A stretch of 64,000 bases of DNA, taken from positions 1 to 64,000 of the forward strand of contig CAVYNY010000021.1 in assembly GCA_963769935.1 (NCBI GenBank). The letters are read 5' to 3'. The stretch is from an uncultured delta proteobacterium (GTDB taxonomy: Bacteria > Desulfobacterota > Desulfobacteria > Desulfobacterales > JAFDCJ01). The notes under the pieces were generated by a model. That model had not been told where the DNA came from, searched no databases, and saw only the letters and a program-made list of their open reading frames with translations. The translations under genes were made by a program, and so were the position numbers. Each line of letters begins with the position of its first letter. Position 1 is the stretch's first letter. This document shows positions 1-64,000 of this stretch, one piece after another.

Positions 1-32
1 TTTAACCATAGCTAATGTTGCTATTATTTAGA

Positions 33-280
33 CAATTAAAGATTGAACCTCTAAGGCGCGAAGGTTCATTTTGTCCGAATCGGGTACATCAGCCGATAAG
101 GCGCCGGCTGATGTTACGATTCGGACAAATCTCTCATGTGTATGACAGGTGAAAAGGCTAAAAGGTTTTATCTGTTATTTAAAACCTTGCCATTCAAAAA
201 ATAATCAGTTTTTCACAAGGAAATTGGAGCATTAATCACTTCTGCGGGATAGGTCTTCGGAATGGTATAGAATCAAATGA
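33..280. repeat. Cassette-boundary repeat copy A (arm + hairpin 70-129) with extended tail shared with copy D
   Basis: CAATTAAAGATTGAACC...AAGGCGCGAAG, then TTTGTCCGAATCG-GGT-ACATCAGCCG-loop-CGGCTGATGT-TA-CGATTCGGACAAA. Tail 130-280 aligns with about 2415-2580. Confidence 0.9.
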
Positions 281-306
281 ATCATTCGACTTTCGCTAAA
301 TTAGGC

Positions 307-513
307 TTAAAGCAAAAAATTTTCTGTAATTCGTTTGGTTGCAACAACTTTAACCCATTCCATGTTTTGAGAAAGGAATTCTATATAATCATCTATCCCG
401 CCTTTTGAAGCTTGCAGCCTGGCAGCGTCAAATGCTTTGCCCCTGATTTTATCATTGGCATCTTCTATCAATTCATATTTTTCTTCACTGCTCAATTTCA
501 CTGAGCCATTCAT
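307..513 (-). CDS. Small hypothetical protein, probable partner of the upstream nucleotidyltransferase remnant
   Basis: 68-aa ORF with AAGGAGG RBS; overlaps the end of the 485-622 mini-ORF in TA-like fashion. Confidence 0.6.
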   Translation of the reverse strand: MNGSVKLSSEEKYELIEDANDKIRGKAFDAARLQASKGGIDDYIEFLSQNMEWVKVVATKRITENFLL

Positions 514-622
514 TCAGTAAAGCCTCCTTGTTAAATAGCTTAAAATATTCCTTGACAAGTTCAATATCAATTTCATTTTGAAATCTATAAATTAGTATCT
601 TTAGAACTTCTTTTAAATTCAT
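485..622 (-). pseudogene. Internally deleted nucleotidyltransferase-like gene (45 aa)
   Basis: Hand translation MNLKEVLKILIYRFQNE/IDIELVKEYFKLFNKEALLNEWLSEIEQ*. Looks like the N- and C-terminal helices of a nucleotidyltransferase joined directly. Confidence 0.5.
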
Positions 623-653
623 TTAAAAGCAGCTTTATTCTACTTCCATCAAT

Positions 654-708
654 CAATTAAAAGAGATTGAACCGCCAAGGCGCAAAGAGTGCGAAGGGTT
701 TTTTTGCC
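654..708. repeat. Cassette-boundary repeat copy B (arm only, hairpin missing)
   Basis: CAATTAAAAGAGATTGAACCGCCAAGGCGCAAAGAGTGCGAAGGGTTTTTTTG. Confidence 0.85.
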
Positions 709-723
709 ATTTTTATTGATTTT

Positions 724-846
724 TTAAACTTTTAGAACAGACCGCACTGCATCAATAATTTTCTGTGCATGGTTTATGCATTCCTCGGCATCTTCGGCAG
801 TTCGGAACCAGCGCATAGCCTCCTTACGGTTCTTTTCAGTGCTCAT
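724..846 (-). pseudogene. Internally deleted HEPN-domain toxin (40 aa)
   Basis: MSTEKNRKEAMRWFRTAED/AEECINHAQKIIDAVRSVLKV*: typical HEPN first helix (EAxRWxxxAxxD) joined to last helix (DAExxIxxAxxI); overlaps MNT stop. Confidence 0.75.
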
Positions 847-1153
847 AAATTGTCGAACCTTCCTTAACAATCTTTTGTATGAAGGCACGATGAGAGATTT
901 TGCTGAACTCTTCAGGTGTATATATCAACATATCTATCGCTGGGTCTGGGATAAGCTCAAAAATTTCGTTAAAAGCTTCGTACCTTTCGAAAAACCTTTC
1001 TTTGGTTTGCACAATGATCATTAGGTCCAGATCGCTCTTGCGACTCTGGGTCTTTCTGGCAAATGATCCGAAAACAACTGCTTTTAGCACCCCTTGCTTT
1101 TCAAACAGGGGGGTTAAGGTTCTTTTTAGGTTATCAACGGTTAGAGAGACCAT
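836..1153 (-). CDS. Minimal nucleotidyltransferase (MNT) antitoxin
   Basis: VFGSFARKTQSRKSDLDL (GSx10DxD motif); ATG at 1153 preferred over the ORF-track start inside the repeat. Confidence 0.9.
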   Translation of the reverse strand: MVSLTVDNLKRTLTPLFEKQGVLKAVVFGSFARKTQSRKSDLDLMIIVQTKERFFERYEAFNEIFELIPDPAIDMLIYTPEEFSKISHRAFIQKIVKEGSTIYEH

Positions 1154-1172
1154 AATTGTTTGTCTGCGACAG

Positions 1173-1282
1173 CAAAAAAAAAATTGAACCGCCAAGGCGC
1201 GAAGATCGCGAAGGGTTTTTTGGCCCGAATCGGGTACACCAGCCGATAAAAAGCGCCGGTTGGTGTTACGATTCGAATAAAT
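1173..1282. repeat. Cassette-boundary repeat copy C
   Basis: ATTGAACCGCCAAGGCGCGAAGATCGCGAAGGG-TTTTTTGGCCCGAATCGGGTACACCAGCCG...CGGTTGGTGTTACGATTCG. Confidence 0.9.
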
Positions 1283-1349
1283 TCAATCCGCCAGTGTTGA
1301 ATCCTTCAGCTTTTTTTTAGCACACTAGGGTTTAGTTATGAATCTCAAA

Positions 1350-1847
1350 TTATTTATCATCAATTAATTTGGCCAATTCGTCGATAAAGTCAGCAAAGGC
1401 AAGCAACTCAGCATGCAGTGATTTCCATAGATCCGGCAATTTTGACATTAGCTTGCTAATCCTGTCAGGCACAAGGTTTGTTGCATAAACATTTCGAACG
1501 AGATGTCTAAACCGCCGAAATTCGTCCAAAGACTTGGCGTTATTCTGGCCGATTACCGCAGGGCGTATGTCCTTGATTTCTTTCGCCATCTGTTGGAGAA
1601 GATCTCGGTGCCAGGCTTCGCCATCTGGAATAGAATGGTCAATGTGTCTGGCAATAAGCTCAAAAAGACGCTCCAAGCCTGAATAAAAACTATGTAGATT
1701 CAGTGCAACAGAATCAAGGTATACTTCTTGCTCGCTCACCGATTTCTGAGCGTATGGCCATGCGCGCAAAGCTCTTTGAACCACTCTCTCCAGATCTTGA
1801 CATTCGCCGTGAATTCTTTGGCTTATCTCTATGTAAATTGAATTCAA
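1350..1847 (-). CDS. HepT-like/HEPN ribonuclease toxin
   Basis: LHSFYSGLE, WHRDLL and FRRFRHLVRNVY HEPN motif; coupled to upstream MNT. Confidence 0.85.
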   Translation of the reverse strand: MNSIYIEISQRIHGECQDLERVVQRALRAWPYAQKSVSEQEVYLDSVALNLHSFYSGLERLFELIARHIDHSIPDGEAWHRDLLQQMAKEIKDIRPAVIGQNNAKSLDEFRRFRHLVRNVYATNLVPDRISKLMSKLPDLWKSLHAELLAFADFIDELAKLIDDK

Positions 1848-2230
1848 AGTTCCAGCCCGTATCTGTCTATAGCCTGTCGTAACGCAACTCCAGATGATTC
1901 AATTTCGATAAAATCTACAGATCTGTCTTTAATTATCTCTTCAGCAATGCTCCAAGCATCCCAGTAGTCATCACCGTGGATTCCTTCTACAGCGAGATCA
2001 ACGTCAGAATCCGAAACAAACCAGCCCTCATGGGCTAGCGAGCCGAATAAGACTATCCGGCGGACATTGAATCGTGATTTAATTTCATCGGCGGCCTTTT
2101 GAATCTGGTTTAATAGGCGGTTTCGTTCTTTTTGCTCTGATGACGATAGTTTTGTTTTGGGTACTTTGTGCCTGCCTGATTTCAGGTAGCGTTCCCAGCC
2201 TTTGCGGCCTAATTCTAAAGCAGTCTGCAT
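1844..2230 (-). CDS. MNT antitoxin (nucleotidyltransferase)
   Basis: LFGSLAHEGWFVSDSDVDLAV motif. Confidence 0.9.
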   Translation of the reverse strand: MQTALELGRKGWERYLKSGRHKVPKTKLSSSEQKERNRLLNQIQKAADEIKSRFNVRRIVLFGSLAHEGWFVSDSDVDLAVEGIHGDDYWDAWSIAEEIIKDRSVDFIEIESSGVALRQAIDRYGLEL

Positions 2231-2302
2231 TGTTATTCCTACTTCCCTAAACCTAAGTTAGAGGCTCATAAAGTGCTTCTATACGGTAGGATTAAAGTCT
2301 TG

Positions 2303-2478
2303 CAATTAAAAATAGATTGAACCGTCAAGGCGCTAAGAGCGTGAAGGGCTTTTTGGTCCGAATCGGGTACACCCGCCGATAAAAAGCGCCGGCTAGTGTT
2401 ACGATTCAAACAAAGTTCTCATGTGTATGACAGGTGAAAGGTAAAAGGCTAAAGGTTAAAGGCTAAAGGTTTTATCTG
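2303..2478. repeat. Cassette-boundary repeat copy D including AAAGGCT/AAAGGTT heptamer run
   Basis: CAATTAAAAATAGATTGAACCGTCAAGGCGCTAAGAGCGTGAAGGG, hairpin, then TCTCATGTGTATGACAGGTGAAA as in copy A. Confidence 0.9.
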
Positions 2479-2684
2479 TTATTTAAAACTTTGCCATTCT
2501 AGAAATAATCATTTTTTCACGATCAAATTGAGGCATCGATCACCTCCGACAAATATCGTCTTCGAAAAGGTGCAAAATCAAAATATTTCCTAAGGCTGTA
2601 ACTTTCAAAGTCGGAACGCAGGTTGGGTTTCTTATCTAAAATAACCTTGCCTTGGCGGATGACATTTTGGATAAAGGAATCGGA
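2479..2684 (-). pseudogene. 3' half of an MntA antitoxin plus internally deleted HepT/DUF86 remnant
   Basis: 2684-2523 reads SDSFIQNVIRQGKVILDKKPNLRSDFESYSLRKYFDFAPFRRRYLSEVIDASI* (similar to the C-terminus of 8051-8503). An overlapping ATG at 2536 (MPQFDREKM) is joined out of frame to LFLEWQSFK*. Confidence 0.7.
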
Positions 2685-3083
2685 CTATTTGAGCAGCTCG
2701 AACAATTCAAGCTTAGCCGCTCTCTTGTTAAATGTAATCACAGGGACGCACCCTGAATACTTCGCATGATGAGCAATCAATAAGTCTGAAAGATCCGTTT
2801 TGTTTTCACGCGCCAAAGATATAAAGCTCCGTGTCGCTGATTGCGCCTCAAACTCTAAGATGGGCATCAACAGAAGTTCATCAATTGAGTCTAATATCTC
2901 TTGCCGGGATGTATCATAAACCGCTTCAAGCACCCAAAGAGTTTCAAGTACAACGAGTATTGGAATAAAAAAAGATTCCGTTTTCGACTCGGCTTGTTTG
3001 AATAGCTTGTATACAGCTTTAGCCTGCAGCTCGTCATCCTTAACCAGGAATCGAATCAACACGTTCGTATCTAACGCCTTCAT
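2685..3083 (-). CDS. vapC: PIN-domain toxin (VapC family)
   Basis: MKALDTNVLIRF, E in VVLETLWVL, DLSDLLI; last acidic residue appears as TFN rather than TFD. Confidence 0.9.
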   Translation of the reverse strand: MKALDTNVLIRFLVKDDELQAKAVYKLFKQAESKTESFFIPILVVLETLWVLEAVYDTSRQEILDSIDELLLMPILEFEAQSATRSFISLARENKTDLSDLLIAHHAKYSGCVPVITFNKRAAKLELFELLK

Positions 3084-3328
3084 CGGGAAAGCACCCGCAT
3101 TTTCTCTCTGATCTTTTCGTCCATCTCCTCGACAGATACCGGCTTTCTTTCAGATTTGTATAATCTCCCAAAAACATCATCGACTTTTTTTGTGACCGGT
3201 TTGATATAGGCTTTACCATTCTCGACGAGGACGAATTCAAGTTTATCCCCTGAATGTAATCCCAAGGATTCCCTGATCGCCTTAGGAATTGTTACCTGCC
3301 CTTTGTTAGTTAGAGTCGCTAATGCCAT
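3080..3328 (-). CDS. AbrB/MazE/SpoVT-family antitoxin
   Basis: ATLTNKGQVTIPKAIRESLGL motif; ATGA overlap with vapC. Confidence 0.92.
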   Translation of the reverse strand: MALATLTNKGQVTIPKAIRESLGLHSGDKLEFVLVENGKAYIKPVTKKVDDVFGRLYKSERKPVSVEEMDEKIREKMRVLSR

Positions 3329-3359
3329 GGAAAATTATCTCCTTACTTTTTTTCGAATT

Positions 3360-3396
3360 CTTACCGCATCGTAAGGCATGGTGGATTAATAGTCAA
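3360..3396 (-). promoter_or_regulatory. Sigma70 promoter with palindromic operator for abrB-vapC
   Basis: Minus strand TTGACT-N17-TACGAT; CTTAC-N6-GTAAG palindrome (3360-3375) overlaps the -10 box. Confidence 0.6.
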
Positions 3397-3442
3397 GCCG
3401 TTTTATGTAACACAATAGAATTATTATTAATTTTATTCAGGA

Positions 3443-3491
3443 ATGTTTTTATTGACAACGACGCCGGCGCCGATGAAACAGTAGCAACCCA
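3443..3491 (-). pseudogene. 49-bp fragment of a second wbpD-like allele
   Basis: 41/49 nt identical to 3882-3930 (counted by hand); reads LGCYCFIGAGVVVNKNIPE versus [19 protein letters not shown]. Confidence 0.85.
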
Positions 3492-3607
3492 ATTAAAAAT
3501 GATTAAACCGCGAAGGCGCGAAGAGCGCGAAGAGTTTTTTGGTTCGAATCGGGTACACCAGCCGATAGGACGCCGGCTGGTGTTTCGATTCGAACAAAGC
3601 TCTCATG
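3490..3607. repeat. Cassette-boundary repeat copy E
   Basis: CAATTAAAAATGATTAAACCGCGAAGGCGCGAAGAGCGCGAAG, then hairpin GTTCGAATCG-GGT-ACACCAGCCG..CGGCTGGTGT-TT-CGATTCGAAC. Confidence 0.9.
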
Positions 3608-3658
3608 CTCTCTCATCAAATGGTGTATCTCACATGCGAATCGCCTTCCTGCTTAAAA

Positions 3659-3694
3659 ATCCTCCTCGATCCTCCTTTAGAAAAGGAGGAGGAT
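3659..3694. repeat. REP-like hairpin
   Basis: ATCCTCCTCGATCCTCCTTT-AGA-AAAGGAGGAGGAT. Confidence 0.5.
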
Positions 3695-3730
3695 GGGTTT
3701 CTCCCTTTTGATAGCGTGCCGAATAGATTA

Positions 3731-5407
3731 TCAAGATTTTATGAGTTTTAATCCGGACTCAGTTTTCGAATATTTTTTGCCGCAGGCCAGGCATTCCAGG
3801 TCGTCCGGCAAGCGTTCGCCGCACTCGCAGGCCCAGCCGATCTGTCTGGCCGGATTGCCGACAACCAGGGCAAAATCGAGGATGTTTTTATTGACCACCG
3901 TACCGGCGCCGATAAAACAGTAGCGGCCCAGGGTGACGCCGCAGACGATCGTGGCGTTGGCGCCGATGGTAGCGCCTTTTTTCACCAGGGTGGGCCGCAC
4001 CTGATCCATTTTGCCGATTTCCGCCCTGGGGTTGTAAATGTTGGTGAACACCATCGACGGCCCGCAGAAGACGCCGTCCTCGAGCGTGATCCCCTTGAAG
4101 ACCGAGACGTTGTTCTGAATCTTGCAGTTTTGGCCGATGCTCACATCCGGCCCGATAACCACGTTTTGGCCGATGTTGCAGTTCGTCCCTATTCTGGAAT
4201 TGGGGAGCACATGCGAAAAGTGCCAGACCTTGGTCCCCCGGCCGATCGTAATATTCTCATCAATGACCGCCGTCGGGTGGATGAATGCGCCTTGCGCTTT
4301 AGCGCGTAGCTCGTAGCTGTTTGTTCGTGAGCTGATAGGACTTTTTTCAAATGCCAAGCCTGCAGGTTCACCCAAAACAATGTTCCGGCCGTTATTGTTG
4401 AGGGAAGCCTGGCTGGCATTGAGAATTTCCAGGACCTTTAAACCTTCCCGTCCGTCTGTTCGCGGTTGGGTGCCGTTGGCCATACAGTCGAGGAAATGTT
4501 GGCACTCCTCCTGCAAAGGCTCGTGCTGCTCGATATTTACTCTTTCCGGATCCGCCTTGGTGGGAACCGGCAAGCTATTTTTCCAGTTGATCTGATGCGG
4601 GTACAAAAGCAGTTTATCCTCCCAGGACAGGGTGTCGTCAAAAACGGCCATTTTGCGATCGCCGACCACCACCAGTTTCTGCTCTTTGAATGGATGCAGC
4701 CAGGACACAAAAATATGCGCCCGCAGCCCCGAGGGAAACACCATGTGAGTGGTGGTGACATCGGCAATTTTTTGATGCAGATAGTTGCCGCCGGTGGTCA
4801 TGATGCTTTCCGGCGCCTCACCGGCCAGCGACAGGATCATGGAAATATCATGGGGTGCAAAGGACCAGAGAATGTTTTCCTCCCGCCTGATCTTGCCGAG
4901 GTTAAGGCGATGGGAATAAATATAGTTGATTCGTCCCAGTTCGCCGGCGGCCGCCATTTCCTTCAGCCGCACAAAAACCGGGTGATACTGCAAAAGGTGT
5001 CCGACCATCAGCACCCTTTTCTTCTGCTTTGCCAACTCGATAAGTTCCTGCCCCTCTTCCTCCCGCAACACCAGAGGCTTTTCTACATAGACGTGTTTGC
5101 CGGCCAGCAGGCTCTCTCGGGCAATGTTGAAATGGGTCTCAGCCGGTGTTGCAATAACCACCCCGCTTATATCACCCCGGGTGAGCACGTCGGTCAGTGC
5201 CAGACAGGTGTCGATGCCCTCATACTGATTCTTGAAATCCGCAAGGATGGTTTCATTTTTGTCGGCTATCAGTTTTAGCGCATTCAGGTGGTAGAAATTT
5301 CGAACCAGGTTTTTGCCCCAGTAGCCGCTGCCGATGACCGCCACCGATGGCGGACTGCCATCGGGTAACGAGTTATTGTTAATGGGTGACGGGTTGTTTT
5401 TTCTCAT
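3731..5407 (-). CDS. Fused Gfo/Idh/MocA oxidoreductase (WbpB-like) and hexapeptide N-acetyltransferase (WbpD-like)
   Basis: GSGYWG Rossmann motif, VEKP, APHD; C-terminal LbH repeats with [19 protein letters not shown] and CxC..CxxC tail. Confidence 0.9.
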
Positions 5408-5478
5408 CTTCTTCCTGGCAATATTGGATACATTAATCCTGCTTTGTCACATTTATTTAAGATCTGTTTAGAAATTTC

Positions 5479-5803
5479 TCAGGTAATCATTGCCCCTTTA
5501 TGACGGGCGGCCTGGTGCTGATGAGCACGATCTACTAATTCTAAAGCTTTTTTCCGTTTCTTGGATTTCAGCCTTGTCGACCAAATGCATAAATTAATTC
5601 GATGGCCTGGCATGACCAACCACTTCATGATGATCCTTTAACGGCTTGCCGGAAACAGTTAAACCCTCTTCAATGACGAATTTGGTCTCACCAAGCGTCA
5701 GGGTATTTCCTTCGATGGCCGTTGAGGAGTGTGTCCAAAGGTCTCGCAGTTGTGCCTTTAAGGCGGCTTTTATATCGGAGACCAGATGTTGGAAAAATTC
5801 CAC
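5479..5803 (-). pseudogene. Fic-family protein remnant (N- and C-termini only)
   Basis: WTHSSTAIEGNTLTLGET (Fic inhibitory helix) then AIELIY..LVDKAEI joined to KALELVDRAHQHQAARHKGAMIT*; no HPFxDGNGR core. Confidence 0.8.
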
Positions 5804-5832
5804 TTTGAATTACCGTATTTGTATGTTGCATT

Positions 5833-5860
5833 CACCGCGGAGTTCGCTGAGAACGCTGAG
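5833..5860. repeat. 9-bp-period arm related to the cassette-boundary repeats
   Basis: CACCGCGGAGTTCGCTGAGAACGCTGAG immediately upstream of the Fic remnant. Confidence 0.6.
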
Positions 5861-5864
5861 CCTC

Positions 5865-7026
5865 TTATCTTTGATTTTGATCCCAGCGCACCTTGCGATA
5901 AATCTGCTCCGTCCTGACTTTTTCTTTGTGCTTGGCGGCAAACTCAAGCATGTCGGCAATAACTTCATCGGTCAGAAGGTGGGGTTTGAGGCCAAGGTCC
6001 AACAAGCCGGTATGGGCCGGATTGTAGTAGTGCTCTTCGGCCTCCTTGCGGGGATTGGCAACCGTTGAAATTTCAGCTTTAAACCCCAACGAGCGGGCAA
6101 CCCGCCGGACCATTTCGGCCAGCTGGTTGACGCTGAACGTTTCGGTAAACTGGTTGAAGATTCGAAGTTCACCTTTTGGGGCAGGATTTTCAAGGGAAAG
6201 CCGCACGCAGTTCAGGGTGTCGATGATATTGAGATATCCCCTGGTCTGTCCGCCTTTGCCGTAGACCGTCAGAGGATAGTCCGCCACGGCTTGAACCGCA
6301 AAGCGGTTCAGCACGGTGCCGAACAGTTCATCATAATTCAGAAAAGAGTATAAATCTTCATGGCCGCGATTTTCCTCGGTAAAGATACCGTAGACGGGCC
6401 CCTGCATCAGGTCGGTAACCCGAAGCTCCCAGGTTCGCACATAAAACCACAAAAGATCCGTATCCATGATCTTGGTGGTGTGATACAGGCTGCCGGCCTG
6501 GCGTGGATACAAAAATTTTTGACGGCGGCCCTTATGGTGAACCTCAAGCCAACCTTCCTCGATATCGATGTCGGGCGTCCCATATTCACCCATGGTGCCG
6601 AGTTTGACGATGTGGGCCTCCGGACAGAATTGCTGCACGGCAAAAATCAAATTCGCCGTGACGTCAAGGTTGTTTTGCAAAGTCAGCGTGGCGGCGCGGC
6701 GATTCAGCATGGAATACGGGGCGGCCGGCTGTTCCGCATAGTGAACAATTGCTTCCGGAACAAACTCCCTGAAAAACTTCTTCAACAAACTCCCAATTTC
6801 TCAGATCACCGATGAAGATGGGAATAGAGTAACCTGCAAGGGTTTCCCACAAAGCGGATCGCTGATGCAAATTGGGGACTTCGACCAACGGCTCGACATT
6901 TTCTTCCCGGCCTAAAGATCTGCGCAAATAGTTGTCGACCACGGCGACCTTATGGCCATGCGCGGTCAAATGCATGGCCGTCGGCCAGCCTAAATAACCG
7001 TCACCGCCTAAAATTAAAACATTCAT
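5865..7026 (-). CDS. UDP-sulfoquinovose synthase-like NAD-dependent epimerase/dehydratase (SQD1/SqdB/Agl3 family); one frameshift near 6790
   Basis: GGDGYLGWPTA, HYAEQPAAPYSM, KLGTMGEYGTP, YHTTK, TDLMQGPVYG. Confidence 0.85.
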
Positions 7027-8067
7027 TGGGTTTCTTCCAACAGTTTGTGAGTATGGAGGAATTCGGCCAAAGCGCGTTGGGAAAGCGGCGCATGATTGGC
7101 CGAATTGTAAGGTTTGGTTACCGTCTGGCTGACAACATTTGAATAGTTGTAATCGATTTTGCGATAGATACTGCCATAGGCGGGCAGCACGACAAAATAT
7201 TGCTTCAATTCCCAGGCTCTTCTGATTTCCTCTTCATTCATCAACTCTTCATATAATTTTTCACCCGGTTTGCTTCCGATGGTTTTAATTTCAATATTTT
7301 CCGGTGAAAATTCATAGCGCGAAGCCAATTCTTTGATCATCACCTCGGCCAGATCTTGAATGCGAATTGCCGGCATTTTAGTGATAAAAACTTCACCCCC
7401 GACCGCATGGCAGGCCGACTCGATTACCAAACGAATAGCCTCTTCCAGACTCATTATAAACCGGGTCATGGTCGGATCGGTTAAGGTCACCGGACCGCCG
7501 CGGCGGATTTGTTCCCGGAAGATAGGAATCACAGAACCCCGGGAGCCCAGGACATTGCCGAACCGGGTGGAAGTGAATATGGGACCGTCTTCCCGGCTGT
7601 TGCTGTTGGCCGCCGCCATCAATCGCTCTCCCATCAGCTTGCTGGCGCCCATGACATTGGTCGGGATTGACGGCCTTGTCGGAACTGGTGAAGATGACGC
7701 GTTTTACTTTATTTTCTATCGCAGCGTTGATAATATTTTGAATACCCAAAATGTTGGTCTGTACGGCTTCGAAAGGCGAACGCTCACATAAAATCACATG
7801 TTTAAAGGCCGCCGTATGAAAGACGATGTCCATGCGCCTCATCTTGCGGGAAACCTTTTCCCGATCACGCACATCGGCCAGAAAAAAACTGACATTTTCG
7901 AATGGCGCAAATTCTTCTTCCAGAAAAAAAAGCTCGCTCTCATTGTTGTCGATGCCGATAAGCTCACAAACCTTATGGTTTTTCAACAACTGATGGATCA
8001 ATTCCCTGCCGACGGTGCCGCAGGCGCCGGTTACGAGTACCCTTTTATCCTCAAATAGTGATTTCAT
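7023..8067 (-). CDS. CapD/PseB-like UDP-GlcNAc 4,6-dehydratase; one frameshift near 7665
   Basis: TGACGTVG, AAFKHV, SSDKAVNP, MGASK, RFGNVLGSRGSVIP, KPGEKLYEEL. Confidence 0.88.
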
Positions 8068-8503
8068 AGCCGACGCCTTTTAAGAATTCCTTGTCGAATT
8101 CATCCCTAAAATATCTGAAATCCAGATATAATTTTACGGTTTTTTCGATAAAATCTTTAAGAACGTCAGAATCCGAGCAAAAAAGAAGTTTTCCCGATTT
8201 GATGATATTATAAGAAAAGCGCATAGGTGCATCATTCATTAAAACAAGATCTATTTCGTCGGTCTCAAAATGGTCATTAAAAACGCCTATCAGCTCAAGA
8301 TGTTTATCAAATTTTTGCTCTCGATCGAAAGTGGGTGAGACAAGAATCCCAAAGTCAAGATCACTCAATGGTTTTAAATCACCCCTGGCTAAACTTCCAA
8401 AAGAGAAAAGAGCGACAATCTCCTTATCTTTGGATATCCGATTTATTAATTCCGGAATACGATCCACAATATGGGGAGGCAGTCTGCGGCCTTCGCGTAT
8501 CAT
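8051..8503 (-). CDS. Orphan MntA-type nucleotidyltransferase antitoxin
   Basis: FGSLARGDLKPLSDLD, EIDLVLMNDAP, YLDF; overlaps both neighbours; no HepT partner. Confidence 0.88.
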   Translation of the reverse strand: MIREGRRLPPHIVDRIPELINRISKDKEIVALFSFGSLARGDLKPLSDLDFGILVSPTFDREQKFDKHLELIGVFNDHFETDEIDLVLMNDAPMRFSYNIIKSGKLLFCSDSDVLKDFIEKTVKLYLDFRYFRDEFDKEFLKGVGYEITI

Positions 8504-9663
8504 GATTTCACATTTCCAATGGTTTCGACTATTTTTTGTTGTTCTTCTTCCGATAAATATGGGTGCATCGGCAGACTGAAAATCCGGCCGGCGGATTCTT
8601 CACTGACTGCGAAATCGCCGGTTTGATAACCAAGATAGGAAAAAGCAGTTTGAAGGTGCAGCGGTTTCGGATAATAAACGGCTGTGGGAATACCGGCTTC
8701 TTTAAGTTGTTTTTGGAGTTCATCGCGATGTGGCCCATCCTTGGCGAGAATAGAATATTGGGCCCAGGCACTCAGATAAGATACGGGAACGACAGGCGGC
8801 TGAATGTCGGCTGCAGATTGAAGTAAGCGCGTGTATCTTGATGCGACCGTTTGGCGCAGCTCGATTTCTTCCGGAAAAATATCGAATTTGGCCAGCAAAA
8901 TGGCTGCCTGAAACGTATCCAGGCGACCGTTTATACCGATCCGGATGTTGTCATACTTATGATGACCTTTCCCATGCACTCTGACCGACTGCATAAAGTC
9001 TGCCAGGCGGTCGTCATTGGTAAAACACATGCCCCCGTCGCCATAGCATCCCAGCGGCTTGGCCGGGAAAAAAGAGGTACAGGCAATGTCGCCGAAAGCG
9101 CAGGCCTGGCGCCCGTTTAATTTCCCGCCGAAGGATTGAGCGGCATCTTCGATGACAAAAAGCTTTTCTCCTTCAGCGATCTTTTCTATTTTTTCATAAT
9201 TGGCCGGAAGCCCGAACAGGTCAACCGCAATTATGCCCTTGGGTTGGAGCACGGAGTGAATTTGTGGGATCGGGTGAATCGAGGGGTCATTTTTTTTAAC
9301 TGCCTGAACGGCGAGCTCAAGTTGGGACGGATCGATATTATAGGTCTGCGGATCAACATCGACAAATACCGGTGTTGCGCCAAGCAGGCTGATAACTTCG
9401 GCGGTGGCGATAAATGTAAACGGTGAGGTGAAGACGGCATCTCCGGGTCCGACATGGTAGGCCATCAGCGCCATCAACAGCGCATCGGTGCCCGAAGCGC
9501 AGCCGATTGCATTGCCTACGCCGACATAATCCGCCAAACGATCTTCTAGTTCCTTGACCTCCGGACCCATGATGTACTTGCCATGGTTGAGCACCGTCGC
9601 GATATTTGCTTCGATTTTGTCTCTGATACGTTTCTGCTGGGCAGCCAGGTCGATGAATTGCAT
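8500..9663 (-). CDS. DegT/DnrJ/EryC1/StrS aminotransferase (WbpE-like)
   Basis: MQFIDL, ASGTDAL, IEDAAQS, SFFPAKPLGCYGDGG. Confidence 0.95.
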   Translation of the reverse strand: MQFIDLAAQQKRIRDKIEANIATVLNHGKYIMGPEVKELEDRLADYVGVGNAIGCASGTDALLMALMAYHVGPGDAVFTSPFTFIATAEVISLLGATPVFVDVDPQTYNIDPSQLELAVQAVKKNDPSIHPIPQIHSVLQPKGIIAVDLFGLPANYEKIEKIAEGEKLFVIEDAAQSFGGKLNGRQACAFGDIACTSFFPAKPLGCYGDGGMCFTNDDRLADFMQSVRVHGKGHHKYDNIRIGINGRLDTFQAAILLAKFDIFPEEIELRQTVASRYTRLLQSAADIQPPVVPVSYLSAWAQYSILAKDGPHRDELQKQLKEAGIPTAVYYPKPLHLQTAFSYLGYQTGDFAVSEESAGRIFSLPMHPYLSEEEQQKIVETIGNVKS

Positions 9664-9667
9664 GTTA

Positions 9668-10390
9668 TCAGCTCCTTGCTGTTCTCACTTCATCTTTTAT
9701 CCGTTTCACATGGCCCCGGCCCAGACCTTTGACTTCACATCCCAGCTCGAAGTAGCGCCGGATGTGATCGTCATTGAGAATGCCGAAGCAATCGATGACG
9801 GCCAGCGGTTTGCCGGCCGTTTCGACGATTTGATCGGGGTCGAGCGCCAGATATTCGCGGTGCCGAACGGCCATGACCATTGCATCGGCACCCTTAAGCG
9901 TTTCTGCCACGGTTTCCATCATACGCATTTCACTGAGCCTCTCCTGGTTGCGGAAAAACCGGGCCAGGGAGTGGTCGGGAGACGGATAGGTATCCTGCTT
10001 TTCCATCTCCCACCAGTGCCTGACGTATGGATCGTGAGCCACAACATCCGCTCCCATTTCGGTCAGTTTGCGAACAATTACCTCCGAGCCGCTGTAGCGG
10101 GTGTCACCGACATCCTGCCGGTAGGAAACGCCGAGAACCGCGATTTTGCAGGTTTCACTCTCTACCGGTCGATCCAGCACCGTCAGTGGGTATTTGTCCA
10201 CATGGAGCACTTCACTGAGAAATTTTGTGACCCGGTTTCTGGCCGTTTCGTTGATACCGCTGCACACCCGCCAAAAATCCCGAATCGAAGCCACATAGTC
10301 CCGGCCCGGCATCACACGTTCAAATGAGTGCGCCAGGAGGGGCTCAGCATTCTCCAAGCCTCGTTTTTGAAACGCTTTTTTCAATGACAT
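9668..10390 (-). pseudogene. UDP-glucose/GDP-mannose dehydrogenase family remnant with in-frame deletions
   Basis: HSFERVMPG..ESETCK joined to IAVLGVSYRQDVGDTRYS; lacks the N-terminal Rossmann GxG motif and the central catalytic-Cys segment. Confidence 0.75.
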
Positions 10391-10417
10391 ATTTTTTTGC
10401 TCCTATACGAGTGACCA

Positions 10418-10482
10418 GGGACAGACGACAGATGGCAGAGGACAGAAAAAAGAGTTCATAGCTGATGGCTCATAGTTCATAG
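10418..10482. repeat. Heptamer tandem repeats (ACAGA.. and TCATAGC)
   Basis: ACAGACGACAGATGGCAGAGGACAGA; GTTCATAGCTGATGGCTCATAGTTCATAGC. Confidence 0.7.
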
Positions 10483-10669
10483 CCAAAAGACGCTGATAAA
10501 TCTGTTTATAACTGCGGGGATGGCTCCGCCCGGTGGATTACAGCTGCAGGCATGAATCCGTCTTGCGAAATAATAAAATTTTCGATGGTTTCAATATCCA
10601 ACATCTTGTGGTCGAAACAATATTATTGACCATATTTTGTATCTCAAGTCAAGGTTAAATATAAGTTAA

Positions 10670-10705
10670 AGAATGCCTAAATTGCGCTAAAATGCCTAAA
10701 ATTAA
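10670..10705. repeat. ATGCCTAAA nonamer repeat
   Basis: Same unit as 15181-15260. Confidence 0.7.
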
Positions 10706-10747
10706 GGTTGCTGATAATTATATAAAAAAAAGCGAAGCATAAAATAA

Positions 10748-11329
10748 TTAATTAATCTCGATCACCAATTCAGCGGCGATCTCGTTTTGCATGATTTTTT
10801 GTAGAGCAGATTCTCTTGAATCTATGGTAGTTATGAGAATGCGGTCGAATGCAATTCTATTTAGACGGTCCGGATCGGCCACAATTTGTTTCATAAACCG
10901 TTGGCCTTTTTTCTTATCATCGACGATCGCCGCTAATTGAATCGGAGTTTCCTGCAGCGAAATATAGGCTATTTCGGCCAGATCACCGGCCCCATAAAAT
11001 ACGATGCGTTGGATACCTTTTTTTTCTAAATCAGCACAAAGTTTGCGCAGCTTTTGGCGGGCATCTTTGTAAAAGCTGTAGGAATGCTGGATGTATTTGT
11101 ATGTCAGACGAGTTTTCTCGGCAGCTCCACTGGGTGTGAGGATGTACTTGATTCTGTTTTTCGGAATCGTTGTAATTTTGACGAAGCCCTTTGTGACCAG
11201 CCGCTTGATGAAAGAATTCACCAGCCCGAGTGATATATTCAGTTCACCGGCTAAATCCCTCTGGCTGGGCGTCTTCCCATTGTCGACCCTCTCAAGAATT
11301 TTTAATGTACGCAGGTCTCTGGCATCCAT
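10748..11329 (-). CDS. EPS-associated MarR/winged-helix transcriptional regulator with C-terminal Rossmann-like domain
   Basis: SQRDLAGELNISLGLVNSFIKRL, YILTPSG, VFYGAGDLAE. Confidence 0.88.
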   Translation of the reverse strand: MDARDLRTLKILERVDNGKTPSQRDLAGELNISLGLVNSFIKRLVTKGFVKITTIPKNRIKYILTPSGAAEKTRLTYKYIQHSYSFYKDARQKLRKLCADLEKKGIQRIVFYGAGDLAEIAYISLQETPIQLAAIVDDKKKGQRFMKQIVADPDRLNRIAFDRILITTIDSRESALQKIMQNEIAAELVIEIN

Positions 11330-11364
11330 GGGGTTAAAAAGGTGGCAAAGTAATAGATATTGCC

Positions 11365-11440
11365 GGTTAGTTGGTGAGTTGCTAAGACGGTAAGCTCGTG
11401 AGCTCGTAAGCTGTTAAGTTCGTGAGTTGGTGAGCTATAA
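11365..11440. repeat. Octamer tandem repeat (GTGAGCTC/GTAAGCTC)
   Basis: GTAAGCTCGTGAGCTCGTAAGCTGTTAAGTTCGTGAGTTGGTGAGCT. Confidence 0.7.
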
Positions 11441-11553
11441 TCATAGCTCCGCCCGGTAAGCTACATAAAAGAGGTTATGTAGATCATTCCAAGGGGAAAA
11501 GAGATGGGTTTTGAAACGCATTGGTGTCCCGCATTGGTGTCCATGGGGTGGAC

Positions 11554-11568
11554 GTTCATTATCTGAAC
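11554..11568. promoter_or_regulatory. Palindromic operator candidate upstream of the MarR regulator
   Basis: GTTCA-TTATC-TGAAC, downstream of a minus-strand TTGACA at about 11584-11589. Confidence 0.4.
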
Positions 11569-11722
11569 AAAATTAGAGGCAAGTGTCAAGTAATTATTTG
11601 ATATTTTTTAAAAACAGGCAGTTTCTAAGCCCAAACCTGTTTTTAATGTTGAAAGACGCGCTAAGTTATGATCTAATTTGGATATAACTTGGAAGGCACT
11701 TGAGGGAAAGGAAATACAGGTT

Positions 11723-12124
11723 ATGGAACGTATCCTTATTATTGACGATGAGCCCCAAATACGCTCAATGCTCAGGCTTATGCTGGAGCGCGACGGATAT
11801 GAAGTCGATGAAGCTCCTGATGGAATTGAAGGAATTAGGGTTTACCGCCAAAATCCGGCAGATCTGATCATCACCGATCTGATTATGCCGAACAAAGACG
11901 GGATTGGTATGATAATCGAATTAAAAAAAGAGTTTCCGGACGTAAAAATTATCGCAATGTCCGGAGGCGGTTTGAACAAACCCGATGGCTATCTTAAAGG
12001 AGCCAAAAAACTTGGTGCGGCCTGCACGTTAACCAAGCCGATTGATCGCGAAGAAATGTTAAGAGCGGTAAAAAATACACTTAAAGGTTCCAAAGTCCGG
12101 GTTGTTCCACCGGAGTCTGAATGA
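11723..12124 (+). CDS. Single-domain response regulator (CheY-like)
   Basis: ILIIDDE, DLIITDLIMPNKDG, AMSGG, TKP. Confidence 0.92.
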   Translation: MERILIIDDEPQIRSMLRLMLERDGYEVDEAPDGIEGIRVYRQNPADLIITDLIMPNKDGIGMIIELKKEFPDVKIIAMSGGGLNKPDGYLKGAKKLGAACTLTKPIDREEMLRAVKNTLKGSKVRVVPPESE

Positions 12125-12130
12125 ATAAAA

Positions 12131-12883
12131 GTGAAAGAGTTCTTTGCTGCATGCCTGATAGTGTGTTTCAGCGCGTTCACTGCCGAGGCGGATATCATCT
12201 ATTTTAAAGACGGCTTGAAAACGATCTGCCAGGAACGGGCCTGGGAAGAAGGTGACCAAGTAAAATGCGAGTACGCCGGCTGGGTGATTACCTATCAAAA
12301 AGCAGAAGTCCTGCGGATTTTAAACACAACACCGCCCAAGAAGCATACAGCCGAAATTGAAAAAAAGACTCAGACCAGTCAAAAAGTAGAGGCGGCGCCG
12401 AAAGCCCCCGCCAAAATCAGCCCACCGAAGAAAAATGGAGTGGCCTTCTATGACCCGCGAAGACCGCAAAAGTACTGGTTGGATGAAAATTCCAAGTATG
12501 ACAACTACCATGATGCAATTCAGGCCCTTGCCAAAAAATACAACCGCTCGCCGGAGTGGATTCAAGCCCACATGGGCGACAGCAACGATTTAGAAGAGAT
12601 TCATCGAAATCTTGCCGATCCCAATTTGGACGTGCAAATGCCCGAGGTGAGTCCCAAGGCCGGCGAAGCATCCGGCCTAGTTTTCTACAATCCGAGAAGA
12701 ACCTATCCATATTGGACAGACGCGTCCGAAAAATTCAAAAGCTACAAAGAAGCCATCCAAGCCCTTGCACAAAAATACGACAGACCCCGGGAGTGGATTC
12801 AAAAATATATGGGGCCGACCAATGATCTTGCTGAAATTCATCGGAACCTGCAAACCCGGAAGGCCGCCGAATCCCCCGAATGA
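12131..12883 (+). CDS. Secreted hypothetical protein with duplicated domain
   Basis: Signal peptide (AEA|DIIYFKDG); two ~56-aa repeats FY(D/N)PRR..YW..AIQALA.KY.R..EWIQ..MG..NDL.EIHRNL. Confidence 0.8.
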   Translation: MKEFFAACLIVCFSAFTAEADIIYFKDGLKTICQERAWEEGDQVKCEYAGWVITYQKAEVLRILNTTPPKKHTAEIEKKTQTSQKVEAAPKAPAKISPPKKNGVAFYDPRRPQKYWLDENSKYDNYHDAIQALAKKYNRSPEWIQAHMGDSNDLEEIHRNLADPNLDVQMPEVSPKAGEASGLVFYNPRRTYPYWTDASEKFKSYKEAIQALAQKYDRPREWIQKYMGPTNDLAEIHRNLQTRKAAESPE

Positions 12884-12972
12884 GTCTCGAGGACATTTGA
12901 CAAAGCTGCATATTTTTCGTACAATGACGGAAAAATATATTGTGATATAACATATTTAGATTATTAAGGAAG

Positions 12973-13530
12973 TTGTTTATGCCAATCTTGAATCGGGATC
13001 TGGTAGTGGTAATTAAGTTTGTAACCAGCTGTATTACTGCCGGTTTCTTAATTTTTTTCATTTCGGCGCTGAGTGGCGAGGATCTATTCAAGAACCAGAA
13101 AACCATCACAGGTTTGGATGCGCTTCAATCCGAGATAACGACCGAACTGGACGGCGGTATCGACCAGCGGGTCAAACGCCTCGGCGAGGTACCGGAAGTA
13201 AACCCTTACCGAAAATTTTACTGCGCCGAGCTGGCCAAAGAGATTCACGAAGTTTCTTATATCACCGAAAAGCAGAAAATCGCATTTGATGCCTATAATG
13301 TCCGGGATTTTGAACAGAAATCCGTGCGCCTGGTCAACTTTTCGGAAGCCGGTGATCTGAAAAACTTGCTCAATGAGCTGGAAATAGTGAAGCGCGAATT
13401 GAAAAATTCCGCGAACCTGATTGATAAAAATCGCCAAAAACTCATTCGCCAGCGAACCGCCTACATCGTCCTGTTTTTCGTTCTCTGGCTGGCTATTTAT
13501 TTCTATTACGGCCGCGGTGTATTGAGATAG
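12973..13530 (+). CDS. Hypothetical membrane protein (two TM helices, coiled periplasmic part)
   Basis: N- and C-terminal hydrophobic helices; 6 nt upstream of exeA-like gene. Confidence 0.75.
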   Translation: MFMPILNRDLVVVIKFVTSCITAGFLIFFISALSGEDLFKNQKTITGLDALQSEITTELDGGIDQRVKRLGEVPEVNPYRKFYCAELAKEIHEVSYITEKQKIAFDAYNVRDFEQKSVRLVNFSEAGDLKNLLNELEIVKRELKNSANLIDKNRQKLIRQRTAYIVLFFVLWLAIYFYYGRGVLR

Positions 13531-13536
13531 CAGCGT

Positions 13537-15169
13537 ATGTACGAAACATACTATAATTTAAAAGCAATGCCGTTTCAGATAACCACGGATCCGCGGTTCC
13601 TCTGGCTCGGTGAAAAACACTCCGAAGCATTGGCCACCCTGAAATACGGTATTCTGGAAAACAAAGGGTTTTTGCTGCTTACCGGCGATGTTGGTACGGG
13701 AAAAACCGCCTTGATAAATCGCCTCGTAAAAATGATTGATGTTGCCGCCATTGTTGCCAAAGTGCCGGATCCGGGATTGAGCAGCATTGATTTCTTCAAC
13801 TTTTTGGCCATCGAATTTAAAATGAACAAAAAATTCGACAGCAAAGGGGCATTTCTCATCCATCTGAAAAATTTTCTGCACAAAGCCTACAAGGATCACA
13901 AGAGGGTGCTGCTGATTATTGATGAGGCCCAGCGGTTGAATCATGAACTGCTCGAACAAATAAGGCTGCTTTCCAATATCGAACTGCAGAACAGGAAATT
14001 AATCAACATTTTCTTTGTCGGGCAGACCGAATTCGGTGAGATGCTGATGGAGGATAGAAACAGAGCTGTGCGGCAGCGCATAACCGTCAGCTACCACATC
14101 GAACCCTTAACCGAAGCCGAAGCCGGCGAGTACATCAAACACCGCCTTAAGGTAGCCGGTTCTGTAAAGGAAATTTTCAGCAAAGATGCGGTACGCGAAA
14201 TTTTTTCCTTCGCAAACGGCTATCCGCGTTTGATCAATATCATTTGCGATCATGCTATGCTGACCGGCTATGCCTCAGGCCTAAAGTCAATCGACAAGAA
14301 AGTAATCCAGGAATGTGAGCGCGAGCTTCAACTACCCATTGAGGTTGGCGTTGAGAATAAAAATGGCCGCGCCGCATCGGCGCCGCACCAAACAAAGCGA
14401 TCGACGCCATCGCCGGAAAAATCCTCCCGATTAGTAAAAATGGCGGCCATGGCTGCGCTGATTATGCTGCTGGTTTTCGGGATTTACTATTTTACCAGTG
14501 AACAATCCGCTGTTACCCCCCGCTGGTCGATGGAAGAAATTGCTCCCCAGGAATATAAGGGACCGCTGCCGAATGATTCAAAGGCTTCACAAAACACCAA
14601 CGTTAAAGTGAGCGAGTTGAAAGAAGTCCAGCCGATAAAGGATGCACCCCTGGAAGAAAAAGCGATAAGAAAAGAAATCCAGCAACCGGCCGACAATAAT
14701 TCGTCAAACCGGCAGATCCAGGCGCCGGTTGAGAATGAAACGCCTGGGACACCGGTGCAGCAGCCTGCGCCGGCACCATCGGAAAAAACGAATGAAACGT
14801 TGAGCACGAAACAGGAAGTAACACCCTTTCCGGAACGAAAAATTATAATTTATTTCAAATTTAATTCGAATGACCTTCCCGATCAATCCTATGAGGCGCT
14901 GAATCGGATTGCCGGCTTCCTGCTGCAAAATCCCTCCGCCAGCATCGACATCAAAGGGTATACGGATTCGACGGGCAGCTACACCTATAATAAAAGTGTA
15001 TCCGAGTTTAGGGCCAATACCATCAAAACCTATCTGGTCGGCAAAGGGGTGTCCGGCATCCAAAATCAAAGCGGTCGGGTTGGGACCTGAAAATCCACTG
15101 GCTGCGAATAGCACTGAGGAGGGCCGGCAGAAAAACCGGCGGGTGGAGATCGAGCTTAATATGGAGTAA
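13537..15169 (+). CDS. ExeA/GspA-type AAA ATPase with C-terminal OmpA-like peptidoglycan-binding domain; frameshift near 15050
   Basis: MYETYYNL..PF, GDVGTGKT, IIDEAQ, GYPRLINIICD; OmpA motifs GYTDSTG, LGPENP, GRQKNRRVEI. Confidence 0.9.
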
Positions 15170-15180
15170 AGACGTAAAAG

Positions 15181-15260
15181 AAATGCCTAAAATGATCTAA
15201 ATTGCCTAAATTGCCTAAAATGCCTAAAATGATCTAAATTGCCTAAAATGCCTAAAATGA
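15181..15260. repeat. Nonamer tandem repeat (A/T)TGCCTAAA between convergent genes
   Basis: About 8 units. Confidence 0.85.
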
Positions 15261-15343
15261 ATGTATCTTATCAATTTACCTAAAGATTCCGCAAAACCAA
15301 ATCCTAACCACCGAACACTAAATACCAAATGCCAACCACAAAG

Positions 15344-15817
15344 TTAAGCACCAAAATTATATTGTGTTTTCAAAAGCTGCCGGGTCTTTGAACTGACGTT
15401 TAAAGAGGCCATCTCATCCGACGACACCCAGCGTGCAGCTGAGGCGTCATCCCCCGCCCGGATGTCTCCCCGGACATAGTCCGCTATCAAATCAACGATT
15501 ACGTAGTGGAATCTGGTGCGGCCGGATGAATCCCGCTCAATAAAATCAAAGGTGTAAACCGGTTTCAAGGCCTGAATGATAATGCCGGTCTCCTCGAATA
15601 TCTCCCGCTCGGCAGCTGCCGGCAAGGTTTCACCGATTTCCACACTGCCGCCGGGTATGGCCCACAGATCTTCCGCCGGGGGTTTGCCCCTTCGGACCAG
15701 AAGAACCTTATGGTCCTTGAATACAATGGCGCCGACGGCGACCCGAGGGAGGATCGGATACTCACCCGTCCCATTCGGCGAAGTCGGTTTCAAGGAATTC
15801 AGACCTCTTATAAGCAC
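15344..15817 (-). CDS. NUDIX hydrolase
   Basis: Nudix box PGGSVEIGETLPAAAEREIFEETG. Confidence 0.93.
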   Translation of the reverse strand: MLIRGLNSLKPTSPNGTGEYPILPRVAVGAIVFKDHKVLLVRRGKPPAEDLWAIPGGSVEIGETLPAAAEREIFEETGIIIQALKPVYTFDFIERDSSGRTRFHYVIVDLIADYVRGDIRAGDDASAARWVSSDEMASLNVSSKTRQLLKTQYNFGA

Positions 15818-15848
15818 ATTAAAGTTAATTCGCCAATGGGCTCAATTT

Positions 15849-17471
15849 TTAATTCAACCAGTAAGGATTAATCAGATCTTCAAATATGGTCATGGCGGCT
15901 TCAGCTCCCTGACCGGATGCGGTGACGATCTGTTTGTAGCCGCCCTCAACATCGCCGGCGGTATAGATCCCGGGGACATTGGTGCGGTGCCTGCCGTCGT
16001 GCTTAATATAGCCGTCCGCGTTAATTTCCAGCCCCAGTTTCTCGGCCAGTTCAACGGCCGGCGTATATCCGATCGCAATGAACACACCGTCGGTCTTAAA
16101 CGTGGAAGTTTTACCGGTCTTGCTATTTACCAGGAGAATCTCTTTTACCCGTTCCTCACCCCGGATCTCTTTTATTTCAGAATTCCAGAGCACCTGGATG
16201 TTGTTGTCAACCAGCTGCTTGACCAAAAAATCCTGCGCTCTTAATTTGTCCCGCCGGTGGATCAAGGTGACATCAACCCCCATATGATACAAATGCAGGC
16301 CTTCCGTCACAGCGCTGTTGCCGCCGCCCACCATCACAACTTTTTTCCCTTTAAACAGCGGACCGTCACAGGTGCTGCAGTAGCTGACGCCTCTGCCTGA
16401 AAGCCGGGATTCACCGGGAACACCCAAATGTCGATGAGTTGCTCCGGTGGCTAAAAGGACGGTCTTTGTCAGAAACTTTCTGCGGTTGGTCACTACGGTA
16501 ATTGGGTTGCCGGCCTCCACACCCATAACGGCTTCTCCCTGAAATATCTGAACATACTGCAGGGCGTGACTTACCATGATATCCACCAGCGTCTTGCCGC
16601 CGACCGAAGTAAAGCCCGGATAGTTTTCAACAATCGGTGTCGTCGCCACCTGGCCCCCCAGTGCTTCGCGTTCAACCACGGCTGTACGCAAGCCGCTGCG
16701 GACTGCATAAATTCCGGCCGTCAACCCGGCCGGCCCGCCGCCGATGATGAGCAAATCAGTTTCAACCAATTCGGCATCACTGTCAGGGATAAAAATGGTC
16801 TGCGGCTCCAATTTCAGCAGCGAAAGGATAAAGACCTCTTCGGGTTGAGCACCTTGACCGATCAGGATATCATTGGCAAAGGCCTGGGGTACGCTCTGGG
16901 CTGCATATTGAAGGGCCAGCTCCGGTTCGCTCTGAATATCTATGATCTCAAGGGAGATGAATTCGGGCATTTCAACGGCTGCTTTAACGGCATTGACGGC
17001 CTGCTGTGGACAATAGGGACAGGTTGGACTGACAAATACTTTTATGTTTCTTGGCGAATCAATTTTTTTAATGACATTCAGGGACTGGTCACTGAGGTGA
17101 CTCTGGCCGAGTCCGACCAAAATCAGAACTTCAAGAAATGTTCGCGCTTCCTCCCCGAGGGGCGCACCGAGCCAACGAATGGAATAGCTCTCCGGTGCTA
17201 TCAACAACGTGGGGGACTTGGTGATGTTGTATTTTTTGGCCAGCTCGTGATCTAAATCAAATTCTCGCAGAGTTATTCTCGCGCTCAGTTCCCGAAAGGC
17301 CCTGATCACCTGTCGATTACCATGGGTAAAGGTATCTTCATGCCCTTTGGCCGTGAAAAGATAAAGCGTGATGTCATTCGGAAGTTGCTCAAACGTCTCT
17401 TTCAGCTGTTTCAGGTAGGCCTGGCTGGCCATATCGCTTTGAGAGGCCTCGCTATTGATCGTATCTTGCAT
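15849..17471 (-). CDS. Thioredoxin reductase with N-terminal PDO/AhpF-like thioredoxin domains
   Basis: CPYC; GGGPAG; GVSYCSTCD; GGGNSA; AGD. Confidence 0.92.
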   Translation of the reverse strand: MQDTINSEASQSDMASQAYLKQLKETFEQLPNDITLYLFTAKGHEDTFTHGNRQVIRAFRELSARITLREFDLDHELAKKYNITKSPTLLIAPESYSIRWLGAPLGEEARTFLEVLILVGLGQSHLSDQSLNVIKKIDSPRNIKVFVSPTCPYCPQQAVNAVKAAVEMPEFISLEIIDIQSEPELALQYAAQSVPQAFANDILIGQGAQPEEVFILSLLKLEPQTIFIPDSDAELVETDLLIIGGGPAGLTAGIYAVRSGLRTAVVEREALGGQVATTPIVENYPGFTSVGGKTLVDIMVSHALQYVQIFQGEAVMGVEAGNPITVVTNRRKFLTKTVLLATGATHRHLGVPGESRLSGRGVSYCSTCDGPLFKGKKVVMVGGGNSAVTEGLHLYHMGVDVTLIHRRDKLRAQDFLVKQLVDNNIQVLWNSEIKEIRGEERVKEILLVNSKTGKTSTFKTDGVFIAIGYTPAVELAEKLGLEINADGYIKHDGRHRTNVPGIYTAGDVEGGYKQIVTASGQGAEAAMTIFEDLINPYWLN

Positions 17472-17736
17472 CGTGCATATCTCCTTGTAATCGTTTAATT
17501 CAATCCCATACTTTAAGGATCGGAACCCCGTGTGTCAACTGACAGTAAAAGATTGCCGTCTAGACTTCGCGGAAAGAGGGGGGGCTGGTCTTGACCACCG
17601 GCGTGAAGAAGCGCTGCAGGAAGAAATTCAGAAAGTGAAGAACACTGGCTCAGAGGCCCCGCCGAGGGAAAGGTTTAACTTTACCCCAGAGACGTGGTTT
17701 TTGCCGTCAGACAACCCATAGAATAATGGAACGGTG

Positions 17737-17770
17737 GCCTCCGACTCGTAGAGCCTACGGATCGGAGAGA
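17737..17770. repeat. REP-like hairpin
   Basis: CTCCGA-C-TCGTAG-AGC-CTACGG-A-TCGGAG. Confidence 0.5.
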
Positions 17771-17795
17771 AAAATGGAATATTAGAATATATGGG

Positions 17796-18503
17796 CTAAA
17801 GGATTGAAACAGGATGTAGAAATTTGGATGCCAGAAAACACTCTGCAATTGCCAGGTCCTCTTTATGGGTAATTTTAATATTGCCCCGACTGCCCCGGAT
17901 CATTCTTACCGGTTCTCCCAATCGTTCGACCAGAGAGGCATCGTCAGTGCCGAGGTAACCTTCTGCTTTTGCTTTTGCATGGGCTTTTTTGATCAACTCG
18001 CTGTGAAACGTCTGGGGCGTTTGGGCCAGCCATAGGTTGTCTCTTGGCAGCGTGTGAACAATATTTTCCTGTCCATCAACCTGCTTTAACGTGTCATAGG
18101 CGGGAACCCCCAGGATACAGGCGCCGAATTCACGCGCCCCCTCTATCGTGGCGACTACCTGATCATTATTTACAAACGGCCGTACGCCGTCATGAATAAT
18201 GACAATGCCGCAGTTCGAATCAATTTTCTGCAGGCCGTTATATACCGAATCCTGGCGTCGAGCGCCTCCGGAAACCAGATGAATATTTCTGGTAAGCTTT
18301 ACCTGGCTGATAATTTTTTCCCGGCAAAAGTCTAAATCATCTTTCGGGATCACCAGATAAATGTCATCAACCGGATCACAGCCGTCAAAAATGAGCAAGG
18401 TCCTGGCTAAAACCGGGAGCCCGGCCAGCGAAAGATATTGCTTTCGCAACGACGATTGCATCCGGGCACCTTGCCCGGCAGCGACAATAACGGCAGCAAC
18501 CAT
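17796..18503 (-). CDS. ispD: 2-C-methyl-D-erythritol 4-phosphate cytidylyltransferase
   Basis: AAGQGARM..KQY, HDGVRP, QTPQ, TDDASL, NIKIT. Confidence 0.95.
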   Translation of the reverse strand: MVAAVIVAAGQGARMQSSLRKQYLSLAGLPVLARTLLIFDGCDPVDDIYLVIPKDDLDFCREKIISQVKLTRNIHLVSGGARRQDSVYNGLQKIDSNCGIVIIHDGVRPFVNNDQVVATIEGAREFGACILGVPAYDTLKQVDGQENIVHTLPRDNLWLAQTPQTFHSELIKKAHAKAKAEGYLGTDDASLVERLGEPVRMIRGSRGNIKITHKEDLAIAECFLASKFLHPVSIL

Positions 18504-18528
18504 GCTAATGTCTCTGATTAACCATTTT

Positions 18529-19839
18529 TCAAGTTAAATATCTCAACTCCAGGGGCAGCGGTACCCCTTTGCCCATGGTGTCTTCACCGTAGTTAACCTT
18601 TGCCAGGGTTTCTATGTCGTTTAAAGTCCTTGCATCGCCTTCAAAAATGACTTCTTTGAGATTTTCCTTCTGGATTTTGCCTCCCGCCCACTGGATATCA
18701 AGGACGCTGCTGGCATCGAAGCGGTCATCTCCGACACAAAGCTCCACCTGGCCTCCGTAGTGCTGGACTATTTTGGCAACCAGTAAACTAGGCCGGGCAT
18801 GGAAACCGAGCTTTTGCGGAATACCCACCTTGATCCTGGCCCGTTCGATATTTTCATTAAGTATTTCCCGGGCCTTTTCCTGACCGTTTGTCAGAAAGTG
18901 GCAGGCGTAAAAAAGGCCGTAGTTGATGGTGCGATCTAGGAGCACCCGGGGATTGACCAGGGCGGCTAACCGGTCCTGGACATTTTTATACGTATTTATA
19001 TAGCCGGCTTCATGCAAATGCCGCTCATAGAAATGAAGCAGTCGCCCTACCATCTGCAGCAAATGGAAAACGACGGAGAAAAATCCGCGCAGCTGTTTTA
19101 GTTTGCGATTGCCGTACCGAAATCCGCCATGAATGACATAGGTGTCGAAAGTCGACTGCAAATTATGCAGCAGCATCTCATAGCGCCGGATTTCCACCTC
19201 ATTGACCTTAACGGGTACGATAGCCAAAATATCCTCATACGCATATGGCTCGTAGAATTTAAGCTGATCAAAATCCTTGGTGATGTTGAGAAATTCGCTC
19301 GCAATTTTAACAATGTGCTTTTTTTGCAGATCCTTGTCCTGATCATCGATATCATAGCGAAGCATATCGTTTGTTATTGTGCTTGGAAAATCATCGGCAT
19401 GAAATTGATCTTCCGGGACCGGTATATTGCGCAGCCGGGCTTCCTCCACAATAACCGGAGCCATTTTGGCCAGCGATTTTGTTAAAAAATCCAGAGTTAC
19501 CTCCCCTTCTTTTTGAAAATCACCGGAATCCGGAAGATCATAAAATAAAAGGCGATTGGAGAGATGTCTTTGAAAATTCGCTCCCAGACTCAAGTGACGA
19601 ACCGCAGCCGTCAATTCACGATAAAAATACCAGTCCTTGTTGTTTTTGGCTCCGTGATAATCTAGAAAATCTTCAAGAAGCATCGAGGCGGATATTAGCT
19701 TTGAATAAAGCATTTTGGTAAATGCATTTTTAGGGTCATTCGTTTGGGCCAGATAAAGACAACACTTCAGATAATCAGTGGAAAAGATACGGGCTTTGCC
19801 GTCGAACGAACTTTCGTAATTGGTGGGTGATTTATCCAT
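18529..19839 (-). CDS. Large protein with C-terminal HPr phosphocarrier domain
   Basis: GFHARPS (His15 site) and DASSVL (Ser46 site) in last ~100 aa; ~330-aa helical N-terminal region. Confidence 0.85.
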   Translation of the reverse strand: MDKSPTNYESSFDGKARIFSTDYLKCCLYLAQTNDPKNAFTKMLYSKLISASMLLEDFLDYHGAKNNKDWYFYRELTAAVRHLSLGANFQRHLSNRLLFYDLPDSGDFQKEGEVTLDFLTKSLAKMAPVIVEEARLRNIPVPEDQFHADDFPSTITNDMLRYDIDDQDKDLQKKHIVKIASEFLNITKDFDQLKFYEPYAYEDILAIVPVKVNEVEIRRYEMLLHNLQSTFDTYVIHGGFRYGNRKLKQLRGFFSVVFHLLQMVGRLLHFYERHLHEAGYINTYKNVQDRLAALVNPRVLLDRTINYGLFYACHFLTNGQEKAREILNENIERARIKVGIPQKLGFHARPSLLVAKIVQHYGGQVELCVGDDRFDASSVLDIQWAGGKIQKENLKEVIFEGDARTLNDIETLAKVNYGEDTMGKGVPLPLELRYLT

Positions 19840-19841
19840 AG

Positions 19842-20202
19842 GTTAAGGTTCAGGGTTCAACGTTCTGGGTTTGGGGCTTCGCCCTTCGGGCTACGACCCC
19901 ACAAGCAGGGTTTTGGGATCATCGCTCAGGGTTGGCGCAAATTAAAATCACAAATTCCAAATAACAAATATCAAACAAATTACAATGATCAAAATTCAAA
20001 ATTCCAAACTGGACTTCATCAGTAGCACGAAGGTCCTAAAAGACGAAAAAAGAAATCCGCTGGATTTTCTTGGTTCGGCCGGTTTCGGTCATTGATTGTT
20101 GGGATTTGGGATTTATTTGTTTTTTGGTGCTTGAAATTTGGAATTTAAACCTTTCCAGCTGTGCTATGTTCCAGCATCCAGATCCAGCATCCAGTATCCA
20201 GA
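19842..20202. repeat. Composite intergenic repeat (GGTTCAG run with REP hairpin; AAAT..C inverted-repeat arms 19944-20147; TCCAGCA heptamers)
   Basis: GCTTCGCCCTTCGGGCTACGACCCCACAAG also at about 39210-39240; left arm AAATTCCAAATAACAAATATCAAACAAAT, right arm ATTTATTTGTTTTTTGGTGCTTGAAATTTGGAATTT. Confidence 0.75.
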
Positions 20203-20212
20203 AATAAACGGC

Positions 20213-20601
20213 CGGAGTAGTCCATAAGCCGAATTCTGTTCCCGGTTCAGGTTACCCCGAACCGGGCAACGATCATTCATCTATGGATGGCGGTTGCCCG
20301 ACATCTCTTGCGACCTACCCGGAAGCTCGGGCGGGCAGCCCTTAAACGCTTCCCTATTTGGTCTTGCACCGGGTGGGGTTTGCCGAGCTTCCCCGGTCAC
20401 CCGGGGAACTGGTGCGCTCTTACCGCACCATTTCACCCTTACCCATCACCAAATCATCCGATTTGGCAGACGGGCGGTATGCTTTCTGTTGCACTTTCCT
20501 TCGCGTCACCACGACTTCACGTTATGAAGCACCCTGCCCTGCGGTGTTCGGACTTTCCTCCGGATCACATTTTTGACCCAGCGATCGTTTGGGCTACTCC
20601 G
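20213..20601 (-). ncRNA. rnpB: RNase P RNA (class A)
   Basis: Minus strand GAGGAAAGTCCGAACACC, GGGTGAAATGGTGCGGTAAGAGCGCACC, ACAGAATTCGGCTTAT; P1 CGGAGTAG/CTACTCCG. Confidence 0.97.
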
Positions 20602-21346
20602 ACCGTTCGTCAAGTTCCCTCCAGTAAATGATTCTCTCACAGCTGGGACAATATTTCAAGCTGTCGCGGCGCTGGAGTTCGTTGTAAACCTGGGGCGGGA
20701 TATTCATATTGCATCCCAAACAAACAGCATTCTTGACTTCCGCGATAGCCACCCCATTGATCTGTTTCGCTTTCACACGGTTAAACAATCCAATTAAATC
20801 GGCATCCAGTTCGGCCGCAATTGCATCGCGATCAGATTCCAGCTCAGCAAGCCTTTTTTCATTTTCTTCGGCATCCCGTTGCACTGCCGACTTCTCCTGG
20901 TTCGTCTCATCAACAATTTTTTTATACTGCTGCCTGCGAGCCTGAAGGGCTAATTCAGCCGTTTCAATTTTCTCCAGAAACTCCAGCATTTCATCTTCGA
21001 ACTTAGAGCCGATTGCCTTTAAATCGTCTATTTCTTTCAGAGATGACTGATATTCTTTATTGGTTTTGACCGATCGAAGCTTTTCCTCGCTCTTTTTAAT
21101 TCTGCTAAGGTTCAATTGCAAATCGGATTCATAAGTACGATACTGCTTATTAATCTCGGTTATGGCGTCCGCTTCATTTTCAATGCTGTGGGTGAACTCC
21201 TCGAGCTGCTGCTCAAGGATGCTGATTTGAACCGGCACTTTCTCAAGAAGCGCTTTCACCTTTTCTGTCTCAATTTCAATTTTCTGAATCCTGACAAGCG
21301 TGTCGATCATTTCTTTGGTGATACCGGGCATTCTTTTTCCTATCAT
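20594..21346 (-). CDS. Coiled-coil protein with C4-type zinc ribbon (DUF164/CT398-like)
   Basis: TNKEY; CLGCNMNIPPQ..CPSCERII. Confidence 0.9.
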   Translation of the reverse strand: MIGKRMPGITKEMIDTLVRIQKIEIETEKVKALLEKVPVQISILEQQLEEFTHSIENEADAITEINKQYRTYESDLQLNLSRIKKSEEKLRSVKTNKEYQSSLKEIDDLKAIGSKFEDEMLEFLEKIETAELALQARRQQYKKIVDETNQEKSAVQRDAEENEKRLAELESDRDAIAAELDADLIGLFNRVKAKQINGVAIAEVKNAVCLGCNMNIPPQVYNELQRRDSLKYCPSCERIIYWRELDERSE

Positions 21347-21419
21347 TGTAAAAGGTTGGGCTTCAAGTGCAATAGGATGGTCGTCTCTTTCTTCGACAGG
21401 GCGGACCGTTTTAATAATT

Positions 21420-21450
21420 AAAAAAGCGCGGGTTTATCGAAACCCACGCC
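21420..21450 (-). terminator. Rho-independent terminator downstream of tRNA-Ile
   Basis: Minus strand GCGTGGGTTT-CGAT-AAACCCGCGC-TTTTTT. Confidence 0.7.
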
Positions 21451-21687
21451 ACTTTATAGCAACCATATGGCTGAAATAGCAGCGATACAAGCCGCCCCCT
21501 CGTTAAAAAAAGCAACCGTTGGGCCACCAAGATACCATGCCTCGACCAAGACTCCACTCGGCCGAAGCGGGCCCTTTCCATTGAAGATTGAAAATCGAAT
21601 ATTTGTGGTAATCTATTTATTTAATCTCGTCTTCTTTATAGAAAGTTAACAACCACATTTTACACGCCTAACCTAGAATTAAAAGAG

Positions 21688-21760
21688 TGGGCCCACCTGG
21701 GATCGAACCAGGGACCGACCGGTTATGAGCCGGTGGCTCTGCCAGCTGAGCTATGGGCCC
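21688..21760 (-). tRNA. tRNA with CAT anticodon, likely tRNA-Ile2 (lysidine)
   Basis: GGGCCCATAGCTCAG..ACCGG-CTCATAA-CCGGT..GGTTCGATCC..TGGGCCCA; sits downstream of rpoD like ileX; CCA not encoded. Confidence 0.93.
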
Positions 21761-21893
21761 TTGAATTGAAAATTGCAGATTGAAAATTTGTTGCATGCTA
21801 TCGATTTTATGACTGTCTCAATCACGAAAAATGAAAAAATAAATATCAAAAAGTAAGTATTCCTTAATTATTCATTTTGCAATATTCAATTCT
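21761..21893. repeat. ATATTGA-family inverted-repeat element
   Basis: Same architecture as 30565-30698 and 41123-41246. Confidence 0.7.
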
Positions 21894-21894
21894 T

Positions 21895-23793
21895 TCAGGT
21901 GTCAATAAAATTTTTTAGCTTACGGCTCCTCGTTGGATGCCGTAGCTTTCGCAACGCCTTGGCTTCAATCTGACGAATCCGTTCCCGGGTAACCGCAAAA
22001 TCCTGCCCGACTTCTTCAAGGGTATGGTCGGCTTTCTCACCGATGCCAAATCGCATACGCAACACTTTTTCCTCACGTGGTGTCAGGGTCGCCAGAACCT
22101 TGCGGGTCTGCTCGGCTAGATTCATGTTAACGGCCGCATCGGAAGGCAGCATGAATTTTTTATCTTCGATAAAGTCCCCCAGATGACTGTCCTCTTCCTC
22201 TCCGATCGGGGTTTCCAAAGAAATCGGTTCTCTGGCTATTTTGAGTACCTTGCGAACTTTATCCAGAGGTATCTCCATTTTTTCAGCAATTTCCTCCGGT
22301 GTCGGTTCGCGTCCCTGCTCCTGAACCAGGTATCGCGAGGTCCGGATGAGTTTATTGATTGTCTCGATCATGTGAACCGGAATTCGGATGGTTCTGGCCT
22401 GGTCGGCAATGGCCCGCGTGATGGCCTGTCTAATCCACCAGGTGGCGTAGGTGCTGAATTTATAGCCCCGCCGATATTCAAATTTATCGACGGCTTTCAT
22501 TAAGCCGATATTGCCCTCCTGGATTAAATCCAGGAACTGCAATCCGCGATTGGTATATTTTTTGGCAATGCTGACAACCAGACGCAGGTTCGCTTTTGTC
22601 AATTCGCTTTTGGCCAGTTTAGCCCGGTATCGACCTTCCTCGACACTGGTCATAATCTTTTTTAAATTGCGAATATTGGACTTTAGTTCAATTTCTTTGC
22701 CGGCAATATCTTCCTGAATCTTGTTCAGCTCGACAAAAAGATCCCCCAACTCATCTTTGGCAACTTTACTGCGGCTGTCGGCCCATTTTACAAATTTAGT
22801 TTTGGTCTTCAGATTATCGAGAATCTCCTTGGTTGAGACATCGAACATATCGGCCAATTCGGTGGTTCTTTTGATCCTTGCCTCAAACCATCCAATTTGG
22901 TGCAGGATTTTGCTTTCTATATCATCGATGACGCTTGATTCAAGCCGCCATTCTTTGAGTAATTCAAAAATTCCATTTGAACGACGGGCAATATTGCGCT
23001 TGATTCGGCGTTGTTTTTCCGAATCCTTTTTTTGAGTGAAAAGTTTTTCCCGATAACCCTTGTTTTCCTCATGGATTTCCTTAATCGCGCGAATGGTCTC
23101 CAAAAACTTTTCTGTTTGCACGATTTCATCGGCATAGGTATCGCCTTCATCGATGTCCCGCAAAACGTACTTGGGACGAAGGGCACCATTTTCTATATCT
23201 GCGCCCAGAGCAATGATAGATTCAACGCCGATTGTGCTTTCCAGAAGCGCGCGCAGAACTTCCTGCTCGCCGGCTTCTATTTTTTTAGCAATTTCGACCT
23301 CCCCTTCCCGGCTAAGAAGGGTGACAAGACCCATTTCGCGGAGATACATTTTAACCGGATCGGTAACCGTCCCGAAATCGGATGCCGCTCCCCCCCGGCC
23401 GACCGCCCTTTTTTCCTTGGGTTTTTTTAGCTTGACGATTTTCTTTTGGTGTTTTTCATCGACCACTTCGATGTTGTTGGCGTAGAATAACATCAGCGTT
23501 TCGTCAATTTGCTCGGGATAAAGCATGTCTTCCGGCAGCACTTCGTTTATTTCATCATAAGTCAGATAGCCTCGCTTTTTACCTTTAGACAGTAAAGATT
23601 TTACTGCTTTGGGAGTCGTCTCAATATTTTCTCCCTGCTTCTCGGCGCTCTTGTTCGCGTCTTCCTGGTTGGCCGTATTTTTCACGGTTTTTTTGTTACC
23701 GGTATCCTTTGCGGATGCCTTAGCCTGGGTCTTTTTGCTGGTTTCTTCTTTTATAGAAGATTTTCTGACCATAAAATCATGCCTCCCGAACAC
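21895..23793 (-). CDS. rpoD: RNA polymerase sigma factor RpoD
   Basis: Region 1.1 [53 protein letters not shown]. Confidence 0.98.
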
Positions 23794-23943
23794 CTGAATT
23801 TATCAGCCGCAAACAATAATCACTTGCCAGATCGCACTTTTCCCATGCGGTCCCTTGCATTCAACGGCAGATGGCACCAGGGGTAAAAACATAAATGTCT
23901 ACGATCGGTTGGACTTGGCTTATGGGTGGGAACACACCCGACG

Positions 23944-25855
23944 TTATTTCTCATTTAAAATGGCCATTTTTTGTCTCTGCACTGCGTTCGGCCATTTTTT
24001 GCTTTTTTACTCAACAATGATAGAAGCAGCTCGTGATCATTGCTTTTTTCAGCGGCTTTGATCTGCTCCTCCAAGCAAACGATTGTTGCGAAGCTTTTGC
24101 CTGATATCCACAAACTTGCCGAGCAATATGAGACACCCCTTTTTATTCCAGGATTCCTCCTCCATCGATAGAGAAGCGATTAAAGATTCATTTTGTTCGT
24201 TATTAATTTGAGACATCAGCTCGGACACCTGATCGGCTGAAGTCGCATTGAATTTCAAGATCATATTCCCGATGGATTGAAGTGTACTATCTTCAAAATA
24301 TTCTAGAACGTTCTGCTTATCAATTTCAGGTAATATCTCAGGAAATTGAAGCATCATCGCAATGATCCGGCGCTCAAAGCGGCTACCGGCATTGATATCC
24401 GGCAACCCTGCCGCCCCTGCCGCAGACCCCGCCGATCCGATCTTTTGCGATTCGCCGGCCGGCGTTGCAGCCCTTGAACCCGAGGCGGATGAGCTGCGAT
24501 TTTTGGCGGCCAAGGCTCGTGACGCTCTCCAGCACAGCCGATTCTGCAATGCCGATTCGTTCAGCCAGCTGCTGAATGTATATTGCCTGGGCCACCCGGT
24601 CATTTATCGCCGATAGCGGTTCCTGCAATTCTGATATTATCCGAAGTTTTCCTTCAGGTGTCAGAGGCCGTGTCTGCGGACCGCACAGTCCATAAGAAAT
24701 GTTATGATCCCCGGCGAATTGGACGCCGCCGCCAAAAAAGCTTCCGGTCCATTTTCGAAAACAAATGAATCCGGGTCATGTCCGGCGGGCAATACCAGGA
24801 TATGGGTATCCGCTTTTTCCTCGCTGAATACATCCTCTCTTCGAAAGTCGACATGTTCTTGCCAGAAGGTCTCGATACAGCGCTGGGCCGAACGGATACC
24901 GGCTTCATCAGAGTCATAGACCAGAATCATACGGCCTGCATAGCGGGTTAATAATCTTACATGCTCCGCCGTTAACGCCGTGCCGAGAGTTGCGACCGAA
25001 TTTTCAATACCATGCTGATGCAGTGCCAACAGGTCCAGATAGCCTTCAACGATAAAGACCGTGCCGGCGGCCCGGCATTTATCTTTGGCCCGGTGAATGC
25101 CGTAAAGCGAACGGCTTTTGTTATATACCGGAGTCTCCGGAGAATTAAGATATTTCGGCAGAGCAGTCATCCAGCACGCGGCCGCCGAAGCCGATAACCT
25201 GCATATTCACATCAAATATCGGAAAGATAATCCGATTACGAAAACGATCGTAATAGCCGCTGTTGTCTTTTCTGGGCAGAATCAATCCGCTCTTTTCAAG
25301 CTGGGCGGGCGATATTCGTTTGCTTGAGAAAAACCTGAAAAGATGATCCCACCCATCGCGGGCGAATCCGAGCTTAAAGTCATCAATCGTCTTTTGAGAA
25401 ATTCCCCTCTTAGAAAGATATGATCTCGCCGTCTCACCGGCGGCACTGTTCACCAAGGATTGATGAAAAAAATCCATCGCTCGACGATTCAGGTCGAGCA
25501 GGCTCTCCTTTTCGCTGATTCGCTTTCTTTGTTCCGGTGAAAGCGGTCTTTCCGGAATATCAACTCCATAACGTTTGGCGAGATGCCTGGCGACTTCCGG
25601 AAAGGATAGCCCCTCCTGTTTCATAAGGAAGCTGAAAACATTGCCCCCGGCACTGCAGCCAAAACAATGGAAAATCTGTTTGTCCGGGCTGACCGTAAAA
25701 GATGGAGTTTTTTCGGAATGAAACGGACAAAGCCCGATGTAGTTTTTACCTGCTTTTTTCAGAAGCACAGATTCTGAAACGACATCCACAATATCGGCCG
25801 CATTCTTGATTTCTGAAATTTTATCTTCAGGTATTAGAACAGCCAATGACAGCAA
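23944..25855 (-). CDS. dnaG: DNA primase (split by several probable sequencing frameshifts)
   Basis: CPFHSEKTPSF..CFGC zinc finger, DRFRNRIIFPI, KYLNSPET, VEGYLD, DSD, DPD. Confidence 0.95.
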
Positions 25856-26072
25856 CCTCCATTGCCATTAAACAGGTGAGACAAAAGTTAGCGGAAGGGT
25901 CTCTAATGGGATGACACTTAGCCAATGATTGTTTAAGTTCAACTGCATGAAATTTGTAATTTTTTCGATATCCTGTCTCGCTGGGCCCGCTTACGGCCAA
26001 AACCAAAATCTGATATCGACCAAGTTTAAACGAAAAATTTAGTTCTACCCAAAGGGTTTGTCAAGGATTATT

Positions 26073-26813
26073 TTAGCCGAATTGGGTTTTAGATTTTACC
26101 GCCGCCAGCGCTTCTTTAAAGTCCAGCGTCCCGCTGTACAATGCCTTGCCCGTTATAATTCCTATCACACCAGATGCTTCAAGCGGCAAAAGGCTGTAAA
26201 TGTCTTCAATCGTTGCAACCCCTCCGGAGGCCACCACCGGTATGTCGACGGCTTCGGCAAGTCGCCGGGTCTCTTCAATGTTCGGCCCCGTCTGCGTTCC
26301 GTCGCGATAAATGTCCGTAAAATTGATGGCGGCAACACCGCAGTTTTTAAATCGCCGGGCCAAATCGACCGCTTTGATCCGGGTCGTCTCGGTCCACCCT
26401 TCGATGGCAACCAAGCCCTTGCGGGCATCAATGCCCACAACGATCCGGCCGGGATAAATCATTGAGATTCGTTCTACGAATTCAGGGTGTCGGATGGCCT
26501 CGGTTCCGATAATCACCCGCGCCACGCCCATGTCCAGAAACCGGCGCACCGTTTGTTCGTTACGAATCCCACCGCCCAGTTGAATCGGCGTATCGACGGT
26601 TTGCAGAATATTTTCTATGGCAGCGAGATTTTGCGGACTTTTTTCAAAGGCACCATCCAAATCGATTACATGGATTAATTCTGCCCCGGCCTGCGCCCAC
26701 CTATCGGCCATGGCCGCCGGATCATCTGCAAAGACGGTCTCATCTTCTTTACGCCCCTGAACGAGCCTGACACATTTGCCGTTTCTTATATCAACCGCAG
26801 GTATGATGATCAT
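26073..26813 (-). CDS. hisA: ProFAR isomerase
   Basis: IIPAVDIRNGKCVRLVQG, HVIDLDGA, GGGIR, TDIYRDG, ASGG. Confidence 0.96.
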   Translation of the reverse strand: MIIIPAVDIRNGKCVRLVQGRKEDETVFADDPAAMADRWAQAGAELIHVIDLDGAFEKSPQNLAAIENILQTVDTPIQLGGGIRNEQTVRRFLDMGVARVIIGTEAIRHPEFVERISMIYPGRIVVGIDARKGLVAIEGWTETTRIKAVDLARRFKNCGVAAINFTDIYRDGTQTGPNIEETRRLAEAVDIPVVASGGVATIEDIYSLLPLEASGVIGIITGKALYSGTLDFKEALAAVKSKTQFG

Positions 26814-27535
26814 TACTTTGGAAATTTTTTCAGTATACTGTTCAGACCGGCGGTCGCCATATCTTCGGCAGTTATCCAACGCCCGCCTCTGCTGAGAAAA
26901 GTACCGAGTTGGAATAGATTTTGGTCCAGCGACTGTTGGGTCTCGTCAAAATTGGCCGACCACACGGTACGGCCGTCCCTCATACGGATTAAATATATGT
27001 CAAACGCCACCGAAGCCGGGGATTCAGCTGAAAAGCCTTTGCCGACACGCTCTCTAAACCTGTACACAAAACCCAACAGCACGGCATCCACCGCCTCTTT
27101 TTGCCCCAACAGAATCAGGTTTCTGCGGTTGAGCACCAAATCACTGCCGGCGGGATCCAAAATCGGAGCCGGGCTCTGTGAATTGTCGGGTATTCGTATT
27201 TCATAATCGGTTTTGCTTTGCAACCAGGACACCAGAGCGTCGGTTAAAAAATCAACAGCATTCGCAGCCACATCACCGGTAATAAAGATTCGGCCCGATA
27301 CCGGGCTTCTGGCATCCGGATGTTCTCCGGGCAGGTCGGATAAGTCTTTAAACGGTAAAACCAATATTTTTTCTATTTTCAGAGGGCCCGAAGGCGGTTC
27401 CGAGACGTTAACAGTTGCTTGCTGACAAGCAAGCAACAGCCAACCAAGGGATGCTAAGCACATCAACACCCCTTGACGACGGCCTGAAAAAGATTTCAAA
27501 TAAGACATAATGGGCCCTTGGGAGATTGGAATCAA
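26813..27535 (-). CDS. Putative lipoprotein
   Basis: Lipobox LLLAC; ILVLPF, FRERVG..PASVAF. Confidence 0.8.
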   Translation of the reverse strand: MIPISQGPIMSYLKSFSGRRQGVLMCLASLGWLLLACQQATVNVSEPPSGPLKIEKILVLPFKDLSDLPGEHPDARSPVSGRIFITGDVAANAVDFLTDALVSWLQSKTDYEIRIPDNSQSPAPILDPAGSDLVLNRRNLILLGQKEAVDAVLLGFVYRFRERVGKGFSAESPASVAFDIYLIRMRDGRTVWSANFDETQQSLDQNLFQLGTFLSRGGRWITAEDMATAGLNSILKKFPK

Positions 27536-27662
27536 CAGCGATCGCCTCTCGGGCAGCAGATCGCTTGCATTTCCCCGATTTCAGTCAACTGAAAAAGAAC
27601 GTAAGTAAGTCAGCCATCGAATTTGCATCCGGGTTTGCAGCGCCGGGATGGCTTGGCAAGAA

Positions 27663-28256
27663 TCAAAGGCTGCCTTTAGAAGACGGAACTGCCGAAGTTC
27701 GCCCGTCAATGGATGAAGCCTGATCCAGCGCCCGGCCAAAAGCCTTGAAAATCGATTCAATCATGTGGTGGTCATTCTCCCCGTAGGCGACATTAATGTG
27801 CAAATTCATGCCACCCCGGTTGGCCAGCGCTCGGAAAAATTCTTTGACCAGAGACGAATTAAGTGCAATCGCAGACACAACGGGCTCGGGAACATTGTAA
27901 ACTAAAAACGGGCGATTGGACAGATCGACGGCAACGGCGGCCAGAGCATCATCCATCGGGACAACGGCATGACCGTAACGTTTAATACCTTTTCGTTCGC
28001 CGAGGGCTTTGCTGATTGCATCGCCCAGCACCAGCCCCACGTCTTCGACCGTATGGTGAAAATCGACATCTAAATCCCCTTCAGCGTGCAGGGAAAGATC
28101 AAAGTAACCGTGCACTGCAAACAGCGTGAGCATGTGATCGAAAAAAGGAATGCCGCTGAAGGTTTCCGACATGCCCTGCCCATCCAGGCTGAAGGAAATC
28201 CGAATGCTGGTTTCCTTCGTAATTCGTTCAATTTCGGCTGATCTGTGCGTGATCAT
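27663..28256 (-). CDS. hisB: Imidazoleglycerol-phosphate dehydratase
   Basis: RITKET, FFDHML, DFHHTVED, NDHHMIE, PSSKG. Confidence 0.96.
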   Translation of the reverse strand: MITHRSAEIERITKETSIRISFSLDGQGMSETFSGIPFFDHMLTLFAVHGYFDLSLHAEGDLDVDFHHTVEDVGLVLGDAISKALGERKGIKRYGHAVVPMDDALAAVAVDLSNRPFLVYNVPEPVVSAIALNSSLVKEFFRALANRGGMNLHINVAYGENDHHMIESIFKAFGRALDQASSIDGRTSAVPSSKGSL

Positions 28257-28286
28257 TATCCGGGTCCTGTCCTATCGTGGCTTGGG

Positions 28287-28329
28287 CCTTAGACCCTTTG
28301 TTACGACAATATGTTGTCGGGGTCTAAGG
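28287..28329. repeat. CCTTAGACC...GGTCTAAGG inverted-repeat element
   Basis: Related copy at 51464-51514. Confidence 0.6.
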
Positions 28330-28430
28330 TTTCAGAATTTGTCTATAAAATATAAACCATATTCAGCAATAATCAATGAAATTTCATAAAGTTCTGAACT
28401 TTTCAAACAAAATTTAGCTAAATTCCGGCC

Positions 28431-28467
28431 AAAAAAATGGGTGATCCACCAAAATGATGAATCACCC
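28431..28467 (-). terminator. Rho-independent terminator
   Basis: Minus strand GGGTGATTCATC/GGTGGATCACCC with two G-U pairs, then A and a T7 run. Confidence 0.7.
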
Positions 28468-28674
28468 GTGAAAGGAGGTCAGAATGAAGCACTATAACGC
28501 ACTTACTCTGAGATGGTTTTACAAAAACCATCAACAGTAAAGAACCAGATACTGTTATAATGGTTACAAAATTTCGAAACCAGCTGATGTCTCTTTAATT
28601 TCCTATTGCTTCGGTATATAATGCCTTCTTCGCTCGGCGGCGACAAAAAATGATTACAGTTTTAAATAGATAAG

Positions 28675-28747
28675 TGGAGATGAGGGGGCTCGAACCCCTG
28701 ACCTCGGCGTTGCGAACGCCGCGCTCTCCCAGCTGAGCTACATCCCC
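28675..28747 (-). tRNA. tRNA-Ala(CGC)
   Basis: GGGGATGTAGCTCAG..CGGCG-TTCGCAA-CGCCG..GGTTCGAGCC..CATCTCCA; G3-U70 pair. Confidence 0.95.
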
Positions 28748-28833
28748 ACAATTGAATGCCTTTCCATATCAAATCCCTTATCAAGGGTCAATTGAATTAT
28801 CGGGGTCAATTGAAAAAGAACAGGAGAAATTTC

Positions 28834-30561
28834 ATGACTCATGTTGTTACACTAAATGATGCTTACAAACGCTATACCGTGGATCAGGACAAAATATTTC
28901 CACCGCAGGAGACAGTCAGACGGTTCAGGGAAAAGCTGAAGAAAATTGATCTGGATATATTAAAGAGTACGATCCGCATCGATAACGGACGGTTGGACAT
29001 CCCGGTTTATTTCAGCACCTGCGGTGAAGATGCCGCCGCTGTCATCGGCACCAAAAAACAAATGGGCAAAGGAGGGACTCCTGAACAAGCCGAAGCCAGC
29101 GCGGTGATGGAACTGGCCGAACGTTTCAGCTTCTTTAGTTTTGTCAAAAATCCGCATAACTTTTTCACTGAAAAATATACCAATGTCAAAGATAAAGCCA
29201 TCGCCTTTGAAATGATCGCTCAATCCGTCCATGATGAATCGGACGAATTGACCATTTCCCGCAAAATTTTTGAAAACCTTCCGTTAAAATGGACCTGGGG
29301 CTACAACCTGACCCGAGAAAAGGAGGTTCTCATACCTTTTGACTGGTTTTATGCAATCAACGAATTTAACGGACCGTCAGCCGGAAATTGTGTTGAGGAA
29401 GCGTTGATTCAAGGAATTTGCGAAATCGTTGAACGACATACATCATCGATTGTCAGTCATCGCAAAATAAAGGCGGCATCCATCAGACCGGGGTCGGTGA
29501 CCGACAACCTGGTTCTTGAATTGTTTAAAAAATATAAAAATGCGGGCATACGTCTCTATCTATCAGATTTCTCGCTGGACACCGGCATACCCACCGTGGG
29601 CGTCATGGCTTACGACCCGACTACCTTCCCCGAGTTGAGTGAGATCGTGTGGACCGCCGGAACCACTCCGGACCCCCAAAAAGCCTTGAGCCGGGCTTTA
29701 ACCGAAATCGCACAACTGGCAGGTGATTTCAATACCGATTCCAACTATATTGCCAGCGGTCTGCCAAAGCTTGCCCGGATTGAAGAAGCGAATTTTATAA
29801 TCAATCCCGGCAGGGAAGTCGGCATAAATGATTTGCCCGACCTGTCCGACGACAATCTAAAAACTGAAATCTTAAACTGCATCTCAGCCCTGGCGGCGGT
29901 TGGCATGGAAGTTTTGGCAATCAACACCATGCATGCCCGACTCGCGATACCGGCCTTTTACACCATCATACCCGGGGCGCATTTCAGAGAGCGTTCCCTG
30001 GGCACAAGCGTCGGTATGTTCTCGGCCAAACACATTTTTGAAAACACACCTGCACCGCAGGCCATTGGAGAGCTTGAGAAAATGGATAAGATGCTGCCCG
30101 GCAAATACTACGTCCATTTTTACCAGGGTGCCTGTCACCTTGCCCTGAACGCCCCGGAAAACGCGCGCTCCTGTTTTCAACGGTCGCTGGATCTGGATCC
30201 CACCGAGCAGGAAATTCCAAGCATTTATTCATATTTGGGCGTCGCTCTAAAAGAATTGGGAGAATACCGCCAAGCCCTCGAAGTTTTAAAAAAGGGAATA
30301 AAGCTGGACCAAGAAAGGACCGACATCTACAATTTGATGGGATTTTGCCACTTTAAGCTGAATGAACACCGGGAGGCCATTGAAAATTTTAAAAAAGTGA
30401 TAAAACTGAATCCCGCTTCAGCTATCGACTATGCCAACATTGCCGTCAATTATCGCCGAATGGGGCAAAAAGAAAAAGCCATCCGATACTATCAGATGGC
30501 GCTGACACTGGATGACACGATTCAGTTTGCCAAGGATAATCTTGCAGAATTAATCGGGTAG
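28834..30561 (+). CDS. YcaO-like protein with C-terminal TPR repeats
   Basis: RLDIPVY, QMGKG..QAEASAVMELAER, NGPSAGN..EAL.QGICEIVER, RALTEIAQ; several TPRs; AGGAG RBS before ATG 28834. Confidence 0.92.
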   Translation: MTHVVTLNDAYKRYTVDQDKIFPPQETVRRFREKLKKIDLDILKSTIRIDNGRLDIPVYFSTCGEDAAAVIGTKKQMGKGGTPEQAEASAVMELAERFSFFSFVKNPHNFFTEKYTNVKDKAIAFEMIAQSVHDESDELTISRKIFENLPLKWTWGYNLTREKEVLIPFDWFYAINEFNGPSAGNCVEEALIQGICEIVERHTSSIVSHRKIKAASIRPGSVTDNLVLELFKKYKNAGIRLYLSDFSLDTGIPTVGVMAYDPTTFPELSEIVWTAGTTPDPQKALSRALTEIAQLAGDFNTDSNYIASGLPKLARIEEANFIINPGREVGINDLPDLSDDNLKTEILNCISALAAVGMEVLAINTMHARLAIPAFYTIIPGAHFRERSLGTSVGMFSAKHIFENTPAPQAIGELEKMDKMLPGKYYVHFYQGACHLALNAPENARSCFQRSLDLDPTEQEIPSIYSYLGVALKELGEYRQALEVLKKGIKLDQERTDIYNLMGFCHFKLNEHREAIENFKKVIKLNPASAIDYANIAVNYRRMGQKEKAIRYYQMALTLDDTIQFAKDNLAELIG

Positions 30562-30564
30562 GAT

Positions 30565-30698
30565 TTTAAATTGTCGATTGAATATTGGAAATTGAATATT
30601 TGTTGAATTCTATCGATTGTTAATTCCGACCGACAAACACACTTATAAAAAGACAGAATTCCTTAAATTTTCAATCTGCAATCTTCAATATTCAATTG
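30565..30698. repeat. ATATTGA-family inverted-repeat element; overlaps dynamin stop
   Basis: ATTGAATATTGGAAATTGAATATTTG...TTTCAATCTGCAATCTTCAATATTCAAT. Confidence 0.8.
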
Positions 30699-32925
30699 TC
30701 AAACGCCTTCTTATGCGGTTTATCTTTTCAACTAGCTCCCGTGAGGAGCGGTCCATTTCGTCGATTATTGCTTTGGCCTTCTCCTGGTCTTCTTGACTCG
30801 TACCGACACGCTCAAGGATGGCAGACAGATCACAGAAATAGGCTTGAAACCGCTCCAGGACTTTCTGGGCATAACTTTCGCATGCAGCGTCGACCAGCTG
30901 GAAAAGGTATCCGAATTTAAGGTTTTCCCGGTAGTCCTTAAGTTGGTAGACAACCGATTGTAGGGTCTCAGATATCATGCGTTGCACGGCATCTTCCAGC
31001 ACCTTGGTTCTTGCCTGACCGTCACTCCCGGTTGTTTTTTTAAACATGGTTTTATATTTTTGCACAGTTTTGTAAAAGCCGAGATGCATGAAGGCCTTGA
31101 TTTTTATCCCGGCCGAGTAATGCGCCGCGGTAACCAAGACCGGTGGTTTCAGGCCGCTTTCTTTGACGACGACTTCCATCCGCAACGCCCTGTCCGGGGA
31201 GGGATTGGTCCCTTCAGCAAGCAATTGACTTCGATCTGATAGTTTGTTGAATTCTTCGTAAGCCTCCTCCGCCATGGTATCAAATGGTCCCAGAAGCGAT
31301 TCAAAATAATCCCCAATCCGTTTTTCATTTACCTGCATAAATCGAATCAGTTCTGGGTTAACCTCTTCGGTGATGTGCGAATCGATTGACTGTTTGAAAT
31401 CCTGAAACACCAGATAGAGGATTTGAGAAAAATTGGCATCCTTATTGTCGGGTTGATATTTATCGAGGCCTGGCTTGTATTCACGGATAAAATTTAAAAG
31501 ATTCTTGACAACACCGCCCGCGTGCGGGTCAAAAAAACGGTGAACATATTGCTGAAGATTTTTTTTAAGCTCCGGCGCAGCTCCGGCGAGCGTCTTTTTT
31601 ACAGTTGATTTTATATTGCTAAACCGGCTTTGATATATTTTAATTTTTCTCAACGTACCGGCGACGCTGTCGGCATCTTTCGCAAGTATCTCACGGTTTA
31701 GGCCAAGCCATTCACGATATCCTGTTAATATGACGCCAAAGCGCTCAATATGGTTTTGCAGCAGCAAGGCATACCGTTTGCGAGTCAGGTTTTCATAAAA
31801 AACGGACTCAAACCGAAGCGACTCCCGGTTCGAATATTCGGCTAATGCACTATCGGCCTCCCATTGTTTTAATCTCAGTCGATCTTTACCGGAAAGACTC
31901 ACGCCGTTTGAACGAAACAAATTATAGAGAGCGGAAAAGGAATAAATATCCGGATCCGGCTTTATCATGCCAAGCTCTTCGCGAACTCGATTCACCAGTG
32001 CATTCAGATCTTCGATGGAATCATGCTCGCTGAAATCGCAATTAATGACAAATACAATGTTTTCCAATATTCCCATTTTCTTTATCATGGAAAGAAATCG
32101 GATATCAGCCTGCCGCAATCCGGTTCGACTGCTGATCACGTAAATCATCAAGTGCGTCAATAACAAATAGTCCTGAATCATGGCTATATGCAGGGGATTT
32201 GATGAATCGCTGCCTTGACAATCCGCGATTTCAAGATTGCTCTCCACCTTACCGGAGTTAATTTCAAGCAACACATCCTTCAAATATACGGCCAGCGATT
32301 CATTACCGACAAAGGCTTTATGTTCCGAAAATCGCTCATCTTCATACAGCCGGGTGGGCTTGTCTTCGCTTAATAAAGGGCTTACGGTGTCATAACCTTT
32401 TAAGTATGAGGTCAACAGGACATTGTTGATATTGCGTGTTGATTGGGTGATCAATTGATCGGCGTTCAATTCACCAAGCGCGCGCTTCAATTCATGACGA
32501 TCTTTTGACTGTCTGATATCAAACTTACTGTTTGCAGTGCGCCAGTTGCCGGTTGGGAACAGAACCAGGGCCTGTTCCATCTCGGCGTTGATTTCATTCC
32601 AGGATTTGAAGAACAATTTGGCTCGCAGACGCTCACCGTCGCGCACACGGGTGACGATGGAGGTGATAACTCCGGCGCCTCTTTTGACGTATTCACCTTT
32701 GAAAATCGAATTCAAGAATGTGCTCTTACCGGATTTGATTGTTCCGACAATTGCCACCCGGATTATATTTTCAGCCAGCTGCCGCGGGAGCTGCTCACAG
32801 GTTTTCTCCCATTCCCCAAAACTGTAGTCTTCCAAACCCGGAACTGATTTGGCCGTCGCAAATAATCCCCGCACATCATGATTGATATGCAGGATTTCAT
32901 CTTTCAACGCGCGGTATGTATCCAT
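30685..32925 (-). CDS. Bacterial dynamin-like GTPase
   Basis: G1 GTIKSGKSTFLN, G2 ITS, G3 DCQG, G4 FVINCD; long helical C-terminus. Confidence 0.85.
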   Translation of the reverse strand: MDTYRALKDEILHINHDVRGLFATAKSVPGLEDYSFGEWEKTCEQLPRQLAENIIRVAIVGTIKSGKSTFLNSIFKGEYVKRGAGVITSIVTRVRDGERLRAKLFFKSWNEINAEMEQALVLFPTGNWRTANSKFDIRQSKDRHELKRALGELNADQLITQSTRNINNVLLTSYLKGYDTVSPLLSEDKPTRLYEDERFSEHKAFVGNESLAVYLKDVLLEINSGKVESNLEIADCQGSDSSNPLHIAMIQDYLLLTHLMIYVISSRTGLRQADIRFLSMIKKMGILENIVFVINCDFSEHDSIEDLNALVNRVREELGMIKPDPDIYSFSALYNLFRSNGVSLSGKDRLRLKQWEADSALAEYSNRESLRFESVFYENLTRKRYALLLQNHIERFGVILTGYREWLGLNREILAKDADSVAGTLRKIKIYQSRFSNIKSTVKKTLAGAAPELKKNLQQYVHRFFDPHAGGVVKNLLNFIREYKPGLDKYQPDNKDANFSQILYLVFQDFKQSIDSHITEEVNPELIRFMQVNEKRIGDYFESLLGPFDTMAEEAYEEFNKLSDRSQLLAEGTNPSPDRALRMEVVVKESGLKPPVLVTAAHYSAGIKIKAFMHLGFYKTVQKYKTMFKKTTGSDGQARTKVLEDAVQRMISETLQSVVYQLKDYRENLKFGYLFQLVDAACESYAQKVLERFQAYFCDLSAILERVGTSQEDQEKAKAIIDEMDRSSRELVEKINRIRRRLTIEY

Positions 32926-33028
32926 AGGCTGTCGATTCAACGCAGTAAACTTAATGCCTTGTAAAAGTTAAGGTTTAATGGTATAAGAATTTAAAAAGAA
33001 ACCCATCTATGAAGGGAAAAGAGAATAT

Positions 33029-33175
33029 ATGTCTGAAAAACATCCCGAATGTCCTCTGTATAATCCTTTAAACTGCAAGGAGTATTATAATCCGAAGCTT
33101 TGCGCCTTTGTCAGAAAAGATAAAGATTGCCTAAAAAAAAAGAAACCCAAAGTCAAAGCCAAGGCCAAGGGATAG
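33029..33175 (+). CDS. Small four-Cys, Lys-tailed protein (48 aa; not in ORF track)
   Basis: MSEKHPECPLYNPLNCKEYYNPKLCAFVRKDKDCLKKKKPKVKAKAKG*; purine-rich upstream sequence. Confidence 0.65.
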   Translation: MSEKHPECPLYNPLNCKEYYNPKLCAFVRKDKDCLKKKKPKVKAKAKG

Positions 33176-33193
33176 CTCAATGTGATGACTATC

Positions 33194-33763
33194 TCAGGCA
33201 TGCCCCGCTGAATTCGACAGCAAAACCGGATCGATCCCCAATTTTTTAACCGCCTCCTCCCATCGTGTTTCAATCGGCATCTTAAATATATTCTCCTCGA
33301 AAACAGGATAATTCAGCCATGCATTTTCCTTTATTTCGGCCTCAAGCTGCCCCGGGCCCCAGCCGGCACACCCCAGCGAGATAATAAACGCCTTCGGTCC
33401 TCTGGCCATGGCGATGGCTTCCAGAATATCTTTTGTGTTGCTCATCGCCAGGGTGGGTGTAATCATCAGGCTGGCTTGCCAGTTAAAAGGAGGCCCATGC
33501 AATACAAATATTTCACCGATGTGCACCGGACCGCCTAAATGGATGCGTATGGATGCCGCATCCGCCACGTGTTCGATTTCAAGTTCCTCGAAAATATCAT
33601 CTGCCGTCAGGGAATGATGAACCCGGTTGACGATGATACCCATGGCACCGGATTCGTTGTGCTCACAGATGCAGGTGACGGTTTGATGGAAATTCGGATC
33701 GGCCAGACCGGGCATGGCCAGCAAGAATTGACCTTTCAACGTAGCGGAATTATCTGAAACCAT
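33194..33763 (-). CDS. YqgE/AlgH family protein
   Basis: LKGQFLLAMPGLADPNF, GGPV, GCAGWGPGQLEAEI. Confidence 0.93.
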   Translation of the reverse strand: MVSDNSATLKGQFLLAMPGLADPNFHQTVTCICEHNESGAMGIIVNRVHHSLTADDIFEELEIEHVADAASIRIHLGGPVHIGEIFVLHGPPFNWQASLMITPTLAMSNTKDILEAIAMARGPKAFIISLGCAGWGPGQLEAEIKENAWLNYPVFEENIFKMPIETRWEEAVKKLGIDPVLLSNSAGHA

Positions 33764-33787
33764 GGTTCCTCCACCAAGCAGATTGAC

Positions 33788-33950
33788 TTAGGGTTCACGA
33801 AAAAATAAGTTCACAATTTTAGGCGTTGCGGCGCCCGACCGGCAAGGCGCGAAAACGCAGGAATATCTCTATATTCCGAGCTTTCGCAACGCAGCCGGGC
33901 GGGATGCAGCGGCGTATAAAATGTGAAGTTATCTTTGAGTGAGCCCTTAG
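33788..33950. mobile_element. MITE-like ~160-bp palindromic element
   Basis: Imperfect terminal inverted repeats GGGTTCACGAAAAATAAGTTCACAATTTTA / TAAAATGTGAAGTTATCTTTGAGTGAGCCC; self-complementary interior; TTA(G) at both flanks. Confidence 0.75.
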
Positions 33951-34051
33951 TATGCTAAAGTTGGTCGCCCAAACCTAATTTTATCAACACCCTTTGTCAA
34001 GGAAACATCATGGATTTTTTGATGAAGGTGGAGAATCTATGGCATGGAGAA

Positions 34052-36730
34052 CTAATTGGCCAGGGCGGCCTTCTCCTTTTCCAATCGACGGTCCAGCAGT
34101 TCATACACTTTCATATCGCTGATTTCCTTGCCGACATTCAGCGGCTTGGTGATCTCTTCGACTTCCAGACGCGATCGCACGGCCCGCAGTGTGCTTTCGC
34201 TGATCAAGATTCCGTTGCGATATGCTTTGGCCAGATTCTGCAGACGGAATACTGTATTTACGGCATCCCCAATGACGGTATAATCCATTTTCTTGTCAAA
34301 GCCGATGTTGCCCACGACGACTTCCCCGGTGTGAATACTGATGCCCATTTCCAAAGACGCATCCAATTTGCGTTTCAGATATTTGTTTACGGCCGGAAGT
34401 GAATGCTTCATTTCAAAGGCCGCGGCAATGGCATTGTCCGCATCCTGGGTGCTGGCAACCGGGGCTCCGAAAAGTGCCAGAAAGCCGTCTCCCAGATATT
34501 TGTCGACAATACCGTAGTGCTTGAAAACGATGCCGCCCATAACTGAGAAAAAGCTGTTAAGCAGAGAAACGGTCTTTTGCGGGCCGATTTGCACGGCCAG
34601 ACTTGAAAACCCTCGGATATCGATGTTCAGCAAAGTGATCGTTCGTATTTCTTCGATGATGGGTCTTCCGTCGGAGGATCCATGAATGATCTTATCCAGG
34701 ACTTCCTTGGGAACAAATTTCTGAAACATTTGACGGACATCCCGCTCATGCTCAGCCATGGATACTGTTTCCTCGTAGAGCCGCGCATTCTCCAGAGCGA
34801 TGCAGACCGAAGTGGCGATGGCTTGCAACAAATCTTTGTCGGCATTGCTGAATTCACCATTTATTTTGTTCAAGACCTCGATAACCCCGATCACCCGTCC
34901 CTGGGATATCATGGGCACACAAAGGGCAGATTGGGTCGTAAAGCCCGATGTTTCATCAATTATCGGAAAGAAATGCGATGATTTCTCAGTATCACTGACG
35001 ATAATGGCCTCCCCTCTGGCGGCCACGTAACCGGCAATACCCTGCCCCAGCTTCAGGCGGAATTTTTTCATTGATTTTATTTTTATGTTAAAGGCAACGG
35101 CAATCTCCAGTTCATTGCCTTCCAGAAACAAGAGCGAGCCGGCTTCCACATTCATGACTTCCCGAATCATGTCCATGGTATATTTCAGGACCTTGCTGAT
35201 ATCAAAGGTCGACGACGCCAAGGCACTTCCAATCTGGCGGATGGTGTCCAATTCCTGGTTGCGCTTGACCACGGCCGCCGAAAGCCGGTTGCGTTCGAGA
35301 ACCAGAGAAAGCCCGTAGGCAATCCACCTTAACAATTCTTTGACATCATTAAACAATCCGGGCTGTTTGCTCCCCAGAGACAAAACACCGTATACCCGGC
35401 CATCTATTTTCAGAGGGGCCAGCAGGCAGGTTTGGCAGCCGTGGTTCTTGAAAATGACCTGATCCAGGGGACTGGCCGCGTCAAAGCCCCCCTCGATGAT
35501 AAGGGCGGATTCCTGTTTGAAGACCTTTTCGATAATCGAATCTTTGTAGGCATAGGATCGGCCTTTGACAATTTCGGCATGCCCGTTGCTGTAAAAATCT
35601 ATGATTTTCAGGTGGCCGGCTTTGCTCTCATTTATGGTCATCACAGCAGCCAAATCATAGGGTACGAGGCTGTGAATCTCGTTGAGCAAGGCATGGGAGA
35701 GTTCACTGTCTCGAAAACTGGAGGTGAAGAGCTTGAATATTTTTTCGATAAACCGGATATAGACCGCCCGCTGTTCGCTTTCTTTCAGCAGCCTCAGGTT
35801 CTCATAGGTAAAGGCGGCGTTGCTTAACAAGGGAGTCAAAACTTCAATGTCGCTTTGCGTAAAGATCCGGCTGTTGTTGCGGGACGAAATAGTCAGCACG
35901 CCGATTATATCCTTGCTGGTCTTAATCGGCATACACACGAATGATTTTGTACCATAGTGCGCATTATTGGCCCGACCGAAGCGTTTATCCTTTTCGATAT
36001 CCTCAACCACCAGCGGTGATTTATTGATAACTGCATATTTGGCAATGCTGCTGTCAAAATCGATCCGGTCGCCGGATTTGACAAATTTGCCCAGCCCGAC
36101 GGTCGCTTTTACGACGAAGGTTTTGGGGTCTGTTTTTTCCAGGGTTAAAATGGAACCCAGATCCGAATTCGTTAGTACCAGCGCACGTTCCAGAGTGACA
36201 TACAGAATTTCCTCCGGATCAAAAGTTACATAGCACAGCTCCGAAAGCTCTTTTAAAATTGATATTTCGGAGGCTTTTTTTTCAAGCTGCTTGAAAGTGT
36301 TGCTGAATTGTCTTTCAATCGCGGTAAAGGAATTGACGATGGAGTGCAATTCATCCGTGCCGGCGCCGGTATCGCCGTCCGAGAGTTCGGCCATGTAGTT
36401 GGTCGACATTTCCTGGGATATATTGGCAATCTTATCGAAAAGATTTTTCAGTATGTTAAAACCGATAAATGAAAAAATGAGAATTCCCAGAAAGAAAAAA
36501 GGCAGGTATTCATCTTCCAGCATGTGATATTTGATGCTGAAAAAGATAAACCCTAATACTGGAAACAAAAAAAAGAGCCCGAAGATTAAGTTGAGCTTGT
36601 AATAAAGATTGCGGTGTTTCAAAAATCGCTTTCCTAACCATTTATGTAGTTGCATTTGGCCGTCCTTCTGATACACTATCCCACTGCACGATAGCGGGTA
36701 TCTGTAAATTAATTTATATACCATAACCAT
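34052..36730 (-). CDS. Membrane-anchored multi-GAF class III adenylate/guanylate cyclase
   Basis: Two TMs, three GAF-like segments, DIRGFS, DKYLGDG, DYTVIGDAVNTVFRL; true start may be 36655. Confidence 0.92.
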   Translation of the reverse strand: MVMVYKLIYRYPLSCSGIVYQKDGQMQLHKWLGKRFLKHRNLYYKLNLIFGLFFLFPVLGFIFFSIKYHMLEDEYLPFFFLGILIFSFIGFNILKNLFDKIANISQEMSTNYMAELSDGDTGAGTDELHSIVNSFTAIERQFSNTFKQLEKKASEISILKELSELCYVTFDPEEILYVTLERALVLTNSDLGSILTLEKTDPKTFVVKATVGLGKFVKSGDRIDFDSSIAKYAVINKSPLVVEDIEKDKRFGRANNAHYGTKSFVCMPIKTSKDIIGVLTISSRNNSRIFTQSDIEVLTPLLSNAAFTYENLRLLKESEQRAVYIRFIEKIFKLFTSSFRDSELSHALLNEIHSLVPYDLAAVMTINESKAGHLKIIDFYSNGHAEIVKGRSYAYKDSIIEKVFKQESALIIEGGFDAASPLDQVIFKNHGCQTCLLAPLKIDGRVYGVLSLGSKQPGLFNDVKELLRWIAYGLSLVLERNRLSAAVVKRNQELDTIRQIGSALASSTFDISKVLKYTMDMIREVMNVEAGSLLFLEGNELEIAVAFNIKIKSMKKFRLKLGQGIAGYVAARGEAIIVSDTEKSSHFFPIIDETSGFTTQSALCVPMISQGRVIGVIEVLNKINGEFSNADKDLLQAIATSVCIALENARLYEETVSMAEHERDVRQMFQKFVPKEVLDKIIHGSSDGRPIIEEIRTITLLNIDIRGFSSLAVQIGPQKTVSLLNSFFSVMGGIVFKHYGIVDKYLGDGFLALFGAPVASTQDADNAIAAAFEMKHSLPAVNKYLKRKLDASLEMGISIHTGEVVVGNIGFDKKMDYTVIGDAVNTVFRLQNLAKAYRNGILISESTLRAVRSRLEVEEITKPLNVGKEISDMKVYELLDRRLEKEKAALAN

Positions 36731-36799
36731 ATTTTCTTCAAGAAAATAAATTCTTTATCCTGGCCTTATCCACGGCCTGGCCTAAGGGAACAGATCGAA

Positions 36800-39055
36800 A
36801 TGAGCAACGCACATATTGAGATTATTTCTTCCGAACTTCAATTGAAAGATTTTCAGGTTAAGGCCGTATCCGACCTGCTGGGCGAGGGCGCCACCGTGCC
36901 GTTTATCGCGCGCTACCGCAAGGAAGCAACGGACAGTCTGGATGAAGTGCACATCACCTCCATCCGTGATCGATTGCAACAGCTGGCAGAATTGGATTCA
37001 CGCAAGGAATCGATTCTCAAATCATTGGAAACCCATGGTCACTTGACCGATACACTCAAAGCAGAGGTTCTGGCAGCGCCGACGTTATCCCTGCTGGAAG
37101 ACCTGTATTTACCGTACCGGCCCAAAAGGCGCACCCGGGCGATGGCTGCCCGGGAAAAGGGTCTTGAGCCCCTGGCCCGGCTGATTTTAGAGCAAAATGG
37201 CGTGGATCCCCAAAAAGCAGCGGTCCAATTTATAGATCCGACCCAGGCAGTTGACACCGCCGAGGCGGCCCTGGCCGGCGCCCGAGACATTATCGCGGAG
37301 ATCGTAAATGAAGACCAGCAGACGCGTACGGCGATTAGAAACCTGTTTTTTTCACGCGCCGTCGTCCACAGTCGGGTGGTATCCGGCCAAGAAACAGCGG
37401 GGACCAAGTACCGGGACTATTTTGACTGGCAGGAGCCGGCCGCCGCCGCACCGTCTCACCGGGTGCTGGCCATGCGACGCGGCGAAAAGGAGGATTTCCT
37501 GAATTTATCGATCGTTCCGGCGGAAGAAGAAGCTCTTAAAATCCTCGAGACTCTGTTTGTAAAAGGAGAACAGCAAGATTCGGCTGAGGTTAAAATCGCC
37601 ATCCAGGACAGCTACCGGCGCCTTCTATCCCGCTCCATGGAAACCGAAATCAGGCTGGCCATCAAAGAACGCGCCGACATCGAAGCGATCAGGGTCTTTT
37701 CTGAAAACCTGCGCGAGTTGCTTCTGGCTCCGCCGCTGGAGGCCGCAAGCGTCATGGGCTTAGACCCCGGTTACCGGACCGGATGCAAGCTGGTCTGCCT
37801 GGATGCCCAGGGTAAAATCGTGCACCATGATACCATTTATCCGCACACCTCTGCCAAACAAAGCGAGGAGGCCGCCCGCAAAGTTCGCGAATTGGTGGTT
37901 CGCTATCAAATTGAGGCAATTGCTGTCGGCAACGGGACCGCCGGTCGGGAAACCGAAGCGTTTATTAAAAATCTCGGTTTGGACCGACGGATTCAGATTG
38001 TACTGGTGAATGAGAGCGGCGCCTCGATTTATTCAGCGTCCGAGGCGGCCCGCCAGGAATTCCCCGATCTTGACCTCACCGTCCGCGGGGCTATTTCCAT
38101 CGGCCGGCGGCTGATGGACCCCCTTTCCGAACTGGTAAAAATCGACCCTAAATCAATAGGGGTGGGACAATACCAGCACGATGTCGAGCAAGCGGCATTG
38201 AAACAAACGCTGGATGATGTCGTCATCAGCTGCGTCAACCGGGTGGGGGTTGAGGTCAACCAGGCCAGCGTCCAACTTTTGACCTATGTATCCGGTCTGG
38301 GACCGCAACTCGCGAAAAACATCATGACTTACCGCGAACAGAATGGACCCTTTGAATCCCGAGACCAGCTGCAAAAGGTGCCGCGACTCGGACCCAAGGC
38401 GTTTGAGCAGGCGGCCGGGTTTTTAAGAATCAGAAATGGAGCCAATCCGCTGGATGCCAGCGCGGTCCATCCTGAAAGCTATAGTGTTGTATCGGCCATG
38501 GCCCGGGATATGCAATGCAACGTAACCGATTTAATGCGACAGCCGGACCTCAGAGCAAAAATAGACATCAGCCGGTATGCGACGGATCAAATAGGCCTGC
38601 CGACTTTGCAGGACATCCTCGCTGAACTTGCCCGGCCGGGGCGCGACCCGCGCCAAGAGTTTGAAAGGTTTGCCTATGCGGATGACGTTGCAGTCCCAGC
38701 CGATTTAAAGCCCGGCATGAAAATTCCCGGAATCGTGACCAACGTTACGGCTTTCGGGGCTTTTGTGGACATCGGTGTTCACCAGGACGGCCTGGTGCAT
38801 ATCAGCGAACTCTCGGATGGATTCGTGAAAAATCCTGCCCAAGTGGTTCGGGTGCAGCAAAAAGTGGCGGTCACCGTTATCGACGTGGACCTTGAGCGCA
38901 ACCGGATCTCACTCTCGATGAAGACGGCCCCGGCCGTATCGACACCCAAACCCCGTCCATCAACCAAAGCCAACAAACCGAAACCGCAGCCCCAAGGCAA
39001 AAAACAGACAAAAACGCCCTTTAATAATCCGTTTGCAGACCTGCTTAGAGATTAG
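36800..39055 (+). CDS. tex: Tex-family RNA-binding transcription accessory protein
   Basis: TVPFIARYRKEAT, DPGYRTGCK, GVGQYQHD, S1 domain. Confidence 0.95.
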   Translation: MSNAHIEIISSELQLKDFQVKAVSDLLGEGATVPFIARYRKEATDSLDEVHITSIRDRLQQLAELDSRKESILKSLETHGHLTDTLKAEVLAAPTLSLLEDLYLPYRPKRRTRAMAAREKGLEPLARLILEQNGVDPQKAAVQFIDPTQAVDTAEAALAGARDIIAEIVNEDQQTRTAIRNLFFSRAVVHSRVVSGQETAGTKYRDYFDWQEPAAAAPSHRVLAMRRGEKEDFLNLSIVPAEEEALKILETLFVKGEQQDSAEVKIAIQDSYRRLLSRSMETEIRLAIKERADIEAIRVFSENLRELLLAPPLEAASVMGLDPGYRTGCKLVCLDAQGKIVHHDTIYPHTSAKQSEEAARKVRELVVRYQIEAIAVGNGTAGRETEAFIKNLGLDRRIQIVLVNESGASIYSASEAARQEFPDLDLTVRGAISIGRRLMDPLSELVKIDPKSIGVGQYQHDVEQAALKQTLDDVVISCVNRVGVEVNQASVQLLTYVSGLGPQLAKNIMTYREQNGPFESRDQLQKVPRLGPKAFEQAAGFLRIRNGANPLDASAVHPESYSVVSAMARDMQCNVTDLMRQPDLRAKIDISRYATDQIGLPTLQDILAELARPGRDPRQEFERFAYADDVAVPADLKPGMKIPGIVTNVTAFGAFVDIGVHQDGLVHISELSDGFVKNPAQVVRVQQKVAVTVIDVDLERNRISLSMKTAPAVSTPKPRPSTKANKPKPQPQGKKQTKTPFNNPFADLLRD

Positions 39056-39100
39056 TTGAAAAGTTTTGAACCTCCAGTCTAATCGTTGAAGAAACTGAGT

Positions 39101-39351
39101 GTAGTTTCACACGAGCCGGGCCGCTGGCCAAAAAGACGGCCAGATTAATCGAGAAAGAAACTTTTGGGAATTCGGACACAGTTGGATTTACTATCACGCC
39201 CACTTTCAGGCTTCGCTCTTCGAGCTACGACCCGACAAGCCGTTAGAGCTCACAGAGACCGCGGAGAATATTTTTCTTTCGCCGCAGGCGGCTGCCAACC
39301 CTTACCTCTGTGACCTCTGAGCGCTCTGTGTGAGATGTAGTTTCATATAAG
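39101..39351. repeat. Composite nested intergenic repeat
   Basis: GTAGTTTCA(C/T)A at both ends; CCGCTGGCC..CGGCC..ATCGA.AAAGAAAC unit; REP hairpin; CACAGAG/CTCTGTG arms. Confidence 0.75.
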
Positions 39352-39409
39352 AGTTTCCAAGTTTAGATCACTATGCTATTCTTTTAGATGCTAAGAAAGC
39401 TGTGTAAGT

Positions 39410-39853
39410 ATGCGCGCAGTCGTCCAGCGAGTCAAAGAAAGCTCGGTTAAAACCGGGGAAGAAACCATCAGCCGGATTGGCAGAGGTCTGCTGGTACTGC
39501 TCGGTGTCGCCCAAGGCGACCGCCCGTCTGATGCCGACTATCTGGCAAACAAAATCGTGAACTTAAGAATTTTTGAAGATGACATCGGTAAAATGAACCG
39601 GTCGGTGCTGGAAACCGGCGGCCAAATGCTGGTGGTTTCTCAGTTCACCCTGCTGGGGGATTGCCGCAAGGGCCGCCGGCCTTCTTTCGTGGCTGCCGCC
39701 GAGCCGGCGAAGGCCACAGAGCTCTATACCGATTTTGTCGAACAGGTACGCCGGCTGGGTGTATCCGTTCAAACCGGACGTTTCGGGGCCGTGATGGAAG
39801 TCGCCTTGAAAAACGACGGGCCGGTCACCCTCATTCTGGAAAGCCCAAGTTAA
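39410..39853 (+). CDS. dtd: D-aminoacyl-tRNA deacylase
   Basis: [19 protein letters not shown]. Confidence 0.97.
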
Positions 39854-39855
39854 AT

Positions 39856-41115
39856 ATGTCAAATAGAAGTTATGCCGGGTATCATTACGTTCATAAGCCG
39901 GTGGTGTTTGCATTGCTGTTGGTGATATTGCCGTTGCTTGCAGGAGATATCACCACCGCCGGCGCAGCTGAATGGGATGCAATAAAATCGCTGATCGGGA
40001 GGCGGGATGCCATCATGGTTGCTGATCCGGCGGGACGAATTTTAGTCCAGAAAAATGAAACCCGCAAATTAATCCCAGCTTCCATTCTCAAAATTTTCAC
40101 TTCTCTGGCAGCCCTGCATTACCTCGGGCCGGAGTATCGTTTCCGGACGGAATTTTATCTGGACAACGCCGCCAATCTCAAAATCAAAGGCTATGGCGAT
40201 CCGTTGTTAATTTCAGAAATTGTCAACCTCGTCTCACAGCTGCTGGCCCCTCTGGTCGGAAGTTCGATAATGGTCAACGATCTAATTCTGGATGATTCCT
40301 ATTTCAGCCAACCCTTGACCATACCCGGCATCAGCTCTTCATCGCAGCCCTACGACGCCCCGAATGGGGCATTGTGTGTAAATTTCAACACGGTTAATTT
40401 CAAGCACACGAACTCCGGCTACACCAGTGCCGAGCCGCAAACGCCGCTTTTGCCATTTGCGGAAAAAAAGATCAACGCATTGCAGCTTAAAAGCGGCCGA
40501 TATGTTCTGTCACATGTCGCCGGTGAAAACACAGTATATGCCGGTGAATTATTCAAATACTTTCTGAACCGGCATGGACTGCGGATTAACGGCAAAGTTA
40601 AGCTGGGCCGGGTAAATGCAGCCGAAGATCAACTCATCTATCAATATGTCTCTCGTTTTACATTGGCTGAGATTATCGCCGGACTTCTTGAACACTCCAA
40701 CAATTTCACCATCAACCAGCTGCTGATTACCGCGGGCGTCAAGGCCTTCGGTGCACCCGGCAATCTTGCAAAAGGCGTCAGAGCGGCATTGGATTACGCC
40801 GAACAGGTTTTACATATCGCGGATTTGACCATCGTGGAAGGCTCGGGGATATCCAGAGACAACCGAGTTTCAGCACGCCAAATGATGTCGATTCTGAATG
40901 AATTTGAGCCCCAGCGGTTCTTAATGCGCCGGCAGGGCCGCGAGAATTACAAAACCGGCACCCTTAACGGCATCAGCACGCGCGCCGGCTTCATAACAGG
41001 CAATAGCGGCAAACGGTATCGTTACGTGGTAATGATCAATACCCCCGGAAAATCCACCGAACCGGTCAGGCGAAAACTATTGCATACCCTTGGGGATGAC
41101 GGAGCTTTGGAATGA
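39856..41115 (+). CDS. dacB: D-alanyl-D-alanine carboxypeptidase (PBP4, peptidase S13)
   Basis: PASILK, GDP, SNN, GSGISR, KTGTL. Confidence 0.9.
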   Translation: MSNRSYAGYHYVHKPVVFALLLVILPLLAGDITTAGAAEWDAIKSLIGRRDAIMVADPAGRILVQKNETRKLIPASILKIFTSLAALHYLGPEYRFRTEFYLDNAANLKIKGYGDPLLISEIVNLVSQLLAPLVGSSIMVNDLILDDSYFSQPLTIPGISSSSQPYDAPNGALCVNFNTVNFKHTNSGYTSAEPQTPLLPFAEKKINALQLKSGRYVLSHVAGENTVYAGELFKYFLNRHGLRINGKVKLGRVNAAEDQLIYQYVSRFTLAEIIAGLLEHSNNFTINQLLITAGVKAFGAPGNLAKGVRAALDYAEQVLHIADLTIVEGSGISRDNRVSARQMMSILNEFEPQRFLMRRQGRENYKTGTLNGISTRAGFITGNSGKRYRYVVMINTPGKSTEPVRRKLLHTLGDDGALE

Positions 41116-41122
41116 CGAGTAA

Positions 41123-41246
41123 CAATTGAATATTGAAGATTGCAGATTGAAAATTTAAGGATTTTTTTCTTATTATCCTCGGTGGTGCTGGCAGGAATCA
41201 AAAATCGACAGAATTCCACAAATATTCAATTTTCAATATTCAATAT
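41123..41246. repeat. ATATTGA-family inverted-repeat element (reverse orientation)
   Basis: Reverse complement resembles 30565-30698. Confidence 0.8.
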
Positions 41247-41257
41247 ACATTCCAGAT

Positions 41258-42028
41258 TTAGCGGGAGGTGATGCTGGCAAATGCACTGTGGTTGTGGATG
41301 GATTCGAAATTTTCCGCACTGACCGAAAACCAGGTGATGTTATCGTCGTCTTTGAGTTTTTTAGCAACATCGCGCACGATATCTTCGACAAATTTGGGAT
41401 TGGCAAACGCTTTTTCCGTGACGTACTTTTCATCAACCCGCTTCAAAACGGAAAAAACCTCACTGGAGGCTGCCCTTTCCACCAGTTCGATCATGTCTTC
41501 CATCCAGATGAATTTCTTGAACCGCGTGCTCAGACGGACCTCACCACGCTGATTATGGGCGCCATTGTCACTGATTTCCATCGAGCACGGGCAAACCGAG
41601 GAGATCGGAACAACAACTTCAGATATCAGATCAATTTTGCCGGATGGATCACTCGTTCCGATAATGCTGCAGGTGTAGTCCATCAACCCCGGCGATGTGC
41701 TGACCGGGGCTTTTTTTTCGATGAAATACGGGAAAGTCATTTCAAGGTGCGCGGAAGCGGCATTTAAATGCGCTTTCATATTTTCAAGGATGGCCGAAAA
41801 CTTCTTCAGGGAGACCTCCGGGCGCAACAGATGAAGAAGCTCGACGAATCGGCTCATGTGGGTGCCCTTGTTTTCGTGGGGTAAATCCACAAACATATTG
41901 ATGGCGGCAATAGTATGCTGAAAGCCATCCCGCCGATCACGAACGGTAATGGGATAGCGAAGATTTTTTATCCCGACTTTGTCGATCGGGATATTGCGGT
42001 AATCCGGCTGACTCTGAACGTCTTTCAT
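41258..42028 (-). CDS. folE2: GTP cyclohydrolase I type B
   Basis: MKDVQ, KGTHMSRF, CPCS, AHNQR, KRVDEK, ESIHNH. Confidence 0.96.
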   Translation of the reverse strand: MKDVQSQPDYRNIPIDKVGIKNLRYPITVRDRRDGFQHTIAAINMFVDLPHENKGTHMSRFVELLHLLRPEVSLKKFSAILENMKAHLNAASAHLEMTFPYFIEKKAPVSTSPGLMDYTCSIIGTSDPSGKIDLISEVVVPISSVCPCSMEISDNGAHNQRGEVRLSTRFKKFIWMEDMIELVERAASSEVFSVLKRVDEKYVTEKAFANPKFVEDIVRDVAKKLKDDDNITWFSVSAENFESIHNHSAFASITSR

Positions 42029-42031
42029 GGT

Positions 42032-42763
42032 TTACTTCAATAGATATTCTGTTTTCACATGACTCATGGACCGGAATATATTGCCCTTGACTTTTTTATT
42101 GCTGCGATAAAGCTGTTTTAAAAGCATTTTTATCTCCCGGCGTTTCGATGTTGCGGCGGTCGGACAGGGATTAATGAATTCCGGAAAAGACTGATTTCGA
42201 GCAAACCGCCGGATCAGGTCTTCATCCACAAATGCCAGCGGTCGGATCACGGTAAATCCCTGCTGAAAAAATGTCTGGGCCGGCAGCATCGTGCTGATTT
42301 CACCGGCATAACAGATATTCAGAAAAAGAGTCTCGATAATGTCGTCTTTGTTATGGCCCAGAGCCAGTTTGTTGCAGCCCAGTTCGGCAGCAATTTCAAA
42401 GAGCCGTTTACGCCGCAGTCTGGAACACAAAAAACACGGGTTTTCGCGGTTTTCCGAACTGTGCCCTAAAACGCCGTGGTCGGTGTATTCAACTCTGAGA
42501 GCAAAACCGCGTCGCTTGCAATAGACTTCCAGCGGTTCGGCGAAACTGCCCTCAAACCCCGGATCAATGTAGACGGCATGCAGTTCATATTGGATCGGGA
42601 TCCGCGTTTGACGCTCCAGCAACACCTGCATCAAAGTAAGACTGTCGGCGCCGCCGGATACGCCCACGACGATACGATCTTCGTCGCCGATCATTTGATA
42701 GCGGTGCAGTGCCTTGCCCACCGCCCGGTTCAGCGTTTTGTATAAATTACCTTTAACTGGCAA
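42032..42763 (-). CDS. ttcA: TtcA-family tRNA thiolase (PP-loop)
   Basis: SGGADS, PCFLCSRLRR, LGHNKDD, IRPL. Confidence 0.8.
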   Translation of the reverse strand: MPVKGNLYKTLNRAVGKALHRYQMIGDEDRIVVGVSGGADSLTLMQVLLERQTRIPIQYELHAVYIDPGFEGSFAEPLEVYCKRRGFALRVEYTDHGVLGHSSENRENPCFLCSRLRRKRLFEIAAELGCNKLALGHNKDDIIETLFLNICYAGEISTMLPAQTFFQQGFTVIRPLAFVDEDLIRRFARNQSFPEFINPCPTAATSKRREIKMLLKQLYRSNKKVKGNIFRSMSHVKTEYLLK

Positions 42764-42772
42764 GGAACGGAT

Positions 42773-42979
42773 TTATTCTCCTTCGAGAGCCGGTTCTTTT
42801 GCAACGACTTTGCCTGCAGCAACTTCTCGCAGGGAAACGACAATATCCTCATTTTTCGCCGAACTTACCAGATAATCAGATCCTTCACGGATTTGCCGCA
42901 CACGCCGGGCAACCATGTTGACCAGCAAAAATCGATTATCTACTTTTCTCAGGCAATCTTCAATCGTAATACGCGCCAC
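42773..42979 (-). CDS. rpoZ: RNA polymerase omega subunit
   Basis: ARITIEDCL..NRF.LV, LREVAAG. Confidence 0.95.
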   Translation of the reverse strand: MARITIEDCLRKVDNRFLLVNMVARRVRQIREGSDYLVSSAKNEDIVVSLREVAAGKVVAKEPALEGE

Positions 42980-43050
42980 AGAAAAACCTCCAATTCGTAA
43001 ATTATTTAGTAAGAATTTTACCTAACCCGGGCCCTCCAAAGCCAACAAAG

Positions 43051-43149
43051 AAAAATTAATCACGAAAGCACGAAAGGACGAAAACACGAAAAGAAGACAA
43101 GAAAAATTTCGTGCTTTTCAGATTTCGTGTTTTCGTGATAAAAAATTTT
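43051..43149. repeat. CACGAAA inverted-repeat element without passenger gene
   Basis: ATCACGAAAGCACGAAAGGACGAAAACACGAAA ... TTTCGTGCTTTTCAGATTTCGTGTTTTCGTGAT. Confidence 0.85.
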
Positions 43150-43208
43150 TTTCCATGAAATGCAACGGGTTTACAATTAAGACTAGTTGAGCTTGCGCTG
43201 AATAAGGG

Positions 43209-43676
43209 CTAACGGATATCCACCAACTCATATACCCGCTTGCCTCCCGGCACTTGGAGGGTCAGCTCGTCACCCGGCTTTTTGCCTAAAATGGCTTGGC
43301 CGAGCGGCGAGGATATGGATATGCGTCCCTTCCCAATGTCGGACTCATCCGGCCCGACCAGCTGGTATTCAACATCCTGACCGGTTTCGATATTTTCAAG
43401 CAAAACCCGACAGCCGAATACCGCTTTTTCTTTGTTTAGCTTGTCCGGGTCGATGATATCGGAATTGCCCAATTTGTATTGCAATTCGCTGATGCGCCCC
43501 TCGATAAAACCCTGGCGGTCTTTGGCGGCTGCAAACTCCGCGTTTTCACTGAGATCACCGTGGGCACGCGCCTCTTCTATCGCCTTTATATTTTCAGGGC
43601 GTTCAACTCTCTTTAACTTTTCCAACTCTTTTTTTAAAGCTTCATAACCTTCTCTGGTTACCGGTACGCGGTCCAA
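43209..43676 (-). CDS. greA: Transcription elongation factor GreA
   Basis: ARAHGDLSENAEF, ISISSPLG. Confidence 0.96.
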   Translation of the reverse strand: MDRVPVTREGYEALKKELEKLKRVERPENIKAIEEARAHGDLSENAEFAAAKDRQGFIEGRISELQYKLGNSDIIDPDKLNKEKAVFGCRVLLENIETGQDVEYQLVGPDESDIGKGRISISSPLGQAILGKKPGDELTLQVPGGKRVYELVDIR

Positions 43677-43697
43677 TTTGATTCTCCTTATCGGTTA

Positions 43698-43806
43698 AAC
43701 CGTTTGCCGGTTTGCCCGTTTGCCGGTTCGCCGGTGTGGCGGTTTGCCCGTTTATAGGTTTACCGAGACGGACCAATGAGCCAACGGGCTCAACGGGCCA
43801 ACCGTC
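43698..43806. repeat. CCGTTTGC octamer / AACGGG inverted repeat
   Basis: Second copy at 63520-63625. Confidence 0.8.
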
Positions 43807-43809
43807 CCA

Positions 43810-44832
43810 TCACAGATACTGCTCCCCAAGCAGCGCGGCAATCTGCACGGCATTGGTTGCCGCACCTTTGCGAATATTGTCGGCCACAATCCACAGGTTG
43901 ATTCCACTGGCAATAGACTCATCCTTCCGTATGCGACCCACCAGGGTTAAATCTTGCCCGGCCGCATCGGTTGCCAGTGGGTACCGGTTGTTGGCCGGGT
44001 CATCGACCACCTTAATGCCCGGTGCACTTTCAAGAACCAGCTTGACCTCCCGAACCGACACGGGCTCTTTGGTTTCCACATTGACGGATTCAGAGTGACC
44101 ATAAAATACGGGAACCCGCACGGCGGTCGCGGTAACCCCGATGGTATCATCTTCAAAAATTTTACGGGTCTCATTGACCATTTTCATTTCTTCTTTGGTA
44201 TATCCATTCTCCAAAAATACATCGATATGGGGCAGACAGTTAAAAGCAATGCGGTGCGGGTAAACTTTATTTTCACATGCCAGAAAGTTAATGAGAGCCC
44301 GGGTCTGGTCAAAAAGCTCATCGATGGCTTTCTTGCCGGTACCGGACACGGCCTGATAGGTGGAGACCACGATCCGTTTGATGCCGTATTTTTTGCGAAT
44401 CGGATTCAGGGCAACGACCATCTGAATCGTCGAGCAGTTGGGATTGGCAATAATTCCCTTTTTTGAATAATGGGCGAGGGCATGCGGATTGACCTCCGGG
44501 ACGACCAGCGGTACATCCGGATCCATTCGCCAGGCGCTGGAATTATCTACCACCACGCAGCCGTCTTTGGCAGCGTAAGGTGCAAACCGCTCACTGGTGC
44601 TCCCGCCGGCTGAAAACAGGGCGATATCCATTCCTTTAAATGAATCTTCTTTAAGTTCTTCAACCGCGATCGGATCACCTTTGAATCGCAGCTGCCTTCC
44701 GACTGAGCGTGCGGAGGCGAGAAATCTGACGGATTGAACCGGAAAATCAGACGCCTCCAAACAGCTGATCATTTGGTTGCCGACCGCTCCGGTAGCTCCA
44801 GCCACGGCAACGTTGAATTTTTTCCCGGTCAT
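43810..44832 (-). CDS. asd: Aspartate-semialdehyde dehydrogenase
   Basis: GATGAVG, VPEVN, NPNCST, GHSE, DNIRKGAA. Confidence 0.97.
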   Translation of the reverse strand: MTGKKFNVAVAGATGAVGNQMISCLEASDFPVQSVRFLASARSVGRQLRFKGDPIAVEELKEDSFKGMDIALFSAGGSTSERFAPYAAKDGCVVVDNSSAWRMDPDVPLVVPEVNPHALAHYSKKGIIANPNCSTIQMVVALNPIRKKYGIKRIVVSTYQAVSGTGKKAIDELFDQTRALINFLACENKVYPHRIAFNCLPHIDVFLENGYTKEEMKMVNETRKIFEDDTIGVTATAVRVPVFYGHSESVNVETKEPVSVREVKLVLESAPGIKVVDDPANNRYPLATDAAGQDLTLVGRIRKDESIASGINLWIVADNIRKGAATNAVQIAALLGEQYL

Positions 44833-44876
44833 GTTGTACGCTCCCCCTTCAATATTCAACCTTCAATTGAAAATAT

Positions 44877-45551
44877 TCAATCGTTAAGCTGCCCCAGTAT
44901 CGTCTCCCCCGCCTGGATCTTGTCTCCCACCGCCACGTTGAGTTTTATATCCAGCGGCAGATAGACATCGAGCCGGGAACCGAAACAGATAAGTCCAAAT
45001 CGCTGCCCCCGAATCACGCTATCCCCCGGCTTTACTTTACAGATAATGCGTCTGGCAATCAAACCCGCTACCTGAACCACGCATAAGCGTCTTCCCTTAT
45101 CCGTCTCAATAAAAACGGCATTATGCTCGTTTTCCAAAGAGGCTTTATCGAAATTGGCGGCTATGAATTTGCCCGGATGATAATTGATCTCTTTTACCCG
45201 GCCGTCGCAGGGTACCCGGTTGACATGAACATTTAACACCGACATGAAAATACTGATTTTCATTGCCTGGCCGTCATAAAACGGGCTGTTGTCCACCACG
45301 CTGGCGGCAACAACTTTTCCGTCTGCCGGCGATACAACGGCTCCGTGTTGGTCGGGAATTACCCGATCCGGGTCTCTGAAAAAACCACATATGGCAAAGG
45401 TGATCACCAGGCCTATCAGAGTTAAAGTCGTAAGCCCCAGCAAAGCCAGAATAGCAGTCGCAAATGCCGCAGACAGTATGAATGGATAACCGGCAGTTGC
45501 CACCGGAAACGCGGTTTGACTGGGTGGATCTGACCGGCTGTATTTTTCCAT
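44877..45551 (-). CDS. psd: Phosphatidylserine decarboxylase proenzyme
   Basis: FFRDPDR, SPADG, VHVNRVP, FGSR. Confidence 0.95.
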   Translation of the reverse strand: MEKYSRSDPPSQTAFPVATAGYPFILSAAFATAILALLGLTTLTLIGLVITFAICGFFRDPDRVIPDQHGAVVSPADGKVVAASVVDNSPFYDGQAMKISIFMSVLNVHVNRVPCDGRVKEINYHPGKFIAANFDKASLENEHNAVFIETDKGRRLCVVQVAGLIARRIICKVKPGDSVIRGQRFGLICFGSRLDVYLPLDIKLNVAVGDKIQAGETILGQLND

Positions 45552-45662
45552 AATTAATCCGCCCTTAAAATCAGTATATGGGGATGCTGGAATTAATTAA
45601 AATTTTTTTTTATAGCAACAATAATAATTTCTGTCAAGGATAACCATAAAAAAATCAGCATA

Positions 45663-46352
45663 TTATCCTTTACACCCAATTTCAAGTTCAGCATCGGAAT
45701 TTCGTATGTATTGCGGCACCAGCAATTTTGCGTCTTCGGTTGGTTGTTGCTCGATCCGGGCAAGGCTCAGTCCGGCAATCGTTGAAGCCCGAATGATGTG
45801 CCGGCTATCATCGGCAAAAAGGGCCAGCTCACCCAGCTCGCCCGAGATCAGCTCCTGATAAAGCATAGCGCCGTTGCCCACGAAAATACAGGGTTCGTCA
45901 ATGCCCCGCACGGTGTCGGTCGGAGAAGCCACACGCTCGCGGCCCTCTTTTGTCATTGCCTGACCAATAAAGCGGTAGCGGCACGAATATACTTCCTTTT
46001 TGCGTGCATCCATTACCGCACAGATCAGAAGAGGCGTTTGGCTGCACTGCCAGGCAAGGGCATCGAGACTCGAAACGCCCACGACCGGTTTATGCAGGGC
46101 ATAGGCCAAACCTTTGATCGCGCTGATTCCGATTCTCAGACCGGTAAATGACCCGGGGCCGATGGTTGCGGCGAACCCGTCCAACTGCTCAACTTGCAGC
46201 CCCGCCATTGCGAGGATGGTATCGATAATGTTCATCAGATGCCGGGAATGCGTCCGGCCGTTGGCAAGTGTCAGTTCCGCCAGCAGCATTTTCCGATCCG
46301 TCACAGCCGCACTGCAGCTTTTGGTGGCTGTATCCACAGCTAGGATTTTCAT
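45663..46352 (-). CDS. tsaB: tRNA threonylcarbamoyladenosine biosynthesis protein TsaB
   Basis: MKILAVDTAT, GPGSFTGLRIG, DARKKEVY. Confidence 0.96.
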   Translation of the reverse strand: MKILAVDTATKSCSAAVTDRKMLLAELTLANGRTHSRHLMNIIDTILAMAGLQVEQLDGFAATIGPGSFTGLRIGISAIKGLAYALHKPVVGVSSLDALAWQCSQTPLLICAVMDARKKEVYSCRYRFIGQAMTKEGRERVASPTDTVRGIDEPCIFVGNGAMLYQELISGELGELALFADDSRHIIRASTIAGLSLARIEQQPTEDAKLLVPQYIRNSDAELEIGCKG

Positions 46353-46518
46353 ATCGGTTTGGGTCGTTGGGTTCGTTAGAATCGTCCCCGTTAAACAAAA
46401 GACAAAAAAGTTTAACGGGCTAAATTTAGAGCGCGGAAGCACTGGGAGCGTAATGTTTGTTGAATATCAGCGCTGCCGCGCCTCCCGGCAAGAGACAGCA
46501 TTCCGCTAAGCCCAACAA

Positions 46519-48982
46519 CTAATGGCTACGCCTTTTGTTCGGACCTCCGACCTCTGTCCTTTGTCTTCCGAGTTCTGTCTTCTGTCTTCTGATCTCCGTC
46601 ATCCGTTTATCAGACAGTGCCGTTTTGAGCACCTGTTCCATATTCCGCACTGTAATAAATTTAATTTTACGCTTGACGTTTTGCGGTATCTCGGTCAAAT
46701 CTTTTTTATTTTTCTCCGGGATGATAATCGTACGGATACCGGCCCGCAGGGCACCGAGAGCTTTTTCTTTCAATCCCCCGATGGGCAAGCACCCTGCCCC
46801 TGAGGGTAACCTCACCGGTCATGGCAACATCATTGCACACCGGGCGCTCCGCCAGAGCTGAGACTAAGGCCGTAGCCATGGCGATGCCGGCCGAAGGTCC
46901 ATCTTTGGGAATTGCCCCGGCGGGCACATGAATATGAATATCCACATTTTCAAAATTCTTCTTTTTTATTCCGAGTGATCTGAGATTGGCCCGGGTATAG
47001 GTCACAGCAGCCCGGGCAGATTCCTGCATCACCTCGCCGAGTTGCCCGGTAACAATCAACTCACCTTTGCCGCCGATCAGAGATGCCTCGACATAAAGCA
47101 CTTCACCGCCGACCTGGGTCCAAGCCAAGCCGGTCGCCAGGCCCACCTGGCTGTTTTCCTGATCCATTTCGGGATATACTTGGCCACACCCAAGAATTTC
47201 TGCAGATTGCCCCTGGTGATCTTAAAAGTCTTCCTGCGGCCCTCCGCGATTTGGCGTGCCGCCTTGCGACAAATGCTGCCGATCTCACGCTCGAGATTCC
47301 TCAGACCGGCTTCTGAAGTGTATTCGGTTATGATCTGAAGCAAGGCAGCGCTGCCGATCGAAAGCGACCTCGGCTTTCAAGCCGTTTTCTTTTAACTGGC
47401 GCGGAATCAGGTGCTGGAATGCAATGGTCATTTTTTCTTCCTCGGTATAGCCGGAAAGATTGATAACTTCCATTCTATCCAGCAACGCCGACGGAATGGT
47501 GTCGGTTGCATTGGCGGTGAGAATAAACATGACTTTCGAAAGATCAAACGGCAGATTCAGAAAATGATCGCTGAAACTCTGAATTCTGTTCCGGGTCCAG
47601 CGCTTCCAGCAGCGCTGACGACGGATCGCCCCGAAAATCCGAGCCCAATTTGTCGATTTCATCCATCATGAAAACGGGGTTGTTGGTGCCGCATTGCTTC
47701 AAACCCTGCAGGATGCGACCCGGCAGAGCGCCGATATAGGTTCGACGATGCCCGCGGATTTCGGCTTCATCCCGGATGCCGCCCAAGGAAATACGAATGA
47801 ACTTTCGTTTCATGGCCCGCGCAATGGATTGTCCCAGCGAAGTCTTGCCGACGCCCGGAGGCCCTACAAAGCAAAGGATCGGCCCCTTCATGTTCGGGAT
47901 TCAGTTTGCGAACGCTTAAATATTCCAGAATGCGGTCTTTGACATTGATCAAGTCCGTAATGATCTCTGTCCAGAACCTTTTTGGCTCTTTTTATGTCGA
48001 TCACATCTCGTGACGATTTATTCCAGGGCATGTCCACCAGCCAGTCCAGGTAGGTTCGAACCACGGTGGATTCCGCTGAATCAGGATGCATCTTCTCCAG
48101 GCGTTTTAACTGTTTGGCGGCCTCTTGGTTGGCTTCCTTCGACATTCGGGCCTGCCTGATTTTTCTTTTATAATCTTCCAGCTCCTGAATACTGTCATCC
48201 TGTTCTCCCAGTTCCTTGTAAATCGCCCGCACCTGCTCTCTTAAAAAATAATCCCGCTGGCTTTTAGATATTTCATCCTTGACGTCGGATTGAATTTTGG
48301 CCTGCATGGAAGACAGCTGAACTTCGCGGGAAAGCAAGTCATTGACTTGCCTTAATCGTTCAACAGGATCGATGATTTCAAGCAGTTTTTGAGAATCTTC
48401 AATTTTAAGCCTCAGGTTCGAAGCCACCAGGTCGGCAAGTTTGCCCGGCTCTTCCACACTTTGCAGGATAGTGATGACATCGCCGGTCATTTCACCGCGC
48501 AGGACTAATATTTTTTCACAATGCTCGCGAACATTGCGCATTAAGGCTTCTATTTCCAAGCTGATGGCATCGACCGTCGGTTCTATGATCATCTCAAGCT
48601 TCACGCGATATAAGGAGCGTTTGCGTGTGTATTTGACGATCTTGGCTTTGGCACAGCCCTGGACCAGAATTTTGATATTGCCGTCGGGTAATTTCAGCAT
48701 GCGCAAAACGCGACCGACAGTACCGGTGCTGAATATTTCATCTGTGTTCGGGTTTTCAATACCCGGATCCTTTTGGGTGGCCAACAACAAATAACCTTCT
48801 TTTGCGATCGCCTCCTGGACTGCCCGCAATGATTTCTCGCGTCCTACGAACAGAGGCAGAACCATATCGGTAAAAACGACCACATCCCGCACCGGCATCA
48901 GCGGAAGGGTATCGGGAATTGGAGTATCGGGGTCATCATCGTCAATAATGCTTATAAGATCATCCATGTCGGCTTCAGCCAT
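46519..48982 (-). CDS. lon: Lon protease (several probable sequencing frameshifts)
   Basis: [48 protein letters not shown]. Confidence 0.95.
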
Positions 48983-49326
48983 TTTAACTCCCGCAAAAAT
49001 TGTATTAGGCGCCCAGAGGGGCCGATTTCAAATTTTTTTATCGATTTATAAAGCCGGATAAGCCCAGCTTGATCCGTGCAAGTCCAACTCTTAAAGCTAA
49101 GACATTTATTATTTTTGACAATATCCCTTTGTTTTTTTTGTGAAACATGCAAGAATAATGGAGCAACAGCAGCGAATCCCGATCCAGCCTCCGGCCTGTA
49201 GGGCCTGCAGACCGGCTTCCGGCTCGCAAAGCCTAATGCTCGGAGACACAGAGAACCCGGCACCGATCTCAGCTCAGCCCAAAGATATTTGGTAGCATTC
49301 ATATGCAATGGTGGAATATTGGATAT

Positions 49327-50100
49327 ATGCCGCTTTACTTGATTGAAATTTTTATCTTTATTTTGGGTCTCTGCATCGGAAGCTTTCTCAATGTCTGCAT
49401 CTTCCGTCTGCCGGCCTCACAATCAATCGTCCATCCGGGTTCCCGGTGTCCGAAGTGCGGCACCTCAATTGCTATTTATGACAACATTCCGGTACTCAGC
49501 TATCTGTGGCTCCAAGGACGCTGTCGTTACTGCCGGGTAAAGATTGCAGTGCGCTATCCGATCATTGAATTACTGGGTGGTCTATTTGCACTGGCGACAT
49601 TTCTTAAATTCGGTCTGACGCTTCAAGCCTTAATTTATTTTGCATTCATTGCCTGCCTGCTGGTGATTACCTTCATCGATTTGGATCACCGGATTATACC
49701 GGATATTATCACCCTTCCCGGCATACCCATTTGTTTTGCCGCCAGTTTTGCCATCCCGTCGGTTGCCTACAAAGATGCCCTGCTGGGTATCCTTATCGGA
49801 GGCGGAAGCTTGCTTTGCGTTGCCTGGATCTACAACCTGCTCACCAAAAAAGAGGGGATGGGCGGGGGCGACATCAAGTTGCTGGCGATGATGGGCGCCC
49901 TGGTGGGCTGGCAGGGGGTGCTTTTTACGATTTTTGTGTCTTCATTGATCGGGACCCTGTCGGGTTTGGCGATTATGCTGCACTCGCGCAAAGGAATGAA
50001 GCTGGCGGTGCCTTTCGGACCTTTTTTAGCAATCGGGTGTATCACATACATTTTTTTCGGTACCCAGCTGATTGCCTGGTATTTTAATTTATTGAGATAA
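49327..50100 (+). CDS. pilD: Prepilin peptidase
   Basis: GSFLNVCIFRLP, CPKC/CRYC, GMGGGDIKL, PFGPFL. Confidence 0.95.
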   Translation: MPLYLIEIFIFILGLCIGSFLNVCIFRLPASQSIVHPGSRCPKCGTSIAIYDNIPVLSYLWLQGRCRYCRVKIAVRYPIIELLGGLFALATFLKFGLTLQALIYFAFIACLLVITFIDLDHRIIPDIITLPGIPICFAASFAIPSVAYKDALLGILIGGGSLLCVAWIYNLLTKKEGMGGGDIKLLAMMGALVGWQGVLFTIFVSSLIGTLSGLAIMLHSRKGMKLAVPFGPFLAIGCITYIFFGTQLIAWYFNLLR

Positions 50101-50152
50101 ACATCTGCATCCGGAAAATCCGTATTGCACCATTTGAAATCACGGTAGCTTT

Positions 50153-50878
50153 ATGAGACTAGCGGTCCTTTCCGATATTCACGGTAATTTCGATGCCTTC
50201 CAGCAGGTACTGGAGGATATCGCCAGGTCCGGGATTGATGCGGTGATCAGTCTGGGAGACAATGTCGGATACGGTCCTGAACCGGAGCCTGTGGTTCAGC
50301 AAATTCGGGCGCAGCAAATTCCATCTGTTCAGGGAAATCATGAGCTGGCGCTGAAAGATCCCGAATATTTAAAATGGTTCAACCCGTCGGCGCGCAAATC
50401 CCTTGTCAAAACGCGCAGCCTGCTCAGTGATGAATCTCTGCGCTACATTGCGAAGCTTGAACCATTTCTAACCTCTCATGATTGTCGCTTTGTCCACGGC
50501 TTTCCGCCGGACTCCCCCCTCATTTATATGTTTCAGGCATCCGACCGAAGCAAGATCAAAGCTTTTGAAAAATCCGCCGAAAGGCTTTGCTTTATCGGAC
50601 ACACCCATACCCTGGAGATCGTCGGCTACGACGGCCGGCAGCTGGAATACCATGATCTCCCGGAGGGTTTAACCGGTCTGGATCGGGAAAAAAAATATAT
50701 CATCAATGTCGGCAGTGTCGGCCAGCCCCGGGATGCCGGCAATGATGCCAAATATGCCATCTGGGATTCTGTCAACGACACCATCGACATCAGATTCATA
50801 CCCTATGACATTGCCGGCGTGGTTAAAAAAATTCAAGCGGCCGGCCTGCCGGAAGAGCATGCCAATCGGCTGTGGTAG
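50153..50878 (+). CDS. Metallophosphoesterase (YfcE/MJ0912-like)
   Basis: SDIHGN, GD.VGYG, GNHE, GHTH, NVGSVGQPRD. Confidence 0.93.
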   Translation: MRLAVLSDIHGNFDAFQQVLEDIARSGIDAVISLGDNVGYGPEPEPVVQQIRAQQIPSVQGNHELALKDPEYLKWFNPSARKSLVKTRSLLSDESLRYIAKLEPFLTSHDCRFVHGFPPDSPLIYMFQASDRSKIKAFEKSAERLCFIGHTHTLEIVGYDGRQLEYHDLPEGLTGLDREKKYIINVGSVGQPRDAGNDAKYAIWDSVNDTIDIRFIPYDIAGVVKKIQAAGLPEEHANRLW

Positions 50879-50883
50879 GGGGC

Positions 50884-51429
50884 CTAAATCTTGAACTTCC
50901 TACCGATTTCGAGCCCCAGGTCCATGGCCTGGCGGTTGATTTCCAGAAAGTCGGCTGGAATTCTGTTCTCGAGTACCCGCATGATGGAGTCGGGAGATAT
51001 CAGATCGGTCATGGAGATCACCGAACCCAGCATACAGATGTTAAAGACAATCGGCTTTCCGATTTTGTCCATGACGCTCTGATACATGGCCAGTTCTCTT
51101 TGTTGAGCATCGACTTTTTTTTGGGTTTTGACGTAGCGCGTGTCGGTGATCAGCAGCCCTCCGGGACGTATGATCCGGTAGAATTTGTTGTAGGCTTCCT
51201 GGGTGAGGCAAACCAGAATATTGGGTTGAATCACTTTGGGATAATCGATCATCGAATCGGAAACAATGACATCGGATCGGGTAGCGCCGCCGCGCGCCTC
51301 GGCGCCGTAAGATTGAGACTGCACCGCATTCAGGTTTTCATACAACACGGCCGCTTCAGCCAGAATAATGGATGCTGTAATAACCCCCTGACCGCCTGAA
51401 CCTGAAAATACCATCCTGCATCTTTCCAT
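50884..51429 (-). CDS. korC: 2-oxoacid:ferredoxin oxidoreductase gamma subunit
   Basis: GSGGQG, SYGAEARGG. Confidence 0.9.
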   Translation of the reverse strand: MERCRMVFSGSGGQGVITASIILAEAAVLYENLNAVQSQSYGAEARGGATRSDVIVSDSMIDYPKVIQPNILVCLTQEAYNKFYRIIRPGGLLITDTRYVKTQKKVDAQQRELAMYQSVMDKIGKPIVFNICMLGSVISMTDLISPDSIMRVLENRIPADFLEINRQAMDLGLEIGRKFKI

Positions 51430-51459
51430 GGTTTTGCGTCCCCCTTGTTCTGCAAGCTT

Positions 51460-51720
51460 AGGCCCTTAGACCTTTTGATCTAACAACGTGCTGTCAGAAA
51501 GCAAAGGTTTAAGGTGTCAGCGGTTAGAAAATACCAAATAAAAAATGTTTCGATGCCATTTTTACGAAGTGTCTCACCGCTGAGAGCGCAGAGAGCGCAG
51601 AGATAAATTTAACTTTTCTTTCTCGGCGTTCTCGGCGGGCTCTGCGGTGAACTATTTTGTTTCTTTTTCGATCAGACCGGCCGTTGTATTGGCCGGCGGC
51701 GGCACTGACACCTGAAACCC
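51460..51720. repeat. Composite nested intergenic repeat inside the kor operon
   Basis: GGTGTCAG...CTGACACC outer arms; TCACCGCTGAGAGCGCAGAG...CTCTGCGGTGA inner element; TTTCTTTTTCGATCAGACCGGCC unit. Confidence 0.75.
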
Positions 51721-51812
51721 GGATAAATGACTTTGTGCTAAATTTGCCGCGTCAACGGCGCCATTTCCGGCCAGCTTGGCCGGGATAAGAAATGGCACCG
51801 GCTTTTAAACTC

Positions 51813-52623
51813 CTACTTTTTCGCGCCCGCCATCGCTCGTTCAATAATTTTATCATATTCACTGCAGTATTCCGGTCTTTCGATCTGCACAAAGATGCCC
51901 CGCTCAATCAAATCCGGATTCTCCTGCTTGGCCGCAGAACCAACGGGTGTGGTATTGTCCCTGAACCACTTAACCATATCCACGGCATCCCCGGCCTTGT
52001 TTTTGCGCCCGAAGTAAGTGGGACACTGGCTTAGAATCTCCACCACGGAAAAGCCCTCGTGCAAAATGGCTTTCATGATAATGTCAACCATCTGTTTAAC
52101 ATGATAACTGGTCGTCCGCGCGACAAAAGATGCACCGGCGGCTTTGGCCAGTTGCACCACATCAAAGCTATAGTCAATATTGGCAAAAGGTGCGGTTGTG
52201 GCCCGGATGCCGGCGCCCGACAGCGGCGAAAACTGCCCGCCGGTCATTCCATAAATTCGATTGTTCATAACAATGGCCGTAATATCGATGTTCCGGCGGG
52301 CGGCATGAATAAAATGGTTGCCGCCGATGGCCAGCGCATCGCCGTCTCCCATGGGCACGATCAGATTTAACTCGGGACGGCTCATTTTTACGCCCGTGGC
52401 AAAAGCCAACGCGCGCCCGTGGATGGTATGCAGCGTATGAAAGTCCACGTAGCCGGTGATTCTTAGCCGAGCAGCCGATTCCCGACACCATCACAATTTC
52501 GTTTTTGCTCATGCCCAGCTTTTCAATGGCCTGCAGCAGGCCATTGAGCACCATGCCGTGGCCGCAGCCGGGGCACCACAGGTGGGGAAAGAATCGTTCT
52601 CGCAGATATTCTTTAACCGCCAT
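51813..52623 (-). CDS. korB: 2-oxoacid:ferredoxin oxidoreductase beta subunit (frameshift near 52465)
   Basis: WCPGCG, SGIGCS, HGRA, GDGD, YGMTGGQ. Confidence 0.92.
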
Positions 52624-52626
52624 GCC

Positions 52627-53775
52627 TCAGACCCCCTTTCCCTGGATTATCCGCAGGATATTCATAATATCCTCCGGGGTAATGAACACACCGTCAATGC
52701 GATTGGCAAGAAAAACCTTATGCGGTTCATCCACCGCCATTTTTACTTCCCGCAGAATCTGCCCCATATTCAGTTCTACGACGATAACCGACCTGGCATG
52801 CGCGCATTTTTCCCGGATAATGTCTTCGGGAAAAGGCCACAAGGTCTGCAGTTCGAGAAGTCCGAGCTTTTCACCCCGCAGGCGGCGATTTTCAACCACA
52901 TGCCGGGCCGAGCGGGCCGCCGATCCGTATGAAATCAGCATATGTTCCGCATCTTCCAGATAATATTCCTTGTAGCGCGCAATCGTATTGGTTCGATTTT
53001 CGATCTTGTCGATCAGATGACGCAGCAGTCCGTAGACCACTCGGGGTTCGGTGGACGGAAATCCCCACATGTCATGAAATAAGCCGGTAACATTGTAGCG
53101 ATGAACACCGCCGAAATCAGACATGGGAAGCCGTCCGTCTTCCCGCGGCAGATAAGGATGGTAATCCACACCCTCCTTTACCGAAGTTTTAAGACGCTCA
53201 ACCAGCGGCACTGCGCCGGGCTCCGGTATCAGCAACCGTTCACGCATGTGAGCCACCACCTCATCAAATAAAAGAATAACCGGGGTACGGTATGTTTCAG
53301 CCATATTGAAGGCTTCCACCGTTACGGCAAAGACATCCTGATGATTGGAGGCCGTCATGGCAATAACGGCATGATCGCCGTGGGTTCCCCAGCGAGCCTG
53401 GTTGACGTCGCTCTGACTGCCGTGGGTCGGGATGCCGGTGGAGGGCCCGCCTCGCTGGACATCAACGATCACACAGGGAATTTCCGCCATCACCCCATAG
53501 CCCAATGCTTCCTGCATCAACGAGAATCCTGGACCGCTGGTGGCCGTCATAACCTTGCGCCCGGCAAGTGAAGCGCCGATTATAGCGCACAGGGATGCGA
53601 TTTCATCTTCCATCTGGATAAATTTACCGCCGATCGCCGGGAGGCGGAAAGACAAAAGTTCGGCAATCTCGGTTGAAGGCGTAATCGGGTAACCGGCATA
53701 AAAATCAAGTCCCGCATACAATGCGCCCTCAACACAGGCCTCGTTGCCTTGAACAAATTTTATTGTTTCGCTCAT
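52627..53775 (-). CDS. korA: 2-oxoacid:ferredoxin oxidoreductase alpha subunit
   Basis: GNEA, AGYPITPSTE, EDE, ATSGPG, QRGGPSTG. Confidence 0.94.
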   Translation of the reverse strand: MSETIKFVQGNEACVEGALYAGLDFYAGYPITPSTEIAELLSFRLPAIGGKFIQMEDEIASLCAIIGASLAGRKVMTATSGPGFSLMQEALGYGVMAEIPCVIVDVQRGGPSTGIPTHGSQSDVNQARWGTHGDHAVIAMTASNHQDVFAVTVEAFNMAETYRTPVILLFDEVVAHMRERLLIPEPGAVPLVERLKTSVKEGVDYHPYLPREDGRLPMSDFGGVHRYNVTGLFHDMWGFPSTEPRVVYGLLRHLIDKIENRTNTIARYKEYYLEDAEHMLISYGSAARSARHVVENRRLRGEKLGLLELQTLWPFPEDIIREKCAHARSVIVVELNMGQILREVKMAVDEPHKVFLANRIDGVFITPEDIMNILRIIQGKGV

Positions 53776-53784
53776 TTCAACACC

Positions 53785-53991
53785 CTATTCTTCTGTTTCT
53801 ATTTCGATGGCTAAATCCGGGCACCGGAGCTCGCAGAGCCTGCAGCAGATGCAGTCCTGCGGCCTGGCCGGTATGACCTTTTCCTGATCATCCAGTTGCA
53901 GGACTTTCTTCGGGCAAAATTCGACACAAATTCCGCAGCCTTTGCACCAATCGCGATTTATAAGGTGTTGCTTCAATTTAGGTTTCGCCAT
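53785..53991 (-). CDS. korD: 2[4Fe-4S] ferredoxin, oxidoreductase delta subunit
   Basis: CKGCGICVEFCP, CICCRLCELRCP. Confidence 0.92.
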   Translation of the reverse strand: MAKPKLKQHLINRDWCKGCGICVEFCPKKVLQLDDQEKVIPARPQDCICCRLCELRCPDLAIEIETEE

Positions 53992-54196
53992 TGAGTATTC
54001 CTCTCGACAGAAAAAAATTCAAATTCTGACAGGCCCTTTAACCTATTCGTTTACTGGGATATTGTCAAGGAAAACACCCGGACACCCCTTTGACAAGTTG
54101 CCATGGTTTTTATTATGATTATATAAGTTAGGGGCTTCGCCCCAATCGGCGTTATGGGGACAAGAGCTCAGGCCTCAAAGACATCATATATTTTCA

Positions 54197-55249
54197 TTGA
54201 GTTTTTGGATTCACCAGCGGAGAGGAGCGCTGTTAATATTGAAAAAAGCACTGTTAGGGATCGGTATTGCTCTTTTCCTGATCGTTTGCATCGCATCTGG
54301 ACTTTATTTTGAGCTGCAAAAATATGCCGCTATGCCCGCCGAGGCGAACAGTTCCCAAGAGACTACCATTAATGTGCCGCAGGGACAACCTCTGAAAACC
54401 ACGGCCAATATGCTTTATCTGAAAAATATCATCAAGAGCCCTTTAAAACTGGTTTGGATTGCCCGCCTTAAGGGCTACGATAAGCGCCTCAAGGCCGGAG
54501 AATATCTCCTTTCGGCCGGTATGTCACCCCGCCAGATTCTGGAAATCATGGTAAAGGGCGAGGTCTTGCTTCATAAACTTACGGTTCCTGAAGGCTATAA
54601 CATCTATCAGATAGCGGATCTGGTGGCCCAGGCGGGTCTCGCCGCCAAAGCCGATTTTATCAAAGCGGCCACGGATGCCGATCTGGTGCGCAAAGTGGGT
54701 CTGGATGCGGAAACATTTGAAGGCTATCTGTTCCCGGAAACCTATTATTTCCCGCAGAAAGTCAGCGTGGAAAAAATAATTTCAACCATGGTACAGCGGT
54801 TCAAGACCATTTTTGTACCTGAATGGCAAGAGCGGGCCAAGCAGTCCGGATTTACGGTAAACCAGATAGTCACGCTGGCATCGATAATTGAAAAGGAAAC
54901 CGGCGCGCCATTTGAACGCACTCTGATTTCGTCGGTTTTCCACAACCGTTTAAAAAAGAAAATGCGCCTGGAATCCGATCCGACGGTAATCTACGGCATA
55001 AAAGACTTTAACGGCAATCTAACCCGCGAAGACCTCCAAACCCGGACGCCCTACAATACATACCAAATTGCAGGGCTTCCCGCCGGACCGATTGCCAATC
55101 CCGGCCGTGCATCGCTGGAAGCCGCCCTGTATCCTGATGATACGGCCTTCATCTATTTTGTTTCTAAAAAAAACAGCACCCATTATTTTTCAACCAACCT
55201 GAAAGACCACAATCGTGCCGTAAGAAAATATCAGCTGGGCCGGAAATAG
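54197..55249 (+). CDS. mltG: Endolytic transglycosylase MltG
   Basis: TVPEG, EGYLFPETY, ASIIEKE, LESDPT, YNTY..GLP.GPI.NPG. Confidence 0.95.
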   Translation: MSFWIHQRRGALLILKKALLGIGIALFLIVCIASGLYFELQKYAAMPAEANSSQETTINVPQGQPLKTTANMLYLKNIIKSPLKLVWIARLKGYDKRLKAGEYLLSAGMSPRQILEIMVKGEVLLHKLTVPEGYNIYQIADLVAQAGLAAKADFIKAATDADLVRKVGLDAETFEGYLFPETYYFPQKVSVEKIISTMVQRFKTIFVPEWQERAKQSGFTVNQIVTLASIIEKETGAPFERTLISSVFHNRLKKKMRLESDPTVIYGIKDFNGNLTREDLQTRTPYNTYQIAGLPAGPIANPGRASLEAALYPDDTAFIYFVSKKNSTHYFSTNLKDHNRAVRKYQLGRK

Positions 55250-55338
55250 GGAAGTAAAACAGAAGGCTTGACTCCAGACGATACCGCTCTTAAGTTAAAC
55301 ATAATTCGAACGTTGATTAATATGGGAGGAAGTTGAAT

Positions 55339-55578
55339 ATGGTAACGACCGAAAAAAAGAGGCAGACCTTCATTATCGATCTTGAAAAACTCAACACCTT
55401 CAACACTGAGGGGTGCGCGGCTTGCGGCCGCAAATTCACGCTGGGTGAAACAGTTGTCAGAGCTTGCGGTGCCTGGGAAGGTCCCCCGAAATTGATTCAC
55501 GAAAATGAAGCGGTGTGGGATGAAAGCAGCGCGACGTTTTTCGAACGACGCTGCTACGACTCCCGCAAAAACGGTTGA
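55339..55578 (+). CDS. Small Cys/His putative metal-binding protein
   Basis: CAAC..C..H..C; GGGAGGA RBS. Confidence 0.75.
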   Translation: MVTTEKKRQTFIIDLEKLNTFNTEGCAACGRKFTLGETVVRACGAWEGPPKLIHENEAVWDESSATFFERRCYDSRKNG

Positions 55579-55770
55579 AAATTCCTGTCCCTGATCCCCG
55601 CCCCAATCGCGATTAACTCACCGGGAATGTTGGCACATATCTTCCGGAAACATTCTTTTAAATTCAAGTTTATCCAATAACCGGCCGATAACCATTTAAA
55701 TCCTGGGGAGAAATTCTCCCGCAGGTGATTATTTCAAAACGGAATTCTCAACTCCCCAAATCCGATTTTT

Positions 55771-57765
55771 TTGAGGTGCCTGATGGCCAATAAAAGTATG
55801 GCTACCTATCTTGACAAGATCAGCCTGGTGATCATTGGAACCGGTGCTTCGCTGTTTTACTACTATCTTGACCACTCCATGGAATCCAACCAGAGTTTGG
55901 GCAGCTTTGTCACCATCGCCCTGATATTGTTAATCAGCGTATTTACCCAGCTGCTGATCAACAACATAAACCGTTCCAGACAGGCGTTGCGTGAATCGAA
56001 CGAAACTTTGGAACACAAAGTTGTCGAACGCACCAAGGAGTTGCGCGACTCCGAGATCAAGTACCGTGCTATTTTTGAGAACACCGGAGCGGCGACCCTC
56101 ATCATTGAAAAAGATTTGACCATTTCTCTGGCCAATTCCGTCTTTGTAGGCTTCTCGGGGTTCAATCGGGGCGAAGTGGAATTTAAAAAATCCTTTTTTG
56201 ATTTCCTGGATGATAAAAGTCACCGCACTATTTTAGATAACGAAGGATTTCTGAACAACGAAGAAAACCTTGAATGTAAATTTATCAACCGGGAACATGA
56301 GCTGAAAGATATACTGATTACCATTGCGCCGATCCCCGGCACGGATAAAAGTGTGGTCTCCATAACAGATATATCCGAACTCAAAGAAGCCGAACGTCAG
56401 ATCTCGCATCAAGCCTTTCACGACACTCTGACAAATTTACCCAACCGCGCCCTTTTCATGGAACACCTCAATATGGCGATTAAACGCGGCAAACGGCGGG
56501 ATGAATATAATTTTGCGGTTTTATATCTGGATATTGACCGGTTCAAGCTCGTCAACGACAGCCTCGGTCACAGCGTCGGGGACAATCTTTTAATTGCATT
56601 TGCGGAAAGAATCCATAATTGCCTGCGGGAAAGCGATACCCTGGCGCGCTTGGGTGGGGATGAATTTGTCATTCTGCTGGAAGACATTGAACAGGCGAAT
56701 TATGCCAGTTTGGTGGCCGAAAGACTTCAGCAGGAGCTCAAACGGCCGTTTATGGTCAACGGCAAGGAAGTCTTCGCGCCGTCAAGTTTTGGTGTGGTCA
56801 AAGAAACAAATGAGTATGATCTGCCCGAAGACATTATTCGGGATGCCGACTCTGCCATGTATCATGCCAAGGAAAAAGGCCGGTCCCAGTATAAAGTTTT
56901 TGACAAAAAACTGCATGAAAAAGCCCTGCACCTGCTGCAGCGGCAAACCGACCTCAGAAAAGCGATCCACAAAAAAGAATTTGAAACCCACTACCAGCCG
57001 ATTGTATCGTTAAAGACGCGCTCGGTTGTCGGTTTCGAAGCCCTGATCCGTTGGAATCATCCCCAGCTCGGGTTGATTTATCCGGGTTCGTTTATTTCCA
57101 TCGCGGAAGAAACCGGACTGATCATTCCAATCACCCGCCTGATGGTTGAGCAGGCCTGTCGCGATCTTAAAACCTGGCAGGACCGAATCCGGCATATTCA
57201 GAAATTGACCATGAATGTCAATATATCCAGCCGGCATTTTCTCCAACCCGCTTTGTTAAACGACCTTAAGGAAGTGCTGAATAAAATCGATCTGCCTCCG
57301 GATCACTTGAAGCTGGAAATCACCGAAACTGCTCTCATGGAAGATGTGGAGGAAACCGTGCGGCTGGTACACCGCATGCGGGATTACGGTCTTCAGATCG
57401 TAATTGATGATTTTGGCACCGGATATTCTTCGCTGAGCTACTTACAGCGATTGCCCATCGATACCCTCAAAGTGGATCGAAGCTTCGTATCCCGCATCCA
57501 GAACACACCGGATGGAAATAGAAATATCGTGGAGGCCATTATCTCCCTGGCCCACCGTCTCGATATGATTGTCGTGGCCGAGGGGGTGGAAACGCTTGAG
57601 CAATACACCATCCTGCTCGACATGAATTGTCAATTCGGTCAGGGATACTTATTTTCCAAACCGCTTCCAAAACCGAGGGTCGATAAGCTGATCGAGGAAA
57701 TGCTGGAATATTCCCGGCAAAACCCGGGGCAACATTATCCCCTGACCGCAGATCTATCCAACTAA
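55771..57765 (+). CDS. Membrane PAS-GGDEF-EAL protein
   Basis: Two TMs, PAS, RESD I-site, GGDEF, EAL, DDFGTGYSS. Confidence 0.95.
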   Translation: MRCLMANKSMATYLDKISLVIIGTGASLFYYYLDHSMESNQSLGSFVTIALILLISVFTQLLINNINRSRQALRESNETLEHKVVERTKELRDSEIKYRAIFENTGAATLIIEKDLTISLANSVFVGFSGFNRGEVEFKKSFFDFLDDKSHRTILDNEGFLNNEENLECKFINREHELKDILITIAPIPGTDKSVVSITDISELKEAERQISHQAFHDTLTNLPNRALFMEHLNMAIKRGKRRDEYNFAVLYLDIDRFKLVNDSLGHSVGDNLLIAFAERIHNCLRESDTLARLGGDEFVILLEDIEQANYASLVAERLQQELKRPFMVNGKEVFAPSSFGVVKETNEYDLPEDIIRDADSAMYHAKEKGRSQYKVFDKKLHEKALHLLQRQTDLRKAIHKKEFETHYQPIVSLKTRSVVGFEALIRWNHPQLGLIYPGSFISIAEETGLIIPITRLMVEQACRDLKTWQDRIRHIQKLTMNVNISSRHFLQPALLNDLKEVLNKIDLPPDHLKLEITETALMEDVEETVRLVHRMRDYGLQIVIDDFGTGYSSLSYLQRLPIDTLKVDRSFVSRIQNTPDGNRNIVEAIISLAHRLDMIVVAEGVETLEQYTILLDMNCQFGQGYLFSKPLPKPRVDKLIEEMLEYSRQNPGQHYPLTADLSN

Positions 57766-57861
57766 AATGTTGGAAATTCTACTATTGACTGAAAACATAT
57801 CATCACGATAACATTCTTATAATCGCTTCACAGACCGGTGGAATGTTGGAATTTTGGAATA

Positions 57862-58869
57862 ATGACGGCAGAAAAATTTTCAAATCAGCAGCTGGCCGGC
57901 CAACGCCTGATGGTCGGCTTTGACGGAACCGATTTCAACGCGGACCTCAGATTTATAATTGATCAGATTAAAGCAGGCGGCCTTATTCTTTTTGCAGGAA
58001 ATCTGGCCACGCCGGATCAGATCACCAACCTGTGCCAGGCGGTGCAGGAATATGCCAAAACGCGCGGGCACCCTCCATTATTTATTGCCATTGATCAGGA
58101 AGGCGGACAGGTTGCCCGGCTCAAAGAACCATTTACCCAATTTCCCGGCAACCCCTGCATGCAATATGAAGAAGACGCCGTCCGGTTTGCCGAGGTGACG
58201 GCGACGGAGCTAAACCAAGTGGGTATCAACATGAACATGGCTCCGGTTATGGATGTCGCGCCGGATAACCTGAACAGCATCATGGCCAAACGATCTTTCG
58301 GTGCCGATCCGGAATGGGTTTCGCGGTTGGGAATAAAAGTCATCGAGCATTTGCAGGCCAAAAATATCATGGCCGTCGCCAAGCATTTTCCCGGAATCGG
58401 CCGCACCGTCCTGGATTCCCATCTGGATTTGCCTGTCTTGGAGGATGACTTATCCGGCCTGGAGCAGTTTGATCTTATTCCTTTTGCAGCCAGTATTCGG
58501 CACGGTGTGTCCGGCTTGATGCTGTCTCATATTTTTTATCCAAAATTGGATCCCCAATGGCCGGCCAGTCTGTCCAAGCGGATTGCCCATGACCTGTTGA
58601 GGAAGCAAATGGGATTTGACGGCCTTGTATTGACCGACGATCTGGACATGGGTGCCATCACCAAACATTTTGATATTCGAACATCTATTTCTCAGGTACT
58701 TTCAGCGGGTATCGATCTGACCCTTATATGCCACAAGGGTCCGAACATTGAAATCGCCTTTGAAGCAATCTTAAAGGCAATTACGGATTCGCGTGAAATG
58801 AGGGCGAAAGGGGTGGAATCCGCGGATAGAATCATGCGATTGAAAAGCAAATATTTGATGAATTCGTAA
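57862..58869 (+). CDS. nagZ: Beta-N-acetylhexosaminidase (GH3)
   Basis: DQEGG, KHFPGIG..DSH, TDDLDMGA. Confidence 0.92.
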   Translation: MTAEKFSNQQLAGQRLMVGFDGTDFNADLRFIIDQIKAGGLILFAGNLATPDQITNLCQAVQEYAKTRGHPPLFIAIDQEGGQVARLKEPFTQFPGNPCMQYEEDAVRFAEVTATELNQVGINMNMAPVMDVAPDNLNSIMAKRSFGADPEWVSRLGIKVIEHLQAKNIMAVAKHFPGIGRTVLDSHLDLPVLEDDLSGLEQFDLIPFAASIRHGVSGLMLSHIFYPKLDPQWPASLSKRIAHDLLRKQMGFDGLVLTDDLDMGAITKHFDIRTSISQVLSAGIDLTLICHKGPNIEIAFEAILKAITDSREMRAKGVESADRIMRLKSKYLMNS

Positions 58870-58879
58870 AAAACCGAAT

Positions 58880-59869
58880 TCATTTCGAAAAAACGTCATC
58901 CTGCAAATCGGCGGCAATGCCTGCTTTTAAATTATGGAATCCCGCCGCGGCAATCATGGCAGCATTGTCGCCGCACAGGTTCAACGGTGGAATATACACC
59001 TTTATTGCCTGGTGTCCGGCATCGGTTCTCAGTTTCGCCCTTAACCGACTGTTGGCGGCAACCCCCCCCACCAGGGCGATCCGGTCACAGCCTTTTTTCA
59101 CAGCCGCCCGGATGATTTTGTATGAAAGCACTTCCAGAACTGCTTCCTGAAAGCCGGCCGCAATGTCGGGAATCTGCTTTGAATATTTATCCTGGTGCGC
59201 GGTAATATAGCGTTGGACGGCCGATTTGATTCCGCTGAAGCTGAAGTCGAAAGTTTCCTTGTCCAGATAGGAACGCGGAAAGCGAATTCTGGCCGGATCG
59301 CCCTGCTTTGCAAGGCGATCAATCATGGCGCCTCCCGGATACCCCAAATCCAGCATCTTGGCGACCTTATCAAATGCTTCCCCGGCCGCGTCGTCCCGGG
59401 TTTGGCCCATCAACTCGGCCGTCAGATGGTCCGTGATATGGTAAATACTGGTATGCCCACCGGATGCCAGCAGGGCGACGAAAGGAAATGGAGGCGGGTT
59501 GGCCTCCAGAAAAACTGAATTTATATGGCCCTCCAGGTGATTCACACCCACCCAGGGAATCTTTAAGGCAAAAGCCAGGGATTTGGCAAATGTAAACCCC
59601 ACCAGCAAGGCACCCACCAATCCGGGTCCCCGGGTAACAGCAACGGCATCAATATCCTTCAGGGGCAAACCGGCCTCGGACAAAGCTTCGTCAACCACGG
59701 GGACGATTGCTTCAATGTGCTTACGCGAAGCCAGTTCGGGCACAACGCCGCCATATCGGCCGTGAATCTTGACCTGGGAGGAGACCACCGAAGACAAAAT
59801 GCCGGTTCCATCTTTGACGACGGCCGCAGCCGTCTCATCACAGGATGTTTCTATGCCCAGAATAATCAT
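58880..59869 (-). CDS. tsaD: tRNA N6-threonylcarbamoyltransferase
   Basis: LGIETSCDET, HLEGH, SGGHT, DNAAMIA. Confidence 0.97.
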   Translation of the reverse strand: MIILGIETSCDETAAAVVKDGTGILSSVVSSQVKIHGRYGGVVPELASRKHIEAIVPVVDEALSEAGLPLKDIDAVAVTRGPGLVGALLVGFTFAKSLAFALKIPWVGVNHLEGHINSVFLEANPPPFPFVALLASGGHTSIYHITDHLTAELMGQTRDDAAGEAFDKVAKMLDLGYPGGAMIDRLAKQGDPARIRFPRSYLDKETFDFSFSGIKSAVQRYITAHQDKYSKQIPDIAAGFQEAVLEVLSYKIIRAAVKKGCDRIALVGGVAANSRLRAKLRTDAGHQAIKVYIPPLNLCGDNAAMIAAAGFHNLKAGIAADLQDDVFSK

Positions 59870-60082
59870 AAAAAATTGAATATTGAATATTCAATCTTCA
59901 ATCTAAAATATTCAACCGTATGGGTCCCTACCTGGAACCGCTTTTGCGGCTGCCTCAGCCGGCACAGGGCGGATTTGCCTCCCGGCCTTGGGCGAGCCAA
60001 TTGATGAATTTTGATAACGCAGCGCCGATTTTACCAATCAGTGATCTTTTTTCAACTTCAATTTTAGCTTTGTCTGCCATGC

Positions 60083-61132
60083 CTACTCCCATATAATCCG
60101 GTTGCCGGAATCCTTGCATTCCAGGATTTCGCCGATCAGATAGGCTTTTTCTTTCATGGCGTCCAGCCGTTGCAAAACGTCCGCCGTCGCATCCGGCGGC
60201 ACGATGGCAACCATACCGATCCCATTGTTGAAGGTTCGCCTCATTTCCAGATCTGAAATCTTACCGGCTTGCTGCAGAAATTTAAAAATGGGGGGGACCT
60301 CCCACAGTTCCGTTTGCACCAGGATATTGCAGGTCTTCGGAACAACTCTTAAAATATTGTCGGCAATTCCGCCGCCGGTGATATGGGCCAGCCCGTGCAC
60401 CGGTATATCTTTCAAAAGGTTCAATATGGGCTCAACGTAGATCGTGGTGGGCGTGAGCAGCTCTTCGCCAAGGGTTTGGCCGAAGTCCGCTACATAGTCA
60501 TCGACTTTCATTTTAAGAATCTCGAAACAGATTTTCCGAACCAGAGAGTAGCCGTTGCTGTGCAGACCGCTGGACGCGATGCCAATGAGTTTGTGTCCCA
60601 CGCGAACTTCGGTACCGTCAATGATTTTGCTGTTGTCCACGATACCGACGGCAAAGCCGGCCAGGTCGTATTCATTTTGCTGGTAAAACCCGGGCATTTC
60701 GGCGGTCTCACCACCGATCAGCGCGCATTTGGCCTGTTTGCAGCCGTCTCCGATCCCGGCAATAATCGCGGCTGCGCGGTCGCTCTCCAATTTTCCCATG
60801 GATAAATAATCCAGAAAGAACAGCGGCTTGGCGCCCTGGACGAGAATATCATTAACACACATGGCAACCAGATCGATGCCGATGGTGTCGTGTTTGTCGA
60901 GCATGAATGCGATCTTAAGTTTGGTGCCGACCCCGTCCGTCGAGCTGACCAGGACCGGTCGGTCAAGATTGGCGAGATTCAGAGAAAAAAGTCCGCCGAA
61001 ACCTCCGATTTCTCCAATGACACCTGAGATCGTAGTTTGTTTGGCGATTTCATTGATGGTTGTAACCAGCTTATTGCCTTTGTCAATATCCACTCCGGCG
61101 TCCGCATAAGTCAGCGAATCGGTCATGGGCAT
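60083..61132 (-). CDS. purM: Phosphoribosylformylglycinamidine cyclo-ligase
   Basis: YADAGVDI, TDGVGTK, GGETAEMP, HSNGYS, TFNNGIG. Confidence 0.97.
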   Translation of the reverse strand: MPMTDSLTYADAGVDIDKGNKLVTTINEIAKQTTISGVIGEIGGFGGLFSLNLANLDRPVLVSSTDGVGTKLKIAFMLDKHDTIGIDLVAMCVNDILVQGAKPLFFLDYLSMGKLESDRAAAIIAGIGDGCKQAKCALIGGETAEMPGFYQQNEYDLAGFAVGIVDNSKIIDGTEVRVGHKLIGIASSGLHSNGYSLVRKICFEILKMKVDDYVADFGQTLGEELLTPTTIYVEPILNLLKDIPVHGLAHITGGGIADNILRVVPKTCNILVQTELWEVPPIFKFLQQAGKISDLEMRRTFNNGIGMVAIVPPDATADVLQRLDAMKEKAYLIGEILECKDSGNRIIWE

Positions 61133-61371
61133 CTCCTGTCTGGATTGTTCTGCAATTCGTGAATAAAAGTCCTTGAAATTTAAACTTATTCAGCATAAAA
61201 GTCAAAACAATTTTTTTGACTTCCTCAAATCACCGTCGTACTATTTAAATTTTAGCGTGTCAGCCAATTCGGGTAGTCGGAAAAAATCAGGACCAGCCCA
61301 AGGCCGGATGCACGCCAGTAGTGGATATGCTATTTTTCAGGGCGGATCAATTAAAAGGAGCAAAACAATCC

Positions 61372-62685
61372 ATGAGAATGATAAATATCGGTCTGCTTGG
61401 TTGCGGTACGGTCGGTACCGGCGTGGCAAGGTTGCTTATCGAGAACCAGGAGCTGCTTACCGCCCGGGTGGGGGCAATTCTGAATTTAAAATGGGTGGCG
61501 GATATTGATATTGAAACCGATCGGGGTATTCGGCTCCCCGACGGTGCTTTAATTACCGATGCCCAAAAAGTAGTCAGCGACCCGGACATCGATATCGTTG
61601 TCGAAATGATCGGCGGCCAGGGGATCGCCAAGGATCTTATCCTTAAGGCAATTGAAAACGGCAAGCATGTCGTCACGGCCAATAAGGCGCTCCTGGCAAG
61701 CCAGGGCAACGAATTGTTCGCAGCGGCAGCGCAAAAAAACGTCGATCTGGCTTTCGAGGCCAGCGTCGGCGGATGTATGCCGACCATTAAATCGATGCGG
61801 GAATCGCTGGTTGGAAATCACATCAGGTCCATGACCGGCATTCTGAACGGCACCTGCAACTACATATTGTCCAAAATAACGGACGAGGGAATCACATTTG
61901 AAGAGGCTCTGGCCCAGGCGCAGGAACAGGGTTATGCCGAAGCAGACCCGACGCTGGATGTCGAAGGGTTCGATACCGCCCACAAACTATCCATCCTGTC
62001 GGCCCTGGCCTACGGCATGGAAATTAATTTGAAAGATGTCTATATTGAAGGGATTTCCAGGATTACACCGCTGGATATCGCCTTTGCCGAACAGTTCGGC
62101 TATCGGATCAAATTGCTGGCAATCAGCAAATTCCTGAATGACAGGGTGGAAGCCCGGGTGCATCCCACAATGATACCGTTTGACAATCTTCTGACCAACA
62201 TCACCGGTACCGTAAACGCCATCACGGTTTCCGGTGATGCCGTCGGTGATATTTTGCTGTATGGGCACGGCGCCGGCATGATGCCCACCGCCAGTGCCGT
62301 CGTAAGCGACATCGTCGACATTGTTCGCAATATTCTCTCCGGTGCCGTCAACCGGATCCCGGCCCTTTCCTATCAGCGGGACTGCATTCGCAAGATCCAG
62401 ATATTGCCCATTGATGAACTGGTGACCCACTATTATTTCAGATTTTCCGCTCTGGACCGGCCCGGAGTGCTTTCAACCATATCCGGAATTCTGGGAAAGC
62501 ACGATATCAGCATTCAATCTGTGCACCAAAAGGGTCGCAAAACCGATGGTTCCGTGCCCCTTGTGATGCTTTCCCATCGGGTTAAAGAGGCGGATGTGAA
62601 ACAGGCCTTGAGCGAAATCAGTGCTCTGGATGTGGTTGGCGGCGAACCGGTACTCATTCGAATCGAAGATGATGAGATGGATTGA
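61372..62685 (+). CDS. hom: Homoserine dehydrogenase with ACT domain
   Basis: GCGTVG, TANK, NGTCNYIL, GYAEADP, DRPGVL. Confidence 0.96.
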   Translation: MRMINIGLLGCGTVGTGVARLLIENQELLTARVGAILNLKWVADIDIETDRGIRLPDGALITDAQKVVSDPDIDIVVEMIGGQGIAKDLILKAIENGKHVVTANKALLASQGNELFAAAAQKNVDLAFEASVGGCMPTIKSMRESLVGNHIRSMTGILNGTCNYILSKITDEGITFEEALAQAQEQGYAEADPTLDVEGFDTAHKLSILSALAYGMEINLKDVYIEGISRITPLDIAFAEQFGYRIKLLAISKFLNDRVEARVHPTMIPFDNLLTNITGTVNAITVSGDAVGDILLYGHGAGMMPTASAVVSDIVDIVRNILSGAVNRIPALSYQRDCIRKIQILPIDELVTHYYFRFSALDRPGVLSTISGILGKHDISIQSVHQKGRKTDGSVPLVMLSHRVKEADVKQALSEISALDVVGGEPVLIRIEDDEMD

Positions 62686-62761
62686 TTTGGGCTTATAGAG
62701 CTATCACAGCGACAAACTATTGTCGTTAATTAAAGCTGCTGTTAAGTCCTTCGAGGCCGAT

Positions 62762-62800
62762 GCCGGATACTGGATACTGGATGCTTGTAGCTTGATACTA
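62762..62800. repeat. GGATACT heptamer run
   Basis: Reverse complement of the 20170-20200 unit. Confidence 0.6.
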
Positions 62801-62862
62801 GATTGTAAATTGGACTTAATTATAGGAACTAAAATATATTTTTTTTAAGGATTAAAAAAAAT

Positions 62863-63471
62863 ATGGACCTTGTATGTTCGGATCTCGAAGGAATCTTTAC
62901 CCCGGAAATTTGGATTAATGTCGCTGAAATTACCGGTATCGAAGAACTCAGACTTACCACCAGGGATATATCTGATTATGATGTTCTGATGCAAAGACGA
63001 CTGGCCATTCTAAAAGAAAATAACTTAAAACTGGATGATATCCAGACGGTTATCGCCCAAATGGACCCCCTGGAAGGCGCCTTTGAATTTTTAAACTGGC
63101 TGCGGGCCTTGGTGCCGGTCATTATCGTGTCGGACACGTATGTCGAGTTTGCCGGTCCTTTGATAGAAAAACTGGGGCGCCCCACCCTTTTTTGCAACAC
63201 GCTTACGGTCGCTGAAGACGGGTCCATCAGCGGTTACAACCTGCGCCAGCCGGATGGCAAGAAAAAGGTGGCGCAAGCCTTGAAAACGCTGAATTACAGG
63301 GTGATCGCCATCGGGGACTCCTACAATGACATTACGATGCTCAAGGCTGCCGACCGTGCGATCCTCTACCGTCCACCGGACAATGTGGCAGCGGAACACC
63401 AGGAATTGCCAACCGCTTTTAACTATGAGGGATTGAAAGAACAGCTGCTTAAAATTTTGGACCACGGGTAG
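62863..63471 (+). CDS. thrH: Phosphoserine phosphatase/homoserine phosphotransferase
   Basis: DLEG..PEIW, TTRD..DYDVLM, GDSYND. Confidence 0.94.
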   Translation: MDLVCSDLEGIFTPEIWINVAEITGIEELRLTTRDISDYDVLMQRRLAILKENNLKLDDIQTVIAQMDPLEGAFEFLNWLRALVPVIIVSDTYVEFAGPLIEKLGRPTLFCNTLTVAEDGSISGYNLRQPDGKKKVAQALKTLNYRVIAIGDSYNDITMLKAADRAILYRPPDNVAAEHQELPTAFNYEGLKEQLLKILDHG

Positions 63472-63519
63472 TATAATGCCGAACGCCGAATGCCGAATGT
63501 CGAATTATGGATTTAGCAG

Positions 63520-63625
63520 TTAGCCGGTTTGCCCGTTTGCCGGTCTTCCGGTTTGCCGGTTTGCCGAAACTGGTCAATGTGTCAACGTTCTACCGGGCCG
63601 ACGGGCTCAACGGGCCAACCCGTCT
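63520..63625. repeat. CCGGTTTG octamer / AACGGG inverted repeat
   Basis: Matches 43698-43806. Confidence 0.75.
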
Positions 63626-63702
63626 CAGTGCAGGATTGAGGCAGATAAGCATGTCCTAAAAACACCTATTTTAATCAACCAGTTGTAGAAAGTCCGAGAC
63701 AT

Positions 63703-64000
63703 ATGTTCAGCCATCGCACGACTTACCGCGTTATCTACGGCGACACCGACAATATGGGGCAGGCCTACTACGGCAACTATTTTCGCTGGTTTGAAATCGG
63801 CCGCAGTGAAATGTTCAGATTCCTGGGACTGCCCTACAAAGCCGTAGAGGAGAACGGAATTTTCCTGCCGGTTGCCGAATCCTATTGTAAATATGCCATG
63901 CCCGCCAGATATGATGATGTTTTAATAATTGAAACGTCGCTTGACCCCGAAATTAAAGCCGGACTAAAATTCGACTATAAGATTCTCAAAGAAGATGGAA
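63703..64000 (+). CDS. YbgC/FadM-family acyl-CoA thioesterase (runs off window)
   Basis: MFSHRTTYRVIYGDTDNMGQAYYGNYFRWFEIGR. Confidence 0.9.
   Translation, partial: MFSHRTTYRVIYGDTDNMGQAYYGNYFRWFEIGRSEMFRFLGLPYKAVEENGIFLPVAESYCKYAMPARYDDVLIIETSLDPEIKAGLKFDYKILKEDG

Follow-up and report, generated by a model that had tools for sequence, protein, structure and literature searches.

REP/BIME sequences are intergenic hairpin repeats that carry a GTAG-type foot, are tied to a single-copy RAYT (HUH Y1) transposase gene and form mosaic clusters. In integrons and CALINs, small, co-oriented genes rich in toxin-antitoxin (TA) functions are each followed by a hairpin, and modules are gained, lost and reordered (PMC8618304, PMC8876359); TA cassettes are described as common in integrons (PMC8618304), and the attC core site is given as GTTRRRY (PMC8876359). 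The Ssn/SRM (SsnA-NTS) and dRS3/NIME repeats of Neisseria are hairpin repeats that flank the gene of a small single-domain nuclease and also occur in many gene-less copies (PMC11893778, PMC1797815). The NTS and dRS3/NIME repeats are portrayed there as dynamic arrays by surface-structure genes, and a role in the exchange with incoming DNA, either through homologous or through enzyme-targeted recombination, has been proposed for them (PMC11893778, PMC1797815).

The window analyzed here, i.e., the whole stretch of 64,000 nucleotides at the start of contig C21 of an uncultured delta proteobacterium, opens, at the end of a surface-glycan gene cluster, with an array that recalls each of these systems. 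Its repeat leads to the GxxExxY proteins, a family with the function listed as 'Unknown' in the entry of PMC3424549 and, as known so far, defined as a protein only, to which a downstream repeat is added here.

Repeat copies and the modules between them

Five repeat copies (A to E, Table 1) lie in one orientation and separate four minus-strand TA modules. Pairwise BLAST comparison of the copies yielded identities of 77–88% with E values down to 1e-32. A covariance model, built partly from the window copies themselves, assigned 106–126 bits to copies A, C, D, and E and 43 bits to copy B, while the best genome match outside these copies reached 33.5. The sequence-only reading, which had reported five co-oriented repeats and a missing hairpin in copy B, is confirmed on both points. 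As judged against the related loci L049 and L039, copy B probably lost a whole GxxExxY unit along with its hairpin.

Table 1. Features at the start of the window (positions of the window; A–E are the repeat copies)
Feature	Position	Strand	Basis and remarks
Probable gene start (ATG GTT AAA), gene runs off contig	1..10	-	sequence
Copy A	33..138	+	shortened arm + hairpin (76–123); read as one-armed 3' end of GxxExxY element; 105.9 bits
GxxExxY-type trailer, short heptamer tract, fused HepT/MNT stubs	134..277	-	duplicate of 2418–2582, same deletion joint
68-aa ORF, partner of AbiEii-like gene	307..513	-	88% identical to L053 ORF
AbiEii-like nucleotidyltransferase remnant	485..622	-	~410 bp deleted near 577 at few bases of microhomology
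GxxExxY leader + first codons, scrap fused to AbiEii module	638..661	-	blastn to GxxExxY modules of L039, L049
Copy B	654..704	+	arm only, hairpin deleted; 42.9 bits
HEPN toxin remnant	724..855	-	weak HEPN match; ~285 bp deleted at 789–801, ~7-nt microhomology
MNT (minimal nucleotidyltransferase) antitoxin	836..1153	-	PF18765, 1e-12; DNA 95% identical to L039
GxxExxY trailer scrap, 11 nt, between copy C tip and MNT start	1162..1172	-	sequence comparison
Copy C	1173..1281	+	arm + hairpin; 108.9 bits
HepT-like toxin (PF20797, HepT-like_2)	1350..1847	-	E 1e-36
MNT antitoxin	1844..2230	-	PF18765, 6e-8
Copy D	2303..2423	+	arm + hairpin, then GxxExxY-type trailer; 109.8 bits
Heptamer tract (AAAGGCT-like), second repeat type, unrelated	2437..2471	+	sequence
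Fused HepT tail + MNT 3' half	2465..2684	-	sequence comparison; both genes intact in L053
VapC (PIN) toxin	2685..3083	-	PF01850, 4e-14
AbrB/MazE-type antitoxin	3080..3328	-	domain match
wlbA-like hexapeptide gene fragment, 49 nt, joined to copy E tip	3443..3491	-	84% to 3882–3930
Copy E	3490..3607	+	arm + hairpin; 125.5 bits
WlbA-like oxidoreductase fused to hexapeptide acetyltransferase; glycan gene upstream of array	3731..5407	-	domain match

The cassette contents first proposed were likewise recovered, namely an ORF with an AbiEii-like nucleotidyltransferase remnant, an MNT gene with a HEPN remnant, an MNT gene with a HepT-like_2 gene, and AbrB with PIN/VapC and MNT/HepT stubs. The 68-aa ORF had no Pfam or NCBIfam match. 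Intact counterparts were detected for the AbiEii-like remnant (183 aa, PF08843; L049 and L053) and the HEPN remnant (PF05168; L039), and the gene-internal deletions carry microhomologies. Furthermore, the block behind copy A is 76% identical over 250 nt to the block behind copy D, A and D being duplicates of one block that already carried the deletion. In L039, a longer GxxExxY 3' piece is retained in place of the 11-nt scrap, and the tail of copy E (to 3661) is found inside the array. Orthologues of the WlbA-like fusion gene precede the arrays in L052 and L058.

Since the window begins at base 1 of its contig, no DNA to the left is assembled; the array probably extends further leftward, and in one contig of public run X1 an MNT-like tail adjoins position 20. 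Parts of the array are matched, for the most part at 95–100%, by contigs from four public DNA runs, any one of which is possibly the source sample. These contigs span the left junction of copy D (930 nt, two differences) as well as copy E and the two internal deletions, so that misassembly of this genome alone does not account for the joins.

Association of the repeat with GxxExxY nuclease genes

On contig C8 of the same genome, an intact GxxExxY gene (188542–188925; TIGR04256, 145 bits with a cut-off of 35) is located between two repeat copies, and the same arrangement was found in L039 and L049. All three genes are full members of the family (TIGR04256/PF13366), with the repeat as their downstream flank. 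The C8 array, which contains tandem full units, is probably the other end of the C21 locus, as linked by synteny only. The 3' arm was detected at most 200 nt downstream of 26 of the 30 GxxExxY genes compared with 0.2% of 5,000 random windows, using a pattern written after the GxxExxY flanks had been viewed. The best covariance-model matches among GxxExxY loci adjoin the closest GxxExxY relatives (68–79% identical).

As judged from these flanks, the repeat, composed of a hairpin and an arm with 9-bp periodicity, is the 3' end of a GxxExxY nuclease element. This DNA element is small and apparently undescribed, and no account of GxxExxY repeats or arrays was found in the literature searched. Two-armed units feature terminal inverted repeats with the ends AACCGC...GCGGTT, measure 215–260 bp when gene-less, and make up 14 of the 58 classifiable copies, the other 44 being one-armed; solo copies also occur. 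Neither a target-site duplication nor an empty target site was found for any copy, and mobility of the element is therefore something we infer; relatives are not syntenic across the copy site on contig C32 used for the empty-site comparison, and a 16-nt direct repeat around the unit at C8:159020 is the element's own tip.

The fold predicted for the GxxExxY protein (pLDDT 95.7) has its best structural matches among restriction-endonuclease-like or Cas4-like proteins (Z 8.2, 8.0, and 7.8), and residues E27, D67, E77, and K79 are invariant. Fold and residues together predict a PD-(D/E)XK nuclease (PF13366, PDDEXK_3). GxxExxY proteins, present in 75 of the 301 genomes of the order Desulfobacterales, are widespread without known function, and the locus offers a concrete candidate substrate for them, namely the hairpin-arm unit with its almost invariant basal stem.

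Comparison with integrons and other repeat systems

With small co-oriented TA-rich genes, each followed by a hairpin, the array might be taken for an atypical integron or CALIN in which the hairpin is a divergent attC recombined by an integrase encoded elsewhere in the genome, TA cassettes being common in integrons according to PMC8618304. Fragments of intI are indeed present on four other contigs, and a complementary integron-core-like pair was found at the AbrB-VapC pair in 2 of 20 homologous loci, though not in the window. Nevertheless, this explanation is very improbable. The inverse of the attC core is RYYYAAC, and no strict RYYYAAC...GTTRRRY pair enclosed a hairpin in the loci scanned, as anticipated by the sequence-only reading; the GTT...AAC at the base of the hairpin is reversed relative to attC. 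A relaxed box rule, for which the positive control was weak, was satisfied in 4 of 116 orientation tests, which corresponds to the background of 3.4%. The absence of an integrase from the window also stands, with no intI-like match on contig C21. Genome-wide, TIGR02249 recovered 18 fragments, none above the cut-off (the best reached 164 bits against 265); the four main fragment sites had no arm or hairpin within about 3–4 kb, and no integron integrase was among the ORFs scanned between wlbA and wzz in genome G013. Moreover, the position of the repeat behind GxxExxY genes is shared across families. In contrast to integrons and CALINs, the array is without attC cores, an intact IntI and a fixed crossover, its junctions carry scraps of nuclease and glycan genes, and single copies also reside at housekeeping genes.

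The repeat shares with REP/BIME the intergenic hairpins, the tie to a single-copy nuclease gene and the mosaic clusters, but it has no GTAG-type foot and the nuclease fold differs. None of the 11 genome matches to the HUH Y1 transposase (PF01797) lay on the repeat-bearing contigs C21, C8, and C32. An IS91/ISCR rolling-circle element was rejected, as the two PF04986 (Y2) matches were on contigs C22 and C17 only and not by a hairpin end. The likeness to Ssn/SRM, in that a nuclease gene lies between copies of its repeat and many further copies are without a gene, has its limits in the nuclease, which is of the GIY-YIG type there and a predicted PD-(D/E)XK enzyme (PF13366) here, and in the repeat, an inverted repeat of 20–50 nt there and a hairpin with 9-bp-periodic arm of about 110 nt, or a two-armed unit of 215–260 nt, here. 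In addition, the present arrays have entire TA genes between their repeats, and GxxExxY is known here by sequence and predicted fold.

The stable hairpin, in which 94.7% of cells pair and two pairs are changed on both sides, and the T-run after the arm on the coding strand could point to a function in RNA, with the host retaining the repeat as a terminator, processing site or small RNA that sets the TA modules apart within the operon transcript. This, too, is highly unlikely, since departures from pairing were without strand bias (G-T versus A-C, 35 versus 27 cells in 55 copies) and both copies in a second glycan locus on C8 face the opposite way relative to transcription. The terminator scan did not call the hairpin, an Rfam search returned no fitting family (best E 0.19), and covariation is weak.

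Gain, loss and reordering of modules among relatives

Locus L038 is without a 1.1-kb module that L041 and L052 carry, the flanks being 96% identical and both joins within the repeat; each form was found in two assemblies (L038/L048 and L041/L052). Two modules appear in reversed order in L052 versus L053, as seen on single short metagenome contigs that are possibly chimeric across repeats. The AbiEii module has four different upstream neighbors across an arm (window, L049, L053, and L058). Module gain, loss and order change across the repeat, as foreseen from the window, are thereby documented in relatives. The foreseen association with TA arrays in glycan loci recurs in genomes of other families (G044, G125, and G156), where the hairpin-arm unit lies in co-oriented arrays with other TA genes.

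In our view, the copies A to E are probably five one-armed ends of GxxExxY elements, likely acting as recombination anchors of about 110 bp in a pre-existing TA sink, so that TA genes are lost, gained and reordered between strains. The sink likely lies between the wlbA-like gene and, probably, wzz. Repeat-mediated recombination, the second option of the sequence-only reading, is the mechanism we favor.

It is rather improbable that selfish repeats merely inserted between TA genes, with ordinary deletions, separate TA arrivals and reorderings that are assembly chimeras. At this locus, L092 and L097 do have TA clusters but no copy of the repeat, and L058 has only few copies. The MNT gene at window position 8051 resides inside the array in G013 and has no arm in the window. 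Furthermore, most breakpoints are gene-internal, and 13 of the 34 outside loci are ordinary intergenic sites, indicating that the repeat is in part scattered without regard to accessory genes. However, the clean indel within the repeat between such closely related strains, each form seen twice, the tandem full units on C8 and the duplicated block in the window speak against a passive accumulation, and deletion from one linear ancestor cannot give the reversed order.

Junctions at the arm tip and proposed course of events

The arm tip is followed by TTTAATTG in copies A, B, D, and E and by TTTTTG in copy C. By comparison with intact units, TTTAATTG is the start of the GxxExxY gene leader; leader scraps comprise 8 nt each after A, D, and E and about 25 nt after B, the scrap after C is from the trailer, and A and D also have tails of the trailer type, so that scraps of this gene adjoin all five window copies. 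Homology had been thought to stop sharply at TTTAATTG, with each cassette beginning there. A, D, and E do diverge at one same base after it, but B continues for about 20 nt as the start of the GxxExxY gene, and E is followed by the wlbA-like piece and no cassette start, where the TTG common to both may represent microhomology. Among the 66 tabulated hairpin-bearing copies, several of which are truncated by contig ends, only 8 have TTTAATTG after the tip, and it is therefore no family-wide boundary. With a leader at this position and most breakpoints inside genes, the fixed TTG crossover was not upheld.

The base shared by A, D, and E, together with the join in L052 that likewise ends at the tip, hints at a preferred cut site, which favors a dedicated, integrase-free cassette system. 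Therein, GxxExxY, provided in trans from C8, would introduce the cut at the arm tip or immediately beyond it, and entire TA modules would be taken up or swapped during repair, the hairpin-arm at the 3' end of each module being the counterpart of the attC in a cassette. Read on the coding strand, every window module does end in hairpin and arm, a GxxExxY gene or a scrap of one is usual in the arrays of several families, and the basal stem is invariant at six of seven pairs, as would be expected of a protein-binding site, its left strand having been selected by the search pattern. In the comparison of L038 with L041/L052, the arm is closer to the right-hand copy (0.93 versus 0.81); a general test of whether the repeat moves together with its left or its right neighbor gave near-equal arm identities of 0.80 and 0.82 with a background of 0.78.

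Against such a system, 39 of the 58 homology-block ends fall outside repeats. The recombination-anchor reading is limited by the block ends as well, since their enrichment in repeats is modest, with 19 in a repeat of at least one partner and 11 in repeats of both, while repeats represent 15% of the compared DNA and block ends are not independent. As to the dedicated system, many modules are broken, and no uniform sequence follows the tip; the adjoining stretches differ in how long they are and where they come from, one of them stemming from within a glycan gene. Among homologues of the window TA modules at 22 other loci, an upstream arm was found by pattern at none and a downstream arm at one. 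PD-(D/E)XK nucleases cut DNA, but to our knowledge rejoining is not known for them. The dedicated capture system initially suspected is accordingly not supported: the repeat belongs to the GxxExxY element, and the same TA genes occur without it at the orthologous locus in G002 and G007. In G007 and G013, a different arm family precedes TA modules. We regard a dedicated system as unlikely, if less so than mere accumulation, and the same applies to its wider form, an undescribed Desulfobacterales-wide system with its own arm sequence per lineage, in which arm-tip cuts and repair would load, swap and reorder TA and defence modules in surface-glycan operons.

Under the preferred recombination-anchor reading, a selfish element, probably spread with the help of its PD-(D/E)XK nuclease, would have entered a glycan-locus spacer already collecting TA modules and multiplied locally in tandem. 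Through homologous recombination by the host, between copies on sister chromosomes or with DNA arriving from related strains, modules would then be deleted, duplicated and reordered, while other ends, often joined at microhomologies, would leave one-armed copies, GxxExxY scraps and gene stumps. GxxExxY in trans may nick at the hairpin or arm tip and start some of these events. The outcome would resemble a sloppy, integrase-free integron, and TA and defence genes could accumulate and reorder in glycan operons without an integrase, in parallel to the NTS/NIME arrays of Neisseria. In practice, arrays of this kind look like integrons and disrupt assemblies, and in this genome the contig begins at one array end and a mis-join follows the other. 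Small-scale variation was also seen in the unrelated heptamer tract (2437..2471), which has one 7-nt unit fewer in one X1 contig.

Composition of the Repeat Array

The array is located on contig C21 of a draft genome of 8 Mb (G000), the initial 64 kb of this contig constituting the window, and the loci sharing its repeat carried taxonomic labels of Desulfobacterales or deltaproteobacteria. All five copies in the window are arranged in one orientation (Table), each being composed of a tip (GATTGAACCGC on the plus strand), a 9-bp-periodic arm, a T-run, and a hairpin of approximately 50–60 nt, the latter missing from copy B. Gene calls and a domain search placed minus-strand toxin-antitoxin (TA) modules in all four intervals between the copies, in agreement with the sequence-only reading, which had described a TA cassette array.

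Several module genes were found to be damaged. Compared to relatives, about 410 bp are missing from the AbiEii-like gene and about 285 bp from the HEPN gene, and HepT/MNT are represented by fused stubs. The joints of the gene-internal deletions lie at short microhomologies, copies A and D, tails included, arose by duplication of a single block in which the deletion was already present, and the interior of a wlbA-like gene follows the tip of copy E. The window feature is real. Contigs from four public DNA runs, representing three studies, span the junction of D, copy E itself, and the two internal deletions.

Coordinates of repeat copies and associated features in genome G000 and in loci of relatives
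Feature	Number	Location	Context
Copies A–E	5	contig C21, starts at 33, 654, 1173, 2303, 3490	window
Tandem copies	6	C8:187254-189150	directly upstream of wzz
Copies in second glycan locus	2	C8; locus at 150200-152200 (L002)	duplicated GT2 5' end, broken GxxExxY gene, TA-like pair on opposite strand
Lone copy	1	C32	between pseudouridine synthase and thioesterase
High-GC stretch		C8:189160-208153 (L001 from 9160)	GC ~0.45–0.52 to 0.67–0.70 right past last unit, lasting to contig end
Decayed integron-integrase fragments	4	C20:456416-456848, C16:348155-348523, C13:559634-560334, C17:217801-218256	
TCTGTG-type one-armed periodic repeat	4	L058 14565, 16230, 17098 (G013); L097 4542 (G007)	precedes TA modules of the orthologous locus, including the same AbiEii module
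GxxExxY-type 3' arm, other word type	1	window 5834-5851	alone, upstream of wlbA-like gene
Inverted pair of GxxExxY-type arms, other word type	1	window 51593-51647 (51.6 kb)	
Co-oriented arms, another word type	>6	C27:59500-60000 and 61050-61300	piled in spacers, no genes between arms
Co-oriented model matches	at least 14	L161 (G156:C71:10000-25790)	over 12 kb
Purine/pyrimidine-run hairpin (CCTCCT...AGGAGG)		window 3661-3712	between copy E and wlbA-like gene; similar one after C8:149678
69-aa ORF		window 5594-5803 (-)	by eye like N-terminus of Fic-family protein
Solitary MntA antitoxin		window 8051-8503 (-)	glycan operon
Genes apparently split by frameshifts		window 5865-8067, 24049-25855, 46519-48982	two glycan genes, dnaG, lon

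The Repeat Is the 3' End of a GxxExxY Nuclease Element

The repeat represents the 3' end of an element carrying a GxxExxY nuclease gene (TIGR04256/PF13366). On contig C8 of the same genome, a two-armed version of the unit is present as well, 215–260 bp long and with the termini AACCGC...GCGGTT, and an intact GxxExxY gene of 127 aa lies between two copies. Among the 30 top-ranking GxxExxY loci of 301 genomes, one of them being the G000 gene, a 3' arm was detected at most 200 nt downstream in 26, an inverted arm upstream in 18, and a direct arm upstream in 7, compared to a background of 0.2% and with an arm pattern fitted after inspection of the GxxExxY flanks. Hairpin and tip are also common to the closest GxxExxY relatives (68–79% identical). 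On the coding strand of relatives, the tip is followed by an intact GxxExxY leader (L039, L049), by 5' scraps of this leader (L038, L049, L053, L058), or by the GxxExxY 3' part (L039, L052, L053). The boundary TTTAATTG, previously proposed as the cassette start, corresponds to the first 8 nt of the GxxExxY leader. The GxxExxY trailer follows copy C, and copies A and D bear it on the other side.

The fold of the GxxExxY protein was predicted with a pLDDT of 95.7 and matched restriction-endonuclease-like and Cas4-like chains with middling Z values of 8.2 (rmsd 3.4, 100 aligned), 8.0, and 7.8, a modeled likeness that would be no demonstration of function. Residues E27, D67, E77, and K79 are invariant. 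Sequence comparison with the PDB yielded no match at E ≤ 1, and a Foldseek search with the fold none at E ≤ 0.001. In PMC3424549, the function of PF13366/TIGR04256/PDDEXK_3 is given as 'Unknown'.

The GxxExxY-type arm pattern gave 142 matches across G000. The arm pile on contig C27 is embedded in an apparent exopolysaccharide locus featuring, by eye, wzc-like, ExeA-like ATPase, kinase-like, and four-helix-bundle-like ORFs.

Distribution in the Genome and in Relatives

Concordant results of BLAST, nhmmer, and a covariance model revealed 14 copies in G000. Since arrays of relatives adjoin either wzz (L038, L041) or the wlbA-like gene (L052), the TA cluster of G013 is placed between both genes (L058), and contig C8 changes to DNA of 68% GC directly behind its last unit, the tandem array on C8 probably forms the opposite end of the window array, which would make 11 copies at one locus. 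The approximately 19 kb of high-GC sequence probably represent a foreign sequence that was wrongly assembled onto the repeat; in the public runs X2 and X3, contigs instead go on with another unit at this position. The end of contig C17, where intI fragments occur together with a Y1 gene, was ruled out as a candidate for the sequence left of the window, since it is free of arms and hairpins and since relatives carry wzz at that side of the array. A search for an empty site of the C32 copy found none in relatives, which are not syntenic there.

Outside G000, an exact 23-nt pattern was found at 34 loci, 5 of them from species genomes and the other 29 from metagenomes. According to Pfam scans of 149 out of 229 ORFs at these 34 loci, some of which are replicate assemblies, the neighbors were TA genes in 12, glycan genes alone in 5, unrelated genes in 13, and uninformative in 4 cases. 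The covariance model matched 33 of 150 genomes of the order, including G000. A survey of G000 with 16 TA queries returned only six loci, too small a number for a test of enrichment; the repeat was present at two of them, which probably represent a single locus, and missing from four.

The combination of repeat, TA, and glycan genes recurred in three of nine clusters of model hits, selected from five other genomes for several hits each and with 86 of 138 ORFs scanned. In these three (G044, G125, G156), the arrays are co-oriented and for the most part one-armed, and they contain differing TA pairs in or beside glycan-type genes; a GxxExxY gene was present in two. The remaining clusters comprised a GxxExxY tandem after an rml operon (G037), one defence-island-like region, and four with units in housekeeping operons. 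A passive pile-up, consistent with the 13 loci with unrelated neighbors, is considered quite improbable. The largest such array seen (L161) contains TA pairs, DNA methylases, ABC2 genes, and a GxxExxY gene.

Integron, Transposase, and RNA Readings

The array is in all likelihood not an integron. A strict attC pattern did not span any hairpin in the loci scanned, and a relaxed rule matched at background level, with a weak positive control in which one putative site was recovered. The intI gene is represented in G000 by fragments only, distant from the repeat. An atypical attC is very improbable. TA-like ORFs were seen by eye near three of the four intI fragment sites, and the repeat near none. 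Contigs bearing the repeat carry no Y1/Y2 transposase genes.

Rfam contains no family for the repeat. The hairpin is 94.7% paired, and its basal stem hardly varies; covariation is weak (5/500 shuffles), and there is no strand bias. These properties are more in keeping with protein recognition of a DNA site than with a structured RNA. An RNA element, with which the extensive pairing would agree, is hardly to be credited. A promoter/terminator scan remained at chance level.

Module Movement and Imprecise Junctions

Comparison of arrays on short metagenome contigs, in which chimeras across repeats are possible, indicated that modules move between strains. The gain and loss of modules expected from the sequence-only reading was recognized in a 1.1-kb module of L041/L052 that is absent from L038, with flanks 96% identical and joins inside the repeat. 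The same two HEPN/MNT modules occur in reversed order in L052 and L053, one contig each (917-2115 vs. 3129-4306; 2501-3276 vs. 2373-3151), and upstream of the AbiEii module, across an arm, four different neighbors were recognized. A joint from 2673 to 20 on one contig of run X1 (gap unknown) was dropped as evidence for a circle, since a paralogous MNT module situated to the left of copy A explains it.

The junctions are imprecise. Of 58 ends of homology blocks, 39 lay outside the repeat in both partners, whereas 11 fell within it in both and 8 in a single partner; this count covers 11 arrays (L048, L045, L056, L032, and the solo C8 copy left out; L041 and L052 merged) in which repeats represent 15% of the DNA, the ends being non-independent and a few lying just beyond the set zones. 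The sequence past the tip differs among copies. The repeat is thus mostly not a precise site. Some site preference is nevertheless suggested, because copies A, D, and E diverge at an identical base and the L052 join stops at the tip. In a left/right linkage test of the repeat with its neighbors, crossovers were not placeable. A dedicated nuclease-driven cassette system would agree with this preference, and the many ends outside the repeat speak against it; we regard it as unlikely.

Toxin-Antitoxin Modules With and Without the Repeat

The orthologous locus of G002 encodes MNT-HepT and MNT without the repeat, and that of G007 five TA-type genes without the window-type repeat, its AbiEii module being preceded by a different arm family. 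Three arms of this other family, together with one copy and one stub of the window-type repeat, were found in G013. No TA genes lie immediately behind the wlbA-like gene in G018, G020, and G006. Homologues of the window AbrB-VapC or MNT-HepT modules were detected in 22 of 400 genomes; an upstream arm was present in none of the 22 (one without upstream DNA) and a downstream arm in one by pattern, two more being arm-like by eye. These controls and flanks indicate separate routes of arrival for the TA modules and a sink that predates the repeat.

A complementary integron-core-like pair was present in two of 20 AbrB-VapC loci. AbrB-VapC homologues of L105 and L108 (also L103 and L104) are bounded by the complementary pair GTTATGTC / GACATAAC, which suggests that they are true integron cassettes, and the AbrB-VapC pair of the window may have descended from such a cassette.

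Proposed Origin of the Array

We lean towards a selfish GxxExxY element that invaded a glycan-operon spacer in which TA modules collect, with its copies subsequently anchoring host recombination. The element, presumably mobile, would have entered the spacer and multiplied there in tandem; its copies of approximately 110 bp would then have acted as anchors, possibly for RecA, and microhomology joins would have stripped out nuclease genes, opposite arms, and parts of TA genes. The nuclease itself may have contributed, and the order of these events is likewise conjectural. A known route is the illegitimate joining of incoming DNA that is anchored by homology, and it would account for the glycan-gene scraps in the window, in G013, and on C8.

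The array belongs to a kind already known, namely a nuclease gene with cognate intergenic repeats, which here enclose TA modules. The closest described analogues are Ssn/NTS (PMC11893778) and NIME arrays (PMC1797815); integron features were taken from PMC8618304 and PMC8876359, and heptamer repeats from PMC4679880. The window array works like an imprecise integron, yet is no integron member, and like the Neisseria nuclease-linked repeat arrays, yet is no member of them. Within the accessible literature searched, nothing was found on HEPN/MNT combined with polysaccharide, Desulfobacterales, and repeats, or on integrase-free TA cassette arrays.

Further Features of the Window

The purine/pyrimidine-run hairpin behind copy E resembles repeats located beside DUF559 nuclease genes. 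The 69-aa ORF, which matched no entry in Pfam or NCBIfam, would be a further accessory-gene stub within the glycan operon. The split genes are possibly due to sequencing errors in the G000 assembly. Finally, the G013 orthologue of the solitary MntA antitoxin resides inside a TA array together with a HepT partner.
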